This document shows positions 1 to 64,000 of a DNA stretch of 64,000 bases, piece after piece. This stretch comes from Octopus vulgaris (taxonomy: Eukaryota): the NCBI GenBank assembly GCA_951406725.2, contig OX597814.1, positions 174,468,001-174,532,000 of the forward strand, given 5' to 3'. The translations under genes and the position numbers were made by a program. The notes under the pieces are model-generated. The model was not told the origin of the DNA, made no database searches, and saw only the letters and a program-made list of their open reading frames with translations. Position 1 is the first letter of the stretch. The number at the start of each line of letters is the position of its first letter.

Positions 1-590
1 TAAATTTTGAAGTTATGTATTTGAAACTCTCACCATTCGTATCTAAAGCGTTTACATATTGTTTAATGAAGCCTAGTTTGATATGCAGAGGTGGATATCT
101 CTGGTCACTAAAAGCGGATTAATTAGGTTTTTTTCTCCGACAGTAAGTGATGTTTGTGCTGGTCAGATTTGTTTGAAATAATGTTCTTTTTTGGCTCTGC
201 TGTCCCATAAGCAAAGGAAACGGGGATATTTAGTATACATTGCTTGTAGTTCTAGCAGAAAATTAACCATTTTAAAGTTAACACATATGATCTACTCGTA
301 CTCCCCATATTTGATAAGATTTAAAAGCTTTTCTATATGTTCATACTTTTTAAAAAGTTTTGCTAAGTGCCCAATCGGTATCGAACCGTATAAACTGCTA
401 TAATGCAAAAACACACACTTAAGACTTCTTTTCGAACTGTATAAAAACAAGCGCTAATCATTTGCATCGTAAGACTCAACCCCTATCTCTTGTAACAAAC
501 CAGGTATGCCGCAGTAACAAACTACAATTTATCGAAATATTTATGAAATTTTTATCGAAATAAAAAGTATTGTTGACTCTTCTTTAGTCA
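1..590 (-). mobile_element. Chapaev3-like (CMC) transposase fragment, pseudogenised, cut by window edge
   Basis: Manual minus-strand translation gives RLFLYSSKRSLKCVFLH..SIPIGH, IICVNFKMVNFLL..YTKYPRFLCLWDSRA, PPLHIKLGFIKQYVNALD with stops/frameshift; family name from recalled motifs. Confidence 0.75.
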
Positions 591-646
591 GTGATGGTCA
601 TCCTGAAGGAAACAGTCATCACTTACATAATACATACATTCAATAT

Positions 647-849
647 GTGACCGCGTGTGTATCGTTGGTGATTTTTCCCTCCGTCTTCCCTTCCTTGGAT
701 CTTTTCTTTTCCTATGTTTCTGACGAAGAGCTCCGCTCGAAACGTTAAATCCTTCTTCCTTTCCTTTCCTGAGCGTCCAATAACACTATACATGTTCCAC
801 GTCCTCGCGTTGTTGTGTTTTCTCTTTGTGTTTTCATGTTTGGATTAAC

Positions 850-850
<1 letters not shown>
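647..850 (+). mobile_element. ~200-bp Penelope-like non-autonomous element with minimal hammerhead motif, copy 1
   Basis: Homologous to 51615-51804 and 60256-60459; GTTT-CTGACGA-A-GAGC-TCC-GCTC-GAAACGTT-AAAT at 716-750. Confidence 0.65.
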
Positions 851-903
<53 letters not shown>

Positions 904-906
<3 letters not shown>

Positions 907-1097
907 CTTCAAATCCAATATATTAGTGGCACAGTGAAAACTTGTAAAACATTGCAAAGATTCTCCATCTGAGAATCTTTAGTTGAATAGATGCACGCAC
1001 TTGAGTGTGTGCATCTCTTGAACTCTCTTATAAGAACTTAAGTAAAACTCAAGAAAAATCACACACACATATGCACGCACACCCACTCACGCGCGCG

Positions 1098-1100
<3 letters not shown>
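904..1100 (+). mobile_element. 5'-truncated R4/Dong-like LINE 3' end, subfamily A (second copy 1621-1815)
   Basis: YLQIQYISGTVKTCKTLQRFSI* aligns with RLQIQAITGTVKIRKTLQKFK at the end of the long element. Confidence 0.75.
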
Positions 1101-1131
<31 letters not shown>

Positions 1132-1194
1132 TACATACATACATACATACATACATACATACATACATACATACATACATACATACATACATAC

Positions 1195-1410
1195 CAACCC
1201 GTCTGGAGCCAAATATAGTTGAACTTGGGCTTTTGGGAGAGAGAAAGCAAGCCCTTACACGATAAATGATTACGATATCTAGGACTATAAAAATCTACAA
1301 GACCTTAAGATTTAAAGAATGATGAACAAAGCAAGATCCTTTCCCTGGCAACGTTGCTACCATGTGGCCGGTCTAAAATTAACTCTAAATTAAAACGAGA
1401 AAAAGAACAC
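1195..1410 (+). mobile_element. 5'-truncated R4/Dong-like LINE 3' end, subfamily B (second copy 1926-2140)
   Basis: [41 protein letters not shown] weakly aligns with the same C-terminus; different 3' UTR. Confidence 0.6.
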
Positions 1411-1592
1411 ATACATACACACATACATACACACACACATACACACACACACATACATGCACATACACACACACATACATACATACATACATACATACAT
1501 ACATACATTACACACATGCACGCACGCACACACACACACACACACACATACATACATACATACATACATACATACATACATACATACATACA

Positions 1593-1623
<31 letters not shown>

Positions 1624-1814
1624 CTTCAAATCCAATATATTAGTGGCACAGTGAAAACTTGTAAAACATTCCAAAGATTCTCCATCTGAGAATCTTTAGT
1701 TGAATAGATGCACGCACTTGAGTGTGTGCATCTCTTGAACTCTCTTATAAGAACTTAAGTAAAACTCAAGAAAAATCACACACACATATGCACGCACACC
1801 CACTCACGCGCGCG

Positions 1815-1850
<36 letters not shown>

Positions 1851-3088
1851 TACATACATACATACATACATACATACATACATACATACATACATACATA
1901 CATACATACATACATACATACATACCAACCCGTCTGGAGCCAAATATAGTTGAACTTGGGCTTTTGGGAGAGAGAAAGCAAGCCCTTACACGATAAATGA
2001 TTACGATATCTAGGACTACAAAAATCTACAAGACCTTAAGATTTAAAGAATGATGAACAAAGCAAGATCCTTTTCCTGGCAACGTTGCTACCATGTGGCC
2101 GGTCTAAAATTAACTCTAAATTAAAACGAGAAAAAGAACACATACATACACACATACATACACACACACATACACACACACACATACATGCACATACACA
2201 CACACATACATACATACATACATACATACATACATACATACATACATACATACATACATACATTACACACACGCACGCACGCACACACACACACACACAC
2301 ACACGCACACACACACATACATACATACATACATACATACATACATACATACATACATACATACATACATACATACATACATACATACATACATACATAC
2401 ATACATACATACATACATAGAGATAGCTGATTTACAGAAAGCCATCAGCCATGTGATGATGCTTATTGCTTGTAAACAAGCAAATCACTTTACGTCTCAC
2501 CAACACAAAGTGAAGGAGATAGAAGTGATATTTGCAGATAACAACAAGAGAACATACAATTGCAAACTGATCAGCCTCAAGTAGGAACTGAAAGCTGTCA
2601 TTGGGAAACTCCGACACCAGAAGAGGATAACCGAGAGAAAAACAATAAACAAAACGTTTAACCGGAACCAGGCAGCAGTGTGCAGAGACATGAGAGGAGA
2701 AGCCGTTTAACCGGAACCAGGCAGCAGTGTGCAGAGACATGAGAGGAGAAGCAGTGAACATCACAGAAGATCCTTCACGAGAAGACATAGACTGTTTCTG
2801 GAGGATAATCTGGAGCGAAGAGATGGAGTTTAACCAAGATGCTTTGTGGCTGGAAGAAATTCGAAGAAGTTATTGTCCCTGAATTACACTCAAGATATAC
2901 AACATTGATAGTGATACCCTTGTGACTGTAATACATGATGGAAAAGCATCTGCAAGAGACTTGATTGTTGGATACTGGTACAAGTATCTAATAGTCTACC
3001 GACCATATCTTATCAACCTGTATCAGCAAGCTCTTAATGGGAATAGCAACATACCAGACTAGTTAGCTCTGGTAGAAACAAAACTTTT

Positions 3089-3313
3089 AAGGCGGCGAGC
3101 TGGCAGAATCGTTAGCATGCCGGGCGAAATGCTTAGCAGTATTTCGTCTGCCGCTACGTTCTGAGTTCAAATTCCGTCGAGGTCGACTTTGCCTTTCATC
3201 CTTTTGGAGTCGATAAATTAAGTACCAGTTACGCACTGAGGTTGATGTAATCGACTTAATCCCTTTGTTTGTCCCCTCTGTGTTTAGCCCCTTGTGGGCA
3301 ATAAAGAAATAAA
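3089..3313 (+). mobile_element. tRNA-derived SINE family A inserted in the LINE RT
   Basis: GAGCTGGCAGAA head, GAGTTCAAATTCC B-box, GCCTTTCATCCTTT..GTCGATAAA..AGTACCAG body; ACAAAACT repeated at 3078 and 3316. Confidence 0.9.
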
Positions 3314-3399
3314 AGACAAAACTGATCCCCAAAGGCAGAACCAGCCACATGACAAAAAACTACCGGCCAATTGCGTGCCAGAACTTAATGTGTAAAAAA

Positions 3400-4400
3400 C
3401 TAGCAAACGCTCCCCGTCCATTGGACGGTTTGTATAGGCGAAGAGGGTTAACTTGGACGATGTTAAGTTGTGGAGATGTGTGGTGATTGTATGGGGTTGT
3501 TACTTTTGTTTAGGGCATTAAAGATTTCTGAGACGTTAAAACTGTTGACTATTTCTTCTAAATAAGGAAAATTGATTGATATTAAACCTTTTCAAAATTG
3601 TCATGAGGCCAATAAAGTGAAGGAAGCTGTTCATCCCACAATATATACAACTTCTAGTGGAATCGGACATCATAATTAACCTTAAACTTTTTGCACTCAA
3701 ACACTTTCACTTTAGGATAAGCACAATGTACTCTTTAGGATAAGCACAATGTACTCATGTTGACACCGATACGTCAAACTGAACGCTGTTTTATCTCCAA
3801 AGTGAACATTGCAAGTAATATTTAAGCAATAAACAGTTCTTTGGCTTTTGCATTTGACGACTGTTGCTTTACATATTTTATTTCGATTTTCACTGGCGTA
3901 GTGGTAAGAACTATGGGATAAATAACATTAGTTTCGAATAAAAATATGAATGGAAGTTTTAATCACCCGATGGACAGGCAAACAAAAACTGCTACTCAAT
4001 AAAGGTGCAAAAATGCTTAGAGAAGTCTCTCTTCTCTCAGAAACTGACACAAAAAGGGTTGAAACTCGGGGGTAAAATAACACAATGTGCAATAAAATAA
4101 CATAAAGCATGTTCTTTGCAAATCAATTTTAACTCAAAAATTGAACAATACCGCATATTTTTTAAGTTGGATGAGAAACGTTAGTCAAGGTTTTAGACGT
4201 AACCCTACAAAGTTTTCACGTTTTATAAGCAATCAGTTAGTCTTTTCTACTTTGTTGAGAATATCTTCAGAAAATTGAGTTATTTATTTGCTTTATTTTC
4301 ACTTTTTTGGTCACTTAAAGTAACTGCCTTTTCCTTATAGCTTTTCATGTCAGCTGGTTTATTGTACGAAAAACAGCCGTAAGAACACATTTGACCGCGG
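3400..4400 (-). mobile_element. Non-autonomous Helitron nested in the LINE (5' end uncertain)
   Basis: Minus-strand 3' end CCGTCCAATGGACGG hairpin, short spacer, CTAG|T at 3400; LINE frame resumes ~4412. Confidence 0.65.
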
Positions 4401-6025
4401 ATGCTCGTGGTAAGCCTTTGACTCTGTACCTCACTCATGAATTCTAGAAGCCCTTCGACTTGCTAAAGATGCAGTGAGCATAATCAAAGCCATAGCTGAC
4501 ATGACTTTATCGTGGGCCACCATCTTGAAGTTAGATACAAGGACTGATTGTATTACCATTGATAGAATACAGTATCGCAGAGGTATATTCCTAGGAGACA
4601 ACCTGTGTTGTTTATACTTTCTGTACAGCCCTTGTCATACACGCGAAGGAAGTCTGAAGGGTATCTCACTTGTTCACAAGGAAACAGAAATACCAAAATT
4701 ACATACCGTTTCTTTGTGAATGGTTTGGAAACGAAAACAAGTAGGCAGAAGCTTAACATCGATCCAGATTGCCTTTGGATGCCGTATCATATCCATTAGC
4801 AACATCTTTTAACCACCAAGTGTCGAAGTGCATCCCTTGACCAAGTTTGTATACACGAGGCTGATAACATCATGAAACTTGAAAAGCAGCTAACCTTAAA
4901 TACATGCCCAAAGAAGCCACAAAACTCTACCGCAATGTATCAATAGATGAAAAGATGAGCGCATATCAGCAAAAGATCATGCATGGATACGTTAGCAGCA
5001 AGCCCCGGGATTATAGTAACAATGATCATCGAAGCAGTTTATCACGGCCCAACAACCGGATAACTAACTCCTACTTTGAAGGGTGTTATATCCAGGAACA
5101 GGAAATATCAACCAAATACCTGATGCACATAAAAAAATAGAGACGCAGGAAAAGCAGCAAAATGTGATAACCGATGTAGACTTTGTGGAGTTAACACCGA
5201 AGATATCACCCACATCATAAGCAGTTGTCCGAAAATGTCATGGCAGTATTATCTACTGATGAGACATGATGCTGTAGCCAAGACACTGTATACTGAGATC
5301 CATCGAAAGGATAACCCTGAGGCCAAAGAAATAAGAACCCACAATATGGTAGAAACCATAGCTACTCATAATAAAGAGGAGTACTGGAAATGTCCCAGTG
5401 AAAACCTTACTAAAATGTAAACATAATATATCTGACATAATGACTTGGGATAAGGGAAACTGTGTACAGTTGTGGAAATCAGCTGCCCTGCGGATGTTAG
5501 CATAAAGCTTAAAGATCAGTGAAAAAGAACCAAATCAAAATTTCACTTAGGAGTTTACTTCTTGTTCATCGGTGTTCTTTATAGCACATTTAATTCCATT
5601 AACCAATCACAAGGACGTTAGTGAAATGCTACTCTGTCTTGAAGAGCCTTCAAAATAAAGAAAAAAAGTTATAAGTTCGGCGCGAACGTATATGTCAATG
5701 AAAAAGAAAATACCTACGCTGAACAATTGAGAAATCTACAGTTACTCTACTCAGCTTACAAGCTCAGGTTTATACCTGTAATTATTGGGGGCACTGGAAT
5801 ATGTAACACACTGCCAAAGTAACAATCTTGAAAAATTAAGCTTCTCAAAACCAGAAAGGAGAAAAGTGATTCGAAGACTACAGATCCAAGCCATCACTGG
5901 AACTGTAAAAATCCGTAAAACTCTCCAGAAGTTTAAGTATATATGCGCATGCAACTATATGCATGAGAATACACACATAAAGCAAAATATACAAATCTGC
6001 ACATGCACTGACCCCAAATATTGCA

Positions 6026-6034
6026 TACATACAT

Positions 6035-6071
<37 letters not shown>

Positions 6072-6162
6072 CATACATACATACATACATACATACATAC
6101 ATACATACATACATACATACATACATACATACATACATACATACATACATACATACATACAT
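6026..6162. repeat. (CA)n/(TACA)n microsatellite at LINE 3' end
   Basis: Direct observation. Confidence 0.95.
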
Positions 6163-7765
6163 CACTGTTGATGTTAAAATTCCAATGAATGAGCCTTAAA
6201 TCTAGGTTAGAAACCAGATCTGTCGCTATTGACTAAATATCTTGAAATAAAACTGAATAATGACATACATACATATGTAGATGAACGAGAGACTCAGAGT
6301 TCAAACACCGCCGAGATCAACTTTATCTTTTATCCATTTAGGGTCGATAAAATAAATACCAGTGAACACTGTGGGGTCAATGTAATTGACACGCCACTCC
6401 CGAAATTGCTAAAATTTGAAACCTTTATTTTTCGGTACCACAAGGCAATGAACTGGCTGTTTGGTGCCACTTTAACGAGCGGTCGACCTGGCCATATACA
6501 CTTTAGCGTGTAGTCTACCCTAAATTCTGTGTCCTAATCCTAACCCAGATCAGTTCTTTTCACAGAATAGACTACGGATACTGGAATGTACCCGCACACA
6601 AATGTAACATCTATTTTTCTTTTTCATTGGCAAGCATAGAAGATATCGCGCCGAACATACAACTTTTTTTTCTTCATTTTGAAGGCTCTTCAACACACAA
6701 TAGCATTTCACTAACGTCCTTGTGATTGGTTAATGAAATTAAATGAACACCGACTCCTGTTAAGTGAAATCTGTTGACCCGCAGCTATCTTTATCTCCCG
6801 CAGCTACCTTTATCTCCCGCAGCTACTTTTATCTGTGTACGACCTTCATGGCCAATTCGATGAAATAAAGTGAAATCTGTTGATTAGGTTCAAATCATTC
6901 CATTAGTTTACTTTTTTTTCCCCACTCTACAGCGGTAGAGCGGTGGATTTGATGCCTTGTATTTTTTAGTCACGTCCTTCCACTTCAAGTTCCAATCATG
7001 CCGAGATTGACTTAGCTTTTTATTCTTCTGTGATCCATAAATCAAGTACCAGTCCAGCAGAGAACTCATAAAATTGATTATACCTTTTCTTCTAAATGTG
7101 TGATCTAGTGTCCGATATTAGTGGTTTGGGTGTTCGTTTCATGGTCACTAGGTCGTGCTTTCGATTCTCGAACTAGGCAGTGCTCTGTGTCCTTCATTTT
7201 ATGGTGTTTCAGTCCACTCAGTTGAAAATGATTATCAGCGATAGCTGGGGTGGGGTGGGGGCAACTGTGTGACGGTCTGACGTCCCATCTAAAAAGAGTC
7301 TTGTATTTCCAGTCGCTTAAACGGCATAGAAGCCAAAAGATCGACCTTACTGTGTCTGTCGGGTAGAGTCAGACATCAACTATTTTTTAGCCTTTATATT
7401 TAGGAATACCTGGAATGCAGCTGAAGCTACGAAATGTTCTGCTTTTGATTGTCTGTTTACCACATTCATTAAGGTGTAACTTTTTGTATACTTTTTGTGC
7501 TTTTGAGTTTTTCTTCTCATTTCTTCAGCAACGTGAAGCCTTGTTGATATTTGGGGTGACCGCTTGGAGAACTTAGATGCTGTTAGCAAAACCTGTAGTT
7601 TTTTCTCAATGGCGGTGCCCCAGCATGGCCGTAGCTTACGGACTGAAGTAAAAGATAACAAATAAAAGATACACCTAAATTATATATAATTTTGTATTGA
7701 GAAACCATCGTTATAAGAGTAATAGTTTTGAATTAAATATATATATATATATATGTGTGTGTGTA

Positions 7766-8133
7766 TGTGTGGTTGTGTGGTAAGTAGCTTGTTTACCAAC
7801 CACATGGTTCCGGATTCAGTCCCACTGCGTGGCACCTTGGGCAAGTGTCTTCTACTATAGCCTCGGGCCGACCAAAGCCTTGTGAGTGGATTTGGTAGAC
7901 GGAAACTGAAAGCCCGTCGTATATATATGCGTGTGTGTTTGTGTTTGTCCCCCTAGCATTGATTGACAACCAATGCTGGTGTGTTTATGTTCCCGTTACC
8001 TGGCAGTTCGGCAAAAGAGACCGAAAGAAAAAGTACTGTGCATACAAAAGAATAAGTCCCGGGGTCGAGTTGCTCGATTAAAGGCGGTGCTCCAGCATGG
8101 CTGCAGTCAAATGACTGAAACAAGTAAAAGAGT
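7766..8133 (+). mobile_element. Bipartite tRNA/CORE-like SINE family B
   Basis: Head TGTGTGGTAAGTAGCTTG..CCTTGGGCAAGTGTCTT, TA/TG linker, tail ..GACTGAAACAAGTAAAAGAG; about 20 copies in the window. Confidence 0.9.
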
Positions 8134-8373
8134 ATATATATAGGTAAGTGTATAGCCTGGTAGAGTGTGTAGATATAATTTTATGATTAAATAAGTGTTA
8201 TAGCATTTTTGCACGAAACAAAAATTCAGTCACCAGCAATCCATATTTACTAGTGAACTTCACTGATCATTTTAGCTATTTATAGTGTGTGTGCGTGTGT
8301 AATACATACATACGCACGTACGTAAAACTGTCACTATAACTTTAGTAATGTAGGTGTGGTGTGTCAACTTTGT

Positions 8374-8388
8374 GTTACCTGTAGCAAC
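8374..8388 (+). promoter_or_regulatory. RFX X-box
   Basis: GTTACC-TGT-AGCAAC matches GTNRCC(N0-3)RGYAAC, ~240 bp upstream of ATG 8630. Confidence 0.55.
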
Positions 8389-8629
8389 GTCACTCAAGCA
8401 TTACAAAGTTTTCAGTCAACAGGGTTAAAATATATATAGAAAAAGAAAAAAATTACAGTAAGGCAGTAGAAAGAGAGAGAGGAAGATAAATAAACGAATA
8501 AATAAATAAAAGAGGAAACCAGCATTGTTATCAATCAACAGCTACTATTTAATTTAAATACAAATCGCCTGTTCAGCTTAAGTTAGCAACAGTAAAACTA
8601 ATACAGAAGGGAATAAAATACGTGAAAAT

Positions 8630-8666
8630 ATGGCGAAGAAAGACAAAACAGGAAAGACAAAAAAAG
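8630..8666 (+). CDS. Probable first coding exon, Lys-rich N-terminus MAKKDKTGKTKK, phase-1 donor; product unknown
   Basis: aaatATGG start context, AAG|GTATGA donor followed by T-rich intron-like DNA, non-repetitive CpG-retaining surroundings. Confidence 0.6.
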
Positions 8667-10214
8667 GTATGAGCTATTATTATTTTGAAAGAAAAAAAAT
8701 ATTATTTAGTATGACTTTTGTCTTTCAGTCGGCCACAACATACAAAAAACGTTCGATATCCCATATTATTTGTGTACTTGTTTATAGGAAAATAACTCGT
8801 ATTGTTAGTTACGGCAAGCAATCTAACATGAAAGAGTTTTTCTTACTTTTGTTTTTTCATTTACATATTACATATGATAAGCCATTGACACCTTTTCATA
8901 TATATATTAAAACAATTTTTCAGGTGAACTAAAAATAAGAAGTACTTGTATTTTCTATCTAAATTGAAATTTTATTATCTTCACTTTTCTGTCTGTCTGT
9001 TTTAGTGTTCATGATCGAGATTTCTTTTAATTAAATTATGTTGGTTTCTTTTGATTGTACATAAGGATAAAGGCTATATTTTTAAGGTCGGCGGAGTACA
9101 GCCGATTGAATTGATGTGGTACATAATTTTCCGATTCTGATTTATGCAAACAACAGATGAGAAAGCCAGAAACCAAAATAACGTTACCTCTATCGATTGG
9201 AGTCGAACCTAAGATCTGTAATCGGTTGTCTAGTTTACACACATTGTAATAAATGACTACCGTTTGATTCTTGGTTCGGATCCACTACGTGATCGTTCGA
9301 CTTGCTAGCAATAGCAGCCAAAGATCCACTAAAAGCATACCCTATCTAAAAAGGAAGAGAGTACACATTAGCTTAATATAGTTCGAGGGTATACTGTTTG
9401 GAAGAATAAGCACGTTGATGCTCGTGGCTAGAATTCTTTTGGTTATTGGTCGGCTCAGCCAGGATCAACTAATTTCTTTTGAGAAAACAAAACAAACGCA
9501 AATGAAAGGTCAATATCGGATAGTATTTACTCTTCTTTAATATATTTCTCGCTCGTGGATTATATATTTAAGGCAACTGTTACTCTTAGTGTCTTTATAT
9601 TTCGGTAAATTATGAGAGAAACTTGCGCTTTGATGCCTGTTTGTGTTCAATTGAGAGCTTCGTGTCGGTCGGTTATTGCTAGCAGTATGAAAGAAAGAAA
9701 ATTTAGAGACCCGTTTCCAACGAGAAACTGGGTATTATAGTATAAATCACTGTGATACTAGCAGTACAATAACTATTGAATGATTCTCAACTGATAATAC
9801 CAATAACTCCTCATCAAAATATTAGAATGTTCACCCTCTTTATTAGTAAAAAGACAAAAATAGCATTTGGATCCATATAATTCTTCTTTATTTACCGCGG
9901 TGTTGAATAAGTTTAAAGCGGTTTAATTTCATTAAACAAAGCAATTTGCCACCTTTTCAGTCCTTCGCCCGTACGAGAAAACACTGAAGTGTACTTTATC
10001 TTGATTCTGGGTTGGCCACCCTTGTGATTTTTTTTTTGTTTGTTTTGCAGATAAAATAATACTCGTTATATATCTTCACTCATTTTACACAAACGTCATT
10101 GTGGTTTACTGAGACACCCGTAACATGCCTTTATATTGTCGTTTCTCAGCCATTTACTTTTTAACACCCTGTTTTCTGAATCTTCTCATCTTCTGAAAGA
10201 ACCAAAGCGATATA

Positions 10215-11207
10215 ACCCCGTGCCACATTCCTACACATGTCACCCCCAGTACAACTTTGTTGCTTCATAACTTCCTGAAAAATGGATATTTTTTAATGAA
10301 ATTTCCTACAGATATGCTTCAAATGGTGTAGATTCTGATTCTGTTGGAAATTGTTGTGAAAAATAAAGATTTTTTTCCCAGGGTAGGGTGAGGATTTTCG
10401 GATAATTTGACACGGGTCGGCATTGTTTACTCATAATTTTCAGAAAAATGGGCTTTTTTTTTGTTATGAAATTTTCTATACTTTTCTGAGTGTTTAGATA
10501 ACGATTACATAAGATTTTTTTTTTCAATTAGTCAGCTTTATACTGATAAAATCAATATAACAATTAATTTTAAACATATAAATATGTACATCTTTTTTTT
10601 TTTTAATATTGTCATTTTATAAGATTTTGCTGGCAAATTCTTAAATTAACATAAACATTTATTTACATGAAAGAAAATTACCGCAGAACTTTGTTCTAAT
10701 TCTTCCAAACCTTTCTTAATTTTAAAATAACATTGGTGGGCTCGTACACATAACATGCTGCACGTCACACATATCTACAAAATTTTTACTCGGTGGGGTG
10801 AGGGTCCTTTATTTTAATTTTGGAAAATGTACATCTTCAAGAACGAAACTTGAAATTTCGATGAAAAAAAAAAATGTATCGGTATGTATGGGTATGTGCT
10901 CGCTATTTTTCTTTTCACTCCAAATTCCGATATAGTCGTAATTTACACACTCTGAAAGGTATTTGTAGAACAATTTCATTAAAAAGACATTCATTTTTCT
11001 GAAAGTTATGAGGAAACAAAGCCAACTTGTGTGAATTTTCGGAAATCCCTCTTTCAACCCATAGAAAAGTCTTTTCACAATATAATCGGAATCTACACAA
11101 TCTGAAATGTATTTGTTGAAAATGTCATTAAAAAATATCCATTTTTCTGGAAGTTACAAGGAGACAAAATGTGGTTGGGGGGGGGCACATGTAGGATACG
11201 CCCAGTG
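10215..11207. mobile_element. Old non-autonomous DNA element with long degenerate inverted termini
   Basis: 10229-10345 is an inverted match to 11085-11196 (e.g. AAAAATGGATATTTTTTAATGA / TCATTAAAAAATATCCATTTTT); related internal repeat ~10940-11020. Confidence 0.6.
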
Positions 11208-11302
11208 GTTCAAAAGGTCTTACCATAACCGGATGTTGAGATAAATTCAAGCAATTTGAGTTGTCAATGTTTCGTTGTCAAAGTAATTCGCTGTAGTCCC
11301 AC

Positions 11303-11450
11303 CACTAGCGTAGCTAGAGTGTGTGCCGCCCGGGGTGGCCCTTCCATTTGCTGTTCCCGGATCCCACAAAAAACATATATGTTTCTTACAGCAGACCTAA
11401 AAGTGGTGCCTCTTTAAAAGTGCCGCCCCTGCTCACAAGTTATGCTGGTG
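11303..11450. mobile_element. Short hAT-like MITE
   Basis: Termini CACTAGCGTAGCT / AGTTATGCTGGTG; internal GTGCCGCCC motifs; TSD unclear. Confidence 0.45.
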
Positions 11451-11735
11451 AGTTCAGTACCTTAGCAATTCAGACTGAGCGGCGTAAAACTTCGACTTTC
11501 TGCTCTGTAAATTACTAGAAGGGTTATAATTATTTCTGAGACGGGACACGCGGCTGTTGATGTATTAATGTAAAACAGAGTTTGACCGATCACTACAAAA
11601 TAAATCTAGTCGTTGATGATTTGTTCAGTCCGAGATCGATTCCCGACTGTAAGCCTTCGAAAAGTTAAGCAAAGCGCTTCACCGAAATCACAATGCCGGT
11701 TTATAATGTGGATTAAAAGGTAACTATAATCTCGG

Positions 11736-11967
11736 CGGTAACATAAGGCGGCGAGCTGGCAGAAACGTTAGCACGCCGGGCGAAATGCGTAACTGTATTT
11801 CGTCTGCCGTTACGTTCTGAGTTCAAATTCCGCCGAGGTCGACTTTTCCTTTCATCCTTTCGGGGTCGATAAATTAACTACCAGTTACACACTGGGGTCG
11901 ATATAATCGACTTAATCCGTTTGTTTGTCCACTCTGTATTTAGCCCCTTGTGGGTAGTAAAAGAAAT
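11736..11967 (+). mobile_element. SINE family A, young copy
   Basis: 18-bp TSD AGGTAACTATAATCTCGG at 11718 and 11968. Confidence 0.92.
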
Positions 11968-12774
11968 AGGTAACTATAATCTCGGAGAAATTAGCGTTGG
12001 CCTGTTGCTAAAATAAAGAGAAGGGGCCTGCTAAAAGGGACAGAACCCTCATCCCAATCGAACATCTGTTATTTTAGGAATATTTGTGAGAAGAGCAATC
12101 TGGGTTTTCGGACATTCTCATTCCTCTGAGAAAAAAAATTGAACTTTCTAGTGGCGGTGGATTAGATGGTACTTTGAAAATACAGGGGCAAAGCGAAAAG
12201 AAAAGAGGTAAACATATGAAATGAGTGTAGGTAATGTATTTTTTAGAAAGTGAATTTCCTTCAGTATATCGCCTACACCCTTGTATTTCCAAGTAACTAG
12301 AAATCACTAGACGTAAATAAAGTTTGGTGAGTGTATGGAGAGAATAGGGAAAAATTGTACGGGTTTGTAAATAGAAGTACTCTCTCTATCTTAACCGTCA
12401 TATTGTTCTTATCTATTCTCGGTTTCTTTTTTAAACTGTTTCCAAACATCATATTTCCGTTTTCATGGCATATGAATTTGTCTACACTGAACTTCACTAT
12501 AATTTTTGCTGAAGCAGACCACCACCAGTTACATCGGACACATGTTATGAACGTTATTTGTCTCCTTTCCATACCCTTACTCTCATTCTCACAATAGTTT
12601 GTCTTTTCGCTCTATAAATCATATTGATTTCTTAGAAGGGATAAAAGCTATTGATGTCTAGGGGAGCAAAACTGAGCTTGACGATCACCATAAACTACAG
12701 CATCGATTCCCGATTTCGTCTCTCAAAAAGGAAAATTCACTTAAGTTGTAATAGACATTTATCATAATTTCTTT

Positions 12775-13193
12775 GGATCTTTTCGGTTTGAACGGCAGTT
12801 TTTAAAAATAATTTCCACGTAACTAAACACTTTTAAACTTCGTATACTGGTAGAATGTGTTTATAAAACATCTTTTTCTCTTGGCTTTATTGAGAAAATT
12901 CTATTGTTTGTAAGATATTTGTTGTTTTTTCTTCAATTTCTGCAATTTCAACCAACCAATGACGTCTATTGAGGTGAAAACATTCTGTACCGTATGAATA
13001 TGTCCCTCGTTTAAGAAACAGATTGGGTTTATTTACATTTCTGAAGAAAACAAGATACCCTTCCCCCATCCCTAACCCTAACTAACCCTAAAACAGATTG
13101 AAATGCAATAGATCGATACTAGAGTCATAATTATGGGTGACAATTTCATATGACACCGCTAGAAAAAACCTGCTGTTCAAACCGAAAAGATCC
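12775..13193. mobile_element. MITE with GGATCTTTTCGGTTTGAAC TIRs (possibly Merlin-like)
   Basis: ~29-bp TIRs, TTTCTTT on both flanks, internal CCCTAA units at 13070-13091. Confidence 0.85.
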
Positions 13194-13650
13194 TTTCTTT
13201 ATTTTCTCATATATAAATTTCTTGAGAAGCAGACAAACAAGATAGTTTCGATTCTCAACTTGAATAGTTTGCTATTGTTAACGGCACGACGTGCCATTTT
13301 CTCTTCGTCGGCAATTTATTTGTCATAGGACATATTTCCGGGTGTAATTAATAAAATATTGTTGTGTCTGAGGAGAGTCGTTTTCTTTTTGTGTCTTATA
13401 ATGTAACACACTCACCGGTAAAATTTCTACTAATTCCTTATTTTTATTTTCCTAAAATTTTCGTTGCGTCTTGCAACCTTTTCAATAGTCTTGACTCTGT
13501 CCGTTGTTTACACTGCGCTCCTTTTTGTTTGTTTGTGCACATGTGTGTGGGTCAATGTGTATGTGTGTGCCTATGCAATTATAATTTTAAACAAATTAAT
13601 ATCGTCGTTAAAAAGAAAACAACAAGCAAAAAAAATAATGAACAAAGTCA

Positions 13651-13791
13651 TAGGCGTAGGAGTGGCTGTGTGGTAAGTAGCTTGCTTACGAACTAGTCTC
13701 ACTGCGTGGCACCTTGGGCAAGTGTCTTCTACTATAGCCTCGGGCTGACCAATGCCTTGTGAGTGGATTTGGAAACTGAAAGAAGCCAGTC

Positions 13792-13833
<42 letters not shown>

Positions 13834-14033
13834 CTGTGTTTGTCCCCCCAACATCGCTTGACAACTGATGCTGGTGTATTTACGTCCCTGTAACTTAGCG
13901 GTTCGGCAAAGGAAACCGATAGAATAAGTACTAGGCTTATAAAGAATAAGTCCCGGGGTCAATTTGCTCGACTAAAGGCGGTGCTCCGGCATGGCCACAG
14001 TCAAATGACTGAAACAAGTAAAAAGAGTAAAGT
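13651..14033 (+). mobile_element. SINE family B
   Basis: Homology to other copies, small head deletions. Confidence 0.9.
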
Positions 14034-14476
14034 AAGAAAATGTTTCAGATTTTGACAAAAGGTCAACAAATGATGAAGTGGGAGTCTATTACATTGACCC
14101 TAGTGCGCAGATTCTACCAGCCCGCCACCTTTTTAATGATAATCCTTTTTCTATAGACTCAAGGCCTCAAATTTTGGAGGAGGGGGCTAGTTGAATACAT
14201 CAACTCCACAGTTCAACTGGTACTGTATTTTTTTTTATCAACCTCAACGGAATTTGAACTCGGAACATAAAGCCAGAAGAAATGCTGCTAGGCTTTTTGT
14301 CCGCAATTCTGCCAGCTCATCACCTACGTAACAACTCAATCAAACTATAAAGAATGACCATAAATAACATCCTCATGACAAATATAAGTTGGTTACAGCA
14401 CAGTCTAAAAAATTTCTTCTGCTATAGTTTTTCAAAGTGAAAGTGGCATTGTGTATTCCTTAGTCTAATATATATT

Positions 14477-14790
14477 GTGAAGGCGCGTGGCTTGGTGGTT
14501 AGGGCATTCGGCTCAAGATTGTAAGGTCATGAGTTCAATTCCCGGCAATGCATTGTGTCCTTGAGCAAGACACTTTATTTCACATTGCTCCAGTCCACTC
14601 AGCTGGCAAAAATGAGTTGTACCCATATTTCAAAGGGCCGGCCTTGTCGCGCTGTATCTCCTTGAGAACTACTTTAGGGATACACGTGTCTATAGATTGC
14701 TCAGTCACTTGCGTGTTAATTTCACGAGCAAGCTGTTCCGTTGATCGTATCAGTTGGGACCCTCGTTGCCGTAACCGATGGAGTGCTCCT
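14477..14790 (+). mobile_element. tRNA/CORE-like SINE family D
   Basis: A-box TGGCTTGGTGG, B-box GAGTTCAATTCC, CCTTGAGCAAGACACTT; relatives at 7119-7340, 24810-24990, 32770-33095(-). Confidence 0.8.
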
Positions 14791-14929
14791 GTAGTTCGTT
14801 TCACACTCACATAGTCTGGAGTTCAGTCCCTCTGCGTGGTATCTTGGACATGCGCATTTTACTATAGCTTCAGGTTAACCTAAAGCGGTGGTTCTCTACA
14901 GGAGTCCATATAAGATTTTTGAGGGTCTA

Positions 14930-15430
14930 TCATCATCATCATTTAACATCTGTTTTCCATGCTAGCATGGGTTGGATGGTTTTTCAGGTGCTGGCAAGCC
15001 GGAGAGCTGCACCAGGCTCTAGTTGTTTTGGCATGGTTTCTATGGTTGGCTGCCCTTCCTAACACCAACCACTTAAGACATGACACCGACATGCATGGCA
15101 CCAGCACCAGCCATTCAAGAATTTGAACCTGGAGATCTCCATTTCCAGCGACTTCAAGGGCCACCTCCCAGTGGTATCAGGCGTCAACAAAGAATCCTCA
15201 ACTACAACAAGACGGCCAAAGTTTTTTTTTTCCAAGGTCTGGAGTCTCCCGCCCCTCAGCCCTAGACGATCACCTAACCACCCTTAACCGTCTTGTTGCT
15301 TAACAACAACAACAACAGCACCAGCATCAGTGCTATTACATGACACCAACACGGGCGTTTTATATGTAGCACCTGCACAGGTGCTTTTCACGTGGCACCG
15401 GTACTTTTTATATGTGGTACCGGTATGGGC
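14930..15430 (-). mobile_element. RTE-related non-autonomous retroelement family C, nested in a hAT-like MITE (14885-15668)
   Basis: (GAT)n tail on minus strand, GCCCTTCCTAAC.CCAACCAC core; MITE halves resemble 38384-38628. Confidence 0.65.
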
Positions 15431-15954
15431 TAATGCAAGAAAGTCCATGAAAGAAATTTTGATTAAGATGAATTTATTGCAAGAAACAGCTAGGTTTATT
15501 TCTCTAACGTTTTACATAGTTTAACCTACACATGTGAATGTGTGAAAAGCAAAATAAGTATTTTGAAAGAACTATATATTTTCTAAACATTGAATGGCCA
15601 CGGGTGTCTATCCAAGTAAAATGGTAGTCAGAGGGGTCCATAGGTTAAAAAATTGCTGACACCCACTGACCTTGTGAGTGAAATTGGGTAAATGGAAACT
15701 ACACGGAAGCCTGTCAGATGGATTGTACCTGTAATCCAGAGATCCAGCTATGTATTTTGTCAGACTGATTCTACCTGAGAGCTATATTATAGGTACACTT
15801 GCCATTTGGAATACTCAAGCCACTTAAATGCAAATTCAATGAATGAAGGTAAGTTCAGTCAAAACTGATGCAGATCCATTTACGCTATAAGACAAAATAA
15901 TTCATGCTATATGATTTAGTTCAAGGGTTCTCCATTTTTTTATATCTATGGACC

Positions 15955-16917
15955 TGTAGCATACACTTAAGGGAAATTCCTCTCTGTTATATATACAGAC
16001 GAACGTAGTGGAGAACAGCTAGCCTTTGGCTGCATTTTTGACCCTGTTGTGTCCACTACTCTGATTGGTTGGTATTAGTGCAACTTGTCTCTTGCTCCAT
16101 TGCATGCCAATATGCAACCCAATCAATCACAGCCTTCAAATAAGTTCATGTAAGACAGTCTGTTCTCAACCCTAGTTTGAGCCAACTGCTCCCTATACTA
16201 CTCCAGCTTTGCATCGTCTCGATGTCTTTGGTTCCAGACCTTTTAAGGTCTAGCCACTGACCACAAAAGACAGCCAGTTCCAGCGACAATGCCAGACAAC
16301 AACACTCATCCAACAGTATTACGGCAATCTCTTTCGTCGTCGCCATCATCATCTTAATGTTGTCAACATCATCTCTCTACGTACACAGCAACTTGCACAG
16401 GTTCTAACAACACTGTTCATTAATTACTTCACCATGGTTAACAGCAAATACAACCTGTGAGAACTCCTGTACCAAGTGATCCAGGAAGCAGCATCGCAGC
16501 CACAACTTCACGTATGACTTGTACCTCAACTGGCTCTGCATCGCAGCCACAACTTCACATACGACGTACCTCAACCGGCTCTGCATCATCACCGCAACTT
16601 CTTGATGCAGCATTTCAACTATCGTGTACAATTGACTACAAACTGGTATTTCTCATTCTTGTGTCTATGAACATTCTTCTAACTTCTCATTATACTCTTT
16701 CAATGCTCTGTACTTGATGCACTCACAGTCACATATGTTAACATAAAAATTCTGTATACCTGACGCACACACTGTCAAAAATTCTGTATACCTGACGCAC
16801 ACACTGTCACACATGTTAACATATCAGTATTCTGTATACTTGACACACACACCGTCACACAGATTAACTTATCAATAAATCCTCTCTTAAACATACTACC
16901 CGGTTCTGTCTTCCACA
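15955..16917 (+). mobile_element. Possible solo LTR with internal tandem repeats
   Basis: TG...CA ends, CCAAT boxes, AATAAA at ~16874, ~47-bp repeats 16490-16600; no TSD found. Confidence 0.4.
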
Positions 16918-17173
16918 ATAGCCTGGCTCCAACCAATGCTTTGTAAGTGAATTCAGTTGATGGAAAGTATGTAGAATCTTGTTGTGTGTGTGTGTGTCTA
17001 TGTTTGCCCAACACACTCATTCATATTGCTTGACAACCATTAGGTGTTAGTCTGTGTATGTCCCTAAGAAAAAAGTAAGTACTGGGATTAATTTGTTTAA
17101 CTAAGCCCTTCAAGGAGGTGCCCCAGTATGGCCACAGTTCAGTGACTGACACAAAAGACAGAAGATATATGCT

Positions 17174-17372
17174 TACTCTTTTATTCTTTTACCTGTTTCA
17201 GTTATTTGACTGTGGCCATGCTGGAGCACCGCCTTTTTAGTCGAACAAATCGACCCTAGGACTTATTCTTTGTAACCCTAGTACTTATTCTATCGGTCTC
17301 TTTAGCTTAACTACTAAGTTACGGGGACGTAAACACACCAGCATCAGTTATCAAGCGATGTTGGGGGTACAA

Positions 17373-17403
<31 letters not shown>

Positions 17404-17572
17404 CACATGACTGGCTTCTTTCAGTTTCCGTCAACCAGATCCACTCACAAGGCTTTGGTCGGCCAAAGGCTATAGTAGAAGACACCTGCCCAAGGTGCCA
17501 CGCAGTGGGAATGAACCCAGAACCATGTGGTTCATAAGCAAGCTACTTACCACACAGCCACTCCTATGCCTA
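17174..17572 (-). mobile_element. SINE family B
   Basis: Full-length reverse copy. Confidence 0.9.
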
Positions 17573-17866
17573 TAAAAAAATGAAAACTAGAAACTGGAAT
17601 TCAGATGTACAAAATTTCAATGCTACTGATTACAATTCATTTATCCTCTCTAAATAGATACAAATTGTCAGCCATTAGTGTTGGATAGAATGAATTGTGT
17701 ATTTGTTCTAATTATCTGCATTCTAGGTTCAAATCTTGTGAAGGTCAACTTTGGATTCTTTAAAAACCTAGGTCTTCACCCGTCACTAAGCTGCTGGTAA
17801 AAATATTTGTTAATCATGTATATAACCTTCTGTTAATAGTAGATTGTTACATAGTGAAAGTCATTA

Positions 17867-17880
17867 GTTGCTATGGTGAC
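17867..17880 (-). promoter_or_regulatory. RFX X-box
   Basis: Reverse complement GTCACC-AT-AGCAAC, perfect consensus match. Confidence 0.55.
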
Positions 17881-17967
17881 AACACTATCTTTCACACACA
17901 CATTCTTTCTCTCTCACTGAATTTCTCTTAACAACAACCTATCATTTTACTGTGTTGCGTTGATCCT

Positions 17968-18037
17968 ATGTTGAAAGACATACAGAAACATGCGAATTAC
18001 ACACACACACATACACAAGTAACTATATTGTTATATG
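17968..18037 (+). CDS. Candidate alternative first exon (MLKDIQKHANYTHTHTQVTILLY, phase 1; or Met-only ATG|GT)
   Basis: Strong donor ATG|GTAAGT, same phase as exon at 8630, between two X-boxes. Confidence 0.3.
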
Positions 18038-18116
18038 GTAAGTTTTTTTTAAGCTGTGTTACATTGTGTTGACAGACTTGTACATAAATACCTGCATTTT
18101 CAATCAAAACGTCTTA

Positions 18117-18130
18117 GTTACTATGGTGAC
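18117..18130 (-). promoter_or_regulatory. RFX X-box
   Basis: Reverse complement GTCACC-AT-AGTAAC, perfect consensus match. Confidence 0.55.
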
Positions 18131-18544
18131 AATACTATCTACCTGTCTCACTGTATTTCTCTCTCAACCTTTTCTCCTTCTCCCCTCCATGTAAATATAC
18201 ATTGTGACAGGATTATCTCCCCCTTTATCCCTTTTCATATATGTCTTGTGACAGTCAGACAGATGGAAATCAGCTTCTCTTTTATAATATAAAATTACCA
18301 ACCTTAGGCAATAGATTGGCAGAATTATAAGAATGTTGAACCAGATGCCTAGCAATATTTGTCATTGATCTTCACAGTCTAAGTTCAAATCTGGTTGTGA
18401 TGTACTTGGATGAATAGACCTAATGCATTTCCTGATTTAAAACCAATGAATGGCATCTTGAGGGTCTCTGCTAAAGCCAGAGCCCCTTCTTTTGCAAGCA
18501 TTCAGTTTTAAGATGCTTTCATCCCTCCTGCCAACCAGTCTTAA

Positions 18545-19178
18545 CCCTTTCGTTACTATATATAGGTGCAGGAGGGGCTGTGTGGTAAGTAGCTTGCTAA
18601 CCAACCACATGGTTCCGGGTTCAGTCCCACTGCGTGGCACCTTGGGCAAGTGTCTTCTACTATAGCCTCGGGCCGACCAAAGCCTTGTGAGTGGATTTGG
18701 TAGACGGAAACTGAAAGAAGCCTGTCGTATATATGTATATATATATGTATGTGTGTGTGTTTGTGTGTCTGTGTTAGTCCCCCTAGCATTGCTTGACAAC
18801 TGATGCTGGTGTGTTTATGTCCCCGTTACTTAGCAGTTCGGCAAAAGAGACCGATAGAATAAGTACTGGGTTTACAAAAGAATAAGTCCCGGGGTCGAGT
18901 TGCTCGATTAAAGGCGGTGCTCCAGCATGGCCGCAGTCAAATGACTGAAACAAGTAAAAGAGTAAAAGAGTATATTTATTTTGAGATTCTGTGTGTTTCT
19001 TTCAATTACTTTAAATATAATAGAGAATTTCATATAATAACTTAGTTATCATTAAGCTAGTGTTAGGAACATAAATTGTGACTAAGGTTTGGTGGAAGAT
19101 TTTAATTAAAAACTTATGAAAACAAGACATTTGTACTCAGAGCCAGAGCCGGTTTCATCCGGGTTGATAATGAAAGGG
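18545..19178. mobile_element. piggyBac-type MITE interrupted by SINE B (18564-18970, +)
   Basis: TTAA|CCCTTTCGTTAC ... TAATGAAAGGG|TTAA; uninterrupted paralog at 20971-21191. Confidence 0.85.
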
Positions 19179-20405
19179 TTAAAAGCCTTCTACAAAAAAA
19201 TCATGAACACTGCCTTCCTTCTTCAATACACACATACACACACCCCTACATGCAAAAATCTCTCTTGATATATTATTGCAATAACTAATGGTGGTGGTGA
19301 CGGAAAGGGATGGTTTTTATGGTAGTTGGGTTGCTAGGATGAAGATTCTAGTAATGATTAGGATGGTTTTTTTGTTTAGTCTCCAAGTCAACTCTGACTG
19401 GACAAATCTCTGATCAATGATATTCAAGTCATGATCATTTCTCTCTCTCTCTCTCTCTCTCTCCTTTATTTTTTTAATAATATTATGCCAGAATTATATT
19501 ATTCGATGTGTCTTTTCTTTTAAGACAGTGGAATGTGGTTTGAGTGAGATTTGACTGCAGTCTAGAGATCTCTCCATATAGCATCCATATAAAACAGGAG
19601 GCTTTCTTAGGTGTTTACAGTAAAAATATTGATGTCGGTTGTGGTAATGACATTGATAACGATGGCAGTACTCATGGTGGTATTCATGATAATGCGCCAA
19701 TATATAAATGTCAGCTGTTGTATAATAAATGTGGTAATGTCAACTGCAAGATCATAATAAAAATGGTGTCAGTATGCATGAGAAACAATTTTCTAGTTGT
19801 ACCACCAGCCAGTTTTCTCTTCTTTTTTTTTTTTTTTTTAATTTTGTGTGAGAAAATAAAAGTAAACTTCTTTGGCAAGCCAGCTAAGTCTGTGACACAG
19901 CTTTGATTTGTTAGTTGTTGCTATTTTTTTTTTATTGCACCTCTTGAAAATGCATGTCCTGCAGTTGTGAGTCTTTTGCTCTTCACCATCATCAAAGAAT
20001 TCATTCGACGGTGGGGAGGTGAATTAGTGTAAAGGCTTAAGATATTGCATTTTGATTTCATATGACTGCAAAAGAGACCAATAGTTAAAGTACCTAACTT
20101 AAAAATAAGTACTGGAGTTGATTTGTTTGACTGAATCCTTTAAGATTCAACATGGCCACAGTCCAATGACTGAATCGAGGAAAAGGTAAGACAAAAGAAA
20201 CTATAGATATCAAACTTTTCATAATTCCACTCTTGCACAAAATCTTTAATTGAGGATATTTTAATCTTTTTCTGTTCTCACTCACTGGACTGTTCCCATT
20301 CTGGAGCGCTATCTTCAAAGGTTATACAAACTCCAATATTCTTTTCTAGTAATAATTTTATTAACTTTCAAAGGAGTGAAAAAAAAGCAAAGTTCACATG
20401 AACAG

Positions 20406-20680
20406 TCATCATCATCATCATCATCAAGACAATGGAATTTACCATGCTATGCCAGACTTCACGGTCCATCATAGCATTACAGAGGTCGTGTTGCTTGATG
20501 CCTGTATCCCTGGAGATTACATCAAGGTAGGAGAGTGTGCGCCCTCTGGTATTGCGAGTAGATGGCTTCCAGAGGAGAAGAGTAGAAATTGCCTCGTTTT
20601 CAGCTCTACAACAATGTCCAGCAAACTGGACTCTCCTACCTTTCACAAGAGATGAACAGTCATGGTGAGAACACCTTATA
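20406..20680 (-). mobile_element. RTE-clade LINE 3' fragment
   Basis: RRVQFAGHCCRAENEAISTLLLWKP..RGRTLSYLDVISRDTG..AMMDREVW followed by (GAT)n tail. Confidence 0.8.
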
Positions 20681-20970
20681 TTTATATCCTCTATAAATAG
20701 ATAGCTTTTGATCAAATACTATGCAAATATTATTGTAATAATATAACTGTTATTAAATTGGAGTATTTTGTTGTTGATTTGTTTTTCACCCTCTTTGTTG
20801 TTGCTGTCATCTGTCTCTTTTTGTTACCTGTCAGGATTTTGTTGACAGATTTAAAGTTTTACATTTTCTAGTTCACTACTTCTCATTTCCTTAACTTTTT
20901 GATACAAATCTACTTGAAAGCCACACCCACTTCAGCTCTATGTCACAAAATCTCAGATCTTTATGTTTAA

Positions 20971-21414
20971 CCCTTTCGTTTCTGTATTTATTTTAAGATA
21001 ATCTATGTTTCTTCCAATTATTTTAAATATAACAAAGAATTTAGTAAAATAACATCGTTATCATTGAGCTAGTGTTAGGAGCATAAATTGTGACTAAGAC
21101 TTGGTGGAAGATTTGAATTCAAAACTTATGAAAACAAGACATTTATACTAAAGAGCCAAAGCCGGTTTCAGCTGCGTTGGTAACGAAAGGGTCAACCCTT
21201 TTGATACCAACCTGTCTGAGGCTGCTTCTGGTTCTGTGACAAAAAATTTCCTGTTTAAAAGTGATCTAAATTAAAACTTTCCATCAAAATTTCGTGTCAA
21301 TTATGTCCCAAATACCAGCTTAATAGCAATAGCTATTTTACTAAATTCTCCGTTATTTTCAAAAGTAATTGAAACTAAAGCATTGTATTTCAATAAAACA
21401 TGGTAACAAAAGAG
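20971..21414. mobile_element. Two related piggyBac-type MITEs in opposite orientation sharing one TTAA-derived site
   Basis: TTAA|CCC..GGG|TCAA|CCC..GAG|TTAA, junction at 21192-21195. Confidence 0.75.
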
Positions 21415-21689
21415 TTAAATGAAAGCCAATCATGAATCAAAGTTATGGTTCAAACATTAGTTTGTTAGCAGGGAAGTTAGATTTATATATTCCATCACAT
21501 TCATAATTATTTCCAAAAATGACTGGAAGATGGTGTATTTCATTAGAAATATGGTAATGCTAGCATTAAACTCTATTACTTTCATGCCATTTGTAATTTC
21601 TCTTTTGTTTGTATGGAATAAGTATTGTCTTTTATTTTTCACAATTTATCATTTAATCCAGTTAGTAAAATTTGAGTCTACAGATCATT

Positions 21690-22359
21690 CTCTTTTACTT
21701 GTTTCAGTCATTTGACTGCGGCCATGCAGGACTTATTCTTTGTAAGCATAGTACTTATTCTATTGGTCTCTTTTGCTGAACCGCTAAGTTACGGGGACAT
21801 GAACACACCAGCATCGGTTGTCAAGCGATGTTGGGGGGACAAACATAAACACACACACACATATATACGACGGGCTTCTTTCAGTTTCTGTCTACCAAAT
21901 CCACTCACACAGCTTTGGTCGGCCCGAGGCTATAGTAGAAGACACTTGCCCAAGGTGCCATGCAGTGGGACTGAACCCGGAACCATGTGGTTGGTAAGCA
22001 AGCTACTTACCACATATGTAAATGATATAGAATCAGTTAGATATCTTATAAAATCTAGTTTATGATACAAGTTCAACACTGACTTTCCAGACACTTATGG
22101 TCCCAAACCTCTGTAGTGATCCAAACTCCCACTATTAAATACTTGGTTAGACACTCTTTTGCCTGTTTCAGTCATTTGACTGCGGCCATACTGGAGCACC
22201 GCCTTTAGTCGAATCAAATCGACCCCAGGACTTATTCCTTGTAAGCTTAGTACTTATTCTATTGGTCACTTTTGCTGAACCGCTAAGTTACGGGGACCTA
22301 AACACACCAGCATCGGTTGTTAAGCGATGTTTGGGGGGGGGAGACAAACACAGATACAC

Positions 22360-22445
<86 letters not shown>

Positions 22446-22607
22446 CACGACTGGCTTCTTTTAGTTTCCATCTACCAAATCCACTCAAAAGGCTTTGGTC
22501 GGCCTGAGGCTATAGTAGAAGACACTTGCCCAAGGTACCACGTAGTGGGACTGAACCCGGAACCATGTGGTTCGTAAGCAAGCTACTTACCACACAGCCA
22601 CTCCTAC
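21690..22607 (-). mobile_element. Two SINE B copies (21690-22013, 22153-22607)
   Basis: Homology to family B. Confidence 0.9.
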
Positions 22608-23864
22608 ACTTTGAGTAAGCCACCATAGTTTCACATGGTGAATCAACAAGTCATCATGAAGCTGTGGCATGATATGACTTCTCAGATGTTTTAGAATTTA
22701 CCCTCTTTCCATTCCATAAAAACCATTTGGCACCTAGCTTAGCAGGCAGTCAACCATGAGCATTTGAAGAGAGAGAGCTCCAGACTTTTGACTTTGAAAT
22801 ATTCACAGAATGTCCCTTAAGTAGGTTTCTATGGACACAGCACTGTTTCCTCTCCTCTCAGTCAGCAATTGTATTAACATTTTCCGCTGTAAATAGCCAA
22901 CACAAATATTATGTTCACCAATAAATATTACAGCTAAAGGTTTGAGAGTTTGTTTCAGTAATTATTCATGCAGCCAACACTTTCCACATTGCTACAATAC
23001 AACACCAACAAGCACCTCGCAACAATAGTGATAAAGCCATCCACTGTGACAACAGCAACTCAGACATCACAATATATCATCAATGGCCATCTCAACACAA
23101 AATAATCAAGCAATTACACAACGCCTCTTAAAATCCACATTAATTTACAAACAGGAACTTCAAATTCCTGAAATTGCCAGACTAGTATTCTGGTACTTTA
23201 CACTGACTAGTACCTTCTATAGTACAGTATTAATAAACTTGTATCATTTATACTAATATGCAGGTATCTATATTTTATTTAATTATATAAGTTAATTTGA
23301 TATTTGTTTAATTTAGAGTGTTGGCCAAGGTGACCACACCTGGTTTAGAAAAATCAGTAATTGAGAAAGGCTTTGAAGCCAAAGCCTCAAGAAAATCAAT
23401 GCTGTACCTGTATCTACTTGTGCCTATAACAACTGTTTTTATGTCATGACTGTGAAGACAAATATTACTAACATCTCTTCTTAATATTCTAACAGAAGGA
23501 AAACTCTGGTTTGTATTATTGGCATTTAGGCCATATTTGGGACTAATCAATCAGAGGTGCTCAAATTGTGACCATCCCATCTCTAAGTATATCTATGGCT
23601 ACAGTGTACTGATCTTTATTTAAGCTGGTACGGTGTGATATGAGGGAGATTTAGCTGCTATTTCTAACAAATTAAGTGATTGTAATGTAGTAGCACCCTT
23701 GTTGGCTCAGCTTAGAAAGAATTACTTGATATTTCAGTTCCCTACATATTGATGAAATGTAGCTAAGCATACTGTTTGGTATGCTAACGAGTCTACCAAT
23801 TCATCACCTTGATAACGATGATGATGATGATGATAGGAGGATGCTGACGATGATAAAAATAATG

Positions 23865-24421
23865 ATATGTCCTGATGCAGTACCAGGCAGTGGCTTTCAA
23901 GGCTTTTGATCTTAACTGATTGGAAGTGTTATCATGTCCATTGATTTGTCTTGGTATAAAAGATGAGCTACAGCAAATATTCTGCTCCATACCACAGATT
24001 TGCTTGTCCTTTACTTGACCATAACCAGTTGAGCATGTTCTTTCGTGGCTGACGATATGTGCCATTTCTGATCATGAGCAGAAGTAGTGGGGGAGCATCA
24101 TAGCCATGTGTTGAAAGTCTTTGGTATTTAAATAATTCACCTCTGGAAACTTGGGTGTTTTGTTCATCATCCTTAAACAAACCTTATTCAGGGACCTTTT
24201 GAGCAGGTTGGGCTACTCCTCCTGAAAAAAATTCTGATTGGCCCTTCCTGCAAAGTCATGCAGTGTTTATCTTGATATAAGATCACCATATCATGCACAT
24301 ATGGTTGTGATGCATGTGCCTGGTGTATCCTTATCAGACGGGTAGTAATGATGGGTATACTGGGTTTCGTATATTTTACTCCAGTGTCACTTTGATGGCA
24401 TGCACCGCTCTCTCACTCAAT
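23865..24421. repeat. Unclassified insertion bounded by (AAT)n runs
   Basis: Higher-complexity block between AATAAT flanks; no recognisable protein motif; single copy in this window. Confidence 0.35.
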
Positions 24422-25294
24422 AATAATAATAATAATGGTTTCAAAGTTTGCCACAAGGACAGCAGTTTTGGGGGAGAAGATGAGTCGATTACCACAGCTT
24501 TCACCAATCTCCTCACTTCATTTATTACCTCTGCTCCCTCTCCCACCATTGTAATTGTCATAATATATTATTGAAACCTGTAGCTGCAGTGGAAATAAGA
24601 ACACTTACCAAATGCTTTATAAAGAACAATTATACAAGTGGATCACTAAAGTTTCACATTTCTGCTTTTAAGATGACTGGTGATGTTATCTGTATTGGTT
24701 GTATTTATTGTGGGGCAATTACATAGATAAATTGGCATGACGATACTGCAATGCTCTCATGTAAAACAACACTAGTGGTTCAGAATTAAATACACTTAAA
24801 AAAATAGTGGAGACACATTGCTTAGAGGTTAGGATGTTGAAGTCATGATTGTAAGATTGGAGTTTTGATTCTTGGACCAGGCAATTCATTGTACAAAATT
24901 CATTGGGCAAAACACTTCATTTCATGTTGCTCCTGTCCACTCAGCTGCTAAAAATGAGTAATCCTATGACAGATTGGCATCCCATCCAGGGTGGAATATA
25001 TATATAGATTTCGTTATTTTCTTTCTTTTTACCATATACGGGTTACAAATTCTGTTTGTTTGTGGAGACTTTTTTTAGTAGTAGGAGAAATAGCGATCAA
25101 TTTGGCTGCTATTTCAAATATTTTCGGTATGTGGTTTTGAGCAACTTGTTGCAATTAACCCTTTATTACAATTAATATAATTCTTACCAAATATGGTCTT
25201 TTCCATACTGATAAATCTACTAGGTGAAATTTATTAATTTTATTAAATTAATTACATTTCACCCTTTTTTGTATGTATATATATATATATATAT

Positions 25295-25483
25295 TTTATA
25301 ATTAGGGTTCAGCAAAGATTTGCTTTACCACATACCGAAGTTTAGAAATAGGAGCCAAAAAACCTTAGCTATTTCTTCTACTTTAAAAAGGGACTCCCAG
25401 AAGAAATAGCTAAGGTTTTTTGGCTGCTATTTCTAAACTTCGGTATGTGGTAAAGCAAATCTTTGCTGAACCCTAATTATAAA
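25295..25483. repeat. Foldback, ~85-bp arms (1 mismatch), 19-nt loop, within (TA)n
   Basis: Direct reverse-complement match; diverged relative at 25005-25270. Confidence 0.9.
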
Positions 25484-25581
25484 GTATTACTTAAGTTTAC
25501 CATGAAATGGTCCTTTTTCATGCCGAATTCTACTTGGTGAAATTATTGATTACTTCTTAATTAATTAATTTTACCCTTTGT

Positions 25582-25653
<72 letters not shown>

Positions 25654-25734
25654 TCATCATCGTTTAACGTCCGTTCTCCATGCTACCAGGGAAACCAAGA
25701 AACCAGCCCTCATGGAGTTATGTGAACTAACCAA

Positions 25735-26177
25735 TTCTTTTTACTTGTTTTGGTCACTTTACTACAGTCATGCTGGAGCACCACCTTTAATGGGCTTTAA
25801 TCAAAGAAATAGACCCCAAGACTTATTCTTTGTGAGCTTAGTGCTTATTCTGTTGGGCTCTTTTGCAAAACTGCTAAGTTATGGGGATGTAAACACACCA
25901 ACATCGGTTGTCAAGCGATGGTGAGGGAACAAACACAGATACAAAGACACACAAATATATATATATATATATATCCACACACACACACACACAAACACAT
26001 ATTTACACATACACATGACGGGCTTCTTTCAGTTTCCATCTACCAAATCCACTCACAGGGCTTTGATTGGCTTGAGACTATAGTAGAAGTGACTTGCTCA
26101 AGATGCCATGCAGAGGGATTGAACCTGGAACCATGTGGTTGGGTAGCAAACTTCTTACCACACAGCCATGTCTGCAC
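25735..26177 (-). mobile_element. SINE family B, older copy
   Basis: Homology with CpG decay. Confidence 0.85.
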
Positions 26178-27036
26178 CAATAAATCTATTTTCTATCTTG
26201 TAGACAGGAAGGAAAGTTATCTGGATCTGAGAGACTGGGGGTGGGGGAGAAGGTATCTTCAAACCTCACCTTAGTCGAGATTGTGCTGTCCTTTGGTTTT
26301 GAAATAACTGTGTGATCTCTGCATATTTCTCAGATGATTTTATTGCATGGTTTTTAGTTTTTGTCACATAAATGAATGAAACTGAATTACCTAAAATTCT
26401 TCATCAGCATTTTAATGTCCACTTTTCCATGCTTGCATGACAGATGGAATTCATCAATACAGATTTCCTATGGCTGGGTGCTGTTCATGTTGCCAGCCCT
26501 CACCTGTTTTTAAGCAAAGTAATATTTTCCCATGGCCTGACATATTTTTCATGTAAAACAAGCAAACCTCACTTGAATGATTATGACACTCATTATAATA
26601 TCATGATAATGACACTCAATTATGGCCACTACAAGATGTCTATGCAAGGGCATGCATACAGACACACACATGTAAGGCTTTTTTTAGTTTCCATCTACCA
26701 CATTCATTCACAAGGCTTTGGTTGACCTGGTGCTATAGTAGAAGACACTTTCCTAAGGTGCCATGCAATGGGACTGAACCCAAGATCACGTGGTTGGAAA
26801 GCAAATTTCTTCATCACACAGCCACTATGCCTATGTCAGTTTACAAAAAAAATTGAAATAAATATAGGCGTATATGTGGTCATGTGGTAAGAAGCTTGCT
26901 TCCATGCCACATGGTTCTGGGTTCAGTCCCACTGCATGGCACTTGGGTAAGTGTTTTCTACTATAGCCTCAGGCTAACTAAAGCCTTTAGAGTAGATTTA
27001 GTAGACAGAAACTGAAAGAAGCCCATCATATATATA

Positions 27037-27944
27037 TTGGGTCATCCCATAAATAATGTGGTATTTTTATACTTTTTATTTTTCAAAATTAAAATGAACA
27101 AAGTTCTCTTTTAATCTAAAATGTATTCTCCATTTTCTACAATGTTCTTCCATCTATCTGGTAGACTTGCAAGGCCCCTTTTCCAAAATTCACTTGTCTG
27201 TGACAAAAAATACTCCTCCAGTACTGTTCTGACCTGTTCTACAGAATTCATATTTTTTTCTGTCTAAATGATTTTGAAGAATGCGGAATAAAAGATAATC
27301 TGATGGGGCAATGTTTGGCAAATATGGTGGGTGGGGCATCGTTTCTCATTCAAACTGCTCCAGCTTTTAGAATGTCATCCTTGCAGTATGTGGCCGGGCA
27401 TTATTCTGATGGAAGAATGCCTTTCATCTTGAAACCAAAGCTGGTTGTTTACCAATGACACACAGATGTTGATGAATGGTTGAATGACCAAATCCAAGCT
27501 TCTCTGCAAGTTCTTCAACAGTTATGAGGAGATTTTGTTCCACCAGGGTTTGCAGAATGTCCTCATCAAGCTCTTTAGATCTTCCAGGACAAGGCTCATT
27601 GTATAGGCTGTAGTTTCTGACTTGGAATTTCTGGAACCACCATTGACACTGACTTACACTTATCATCCAATTCCTATATACTGCATTAATATTCCTCACA
27701 CTTGTCTATATTGAACTCACAAAACAAAATATGCCAAATATGCTCTTTTGTCCCTTCCATTATAACTTAAAAAAAAATAACTGTTAAAATCGAACTGCAC
27801 TCTTCAAAATTTGCACTAAGAATAAGGACAAGGTAAAATTACTGCCTGCTTTTATAGCAAGTTGATGCAGGTAGTTTATCCCATCCCCTTCCAACTTTTA
27901 GTTCATGCAATTGAAAAAGCTGCTTTATTTATGGGATGACCCAA
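27037..27944 (-). mobile_element. Internally deleted mariner transposon inserted in the TA linker of a SINE B (26865-28310)
   Basis: TIR TTGGGTCATCCCATAAATAA, TA on the left flank; Mos1-like HTH (WFQKF..PCPGR..TVEELAEKLG..STIHQHL) and PHPPYLPNIAPSDY. Confidence 0.9.
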
Positions 27945-28048
27945 TGAAATATATATATATATATATTAATAAAAGGAATTCCAACCTTGTCCAGACAAGG
28001 TTGGAATTCCTTTTATTAATATATTCTTCTATACACAATCACACACAC

Positions 28049-28091
<43 letters not shown>

Positions 28092-28660
28092 TAATATACA
28101 CACCTATGTGTATGTGTCTTTGTTTATCCCCCCTTCACCGTTTGACAACCAGTGTTGGTGTGATTACATCCCTGCAACTTAACAGTTCAGCAAAAGAAGT
28201 ACTAGGCTTTAGAAATAAGTCCTGGGATCGATTTGTTCAACTTGTACCCCTTCAAGGTGGTGCTCCAGCATGGTCACAATCAAATGACTGAAACTAGTTG
28301 AAGAATAAAGAATTGCCTAATTAGCAAGTCTTTAATTACCATCATTCTACTCTTACCAATCATGTTTCACTGACATTTATTGTAATGATGTCAATCCTTC
28401 TGACTTAACCATGAACCAGTCCAACAAAATTGAGTGCTATTTTGTCTTATGCCATGTCTTCACCATCAGACAGTTACAAACCTGTTTCCAATTGTTGGAA
28501 ACAAGTTTATGTCCTGTGTTTCACATGTGATACACAGAACAGGCAAAAGGTTAAAAACAAAAAAGTAAAGAGTTTTTCCATCAAATTTTGTGACCTAATT
28601 CTCATTACTAGTTTTAACTACAAAGCTTAATTTACATTGGTAATATATTTATGCTATAAA

Positions 28661-29000
28661 TCATCATCGTTTAACGTCCGCTTTCCATGCTGGCATGGGT
28701 TGGACGGTTCAACTGGGGTCTGGGAAGCCAGAAGGCTGCACCAGGCCCAGTCTGATCTGGCAGTGTTTCTACAGCTGGATGCCCTTCCTAACGCCAACCA
28801 CTGCATGAGTGTAGTGGGTGCTTTTTTACGTGCCAGACGAGGCTGGCAAATGACCACGATAGGATGGTGCTTTTTATGTGCCACCGGCACGGGGACCAGA
28901 CAAAGCTGGCAACAGTCACGGTCGGATGGTGCTTTTTACGTGCCACCGGCACGGAGGCCAGTCAGGCGGCGCTGGCTACGGCCACGTTCGGATGGTTCTC
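28661..29000 (-). mobile_element. Family C retroelement
   Basis: Near-identical to 39851-40108 and 63546-63772; internal GGATGGTGCTTTTTA repeats. Confidence 0.85.
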
Positions 29001-29579
29001 ATACGTATCTGTATCCAACTGGAGCTTTCTTTGTTTTGATGTCCACTTTTCCATAATCACATGGATCAGACAGAATTCATTAAGGCACATTTTCTTTAGC
29101 TGGATGCCCTTTCTGTCACCAACCCTCACTTGTTTTCTAAGTGAGGTAATATTTCCCCCCCCCGGTTGGAAATGTTTACTCCAGAAATTGAAAATGAAAG
29201 CCCCAAGTGGTTAGAAAATGTCAGCAGAATTGCACCCAGGAGTCATGACCTGGATGCAGCCTGGCTGTCAACATGCTCAATATAGAAGTTCTATACCATA
29301 TTGTGAGAGCAAAATTAGACAAAGAGAAGAATGTTTTAACAGACATTTTCCATCATTTTCTGTTTATCATAATAATTTTAATGTTTGTTTTTTCACGCTT
29401 GCATGGATTCAGTAGGTCTGCAACATAGCACACTGTTACTGCTATTGATCGTTTCATATTCTCTGTTGACATCCAATTATGCTGAGACTCAATCTAATTA
29501 CTTCCTCCCACATTTTACTTTTGTCTCTTGAGTTGACATAGGAATGATTTGAGATACATAGTAATACACACTTGCCTTA

Positions 29580-29615
29580 TGTATGCATGTATGTGTGTGT
29601 ATATGTGTGTGTATA

Positions 29616-29696
<81 letters not shown>

Positions 29697-29815
29697 ATGT
29701 GTGTGTGTATATGTATGTGTGTGTGTGTGTGTGTATGTGTATATGTGTGTGTATATGTGTGTGTGTGTATATGTGTATATGTGTGTGTGTATATATATAT
29801 ATGTGTGTGTGTGTG

Positions 29816-29864
<49 letters not shown>

Positions 29865-29868
29865 GTAT
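29580..29868. repeat. Compound (TG)/(TA) microsatellite
   Basis: Direct observation. Confidence 0.95.
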
Positions 29869-30174
29869 AAAACCATATTAAGGGTTAGCTTTTGGACTTT
29901 TTGATCGTATCCCGAATGTCCTGTCATTTACAATATACATTATTGATCGACCAAAAAAATTTACATAAACATAATTTGTTAATCTTTCTTAGAATCAGCG
30001 AGAAGTTGGTCGGTGGCACAATTTCTGTTGCAAGATATTGATCACTGTTTCATGAGAAAGCATAACAGGGACTTGTCAATTGAAACAAAGTATTTTTAAT
30101 TACTTTTTCTTCTATGCCTTCATACTAACATGAAATAGGGTTATCCAGTTGTGACTGTACAGCTGTAGTAGCAT

Positions 30175-30387
30175 TACTCTTTACTCTTTTACTTGTTTCA
30201 GTCATTTGACTGCGGCCATGCTGGAGCACCGCCTTTAGTCGAGCAAATCGACCCCGGGACTTATTCTTTGTAAGCCCAGTAATTATTCTATCGGTCTCTA
30301 TTGCCGAACCACTTAGTGATGGGGACGTAAACACACCAGCATCGGTTGTCAAGCAATGCTAGGGGACAAACACAGACAAAAACATAT

Positions 30388-30443
<56 letters not shown>

Positions 30444-30608
30444 CGACAGGCTTCTTTCAGTTTCCATCTACCAAATCCACTCACAAGGCATTGGTCGTCC
30501 TGAGGCTATAGCAGAAGACACTTGCCCAAGATGCCATGCAGTGGAACTGAACCCAGAACCATGTGGTTGGTAAGCAAGCTACTTACCACAAAGCCACTCC
30601 TGCGCCTA
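30175..30608 (-). mobile_element. SINE family B
   Basis: Full-length reverse copy. Confidence 0.9.
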
Positions 30609-31213
30609 TTAATTTTTCTTTCTTTTGTTTTGCATGCGTGTGTGTGTGTGTGTGATACATAATATCTATCAGAGTATGTATGTCAATTGCAGCACCCTTT
30701 ATCTTTTCACAATGAATAAACTGTTCACTTGAGAAACCAAAATCTGATTAAGCCAGTGAGAAACCTCTGTCTGTGAGAATGAACCTTTTTTTTTTTCCTC
30801 ACCAGTGCATTAAAATTTTTATTTCCTAAATATACTTAAGATTGTGACTTGAAAATTTTGCTGCCATTTCCAGAGCAGGGCAAGTAATGAAGTACACACT
30901 ACTTCATTAACACTTCCTTTCCTATTCTTATTTACTCTGCAGACGTCAAGCTGCTAAAGCTAAGCTGAATTAGTGCAACCTGTCTGAGAGAGCCTGCAAA
31001 AGCTTGATCATTGCTCCTTAACACTTTGCCCACCCAAAGCATTTTCATAAGTTTATCCTAAGTATACATGCTTGTTTTTAAACCTTAAGCTAGCCTTAGT
31101 TTCATGTTTTGAGTGATATAAAGCTTTCTTGTTATAAGTTCCAATTTACTCTAATGATTTTAAAAATTGGGAATTTGCATCATACATGATGCATGGAAGT
31201 CAGGGAAATATGT

Positions 31214-31501
31214 GATGTGGAGGCACATGGCCTAGTGGTTAGGGCAGCGGACTTGCGGTTGAGGGATCACGGGTTCGAATCTCAGATGTGCGAAACACCT
31301 AAGCTCTACGCGGCTCCGGCAGAATGTAATGGCGAACTTCTGCTGACTCTTTCGCCACAACTTTCTCTCACTCTTTCCTCCTGCATCTTGCAGCTCACCT
31401 GCGACAGACCGGTGTCCCGTCCAGGTGGGGAACCTATACGCCAAGGAAACCGGGAAACCGGCCCTTATGAGCCAGGCATGGCTCGAGAAGGAACAAACAA
31501 A
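31214..31501 (+). mobile_element. tRNA-derived SINE (family D-related)
   Basis: TGGCCTAGTGG A-box, GGTTCGAATCT B-box, AAC-type tail, 12-bp TSD AGGGAAATATGT at 31202 and 31502. Confidence 0.85.
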
Positions 31502-31803
31502 AGGGAAATATGTCTTGTGTATCACATGTGATACGTAGGGCAGGCAAAAGGTTAAAAACAAAAAGTAAAGAGAAGTTTTTCCATCAAATTTTGTGACCTA
31601 ATTTTTATTACTAGTTTTAACCACAAAGCTTAATTTATATTGGTAATATATTTATGCTATAAATCTAAAATACTATTTCCCTTAAGGTGTGGAAATATTG
31701 ATATTTCACTACGTACTTAAATTTTTAAATGGTTATGTAGTTTCTCTTCCTCCTTTCCTTTCTTTCTTCAATTGAAAAAAGTATAGATATGTTAAGAGGA
31801 ATG

Positions 31804-31843
<40 letters not shown>

Positions 31844-32080
31844 GTTTGAGAAATGTAGGAGATTAACTGTGATGATTCAAAGATTACCCAGAGAAGGTTA
31901 TAGATCCAGAGATTATATTAGTAACTCATTGTTGTTTTAGGTCATTAATTATCTCTTTCATTACTGCAATCCCAAGGTTTAGGAGTCATGGTGATTGTTT
32001 GTTTGTGTGTGTTTGTGTGTTTGCATGGCTCGGTATGTTTGAGGCGTGTGTATGTATGTGTGTGTGTGTGTGTGTGAATA

Positions 32081-32486
32081 TCTTTATATATAAAAGTCAA
32101 GTTGTGTGTCTGTCTCCTACGATTTAGATTCCTAACTACTCCCACATTTTGCAGTGCATTTTAACCAAAACCGGGTATCTTATAGTCGTGATTCATATCG
32201 AGCCCTTCTGGGTATTAGCGCGCGTCTACGATGAGTCTACGATTTTAAAAATAATTTACCATCATTTTTTTCCATTTTAATGCATTTTTACTCGGTTTTA
32301 TATATATATATATATAAGGGAAGTAACTCTCTAAAAATGTCTACGATGAGTCAACGATTTAAAAAAAATTACCATCGTTTTTTTTCCATTTTTAATGCAT
32401 CTTTTTGCTATTTTTTGGCTATAACTCTCTAAAATGCTTTATAGTTATTTCCCTTACAAACCCGAGCAACCGGATGATACTGCTAG
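32081..32486 (+). mobile_element. Complete non-autonomous Helitron
   Basis: A|TCTTTATATATAAAAG start, CCCGAGCAACCGG subterminal hairpin remnant, CTAG|T end. Confidence 0.85.
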
Positions 32487-33622
32487 TATATATATATAAA
32501 ATAAATCTCATTTTTATGTTTACTTTTCCTTATATGAATGAGTTGGACAGATCCTTTCTAATACAGCAGCTCGCCACTTAAGAGTATTGTAAAATACTTG
32601 AAACATTATAATGTGTAAATGCTATAAATATTAGAAAAAAAATCTTTAAGCAATGCAGGTGAGAACTTGGGCAGGATATGTACCATACTGCCAACAAGTA
32701 AAAACAAAAACATCATGTTATATTACCTTCTATTATATTTGGGGAAAGATTTCCCTTATCAAATATATTGACTCACTGACACTTTGTCAGTTACGATGTC
32801 ATGGGTTCTAGTTGATCCAATCAATCGAACAGCCTTCTCATGAAATTAACATGCATGTGGCTGAGCACTCCACAAACACATGTAACGTTAATGTAGTTTT
32901 CAGGAAGATTCAGCATGACACGGTATGAGAAGGCTGGCCCTTTGAAATACAGGTACTACTCATTTTTGCCAGCTGAGTGGACTGGAGCAATGTGAAATAG
33001 TCTTGCTTGAAGACCCAACACATCACCAGGAATTGACTTCATGACCTTTCATTCATGAGCCAAATGCCCTAACCACTAAGTCATGTGTATTCACCTATCA
33101 AATATAAGAAAGAAAATAATCCCAGAGTTCAAGAGAAAAAGTGTTGCTATTGGCAGACCAGTCTAGGGTGTTGTAATGAAAAGCATTGATGAATTGAATA
33201 CTTGGGTCTTGTCCCACTGTGTGAAAGCTTTATATTAATCTGATTTATTTGCATTCAATAATGTATCCTTGCCATGCATTACATGTTATATATTTGTACA
33301 AGAGACCAACACTGATATATATGTATATGTTTTTCTGTGCAGGTGCACTGATATACTTATGTTTATTTGCATATATTATTTTATTTGTGGTTACAGTATT
33401 TGTAATTCTAAAATTTTCATTGAAGAAAACTTTAACTGACTTCAACTCCTTATTCCATAAACAGCATACTTTGAGAATTTCCTTGCAGTTTGACAACTAT
33501 CTTTGTCATTTACCTGAACATTTTGAAGGTCAGGAATATATTTGCATATATATATATTTAAATATCTATAAATACACACATGTGTGTGTGTTTGTATATA
33601 TACATACATACATACATACATA

Positions 33623-35255
33623 CAGGGAGACATCAGCTTAAGTCATTTATAATATATGGGACATCAAGTCGTTTTACTTGACTTCACATCGGTCTGCCAA
33701 TATTGGAATCATAAAAATACTAAAATACATTAAAAGCACATACAATCATGCTACAATAAGATAAGAATAAAATCATATTAAAATACAGTAAATGTATACA
33801 CCATAAAGTAGTGTAGCCTAGTTCACTAAAGCATGAAATCAGCTGTGTTGTCTTATTTATCTGTCTTTCGGAGCTCATATTGCACTGGTAGTTCCAATAT
33901 TTACCATTAGGCATCATCGTGATTCCTGCAATTGTTTTGAATTCAGATTCTCTCATTTACATTCACTTGTAACTTTAATTTTTGCCTCCATGCTCCTAAG
34001 AAATATCCTGGTGAAAGTGCTAAGTATCATGTTATAATGCAGGAAGATAAGTTGGCGATGATAAAACATCATGATAAAGGTGGAAAAGCTGTAGCAGTTG
34101 TACGATCTTTTGGGGTGAGTCAGACAACTGTATTGACGAATGTGCATAATAAGGACAAAATTTTAACACATATCACATCTGAAGCCCCAGGGATGAAGAA
34201 TACTGTCTTTTTGAAGAAATGGAAAATCTTCTATCCATTTAGATTGATAGGCAGAAATATCAGAATGCTACTCTTAGTCAAGAGATTGTTCAGCAGAAAG
34301 TGTTGTCTTTAAGGACCTGAAGAAAAAATATCCAGATGAGAAAGATGTAGAGTTCAAGGCAAGTCAAGGATGATTTATGAGATTTAAAAACCAGAGAAGT
34401 TATCACTTCCTTAAGAAATAAGGTGAAAGAGCATCAGCTGATGAACGTGCAGCAGTGAAATTTCCTGCAACATTGAAGAGCATCAAAGAAAACAAGCAAC
34501 AAAATCAAGAAGAGCAAGTCGAACCTGAGCCATGCCACTTTACCATTAAGAGAATGCAGCAAGCATTTGCACACATCAAAAAAGATCTTGCTATGTTTGA
34601 AGATATGGATCCAAATGCTCAACACTTTTCCAAGATTATGGAGGCTTATCATGAAGCTTTTGCTCCTTATGTAATCCTTAACGAAAAGAAGACAGTTCAA
34701 GGCACTCTTGACTAATTCATTAAATGCATCAAATGACAAAAACTACCAGAATCAGCTGATGATGTTGACGTTGACAATCCTCAGCCATCTACATCTACAA
34801 TGTAAACATCACCAAATTTTACATATTGGTATATTTAGAATACTTTTTTTATTTTTTTTTACTTTATCCCAAAATAATAATTATTTGTTTATAAACTTAA
34901 AATAGGTTGTTATTAACTGTATCATATTGTAAATGCATTCATAAAGTACAGCACTGGGAATGGCTATTAGCGATGTAAACACCACCAAATTGTACGTAAT
35001 AGTAAATTTAAAATACTTCAGTTTTTTTTTGTTTTTACTGTATTACAAAATGATAAATACATTTGTTTATAAACTTAAAATAGGATTTTATTAACCATGC
35101 CTTATCAAAGATACATTCATAAATAAAGTACAGCACTGAGGAATGGCTATTTAGATGTTTAGGCTAGGCCAGGCCTAGCCTAGCCTATAGACAAGCAACT
35201 TGACTTCAGTCATATCTCTTGGAACCAGTTAACAACTTAGGGTGAGGTGTACTTG
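33623..35255 (+). mobile_element. Tigger/pogo-like transposon lacking the DDE domain
   Basis: CENP-B-type HTH (EDKLAMIKHHDKG..SQTTVLT..NKDKI), FKASQG*FMRFK, GERASADERAA, FEDMDPN..QGTLD; TA flanks, degenerate TIRs. Confidence 0.8.
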
Positions 35256-35271
35256 TAGATAGATATATATA

Positions 35272-35314
<43 letters not shown>

Positions 35315-35575
35315 AGGGGTTTGTATGATTGTGTATAGAGGGATATATATTATTCAAAGAAATTCCAACTCTGTCTGTTTTGTATGTTTTATTTATATTC
35401 TTTATAATATTAATGTAGAATATATAGTATAAATAATATATATATATAGTAAAATGAAATGAAGTATTGATTGTCTTATTGAATAGATGAAATAATGAAT
35501 ATCAAATATTAAGGGACTAGTATACTTTCTTGCATTAAAGCAGTCTTCAAGGTCCCAGGTCGTGACAGGAGTGTT

Positions 35576-35631
<56 letters not shown>

Positions 35632-35810
35632 CACACACACATATATGTGTGTGTATGTATGAATGTGTATATATATATATATATTTAATTCGAAGATATG
35701 TTAACCATGTGAAGGGATGGTTGCATCCAAGGAAATATTGGTTCAATACCTAGAATTGTTGAGAATGAAATTCCCTTAAAACAATAGGCATGTAGTTTAT
35801 ATCCAGTTAA

Positions 35811-36212
35811 AAGAAGAAAAGAAAAATGGAGATATTATTAACAAATTGGTCATCTTCGCTTCTTTCAGCCATTTCAATTAATACTTAATACAATTTGTAC
35901 ATTAAATTTGCATTTATGTGACATGAGCATAATTTCATCAGAGAAAAAATTTACCTTGATGTTCTATGTAGGCCTATCAATTCATTTCAGTAGACTAAAT
36001 ATTTAGTCTACTGAAATGAATTGATAGATCTACATAAAACATCTCAAGGTACATCATTTTTATTTTCTGAAATTATGCTCATGTCACATAAATGTAAATT
36101 TAATGTACAAATTTGTAATTAAATTATTGAAATGGCTGTAAGAAGTGAAGATTACCAATTTGTTGATAATTCATAATTGTTAACTTCCTTATCTCCATTT
36201 TCTTTTCTTCTT
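35811..36212. repeat. Long loopless palindrome, ~190-bp arms, centre 36000/36001
   Basis: Inner 27 bp perfect, outer arms diverged with indels. Confidence 0.9.
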
Positions 36213-36269
36213 ATATATATATATATATATATCAGTAAATGTAATATGTGACAATTATTCGGTAGCCAT

Positions 36270-36330
36270 GATAAAACTCCTAGTTTCGGATGCCAAGGTG
36301 GAAATCCATGCTGCCATCTCTTCAGTTATC
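36270..36330 (-). ncRNA. Type I hammerhead ribozyme fold, intact core
   Basis: GATAA-CTGAAGA-GATG..CATC-C-GAAA-CT-AGG-AGT-T-TTATC: stem I GATAA/TTATC, stem II GATG/CATC, stem III ACT/AGT, GUU site. Confidence 0.7.
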
Positions 36331-36363
36331 CGGCCATCGAAAAAAGCGTTTTTCTAATGGCCG

Positions 36364-36424
36364 GATAACTGAATAGATGGTGGCGTGGATTTCCCCCTCA
36401 GCATCCGAAACTCGGAGTTTTATC
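36364..36424 (+). ncRNA. Type I hammerhead fold, core mutated (CTGAATA)
   Basis: Mirror copy; G8 replaced by T, predicted inactive. Confidence 0.55.
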
Positions 36425-38383
36425 ATGGCAACCGAATAATTGTCACATATTACATTTACAGATAAATTCCTCTATTTACATAATATCGAGGTCTCTTTCT
36501 TTCTTCTTTTGTTATCTTACCGTTTTTATCAATATATATATATATATACCCGTACCCATGTTAGAATAAAAGGCAGACGTTAAACAATGATGATGATATA
36601 AATATATATATGATCAAATTCATGTATGCATGTCTAGCTCTGTGTGTATGTATGATTGGCTAGCTGTTCATGTGCAGTGCCATTATAAGGCATGGACATA
36701 CTGGGCAGTTGCCCAGGAGCCTCACAAATTTAGGGGTCCAGTGCATTGATTTTCCTAGAGGATCTATAATACTGCTAGGACAGCCCAGTCTGTGTGTATG
36801 CCTGTCTGGCCAGTTGTGTCTGTGCATGCATGCACACATGTATGTATATTTGTCGCTCCATGTTCCCTGGCAACCGGTTGGCAGAATCAGTAAAGGTGGT
36901 GGACAAAATGTGTTGAGATATTTATTTGCATACCTTGATATTCAGAGTTCACATCCCACCCACTTGGACATTAATCAGCTACCTGACCAACAAGGGACAT
37001 CTCTAGGCAGTTATTTGTTTTCCTAGAAATAGCAGTTAAATCCCATTCATACATCTAAATCATTCACTACTGTCATACCATCACAAAGAAAATATACTTT
37101 GGATAAGTTATTCTCAAATATATTAGGTCTGGAGAAGAAAAATGAGATGATGACAGCTGGAATAACTTTAATTTTTACCAGCTGACACCTAGGGCAAGTG
37201 TCTTTTCTTCTATGGCTCCAAGCTGACTAAAACCATTGTGGGTTTGGTGAAACTGAAAGAACTCCATTGTATGTGTGTGTACATACATACAGAGTGTACC
37301 CCTCATCACATGTTCACCATCTCTCTCTCTTTCTTCCCCCTCTCTCTTTATCTCCTCTTTCTCTCTCCTATTGAATAGATGTCCTTACTACAAGACTTCT
37401 ATTTATTTCCTTCTGTTCATACTCTAACTTGTAATCTGGCACAAAACCACCTTCCTCAATACTACTCCCCCATTTCAGTTGAGGGGGTCTTGACTTGTAA
37501 ATCATTTGGTGACCTCTCTGCTGCTGGTGCACCATGAAAAAAAGTACCAAGTACTCTGAAGTAGTTGGTACAAGGAAGGGCATCTAGCCAAAGAAACCAT
37601 GGCAAAGCAGACAGTAGAGCTTGGCTTGGAACAGTCTTTTCACTTTCCAACTCCTGTCAAATCATCCAACCCATGCCAGCATGAATGGAGGAAGTTAAAT
37701 GATAATATAAAGATTGTGTGTGTGTTCCACCACCATTTAACAACCATTGTTGGTTTGTTTACATTGCCATAACTTAGCAGTTCAGTGTAAGAGACTGATA
37801 GTATAAGTATCAGGCTTCAAGAAAAGAATTGGTGTCAATTTGTTTGACTAAAATCTTCCAAGGTGGTGTCCCAACATGGTCACAGTCCAGTAACTGAAGC
37901 AAGATAAAAGATAGACCTACCCAGCCAGATCTAACCTTTAGACAAATCTATAACAACTACCGCCCAAATGGAAGATTAGTTGTGTAGGCTTTGTTATATT
38001 TTATTATTTTTAGTCTTTTTTTATGACTAATTCATAAACATAAAAATTATAAGTAAAAATGTTAAGGTGGTAGAGTTTTTGTTTTTAAACTGAATACAAA
38101 AAGCTTACATTCAGGAGAAAGGGATATGGAAAGAACTTCTTTGATAGAGCTAGAAATGCTAATTTTATTTATTTTTTTTCTTTTGGCCTTAATGTGTAAC
38201 AGCTGTGCTTTTCCTACAGGGTTCTGTAATTGTGGTCTTTTCAGGTTTCCTTTATTAGTGAAGAAGGAAGGGCAGTGCCTTTTACAGAGCTTCTGTGCCT
38301 ATGACAAAAACAGGGAATCAAATGTAATTAATAAAAATGATGACTTTTAATGTTTAGTCCAAGTCAGCTCTGATCCAGTAGAC

Positions 38384-38628
38384 CAATGGGTTTTCAACCA
38401 TTTTTTTGCCTATGGATCCCTTTGATTCCTATTTTACTCTGATGGATCTCCATGTTAAAAAATCTTATTATCTTTTTATAATTAGGTATTATTAAGGATT
38501 TTATTTAAAAAATTAAAATGTTTTGTGTATCATAGAAGTGTAACTAATTTATTGCTCACAAACTTTAACAACAAAATCTTATATGGGGCGCCAAGGGTCA
38601 TATAAGGGACCCTAGTTGAGAACCACTG
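38384..38628. mobile_element. hAT (Charlie-like) MITE
   Basis: CAATGGGTTTTCAAC / GTTGAGAACCACTG termini; 8-bp TSD CAGTAGAC/CTGTAGAC. Confidence 0.75.
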
Positions 38629-39850
38629 CTGTAGACCCATAATCAGAGGCAGTTCGTCCATGACTATCCCCTCTTATTTTCATCCACAGGTGTGGTTGTG
38701 TGGTTGAGAAACTTACTTCCCAACCATGTAGTACTTTGGATGAGTACACGGCACTTTGGGTCAGTGTTTTCTTCTATAGCCCTGGGCCAACCAAATCCTC
38801 ATGAGTAAATTTGGTTGACGGAAAGTGAAAGAAGTCTGTGTGTGATGTATTCTTGTCTAGACATCACATGATGATTGTAAATGAGTATCATCATATAAGC
38901 AAGGTTGTTTATTTCCAGTCTTCTGTGAAGAACATATCTAGGTATGAGAAATACTTATCTTGCTTGGAAACAGGTTGAGGGTTGGCAATGGGAAGGGTAT
39001 TTGGCCATAGAAAATCTACCTCAACTAATTCCATCTGACCCATGCAAACATTGAAAAGTGAACAGGAAATGATAATGATTCTCTTATATGTCCTTGAATA
39101 TGATTGGAAGAAGATTTTTTGTTATTTCCAGCAGTTTATGCAACCACAGAGACTCTCTCATTGGCCTACAAAATGATGAAAGTGACACAATGGAAATTTT
39201 CATTCAATTTCCATGTATGAAAAATATTTAAAATACTGTATCACAACATATTATTATGTAATAATCTGTTTTGATTTGGCTCATTAATATTATGTGTAAC
39301 AGCTGTGCTTTTACCATAATTTTTATAAATGTAGCCTATTTAAAGGTTAAAAGATAGTAGTTAAGCTGATAATATATAAACTAGATTTAACAGCTTGTGT
39401 ATTTCTAAATATCCTTGATTTTTACCATCGATGATGATCATTATTATACAGTAAGCAATAAAGAGATGATTAGAGATTTTTATGCTGTGAGAAACAAACA
39501 GTTAGTAAATGACATATCTTTTCCTTTATGCCAACAAATGCAGGAGACAACCCATGACATGTTTTGGTTTTATTATGACCTCATATTGACAATATTTGTC
39601 AAAGTAGGGAAGTAGTGATGAGAGACTCACTAAATACAAAATATTGTACACTGGTTAACATAGAAAATTTGTTTAATGTTTATTACTTAACTGAAAACGG
39701 GGCAAGTTGACAGAATCCTTAGTTTTTCATTTTTGATTCTCTACATTCTCTGATCAAATCCAACTAAAGTTGACTTTATTGTTCTTCCCTTTGGTGTCAG
39801 TAAAATCTGTTAGTAAGCTACAACAGTGATGATTCAATTGGCTGCACTAT

Positions 39851-40108
39851 CATCATCATCATCATCATCATCATCATCGTTTAACGTCCGTTTTCCATGC
39901 TAGCATGGGTTGGACGGTTCAACTGGGGTCTGGGAAGCCAGAAGGCTGCGCCAGGCCCAGTCTGATCTGGCAGTGTTTCTACAGCTGGATGCCCTTCCTA
40001 ACGCCAACCACTCCGTGAGTGTAGTGGGTGCTTTTTACTTGCCACCTGCACAGGTGCCAGACGAAGCTGGCAAACGGCCACGATCGGATGGTGCTTTTTA
40101 CGTGCCAC
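39851..40108 (-). mobile_element. Family C retroelement
   Basis: (GAT)n tail and shared core. Confidence 0.85.
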
Positions 40109-41258
40109 AGGTTTTATTCATTGGTTTAGTCTGGAGAAAGGTGCTGTGCCCATGGCTCTTGCTGGCACTCCTTGTAAGATCAACATTCTTTCTGAAATAG
40201 CTGCTTGTCAATAACGAGAAAAATCTGTAGGGAAGGAATTTCAGGAGGACTGCCGTTCTTGAGAGGAAAAGGCTGGGTGTAGTAGTTAGTGGAGAGCCTA
40301 GTCAGAGGAAATGAGGGTTCAAAAGAATTCTACCAATGTTTAGAATTGAAATATGAACTATGTGATTGCTGATTAGGGGCAATATTGATAGGGTTTCTGA
40401 TTCCTAGTTCAATTACATTATTTCTTAATCAGATTATGGTAACTGACTTTGCCTTGATCCTTTCTTAATACTTGGTAGCAGATACCAATATTACAGTTTT
40501 AGTTGATAAGATTTGTAATTAAATTCTAATCTACATCCTGTATCATATCATCTAAGGGCCAATGAAGGTATCAGATTCATAGAGATTAATATTTTCAGGT
40601 CCATGTAACCCATGCTAACTTGGTAAAAAAAGAACAAATGAGATTATGACTAATATACCTTTGTTCCTAAGTCTTCTTGATTAAGGTTGACCTGACACTT
40701 GAAAAAACAGGCGTTAAAATCATAATGATAATGCTAGGTCTATTCTGATAAAGGCAAGACAAGTTTGTTCAAGTAGCCATATACAGTGTAATTAAAACTT
40801 TGAAAGAGAGGCTTGAATTGCAATAAATAATTTTCAATTTAATCTTTCGTTATATCTAGTTCTTTAAAACTAGGATAGTCACAGCTGTTGTTGGTGTAAA
40901 TACAATTTTTGACAGTTGCCATAACCTTATCTTTTGAATAAAGAGTTTATATTTCTTGTTACAACTGGTCACTGAGATAATATAGAAAGAATTTTGGTCA
41001 GTATATTGATTGCCTGTCTCTTGAAAAAGAACAGGACTACCTTTCAAATATGACCATTCCTCTAGTAGATAAATATTTTTTTCTCTTTAGAGCAAGGATG
41101 GTGCAGGACATGGCTATGTGGTTAAGGATTTCATTTTGCATCCACATGGTTTTGAGTTCAATCCCATGGCACTTTGAGCAAGTGTCTTCTCCCATAGCTT
41201 TGGGCTGACTGATGTTTCCTAAGTGAAATTTGATACATGGAAACTTATACAGAAGCCC

Positions 41259-41292
<34 letters not shown>

Positions 41293-44200
41293 TGGCCATC
41301 AGTTATGTAGTTTATGTATCTCAAGCAATACCTCCTGCTTTGTAGTTTGATGTGCATAGACACAGAATAAAGTATATTTCTTGAAAACAATCAAAGGTTG
41401 GCGTCAAGGAGAGAATCTGACTTGCAGGACTGCCTCAGGAAGCCTTGCCCATCTTTTGTCAGCATAGAGAAAATGGACATAAAAGTGAACTAATAAACTA
41501 TAAGACTGCTACAAACAATAACCATGTGATAGCTATTGTCAGGATGATTGCTCTGATTAACTGTGATAATAAATGGCCAACAAATGAAAATAAAAATCAA
41601 TTGTTTATCACAAGGATCTACAGAGCTAGAGATTAACATCCTAACATTAGTTTCATTAACACTACATAGATTGAAGATAAATTTCTACTTAGATATGCAC
41701 TGGTTTGACACAAAGAATTGAACTTAGCATTTTAAGCCAATGGAATTCTTGTCACTTACATAAATTACCATTCATGAATTACGACTATTCATTTACACAT
41801 GTTTCACAGGTAAAATACAAATACAAGCTTGGTGCCTACCAGGAATAAGATTACCAAAACTGACTCCCTTGCCTTTCTACTTTTCATTACTCTTTAACAT
41901 CTCCACACTTCCAGTTCCATGCCAACTATTATGCTTAGTTTTTTCTACCTAGAACATTGATTCTCTAGAATCATCTATCTACTCATATCCATCCTGCAAC
42001 AGTTTAAACTGAACATTAAAGGCATCAAGCTCACTGGCCTTGATGTACCTTCAAAAGTCATGGACACTGTTCCTTCCTCAGCAAAGAAAAGAAAGCACAC
42101 AATGTAACTAACACCCTTCATCTCATTTCTCTTCTTTAAAATGAGTTTTCTATCATTTTGTTTTCATCATGATTATCTTCATTTTTGCATTAGTTTTCCA
42201 TACTGGCATGGGTTGGATGGGTTGTCATGTTCCAAATCAGTCTTTATTCAGTCACCAACCTCTTATAATGGGTTAGAGAATCAGGTCTCCCTTTCACACC
42301 TCTGATTTTTGACATGATTTTTACAATTTTATCTACCATCTCACCTTCCGTCCAGCTAGAACCTTACCTCAGCCACTGATAATTGTCTTTTGACAAGATG
42401 TGTTTAGAGACACAAGGCCTTCTCTCTTGCAATTTTCAAAAGAAAGAGCCTGAAATCAAGAGAATTTACCCTAGTATTTTACTGGTACATATTTGATGGA
42501 AGAGAAATAAAAGGCAAAATTCAGCCCATTGAGATTTGAGCTCACAAAAATAAAACACTTCTCATTTTTTTTTTTATTAAAAATAATTTTAAATATTATT
42601 TGTTTTATATGTTGTCTTTGTAGTCTTATTAATTTTCACTAATTTTTTTTCCATATTTACATGAATGGAATTAGCTTTTGTAAATCTAGACATTTGTATA
42701 TTATTGGCCTTTTTTAAATATGTATTTACCCCTCTTGCTGTTACTCTCTCTCAACGATGATGTCATATTGTTCGGATTTACAGGGTATTGGACTACAGTG
42801 CCTTTACTTGGTCATTCAACATACTATAAATAGCAGCCGAATATTCAATACCTGAGAAAAGAACAGTGGTTATGGCTGGAATGGCTACAGGTTGCCAATA
42901 CCTGGTCTATATGCATATCTTGTGGTGCACCTGAGCACTGTATACAATAATTTCATTATAATCTGTACAGCTAAATGTAATAAAAATAGTTAGCTAAAGT
43001 TTAGAGTAATGGGCCAAATGGCATAAATTAGCAGAGAAAAATATTAAGTGTGATTAAGCAATAATCCTATTAAGATTAATTTCATGTTTGTATAGTTTCG
43101 AGAAGATCAGTTACCAATGAATTACATTCATGTACAATAACAGTTAATACAAACAATAATTGTTTTTTTATCAAGCAAATCTTTTCCTATTGACAAAATT
43201 TTATGTAGTAAACATTTTATTTATAGAATAGTTAAATTGTTTTCTACTTGAAACTAACCAATCCCTGGCAGTAAAGCCTGCAGAAGAAATAGCTTATAAC
43301 TCTGATAAGTAGTTATTTATTTCTTAAAAATTTTGCTATTAAAAACTAAACCGGATTGGTTTCTGTTTAGTTGAGTTCTGAGATTCAGTTCCCCATATAT
43401 CTACAGCAAAAGTGATAAATCGGTTGGGTCAAACTGACAGATGAATTACCTTACTGTATTTAGTTGCACCCTTTTATGTTCTGACTTTGAATTTTGACAA
43501 CATTGGTTGTTCCTTTCATTTTCTCCATGCATATCATCTCTTTTTCCATGCTGGCATGGGTTGGACAGTTTAACACGAACTGACAAGCCAGAGGGTTGTG
43601 CAAATCTCCATTGTCGGCTTTGGCATGGTTTCTACAGCTGGATGCCCTTCCTAATGTCATCTACTTCACAGAGTGTACTAGGTGCCTTTTTCATGGTACC
43701 AGCACCAAGTACTCATAAGACAAGGCTCTTCAACTGGGTTGGGTACAGTATTGCGGGACATAAAATATGATAGAGGAGCAGGAGCAAAGTGTCTTGCTGA
43801 AGAGGTAAAGACATGGTTTCTCTATTTGGAAAGAGAGAGATATAAGATCAAAGTACAAGACAAATATGAGAAAATGGATAAAGGAACAGAAAAGGTGGGT
43901 GGTCAGTTAAATGCACTGGAGTTGAAGTAATGCAACAAATGATTAGAGATGAGGACTGAACTGGACACAGTGATTATCAGTTTGGGAGAGGGGCTTGCTA
44001 AGGTTAATAAAATAAGGTACCAGTAAAATACTGGGGTAGATTTAATTAGCCATTACCATCCCTCAGAATTTGTGGTTGTGGAGTCAGTATTAGAAATCAT
44101 TAATGTCTCATGAGAAAGAACTATTGGCATTTCTATTGAGTTATGTTATCTGTCAGTTATAGGTAAGAAGCCTGAACCCACAATTATGCTATATTCTAGT

Positions 44201-44304
44201 ATTTTACCAAAATATTTGTGCCACTTGAAAACTGCTTAGAATAATATAGGGTGCGCTCTGTACCCCATATATTGTTTGTTAAATTTTTTTTTTGTCTTTA
44301 ATAT

Positions 44305-44690
44305 AGATGTAGGAGTGGCTGTGTGGTAAGTAACTTGCTTATGAACCACATAGTTCTGGGTTCAGTCCCACTTGCGTGGCACCTTCGGCGAGTGTCTTCT
44401 ACTTTAGCCTCAGGCCAACCAAAGCCTTATGAGTGGATTTGGTAGGCAGAAACTGAAAGAAGCCCGTCATATATATATATGTTTGTGTGTCTGTGTTTGT
44501 CCCCCCCAACATCGCTTGACAACCTATGCTGGTGTGTTTATGTCCCCGTAACTTAGCAGTTTGGCAAAAGAGACCGATAGAATAAGTACTAGGCTTACAA
44601 AGAATAAGTCCTGGGGTCAATTTGCTCGACTAAAGGCGGTGCTCCAGCATGGCTGCAGTCAAATGACTGAAACAAGTAAAAGAGTAGAGT
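44305..44690 (+). mobile_element. SINE family B
   Basis: Full-length copy. Confidence 0.9.
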
Positions 44691-45914
44691 AGAGTAATAG
44701 TTTGGCTTGATTTATGGTTAACAATATTTTATGATCACTGTTATAAAAAGCTTATCCATGCCTAAATTGGACTACTATAATCTAATGCCAATTGTCAATG
44801 ACTTCAGGTGGTTTCTGCAACTAAAAGCTTTCAAAACTTTCTATCAGTGATGTTGTTGTTGTTATTATTATGTTTCAGTTGTCAGCTAAATGAATTTGCT
44901 GTTATCTACCAAAGTATAACTTACCAAGTGTGTCAGCAACTCTAAAAGCTAGCCTTGCTGGTACATTTGATCAATGCACGTACTTGTGGCTAAACTATAT
45001 CTTGGAGATAGGCATGGGAATTAAAAATTAACAGATGAAGCAATTTGCTATAAGCTGTCAGCATATTTTGTGTTGCCCTACTTGTATTAATTTATAGTAA
45101 CACTTTTCTTGACTAAGTGTTTATCAACATACCTTTGAAAATTTATCATACTTATGATTAAACTGTCAAATTTGGCTCACCCAGTGCATTATGAGATTCT
45201 CAAGTGCTATCACCATTCTCACCTAGTTACTTGTAGTTTTTGTAATCCCTTGATCAGCTAAGAATAGCAGCTAAATATCCTTTGAATCAAATGCCACCAC
45301 TTTAAAGGACACACAGTAGATACTAAAGTCCCAGGTATCATCCGAAAGATGAAGTGGCAACAAGTTAGAATACCTTTGATCATAGGTCAACTGGATCAGG
45401 GCTGACTTGGAGCAAAACAACAACCTACCTACTTAAAGTCTCCATGTGATGATTCGACCTGCTAAAAATAGCAGCCAAATCAATATCAAATTATACTGTT
45501 CTTAAAAATAGCAAAAAAAAAAAAGGGGGAGTGGCAAGGGCATGTTAAATTATGTAGTCCTAGATACACAAGGTATGAAATTAAAATGCAATAGTTGGGG
45601 CTAGAAAGCCTCTTTAGTCATAGGTTTGTTTATCAGTGCTGACTAAAGAACAATAACAATTTGCCCAGCTTATTCATCTCAACTCTACAGGTTACTTGAC
45701 AGCCCAACAAGTCCATTACTTTACTAGGTTTATTTAGCTTTTCATCCCTTTGAAACTTAATATATTTAAGAGCAGCAAATGACAAAATTTCAGAGAATCG
45801 GACAAAATATCTTGTAGTTGTTATTGTTGTTCAGTTTCAAATCTACCTTGATTGAGCAAACCTATAATTGAAGGCTTTCTGGTCTCATTGGAAATTATTT
45901 GTTTTCATATTTAA

Positions 45915-46121
45915 TCCTTTAGCATTCAGATTATTCTCTCATATATAATGCTTATTTATCCACATTGCTTTGAATTAATCATGCATTATCTCGTAGCTTC
46001 CATATTTCGATGATGTGATTTTTTAGTTTAAGAATAACCCTGTAAGAGGCCAGATCTGGTTGGTTTGAACATAAGAGGTTGGATATTTGGACCAGATATG
46101 GCCAGTTTAAATGCTAAAGGG
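45915..46121. mobile_element. piggyBac-type MITE, second family
   Basis: TTAA|TCCTTTAGCATT ... AATGCTAAAGGG|TTAA. Confidence 0.75.
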
Positions 46122-46702
46122 TTAAACTAGTAATCTGATTTGAGGAAAATTTTGCTGCTGTTTCTAGCAGATCTAGTGACCATATAGAGTCTCCTTGTCA
46201 GTTGGTTATATCCCTTTATGTTTTTAGTTCAAGTACTGCTATGGTCAGCTTTGTCTTTCTCTTTCTTCTAAGTTAATAAAATAAGAACTAGTCAGGTACT
46301 TATGTACTTGAATCCAATATAATCGACTATACCTGTGAAGGCAACAACCTTGCTTGGTTGCAATTGGATGATTGTAATCAATAAAAGAAAATAAGGTAGT
46401 GTTGTGTGTTTATTTCCTTAAGATATTTTCTTATTGTTTGTGTTGTTTAACTCTGAGTCAGCCCTTACCAAGCTGGCTTACAATTAAGGTATTCTAATCT
46501 TTGATATGGTAAGATATTATCTGATAGATCTTGCTGCTATTTCTACCAGATCCAGTGACCTAGCAGAGGCTCTCTCTAAGTTAACCCTAATCAACTATTA
46601 AATCTTGACTACATCTTTTTAGAACTATCTAGGATTGCATTATCCAATGTGCCTTCTGTAAAAAGAAAAAGACAATGAGGTGTTTTATTTGAGGTAAATT
46701 TA

Positions 46703-47200
46703 CTGTAAATCTTCGAGTATGATCCACCCTTGAGTATAATACGCAGGGGATTTTTAGGGGGCGTACCTCTGAAAAACCTAAACCATGTGTATAATACGCA
46801 CCCCTTCTCTAACTTGAGTCAAGGAGGTCTATATAACGTCCTTGGTTTGTATAAATGTATACGGTAACATCCTTTATTATTATTGTATATATAACATAAT
46901 GTAAACGTGTAGCTTTTTTGTGCATTTTGTTTGCAGAAAATAAAGAAATAAAAGTAATAACATTTAATAAATGTTGCTTATTGCAAGTTATGGCCAATTC
47001 TTTTATGACTTCATTGCTTTCAGGCTTAGCTTAAGGTATTTTCGCGCCCGATATCACAAAGTGCGTCTGAGTAAACATAGCCAGACAGAAAATAGAGACT
47101 CGGACATTACTTAGAAAATAATTTTCATTTTTAACCTCATATATAGTATGCACTAGGGATTTTGGGGAAAAAAATGTGGATTATACTTGAGGATTTTGGG
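46703..47200. mobile_element. Tc1/pogo-type MITE (CCGTAAATCCTCGAGTATAATCC-like TIR), copy 1
   Basis: TA at left flank; homologous to 58087-58843. Confidence 0.8.
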
Positions 47201-47395
47201 TTACTGCTGTTTAAACTGGTTGATTGACCATTTAGAGGTTTTCCTTTTTTAGCAAAGTTACATGAATCTGTGACTGGTAACACACTAACAAAAATTTATA
47301 CATGTTTTCTGAGCTATGTATGATTTGAAGAGCTGATATAAATACAATTCTTCATTTTAAATGACTTTGCACTTACATTTAAATTTATCAAGAAT

Positions 47396-47793
47396 GCTCT
47401 TTTACTTGTTTCAGTAATTTGACTGTGGCCATGCTGGAGCACCACCTTTAGTTGAGTAAATCGACCCCAGGACTTATTCTTTGGAAGTCTAGTACTTACT
47501 CTATTGGTCTCTTTTGCCAAATCACTAAGTTACGGGGATGTAATCACACCAGCATCGCTTGTCATGTGATACTGGGGGATGGGGGACAAGCATACACACA
47601 CACACACACATACACACACACACATATATATATATATACGACGGGCTTCTTTCAGTTTCTGTCTACCAAATCCACTCACAAGGCTTTGGTCGGTCCAAGG
47701 CTATAGTAGAAGACACCCAAGGTGCCACGCAGTGGGACTGAACCCAGAACTGTGTGGTTCGTAAGCAAGCTACTTACCACACAGCCACTCCTA
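47396..47793 (-). mobile_element. SINE family B
   Basis: Full-length reverse copy. Confidence 0.9.
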
Positions 47794-48171
47794 CTCTTGC
47801 TTTCTAGTTTATTTGTGTACCAGTTAAAATTTATGAGCCCATTCGTAAATGTAGGAGTTTTCTTAATGGGTTGTCATAATAACTGTCAGTAACCAAAGCA
47901 ACAACAGTATTGGCACATACAGCTAATTGTGTAACTGACTTATGATATATGGGACATGGTATTTATAACATTAAATAAAATACCTACGCATGATCAATCA
48001 TTTGGTAGAAAAGGAGTCATTTGACAAAGATAATGGGAAATAATATACAATTAGTGTGTATGTGTGTGTGTGTGTGTGTAATCGACATATAAGAATTTAT
48101 AAACTTTTGAGAGAACTTGAAATAATTCTTTTTTTTTTCCTATCCACAAGGAATTTTCAACTCAGTATTTA

Positions 48172-48588
48172 TAGGCAGCGAGCTGGCAGAAATGTTAGCA
48201 CGCTGGGCGAAATGCTTAGCAGTATTTTGTCTGCCGTTACGTTCTGAGTTCAAATTCCGCCGAGGTCGACTTTGCCTTTCATCCTTTCGGGGTCGATAAA
48301 TTAAGTCCCAGTTACACACTGGGGTCGATGTAATTGACTTGATCCATTTGTCTGTCCTTGTTTGTCTCCTCTGTGTTTAGCACCTTGTGGGTAGTAAAGA
48401 AATAAGTATTTCATCTGTCTCTACATTTTGAGTTCAAATTCCCCCGAGGTCGACTTTACCTTTCATCCTTTCGGGGTCAATAACTTAAGTACCAGTTACA
48501 CACTGGGGTCGATGTAATCGACTTAATCCATTTGTCTATCCTTGTTTGTCCCCTCTGTGTTTAGCCCTTTGTGGTTAGTAAAGAAGTA
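48172..48588 (+). mobile_element. SINE family A tandem (full copy + 5'-truncated copy)
   Basis: Single 13-bp TSD AGTATTTATAGGC at 48164 and 48589. Confidence 0.9.
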
Positions 48589-49146
48589 AGTATTTATAGG
48601 CTGCTATTTATAAGCTTTATGCATGCTTTGGGATCCAGTTCCCAAAAAAAGAAGTGTGCGTGTGTGTGTACATACATACACACACACACACTGCCAAGGA
48701 TATTTGAGGACACTTAATCAATATATTATCCCCTTTAAACCAATTAAAAGGTTTTTATTTCTTTCTGATCCCTCATGGTAGACAAACTACTAACACAAAT
48801 GAAGATATGCAGTCATTGTTGCCACATGTGTGATTTAGAAATTGCTAACTTTCTAAATGTTGCAAGATCTTTTGTACACAAAATTCAGATAGAATTAGAA
48901 GACTGGAAATGCATCAACTGTATCAATGAGGGGAAAAAAAAAACATTCTAAATGTTTGGATACTATAATGACCCTGCAATTCCTCCACTAGCTTCAAAAC
49001 ATTATCAGGGATGACCCCAGAAAATTACTGGAGGCTATCACCCGAAAGCTTCAGGTGTTGGAGTAGACTATTAAAATTATGGTGCACATCTGACACAAAA
49101 TGTATATTCTGAGGAAAGGCCAATTTATATCTGCAAAAACACAGGA

Positions 49147-49552
49147 GGTAAGTAGCTTGCTTACGAACCACATGGTTCCAGGTTCATTCCCACTGTGTGG
49201 CACCTTGGGCAAGTGTCTTCTATTATAGACTTGGGCTGACCAAAGCCTTGTGAGTGGATTTGGTAGACGGAAACTGAAAGAACCCGTCGTATATGTGTGT
49301 GTGTGTATATATATATATATATGTGTGTATGTGTGTGTATACATTTGTGTGTTTGTGTTTGTCCCCCCAACATTGCTTGACAACCGATGCTGGTGTGTTT
49401 ACGTCCTCGTAACTTAGTGGTTCAGCAAAAGAGGCCAATAGAATAAGTACTAGGCTTACAAAGAATAAGTCCTGGGGTCGATTTGCTCGACTAAAGGCGG
49501 TGCTCCAGCATGGCCACAGTCAAATGACTGAAACAAGTTAAAGAGTAAAAGA
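49147..49552 (+). mobile_element. SINE family B
   Basis: Homology. Confidence 0.9.
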
Positions 49553-49559
49553 GAGAGAG

Positions 49560-50030
49560 GAAAACCATTTGATCCATGTCAAGCAGTTCCTTGACAAAGC
49601 TAAAAACCGTCACAGGAGAAATGACAGACGGTTAGTGTGCATCACTGTGGACATCAGAAGGATCTGCACATAAGTTTCCAGCAACTGTGATGGTTTTAGA
49701 AGTGGTGAGGAATGAAGGTCATGTCATACCACCTCACATCTTTCCACAGGATTTTAGAATTAATGTTACTGGCATGATGAGGTGCTGGAGACAATTGGTA
49801 AGTCCTGGATGGATCAAGTACACAGTAGAAGGCCAGTCATGTTTCAATAAAACTCAACACCTACTCGCATAGAAGATGTGTCCCAAGAATGGATGTCAGA
49901 CAATCTTTATTGTAGCACCAAACTTGTGGCCTCCAAACTCACCAGATTTAAATTCCTTGGAATAGTGTCAAAAAGATAAATTGACATCCTTACAATACCA
50001 TAGATTTTGTGAAGGCTGCTATTGTCCAGA
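49560..50030 (+). mobile_element. Tc1/mariner (maT/DD37D-like) transposase fragment
   Basis: KFPATVMVLEVVRNEGHVIPPHIFPQ and LWPPNSPDLNSLE, frameshifted. Confidence 0.75.
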
Positions 50031-50275
50031 ATTGGACTATAACACAACATACACACAACATAACACAATGTACACAACATAGCCCCCTTCCTTCTTCATC
50101 CCTTCTTACAGACTATATATAATCTACTAGATTTTGTTTGCTACCTTTCAGTTACTATGGAATTTCTGTATTCACTACTGGTATGTGCTTACCTGTATAT
50201 TTTTATATTGGAACTATACCATTGAAACCATAATAATTGTTTCATCCTGGTATTCATTTCTAGAAAGTTGTCTGT

Positions 50276-50276
50276 G

Positions 50277-50309
<33 letters not shown>

Positions 50310-50668
50310 TTATATATATATATATACACACATATGCCCATACACACACATATACACGCATACATACACACATGTATACATACACACATACATACACACA
50401 CATACATACATACACATACATACACACACATACATATACACACACATATTCATATACATACACACATGCACATATACACACACACATATACACACGCACA
50501 TACACATATACACACGCACATATGCACACGCACATACACACACACACATACACACGCACACATACACATGCACATATACACATGCACATATACACATGCA
50601 CATATACACACGCACATATACACACACACATATACACACACACATATATACATAAGCACATGCATATA
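50276..50668. repeat. Compound (CA)/(TA)/(CATG) microsatellite
   Basis: Direct observation. Confidence 0.95.
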
Positions 50669-51034
50669 TAATCTAGGTTGCTATGTGTAATTATTGTTTT
50701 CTCTGAGCATATGTGTGCATTCATGTGAATAATTGATTCACTGAGGTCACTTATAGAGGAAGACAAAAGGAAGACTCAACAAGATATTGAAGATATTGAA
50801 GATGAGACTGTTGATGCTTACACATATGATCCACAACTGAGATGCAGGGAGAGGTAATGGAAACTAGATGCATTCAGTTGATACCAGAATAGGTAGGAAA
50901 GGTGTATGTAATGGAAGGACAATGAAATTAGGGATTTATAGTTATTAGTTTGATTTTCAGATTGATTCTCCCTTGTATGTTTTCAGGAAATCATAGAGTA
51001 TCACCTCTGATATAGAAAGTAAAAGATAAATATA

Positions 51035-51257
51035 TTACTTTTACTTGTTTCAGTCATTTGACTGTAGCCATGCTGGAGCACCGCCTTTAATCGAACAAAT
51101 CGACCCCAGGACTTATTCTTTGTAAGCCTAGTGCTTATTCTATCGGTCTCTTTTGCCGAACCGCTAAGTTACAAGGATGTAAACACATCAGCATTGGTTG
51201 TCAAGTGATGTTGGTGGGTGGGGGAGACAAATACAGAAACACATACACACACACACG

Positions 51258-51303
<46 letters not shown>

Positions 51304-51799
51304 AGATAAGAAAATGGAGAAATACATCTAAATCAAATATCAATTGCCAGATAATACTCAATCACATACTTTATTAAACCACCACATAAGAGACTGTAGG
51401 GTTAAATATAAAAGGTTTAATAAAGTATTAGTAATTTGTGGTAAATCATTTTACCTTTGCCCATATAATACAGTAAATGAATTGATTGCATCGCAATCAT
51501 TAACATTTATGTATTAACTTTGTTGGGTACTTCACTAGCAGTATATTGGATATACGTTATCCCATAGAGGGTTGCATTTACAACCCCTATCTCAATTTGT
51601 ATATATATATATATGACCTCGCGTGTACCGTTGGCGATTTTTTTTCCTCTGTCTTCCCTTCTCTGGATCTTTCCTTCTATGTTTCCGATGAAGAGCTCTG
51701 CTCGAAACGTTAAATCCTCCCTCTTTCCTTAGCGTCTAATAATACTATATATGTTTCACGTCCTCGCGTTGTGTTTTTTTTGTGCTTTCTTGTTTGGAT

Positions 51800-51836
<37 letters not shown>

Positions 51837-51998
51837 CAGGCTTCTTTCAGTTTCCATCTACCAAATCCACTCTCAAGGCTTTGGTTGGCTTGAGGCTATA
51901 GTAGAAGACACTTGCCCAAGGTGCCACGCAGTGGGACTGAACCCAGAACCATGTGGCCGGTAAGCAAGCTACTTACCACACGGTCACTCATACGCCTA
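51035..51998 (-). mobile_element. SINE B split by two insertions in its (TA)n linker
   Basis: Tail 51035-51240, head 51832-51998, foreign blocks 51301-51600 and 51615-51804. Confidence 0.8.
51615..51804 (+). mobile_element. Minimal-hammerhead element, copy 2
   Basis: GTTT-CCGATGA-A-GAGC-TCT-GCTC-GAAACGTT-AAAT at 51681-51715; (TA)n both sides. Confidence 0.65.
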
Positions 51999-52324
51999 TG
52001 TATGGAATCAGTTGATAATTCACTGATAACTCAGTTTCATGCATTTAAACTAATATATGTATGTTTGTTTGTTTGTGTGGTGGGTGTAATGAGCATATTG
52101 TACACAATGCTCATGTGCACTGCAATTTGGAAAAGCTTAGAAGGCAACATAAAGTGGCTATGTAGGTCAAATTAAGAAAGACAGCAATGAAAGCTTAAAG
52201 TACATCCACAGTACATCAAATAAAACAATATTTCCAGAAGTGGACATTAAAAGAGCCATGATTAGTACAGCAGAGTTCTTAGGAATAGCGTCAGCAAATT
52301 TCAGGAAGCACAAAACTTTTGAAG

Positions 52325-52505
52325 GATGGCATGTAAAAGCACCCACTACACTCTCGGAGTGGTTGGCATTAGGAAGGGCATCCAGCTGTAGAAATTCTGC
52401 TAGATCAGATTGGAGTCTGGTGCAGCCATCTGGTTCACCAGACCATAGTCAAATCGTCCAACCCATGCTAGCATGGAAAGCGGACATTAAATGATGATGA
52501 TGATG
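52325..52505 (+). mobile_element. Family C retroelement
   Basis: GTTGGCATTAGGAAGGGCATCCAGCTGTAGAAA core, (GAT)n tail. Confidence 0.8.
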
Positions 52506-53500
52506 AATGTCCTGAAAGCTGCAACTGACAGGAATAGTTTATTCCACGCTTCAACAATTCTAAGCATGAAAGAATGTTTTCAAAGGTCTTGCCTGTTTTT
52601 TTTTTTCCATCTTATAAGCATGTCTATGAGTGGTAGGCATTGCATTAAAACAAGTGGCTAAAGTTGTTGTAAAGATGGTGAGTAGTTTTGTGGGTTTCTA
52701 ATAAGTCAACTGCTAGACAATGAAACTTTAGTGTGACAATGCCAGAGAAACATTATGTCCATGAATTAGTAAAGTGACTGGTAGAGTGTAATTTGTCTGG
52801 TTACACATTTCTGGATAACTTTCAGTAGATTGATATTCTGAACAAGATGTTGGATCCAGACTAGTGATGCAAACTGTAAGTGTGAGCGTACCAAATAATA
52901 ATAATAATAATAATGAAATTATTGTATACAGTGCTCAAGTGCACCACAACTTGTCAAAAGTGCTTATAAAGCATATGCAGTAATGTACAAATGTCTGGAA
53001 AGTGAACAGTGTATGAGTCAGATACATGCTGGCGTGTATATGGAGGGGAGAAAATCAGGTGTAGTGTTGGTGAATCTCAGGAAGCATGGAAGTTTTGAAG
53101 GATGCAGTGCTCAGTTTTAAATAGATAGTTGGTGAGCAGCTGACAAAGGTCTTATTGAGTGCTGATGCTAAGACACTTTCAGCCTTTTTGACAATTTTAG
53201 AAATGTGGTTTGTTTGATGCAGACCATTGACAATAATGACCAGCTCACATTCCCCTGCAGATATCTTAAGGTTGGTATGAAAGCAGCAGGTAAATTCTAG
53301 AAATGATTGAAGCTATATCCAAACTGAAAAACTCCAGTTATTAAAACAGTAATATTTCCTAAATGGAAATCAGAGATAATGTCTAACTGCTGTCATTGGA
53401 GAAACTTCTTGGATAGCTTCTATAAGCCTAAAAAAAACTAAAGTGCCTATAATTTACATCTACAGCCATCAGATTTTGCAAACATTATATTGTAGTTTCC
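52506..53500 (-). mobile_element. CR1-like LINE 3' fragment interrupted by a second (TTA)n-tailed LINE end (52894-53112)
   Basis: HISKIVKKAESVL, LVRSHLQFASLVW..NINLLKVIQKCVTR, HSFMLRIVEAWNKL. Confidence 0.75.
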
Positions 53501-53764
53501 CTTTGCTAAGTACAAATCTGGACTTGATAGCTTCCCTTACACAACACGAGTCTGGTCAAAACTATTTCTGAATTGCAATATATTTGATCATATGACATAC
53601 GTTCAACTATTGAAAATTAGCCTAACTGATTCATTGGGAACTTAGCTTCATCAGTACACCATATATTGTCTAGCTGAGTGTACTTGTCCCATATATGCAT
53701 TAAATTCTGAGTAACTGAATGGCTCATCAACTAATTTTCAGTAAATCTAAACTATACTTTCTTT

Positions 53765-54739
53765 TCTTTTACTTGTTTCAGTCATTTGATTGCAGCCATG
53801 CTGGAGCACCACCTTTTAGTCAAGCAAATAGACCCCAGGGCTTATTCTTTGTAAGCCTAGTAGTACTTATTCTATCGGTCTCTTTTGCCGAACCACTAAG
53901 TTACGGGGATGTAAACACACCAGCATCGGTTGTCAAGCGATGTTGGAGGAACAAACACACACACACATACATATACATATATATGACGGGCTTCTTTCAG
54001 TTTCCATCTACCAAATCCACTCACATGGCTTTGTTGGCCCGTGGCTATAGTAGAAGACATATGCCCAAGGTGCCACGCAGTGGGACTGAACCCAGAACCA
54101 TGTGGTTGGTAAGCAAGCTACTTACCACACAGCCACTCCTGCGTCTACTTTTTTTTATTTGTAAACATATCTGTATGTGGAACAATAAGCATATTCACAC
54201 CCATGATATATCTGTAAAAATGTCACTTTGTTTCATTATACAGTTTAGTTCCCCAATTAGTCATTTCAACTATTGTACATACACTGTAAAACAATGAGAG
54301 AGATGACTGTGTGGGTGTAAGGTTAGTGGGTTGTCAGGATCAGAAAGACATTCTACAAATGCCTTCAATATTTAGTTCTGATCTTTTGCACTTGGAGTTT
54401 GATTATACCCTTCATTATATTTATAAAATAAGTATCAGTTAAAAACTCGAATGATTTAATTATCTATTCCCACTTTGCCAAATTTTGGCCCTGTTCCAAA
54501 GTAAGAAATTATATTTATTTTCTTTCACTTGTTTCAGACATTAGATTGCAGTCGTGCTGGGGCCCTGCCTTGAAGAACTTTTAGTCAAATGAATTGATCC
54601 CAGTACTTATTTTTTGTTAAACCTGGTACATTATTCTATTGGTCTCTTTTTGCTGAATCACTAAGTTATATGGATATAAACATACTAACATTGGTTATCT
54701 AGTGGTGGTAGGGGATAAACACACACACCCATGTGTGTG

Positions 54740-54783
<44 letters not shown>

Positions 54784-55346
54784 ACTCTTTTACTTGTTTC
54801 AGTCATTTGACTGCAGCCATACTGGGGCACCACCTTTAGTCGAGCAAATCGACCCCAGGACTTATTCTTTGTAAGCCTAGTACTTATTCTATCGGTCTCT
54901 TTTGCTGAACTGCTAATTTACGACCATGTAAACACACCAGCATCGGTTGTCAAGCGATGTTGGGGGGACAAACACACACACATATATATATATATATACA
55001 TATATACGACGGGCTTCTTTCAGTTTCCATCTACCAAATCCACTCACAAGGCTTTGGTCAGCCCGAGGCTATAGTAGAAGACACTTGCCCAAGGTGCCAT
55101 GCAGTGGGACTGAAACCAGAACCATGTGGTTGGTAAGCAAGCTACTTACCACACAGCCACTCCTGCACCTATATATACACACACACACACGGACTTCTTT
55201 CAATTTCTATCTCCCAAATCTACTCACAAGGCTTTAGTCAGCTTGAGACTATAGTAGCAGACACTTGCCCAAGGTGCCGCTCAGCGGGACATGAACCCTG
55301 GGACCATGTGATGGGGAGCGAGCTTCTTACCACACAGCCATGCCTA
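53765..55346 (-). mobile_element. Cluster of SINE B copies/fragments (53765-54145, 54520-54725, 54784-55170, 55190-55346)
   Basis: Homology. Confidence 0.85.
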
Positions 55347-55902
55347 TATAACACACACACACACACACATATATATATACATTCACACAAGAAGCCACAC
55401 TCATGCATGTTGTGTACATACACACACAGAGGGATACATTAGTAAACTTTTTTTTAATTTTGAAAGAACTATTATTTGAACCAATACATTTATTATGAAA
55501 ATGAATATTCAAGATTGTAAAGATTTTATTTGTATCTGCCTGCATATCTTCTTGTCATAATATCAAAAATAATTGATTTTTTGCTTTTGCAATCATCCTA
55601 CTCATCTTCATCTCTCTCACTCATGCACAAAAAAATAAAATGATCGGGAGGAAAAAAACTGTTTATGATTGGTATTAGCTTTTCATAAACAACTTGCTCT
55701 AAGGACAGAATAATTTAATTTTTGTTGAAAACAGGGTATACATTAGAATATTTCAGCATACAGCTATGCTTTAAACATAATTTTATCTATTCAACTTTTT
55801 ACAGAATTTTGTTGTTTTTTTTGTAACTTTTTTTAAGGAATTTAACCTGAAGATAGGAAGAAACATTTAAACGTCGGAAATGTTTAGATTTATGTTTTTT
55901 TG

Positions 55903-56215
55903 CCTCCCTCTCTCTCATGCCCTTTCTCCCTCCCTCCCTCTCTCTCGCGCCCTTTCTCCCTCCCTCCCTCTTTCTCACGCCCTTTCTCCCTCTCTTCCTC
56001 TTGCACCCTTTCTCCCTCCCTCCCTCTTTCTCGCGCCCTTTCTCCCTCCCTCCCTCTCTTCCTCTCACACCCTTTCTCCCTCTCTTCCTCTCGTGCCCTT
56101 TCTCCCTCTCTTCCTCTTGCGCCCTTTCTCCCTTTCTTCCTCTTTCTCTCCCTTTCATTCTCTCACGCTATCTCTCATTCTCTCGCGCTCTCTCTCTCTT
56201 TCTCTCATGCTCTCT
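55903..56215. repeat. Pyrimidine-rich minisatellite (~26-30-bp unit CCCTTTCTCCCTCCCTCCCTCTCTCTCGCG)
   Basis: Direct observation. Confidence 0.9.
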
Positions 56216-56265
56216 ATATATAACCTATCCCAGCATGGAAAAACAGACATTAAATGACGATGATG

Positions 56266-56307
<42 letters not shown>

Positions 56308-56867
56308 CTCACACACATGCACACAAAGCATATATATATATATATATTAATATATGCAACCCTGTATATACAGAATAGTGCCTGTCCATTGTGTGCGTGT
56401 GTAAAGTAAAATAACAAAGACAGACAGCTTCTTACATCATCATGTAATGTCCATCTTCCATGCATGCATGCATGGATAGCATGGTTCACAGGAGCTGGCC
56501 AGGCAGAAAAACTACCTTATGCTACTGTGTCTGTTTAGGCAGGGTTTTCATGGCTGGATGCACTTGCTAACACCAAGCATTAGCCCATCATTGGAAATGA
56601 AAGGAGTAAAGAAACATGAGTCTATACTGATCTAGCCATGTTGAGTGTTGTGTTGGGCAATGATCCAGTAGTATTGGTTTAAGTGGTGGTGGCAGCCATG
56701 GCCACTACAATGGTTGCTACTGCAGTGTTGTAGCAACAGCCAAAATGGTGCTAGTAGTGGTTATAGAAATCATAGTGGGGCTGAAAGGACTTTGACAAAC
56801 ATAACTGATTGATTGATTAACCAAATGATCAATCAAACAATTGATTAGTTAATTGATTAAATATTTA

Positions 56868-57092
56868 ACCTATTTCTTTACTACCCACAAGGGACTACAC
56901 ACAGAGGGGACAAACAAGGACAGACAAAGGGAATAAGTCGATTATATCGACCCCAGTGCATAATTGGTACTTAATTTATCGACCCTGAAAGGATGAAAGG
57001 CAAAGTCGACCTCTGCGGAATTTGAACTCAGAACGTAACGGCAGACGAAATATGGCTACGCATTTCGCCCGGTGTGCTAACATTTCTGCCAA
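56868..57092 (-). mobile_element. SINE family A
   Basis: Reverse copy. Confidence 0.88.
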
Positions 57093-58086
57093 CAACCGAT
57101 TGATGAATAATAAAGAATATGAAATAGAACCAATACATATGTTTATTGGCTTAATGGCCTTCCTGAGATACAACAAAATAGTTATCGTTTTCTAGAGAAT
57201 AATCTAGGTTTTTTAACCTTGCTCTTTTCATTGCAAGAGTTCTAGCTCTTGGTTTGATAAACTGTTTGTAAATGATATTTCTTTTGTAGAATCTGGTATT
57301 TGTAGAAAATGGTATTTCTTTTGTAGAATGGCGGTGCCCCAGCATGGCCACAGCTCGTGAGCTGAAACTAGATAAAATGAAAATCTAACGATGTTGTTAT
57401 TCCTTCACATTGCATCAAATGACTTTTATATTTTACTTGTTTCAGTCATTAGACTCTAGCCATGCTGGGATAGCCCCTCCCCACCTTCCCATACAGAGTT
57501 TAGTCAAATGAATCAACCCCAGTGATTATTTTTAAGTCTGGTACTTACTCTATCAAACCCTTTTTTGCTAAACTGCAAAGTTACAGGAACTTAAACAAAT
57601 AATGCAGTGGGAAAGGAGACAAGCACAAACACACATAATAGCTCTCCACACAGTTTCTGTCTACCAGATTCACTTACAAGGCACTGGTTGACCTGAAGCA
57701 ATAGATCAATTGATGACACTTGCCCAAGATGATGTGCAGTGGAACTGAATCTGAAACCACATGGTTGCAAAGCAAACTTCTTCACCATACAGTTATACTG
57801 ATGTTTATAGTAAAACAAAATCATGACGTAATCTGAAGTTCATATTTGTGCTATTTTGAAAGGTCCAAGTAGCCGCATGCTTTACTCCCATTGTCTTGAG
57901 GGTGACCCATCTGTATAACTGACTTGGTTTTTAAAACAACTGATTCTTTAATGTTGGCATGGTACTCTTTTGCCTCTTCATTATTGGATGATAGTAAATA
58001 AATTAGAAAATTAATGTAATTTTTAAGATTCCTTTCATTAATATTTATCATTCTCATGAATAGATAAATGATTGTCATTTCATATA

Positions 58087-58843
58087 TCATAAATCCTCAA
58101 GTATAGTCCGCCTTTGAGTATAATACGCAGGGGATTTTTAGGGGGTTGTACCTCTGAAAAACCTAAACCTTTTGTATAATACGCACCCCTTCTCTAACTT
58201 GAGACTTGCGTAATTAAGCCAGCAGCACCTAGTGGAACAAACACTTCCACTCATGCGTAATACAATAATGATATTCTTAATTGTTATATGGGAATGTAAA
58301 TATGTTTGCAAATTGTTTTTGTCACATGTTATTCTGTGTTCTGAATATTTTAATTTTAATAAATGTTGCTTATTGCAAGTTATGGATGATTCTTTTATGA
58401 CTTCATTGCTTTCAGGCTTAGCTTAAGGTATTTTCGCGCCCGAGCTGGCAGAAATGTTAGCACGCCGAGCAAAATGCTTAGCGGTATTTCGTCTGCCGCT
58501 ACGTTCTGAGTTCAAATTCCGCCGAGGTCGACTTTGCCTTTCATCCTTTCGGGGTCGATTAAATAAGTACCAGTTACGCACTGGGGTCGATGTAATCGAC
58601 TTAATCCGTTTGTCTGTCCTTGTTTGTCCCTTCTGTATTTAGCCCCTTGTGGGTAGTAAAGAAATAGGTATTTTCGCGCCCGACAACACAAAATGTGTCT
58701 GAATAAACATTGCCGGACAGCAAATAGACTCGAACATTGCTTAGAAAATATTTTTCATTTTTAACCTCGTATATAGTATGCACTAGGGATTTTGACCTTT
58801 AAATTTTGGGGAAAAAGTGTGGATTATACTTGAAGATTTACGG
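58087..58843. mobile_element. Tc1/pogo-type MITE copy 2 with nested SINE A (58444-58665)
   Basis: TA flanks; SINE TSD AGGTATTTTCGCGCCCGA at 58426 and 58666; empty site seen in copy 1 at ~47035. Confidence 0.9.
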
Positions 58844-60255
58844 TAGCTCTTTCCTGAGGCTGCTGCTGTTTAACCTCAACTTGGCCCTAATCAAGCAGAC
58901 TAAGTCATCAAGGATATTCTAGGCATCTTATTCGTTTTAATACCAGTCTCTTTCTTATCTAATACGTCTTTCCAGTTTTGAAGATTTTATGGTGTGATTA
59001 GAAGGGAGAACTTGGCTGCTATTTATAGCAAGGCGAGCAACTCTGTAGAGGCTTCTTTGTTGGCGTATTTCAGTGTAGTCAAGTACAGATATTTTTTTCT
59101 ATCCTTCAAGCTGAAACTGTGTCAACAAACAAATAAGTAAATAAAACAAAAGCATGTTCAAACAAATCAAGCTATAAAAATCATTACATTAATGATTTTT
59201 GCATTAATGTATTTTGTCAGTTCAATTCTAAACTTTATATTTATGTATCTTTACAGGACACCGACAACAGAAATCATTTGACATGATATGTTGCTATAGA
59301 TAAATGTACTTGATAATATATCATCTGAGAAAAGGAAATAAATTTGTATCATCATCATCATTTAATGTCTGTCTTCCATGCTAGCACGGGTGGGACAGTA
59401 CAAGAGCTGGCCAAGCCAAAGCCTGCCCCAGGCTTCTGTGACTGTTTTGGCAGGACTTTTACAGATGGATGCCCTTCCTAACACCAACCACTCAGCCAAT
59501 TGAACTTAGTGCTTTTTACATGGCACAGGCGAGGGGAGTAGTGCTTTTTACATGAAACAAGCACAGGCAAGGTCGGTTTTGGCTGGATGTCCTTCCAGAC
59601 ACCAACCACTTTACAATGTGGACTGGGTGCTTTTAAGTGGCACCTGCACTGACAGGTCACCAAGTACTTGCAAGACATTAAAAAAACAACTTTTAAGAGG
59701 AGAGGAGGCATTAAAAGAGGTGATAATGAAAAAGTTATAGTGAGACAGATATAGGTGTCTTGCTGTAGAGAAAGTACAGAGTTACCTGGCTGGGGAGAGA
59801 AAGATCAGAAATGAAGACAGAAACAGGTATGCTACCACAAAGAAAATACACAGTTGCCCAACCTGAGGGAAGTGCAGGAGGAGAGAGATTGGAAGACAGC
59901 AGGATAGAGATAGTGGCAAAATGCCAGACATACTCACAAGGAACAGGGATCAGAATATGAGAATGGTTAAGTAACGGAAAAGAGATATAGATGGTGGCAA
60001 GTGCCAGGGCATACCCTTGAGGTTCAAATGCCATAATATAAGTGGCAGGATATTGCGAAGGGAGTGTGATTAAAGTGTGCGAGTAGGTGGTGAAAGACCT
60101 GGGTATATATAGAGTTGGAGGGGCTAGTGGATAGCAATGATACAGAGGACAGGATTGGGGTGTGAGAGCTAGGCATAGTGTATGGAGGAGGAAATATGAG
60201 AGAGAGATGTATAAATATATATAATATATAGATGTACATATATAAATTTGTATAT

Positions 60256-60459
60256 GTGACCTCGTGAGCACCGCCAGCAATTTTTTTTCCTCTGTCTTCC
60301 CTTCTCGGGATCTTTCCTTCTCCTTTGTTTCCGACGAAGAGCTCCACTCGAAACATTAAACCCTCCTTCTTCCCTTCTTTCCTGAGCGTCCAATAATACT
60401 ATATTTGTTCCACGTCCTCGCGTTGCTGTGTTTTTTTTGTTTTCTTGTTTAGATTAACT
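60256..60459 (+). mobile_element. Minimal-hammerhead element, copy 3
   Basis: GTTT-CCGACGA-A-GAGCTCCACTC-GAAACATT-AAAC at 60327-60361. Confidence 0.65.
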
Positions 60460-60671
60460 ATATATATATATATATATCATCATCATCATCGTTTAACGTC
60501 CGCTTTCCATGCTAGCATGGGTTGGACGGTTCAACTGGGGTCTGGCAAGCCCGAAGGCTGCATCAGGCCAGTCAGATCTGGCAGTGTTTCTACAGCTGGA
60601 TGCCCTTCCTAACGCCGTACACATATAAATTTGTATATATATATATTTACATAAATATATATATATATATT

Positions 60672-61661
60672 TATAGGAAAATGTGTTGTTGAAAATGCTC
60701 TTAAATTTCAAAAAACTCGTAAATATTTAAAATACATTTATTTACATATATACCAAACTAGTTTCAACAATATTTTTATTTATCAATGGTAAAATTGTAA
60801 AATTAGAAGAACATCATTATAAGTTTCAATGTTGACAAATCAAAATGTTTCAATGTTGATAATTTATCATGCTCAAAACAGAAGGTGTAAGTTTGAAATT
60901 AAAACTGTATATTAATTTGTTATAATGTACAAGGTTCATTAATTTCAGTGGTGGTTGACAAGTCATACTGAAAAAAAAATGTGTGAGAATTGAAATAGTT
61001 AAAAAAGTCGGGGAAATTACGGTTTCTCAGATCTTCAAACAGTCGTTTCTGCTTGCAATGGTATGTTTTAGGGAAAGATGTATTTATAATTTTTTTTTCT
61101 GAGGTTTCATTATATTTTTTCAGAGCGGATCTGATTTTGATTTGTTAAAAAAAAAATTGTCGACTTCTTTCTTCCATGCTCAAGCTTGTCGTTCTGCTTG
61201 GTTGGTTTCCTTACAGGATATGGTTATAGGTCGTTCCTGTTGGTTGGTTTTTCTTAAAGGATCTTTTCATTGTATTCCTTGAAGTTTCGTTTTGATTGGT
61301 TTGGAATTATGCAACGTCAGCAACTGGTATTTGTGTGGTGATTTGAGCTGCTATTTTGAAACCCTGGTGGAAGATTGTGACTAAAATTTTATTGCTTTTT
61401 GGGTTGAAATTGGGTTATTTTTCTTTCTAAAGGATATTTAGCTGTGGTTTATATTTTTTAATCAGTATGTTTTCCTTAATTAAACATTTTGATTTGTTAA
61501 CATTGAAACTTATAACGATGTTTTTCTATTTTTACACTTTTACCATTGATAAACAAAAAAATATTCTTGAAACTAGTTTGGTATAAATGTAAATAAATGT
61601 ATTTTAAACATTTACGAGCTTTTGAAATTTAAGTGTATTTTTAACAACACATTTTCCTATA
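60672..61661. mobile_element. Foldback element, ~180-bp inverted arms around ~630-bp spacer
   Basis: 60672-60850 matches the reverse complement of 61482-61661. Confidence 0.8.
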
Positions 61662-61699
61662 TATTTTTTCCTGCGTGGAAACACCACTCCCTCTTTTAC

Positions 61700-62010
61700 T
61701 ATATATATATATATAGATAGATATGTATGTATATATATAGATAGATATGTATGTATATAGATAGATATGTATGTATATAGATAGATATGTATGTATATAG
61801 ATAGATATGTATGTATATAGATAGATAGATATGTATGTATATAGATAGATAGATATGTATGTATATAGATAGATAGATATGTATGTATATAGATAGATAG
61901 ATATGTATGTATATAGATAGATAGATATGTATGTATATAGATAGATAGATATGTATGTATATAGATAGATAGATATGTATGTATATATATAGATAGATAT
62001 GTATGTATAC
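61700..62010. repeat. 20-24-bp unit repeat (ATAG)n-ATATGTATGTAT
   Basis: Direct observation. Confidence 0.95.
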
Positions 62011-62011
62011 A

Positions 62012-62960
62012 TCTTAATAATACTAAAACTTTAGATGTTTGTTTGTTCCCAAAATATCTCAGAAATAGTATATTTTATCTTCATTCTTTTTACATATATA
62101 TTTTCATACTTACTTTATGCAGTGCAGTTTGAGGTTTTATTATATTTAGACCTCTATTTATTAATTAAAATGATTGGACACAGTTTTTGTTTATTTCTTT
62201 CTTGACGAAAAACAAACATGGCTTCTGTGACGTCAACACATGTACACACATACAGAATAAACATGCATATAATGAATGTCATGGCATGTGAATCAGCACA
62301 AACTCACGTATGCTATCTGTGACATATACACACACATAGTCCTTGCGCTCTCTCTCTCTCTATCACTCTCGAAGAATAAAAGAAGTCGACTTTTTGACGT
62401 ACATACACACACTGACATAGAGAAACATCTTTTTTTGCAGATATTACCTATTGTTTCATAATATCAGATTTTATTCTATTTCATTCATTTGACATTTGTA
62501 ATCTCTGTTATTTTGATTTAATTTTCTTAATAGAACATTACATACAAAAATGAATTCCTTCAAATTTATTTCATGGACCCTCAAGACAGCATTGAGTTGA
62601 GAATGGGGATACTCAGGCATCATGGAATTCAATGTGAGATTGTTGAATTATTGGAGACTATATTAAGACAAAGAAACCCATATGTTGCATTATTTTGATT
62701 AGCTAAAGAATTGCTTAAAGACATGCCAGAGGCTTCCATTGTTATTGATCCTGATAAGTAGAGTGTATACTGTTTCATCTCGAAGTGGTGACCTCTACTA
62801 TTTGAGGATGCTTCTTCATTACATAAAGGGGCTAGTATCCTTTGATTCATTGAAGACTCATGAAGGAGATATGCTTCTGTAATTCAAAGATGCTTGCAGG
62901 GGGGATTACTGCAAGATGACAATCATTGGAAGAAAACTATGGAAGATGCTGAGAGAACAG
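62012..62960 (+). mobile_element. Helitron 5' end with RepHel fragments, internally deleted
   Basis: A|TCTTAATAATA start; FLQIYFMD..NPYVALF*LAKE..IVIDPDK (62555-62759); ISRVYTV..GDLYYLRMLLHYIKGLVSFDSLKT..FKDAC..GLLQDDNHW (62754-62950). Confidence 0.85.
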
Positions 62961-63545
62961 GGTGTGAGGAATACATAGCTTTAAGGAGGGAGGGTGATTG
63001 TGAAGTTGGCAGTTGTTCATGCAGCATTTCTGCTGTCCATCACACACACACACACGCATTCATATGTAAAGCTGATAAAACACCGAATGGAAGCAAGGAA
63101 AGTAGAGGGTTTAATAAATTAATATGCAGTGGTAGGGGGGGGGGGTAAGTTTATATAAGCTGTCATTCAGATCATCAACCCACCACCACCCTCTCTGTTC
63201 TTTCTCTCACTCTCTCCTTCTCTACGATTTGCTGGAAATAACAGCCAAATCTTTCTCAATGTCACATGCTAACATTATAGAAATGAGGACACATTGGATA
63301 AGATGGAAAAGAATACATATGCACACACGTGTACATATTCCCTATAAAAGAACTTTGTTTTTCTCCCTCACCTTTCTTATCTTTTATACTTTTCTCCCAC
63401 CTCTCTCTCTCTTTCATGACCCAATGACCCGGAAGTTGTTGCTCTTCCATTACTTTCACAAATAGCAGTAACTTTCTTTAGCTGAGTACACACCATTGAT
63501 TGGTTAAAATTAACCTAAATACGACAACTTTAACATGAAATAACT

Positions 63546-63772
63546 TCATCATCATCATTTAACGTCCGCTTTCCATGCTAGCATGGGTTGGACGGTTCAA
63601 CTGGGGTCTGGGGAGCCCGAAGGCTGCACCAGGCCAGTCAGATCTGGCAGTGTTTCTACAGCTGGATGCCCTTCCTAACGCCAACCACTCCGAGAGTGTA
63701 GTGGGTGATTTTTATGTGCCACCGACACAGGTGCCAGACGAGGCTGGCGAACGGCCACGCTCGGATGGTGTT
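63546..63772 (-). mobile_element. Family C retroelement
   Basis: Homology. Confidence 0.85.
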
Positions 63773-63905
63773 TTTTTAAAATATAAAATTTTGTCAAAAA
63801 CGTTAAGAGTAAACCATGCTCCATGTAACACATTCAACCAGTATCCGAAGTCTCAAACTGTTTGGTTAAAAAAAAAAAAATTAAGAAATCTGTGATTGAG
63901 ATTGA

Positions 63906-63925
63906 GGATCTTTTTGAAAAGATCC
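63906..63925. mobile_element. 20-bp TIR-only relic of the GGATCTTTT MITE family
   Basis: GAGATTGA|GGATCTTTTTGAAAAGATCC|GAGATTGA. Confidence 0.8.
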
Positions 63926-63961
63926 GAGATTGAAAAGGTCCGAAGCTGGTTATATACTTAC

Positions 63962-64000
63962 CTTTTGTACTTTTTCTATAACATCTTTTGTAGAAAACAC
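63962..64000 (-). CDS. 3' part of a probable internal exon (..VFSTKDVIEKVQK, phase 0) of a gene entering from the right
   Basis: Open frame ending at consensus donor AAG|GTAAGT; truncated by window edge. Confidence 0.5.

Follow-up and report, generated by a model that had tools for sequence, protein, structure and literature searches.

Stacked RLE-type LINE families in a (TACA)n microsatellite of Octopus vulgaris and the probable use of four-base repeats as insertion targets

Introduction

The question of how site-specific RLE retrotransposons come to acquire new targets is of practical importance, since R2-type proteins are being developed into gene-insertion tools. At the locus described here, decayed copies of three related LINE families lie head-to-tail, in a single orientation, between runs of one four-base microsatellite. 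The array occupies positions 906–6263 of the window analysed, a 64,000-nucleotide stretch of O. vulgaris contig OX597814.1 (174,468,001–174,532,000, forward strand).

Organisation of the array

The array is built of three families of RLE-type LINE (A, B and C), whose copies, all on the + strand, follow one another in the order A-B-A′-B′-C. TACA runs lie at 852–905, 1098–1194, 1409–1622, 1815–1925, 2140–2419 and 6024–6162. In the feature list, "target" denotes our reading of a tract.

641–851: end of a repeat outside the lineage, upstream of the array, presumably Penelope-like (~20 matches at other loci)
852–905, + strand: (TACA)13 tract, 5′ target half of copy A
906–1059, + strand: family A 3′ fragment, the final 21 codons of the RLE ORF, followed by the 3′ UTR with a ~90-bp internal deletion
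1060–1194, + strand: CA/CATA tail of A and 5′ target of B
1187–1407, + strand: family B 3′ fragment
1408–1622, + strand: CA/CATA tail of B
1623–2138, + strand: second, tandem copy of the A–tail–B unit (99% identity)
2139–2420, + strand: CA/CATA tract, 5′ target of C
2421–6263, + strand: family C LINE, 5′-truncated and decayed, equivalent to positions 1072–4038 of a 4.0-kb element
3084–3312, + strand: abundant SINE-like repeat inserted into C (104 copies in 600 kb)
3396–4411: unassigned 1-kb insertion in C, matching none of the other loci compared
5529–5694: short insertion in C, ~100 bp of which matches window 6646–6745 inverted (92%)
6024–6162, + strand: internal CATA tract of the C 3′ UTR, expanded
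6163–6263, + strand: terminal part of the C 3′ UTR
6264–6275, + strand: (CATA)3, 3′ tail or target half of C

The original prediction had recognised three homologous RLE C-termini in one orientation, each starting directly after TACA, and these are confirmed on the + strand as A (906–1059), B (1187–1407) and C (2421–6263). The first eight bases of B (1187–1194) are common to the TACA tract, giving a junction microhomology. The C copy keeps the RT, CCHC knuckle and RLE, with many frameshifts and stops and a ~490-bp deletion directly after the RT catalytic motif; Pfam searches of the window fragments returned weak zf-RVT matches and nothing else. The predicted stack of several subfamilies holds for three families, with two corrections. 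Firstly, a duplicate of A and B had been overlooked: A′ (1623–1776) shows one difference from A in 151 bp and B′ (1918–2138) two from B in 214 bp, with breakpoints inside TACA tracts, and this tandem repeat may be a real duplication or an assembly artefact. Secondly, a fourth insertion at 6163–6275 is ruled out, the block being C's own 3′ UTR. Elsewhere (copies L064, L067, L070, L079 and L082) a short internal CATA tract joins it directly to the C ORF, and here that tract has grown to ~140 bp. The order A-B-A′-B′-C thus implies three insertions and one duplication.

Strand-specific association with TACA

Each of A, B and C is a multicopy family, with 897, 1261 and 1539 first-look candidates, respectively. 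Copies are 83–90% identical to their family majority, and the shared coding part is 68% identical in nucleotides between A and C and 66% between A and B.

We sampled 112 copies genome-wide, picked by internal sequence, and scored the 5′ junction for a perfect (CATA)3 12-mer. It is present in the sense orientation at 55 junctions and in antisense at 2, against a background of 0.75%; AAT is found at 0/112. Tabulated in this way, as the original prediction had proposed, the flanks and orientations of genomic copies show a strong sense bias and strongly support a strand-specific association with TACA. The sense 12-mer recurs in the sets drawn with family A (9/24), family B (9/23), the C 3′ UTR (7/17), the C knuckle (9/20), the C RT (3/3), the C 5′ motif (15/20) and an Argonauta protein (3/5). 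Since the pattern appears in every query set and at many truncation points, the 5′ CATA does not belong to the element itself. At the 3′ ends the sense 12-mer is found in 47/102 and the antisense in 1/102, and the 4-mer that follows complete C ends is CATA in 27/45. Sense CATA adjoins four other repeats in 0/104, 0/10, 0/32 and 1/14 copies (1/160 in total); for the repeat ending at 641–851 it occurs at neither side of ten random copies. The perfect 12-mer is absent from 57 of the 112 5′ junctions, 42 of them without even an 8-mer, which may reflect age and later insertions or, alternatively, looser targeting.

In the Dong-like families of this genome that are young and intact, AAT marks 15/16 5′ junctions and 16/16 3′ junctions, and CATA 0/16 5′ junctions. 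Such TAA-type families (Y1/Y2) likewise stack within one tract, and the young intact families fit the active Dong-R4 elements reported from O. vulgaris.

Probable insertion into existing tracts

The stack represents three families of a single RLE-LINE clade, lying within (TACA)n in one orientation, and we consider it probable that they do so because the protein of the clade recognises four-base repeats. Judged from sequence, this protein would recognise and nick the TATG strand of such repeats, where the related Dong uses (TAA)n. By analogy with R2/R4 biology, the nick would expose a 3′ end to serve as primer for reverse transcription of the element RNA from its 3′ end, possibly by pairing with a CAUA tail. 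The second strand would often join early, sometimes at a CATA-like microhomology such as that at B 1187–1194. Insertion would thereby split the tract and leave TACA on both sides, so that later families could land beside earlier ones. Slippage may afterwards have lengthened the tracts, and A+B would have been doubled by recombination between two tracts, if not by assembly error.

An alternative is that the elements made their own flanks, inserting where CA/TA-rich sequence was short or matched loosely, and acquiring CATA on both sides through a tail encoded in the RNA, through slippage of the RT or by switching template to another CAUA-tailed RNA, with slippage lengthening the tracts later and each stack arising in a single event. 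Consistent with this, of the 31 complete copies that lack a CATA 8-mer at the 5′ end, 18 carry one at the 3′ end, the C 3′ UTR contains internal CATA, some stacks repeat just the last ~110 bp of C, and a search through paralogous host repeats gave, for 90 copies tested, ten candidate paired flanks and no clean empty site. Against it, a 3′ end of the lineage lies upstream of the tract in only 5 of the 55 copies with a 5′ tract, the perfect runs upstream of copies reach a median of 12 units, compared with 4 in random runs, and stacks, which are common (16 of the 102 complete 3′ ends), combine families of differing apparent age. The TAA-type families also have the same two-sided pattern, which the parts of PMC7998251 and PMC3774820 available to us accept as Dong target use. 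Self-made flanks appear unlikely. A tail that rebuilds its own target, as the prediction proposed, would not be required, since the splitting of an existing tract suffices for TACA on both sides.

The prediction also held that the lineage might feed TACA abundance. ACAT is the commonest tetranucleotide class in a random sample (99 runs/600 kb), and among 105 randomly drawn CATA tracts at least 5 adjoin the lineage (472 of 4288 tract bases), a minimum in view of the gaps in the family library. These figures lend slight support to a contribution and do not support the lineage as the main source of TACA.

Protein architecture and relationships

The protein comprises an N-terminal W..W Myb-like stretch, an RT, a CCHC knuckle and a PD..D/E..K RLE. 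A single ORF with RT, knuckle and RLE in that order is seen in the intact elements L272, L273, L274 and L290, and in the window fragments. The W..W stretch can be aligned with its counterpart in TAA-flanked elements; no zinc finger is visible N-terminally, and Pfam gives no Myb hit. Two features mark the clade: a C-terminal helix distinct from that of TAA-type elements, and an RRPNRDY-like motif conserved ahead of the Myb-like stretch. No APE family hit was obtained in ten aligned ORFs, which carry the C-terminal RLE motif instead. Ribozyme scans matched no family in L214, L272 or L273, nor in the TAA-type control L228, so that the scan is insensitive here; scans of the repeats gave sub-threshold microRNA-family matches only.

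Among the matches listed (150, 142, 150 and 150), no intact clade member was found in the O. vulgaris genome, the longest open frame being 574 codons. In a further search all ten best matches contained stops, and the 20 long-ORF loci taken were of the TAA-tailed kind. On these searches, which scored the best candidates only, the clade seems to have died out in O. vulgaris. Intact relatives are found elsewhere. Of eight metagenome loci 44–52% identical to a clade query, six have a tetranucleotide tract: L272 and L273 (open frames of 1179 and 1217 codons) have CATA at both ends, L274 has CTTA at both ends, and L282, L283 and L290 have CTTA at the single end reached. The other two show no tract, their contigs ending early.

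Together with the Argonauta protein and the intact metagenome elements flanked by (CATA)n or (CTTA)n, families A, B and C make up a clade apart from TAA-flanked elements, with strong support (99 SH-aLRT in the RT tree; 100/100 in the C-terminal region tree). In the C-terminal tree, B pairs with Argonauta P0260 and the A copies fall inside the tetranucleotide clade. The clade's own position varies, beside the AAT-flanked L288/L294 in the RT tree and apart from both in the C-terminal tree. These trees contain TAA-flanked Dong-like proxies and APE-type outgroups, so that membership of R4, as predicted and which we regard as likely, rests on proxies in place of reference R4, Dong, R2, NeSL, HERO and CRE sequences. 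The clade groups among or beside these proxies; the (TAA)n insertion typical of Dong in the strict sense is not seen in it.

Could the targeting be real and the clade nevertheless lie outside R4/Dong, for instance with HERO or NeSL? The clade stem is long, RT identity to TAA-type elements is only ~40%, the trees are built on proxies, and some HERO families and Togen are described as targeting microsatellites (PMC4640811, in part). However, Dong-like proteins match over the whole length in homologue searches, whereas solved R2 proteins match weakly (best E 3e-28), and a W..W Myb-like stretch in place of an N-terminal zinc finger is as described for R4/Dong (PMC7998251, in part). We think such a placement quite unlikely.

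That there is no targeting at all, copies having gathered or survived near TACA in repeat-rich regions or deletions between tracts having later made the junctions, would suit the abundance of ACAT and the old, fragmented state of the copies, but is very improbable given the strand bias (55 vs 2), the controls (1/160 for other repeats, 0/16 for TAA-type families) and intact elements from unrelated samples with a tract at both ends.

Comparison with known systems

In the sources as available in part, Dong of Bombyx mori, DongAg, DongBg and other R4/Dong LINEs are (TAA)n-specific (PMC3812793, PMC7998251), and Dong has an HDV-like ribozyme at its 5′ end (PMC3774820). Like Dong, the present elements encode RT, CCHC knuckle and RLE in one ORF behind a putatively Myb-like N-terminus; they too lie in fixed orientation between microsatellite tracts, with several families stacked per tract. 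They differ from Dong in their probable target, a four-base repeat (TACA, or TACT in other members), and in forming the separate, well-supported clade with the RT divergence, C-terminal helix and RRPNRDY-like motif noted above. Because the relatives of A, B and C, both in this genome and, intact, in other organisms, are flanked by TACA or TACT where known Dong elements have TAA, it is likely that the branch changed its landing site from TAA.

Waldo (WaldoAg1/2, WaldoFs1), of the R1 clade, is described as ACAY-specific (PMC3812793, in part). Its target overlaps (ACAT)n and its enzyme is APE-type; as the nuclease here is a C-terminal RLE, a shared (ACAT)n-like target would be convergent. Togen, an RLE element described as targeting (TG)n, and some microsatellite-specific HERO families (PMC4640811, in part) resemble the clade as RLE LINEs with microsatellite targets, Togen differing in the repeat used. 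No TACA- or TACT-targeting RLE element was found in the literature searched, Repbase being outside its scope. Targeting of microsatellites by RLE LINEs is already known, and TACA and TACT would, on sequence grounds, add further targets to it.

For O. vulgaris, 51 "Dong-R4" families spanning 92.7 Mb, five of them young, have been reported (PMC13282606, in part); this annotation probably includes families A, B and C under one label. The word "target" is absent from PMC13282606, and the searched parts of the coleoid repeat survey PMC8967140 give no Dong target. In the text consulted, neither source distinguishes a TACA from a TAA lineage.

Implications

The large octopus "Dong-R4" fraction would then comprise at least two lineages that share out microsatellite space between them, a young one and one that has apparently died out. 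Whether the elements belong to an undescribed, widespread RLE clade that moved from (TAA)n to (TACW)n, with TACA and TACT sub-branches, intact members elsewhere, at least four fossil octopod families and a ~570-bp non-coding passenger using the same tracts, is a matter on which we are evenly divided. Three apparent target states (TAA, TACA and TACT) are distributed over a tree of similar single-ORF proteins, and two of the states occur side by side in one genome. With intact natural members for each state, domain swaps and nicking assays would be straightforward, and the clade, were that wider reading correct, would offer a natural series for finding which residues determine the period and the sequence of the repeat that an RLE element targets.

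Layout of the array

The TACA runs and the three homologous RLE C-termini are present where the original prediction had placed them. They belong to decayed copies of three RLE-type LINE families, A, B and C.

Lineage copies in the window, aligned to family references
906-1059, + strand, family A copy
1187-1407, + strand, family B copy
1623-1776, + strand, A' (second A copy)
1918-2138, + strand, B' (second B copy)
2421-6263, + strand, family C copy

A' and B' together are a tandem duplicate of A and B, 99% alike, with breakpoints inside TACA tracts. The C copy is 5'-truncated and interrupted by three insertions, and ~490 bp are missing from it downstream of the RT catalytic motif. A block at 6163-6275 had been taken for a fourth element, but in other copies the ORF is followed by a short CATA tract (the TACA repeat in another phase) and then by this same block, so that 6163-6263 is the terminal part of the C 3' UTR. 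The array therefore represents three element insertions plus a duplication rather than four insertions. Within C, a 49-bp perfect tandem duplication is seen at 2655-2752, and the 1-kb insert at 3396-4411 has no match among the other fetched loci.

Strand-specific association with TACA

Copies were sought throughout the 2.8-Gb genome and selected by internal DNA or protein alone, junction sequence not being used. This gave 140 focal copies, from which we set aside 2 duplicates, 14 whose 5' end was not reached by the locus or the reference, and 12 that start at the internal CATA tract of C. A perfect sense CATA 12-mer lies within 52 bp upstream of the 5' junction in 55 of the remaining 112 copies and an antisense one in 2, against a background of 0.75% (20,000 random windows, 600 kb of arbitrary positions); AAT is found upstream in 0/112. 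The predicted strand-specific association of the lineage with TACA is thus borne out. The CATA 8-mer is sense at 70/112 junctions and antisense at 4/112. Complete 3' ends number 102, with one locus entering twice; 47 of them have the sense 12-mer and 1 has the antisense. Truncation points are scattered along the element, and the 5' tract therefore does not belong to the element itself. Four other repeats of the random sample, three of which we take to be CR1, RTE and Penelope, gave 0/104, 0/10, 0/32 and 1/14 in the same junction test.

Two results count against TACA targeting. Comparison of 90 copies yielded no clean empty site, and about half of the 112 5' junctions are without the perfect 12-mer.

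Families flanked by AAT repeats provide an internal control. Many intact ORFs of 940-1350 codons, at 32-37% identity, were retrieved with an Argonauta protein query. The twenty intact-ORF loci fetched represent two young families, with within-family identity of 98-99.8% (8 copies compared); four were dropped from the junction count because the reference stops short of their 5' end. AAT is present at 15/16 5' junctions and 16/16 3' ends, with CATA at 0/16 5' junctions, and these two families behave like classical Dong. The Dong-like families that target TAA at loci L222-L241 are young and intact, with ORFs of up to 1344 codons, and form stacks in AAT tracts together with several other TAA families. 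In the TACA families, which are old, median identity to the family majority is 90% (C), 86% (A) and 83% (B), and no intact copy of their clade is among the top-scoring candidates of the genome searches.

Stacking and TACA abundance

At 16 of the 102 complete 3' ends, nothing but repeat DNA separates the copy from a further lineage piece, the pairs being of mixed family; a lineage end lies upstream in 5 of the 55 copies preceded by a CATA tract. Neighbouring pieces lie on the majority strand in 56 cases and on the opposite strand in 6, a count that leans towards agreement; several C-C pairs repeating only the last ~110 bp may be local duplications. Inverted TATG/CATA arrangements are seen beside lineage copies at L217:36-1000 and in the 3' flank of L064, the latter including the 3' end of the element in inverted form.

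The further suggestion that the lineage feeds TACA abundance is weakly supported. Six lineage fragments in a random 600 kb contact 5/105 CATA tracts and 472/4288 tract bases; judged with an incomplete family library, the lineage is thus not the main TACA source.

A ~570-bp non-coding element, with a longer variant of ~700-800 bp, also occurs in fixed orientation in CATA tracts (loci L348-L377; L349:1108-1676, L114:3338-4021). It gave 1406 first-look candidates, its copies are 85-97% alike, and comparison with RT proteins, LINE references and Rfam revealed no similarity. The sense 12-mer is found upstream in 15/28 and downstream in 20/28, the antisense in none; some copies have TA-rich flanks instead. 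We regard it as a candidate passenger of the TACA clade, non-autonomous and perhaps of more recent age than family C.

Relatives in other organisms

Scanning metagenomes with the clade alignment yielded 76 loci, 8 of which show 44-52% identity to the query. Two of these, L272 and L273, are flanked by (CATA)n on both sides and each keep an intact ORF; no tetranucleotide tract was seen at L275 or L276. Other clade members carry (CTTA)n in place of (CATA)n, a second four-base target, on both sides (L274) or at the single end reached (L282, L283, L290).

Each tree was built from a subset of the fetched proteins, near-duplicates and long branches being omitted. The RT tree (121 rows, quick search) unites C, the further TACA family E, the Argonauta protein and the 44-52% loci in one clade with support of 99; its labelled rows outside the clade have neither CATA nor CTTA, most having AAT or ATT. 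In the other tree, built by careful search from 290 C-terminal residues of 44 rows, the clade (100/100) takes in all of A, B, C and E, the sister of B is Argonauta P0260, and members with CTTA flanks branch off outside those with CATA flanks. Metagenome flanks of other RLE branches are ATT, the opposite strand of AAT (L292, L303, L304, L322), CT (L300, L314) and AAAT (L278, L280), which suggests further target or orientation switches. Family E, with its variant E2, is a fourth TACA family, absent from the window (L219, L013, L067, L379-L381, L385, L388, L389).

Proposed mechanism and relation to Dong

The single ORF of intact clade members contains a Myb-like W..W stretch, RT, a CCHC knuckle and an RLE motif; no N-terminal zinc finger was found in them. 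By analogy with R2/R4 biology, the TATG strand would be nicked and target-primed reverse transcription would follow. Exact ends fall in phase before CATA in 27/45 (C), 9/22 (B) and 3/9 (A) cases. An RNA-encoded CATA tail is possible, and the 3' CATA 8-mer is kept in 18/31 copies that lack the 5' 8-mer. Insertion would split the tract and leave targets on both sides, which would be sufficient for stacking.

The Dong target is given as TAA, and that of Waldo, an APE-type element, as ACAY (PMC3812793). For most insects, molluscs and cnidarians the Dong target is described as TAA, and the Dong N-terminus as Myb/SANT-like (PMC7998251); a 5' ribozyme is reported in Dong (PMC3774820). Microsatellite-specific families are noted among HERO and Togen (PMC4640811), and reviews (PMC13708176, PMC13580325) cite a survey of RLE elements by Fell et al. 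2025. O. vulgaris Dong-R4 elements are described as abundant and partly young, the available portions of these accounts stating no target (PMC13282606, PMC8967140). The literature searched, as far as its text was available, contains no TACA- or TACT-targeting RLE element; the Fell 2025 supplements, Kojima and Fujiwara 2004, or Repbase could hold one. The clade works like Dong but differs from it in not using TAA, and it probably belongs to the R4 clade. We conclude that a Dong-like RLE clade with a strand-specific four-base target is real, supported both within this genome and across organisms.
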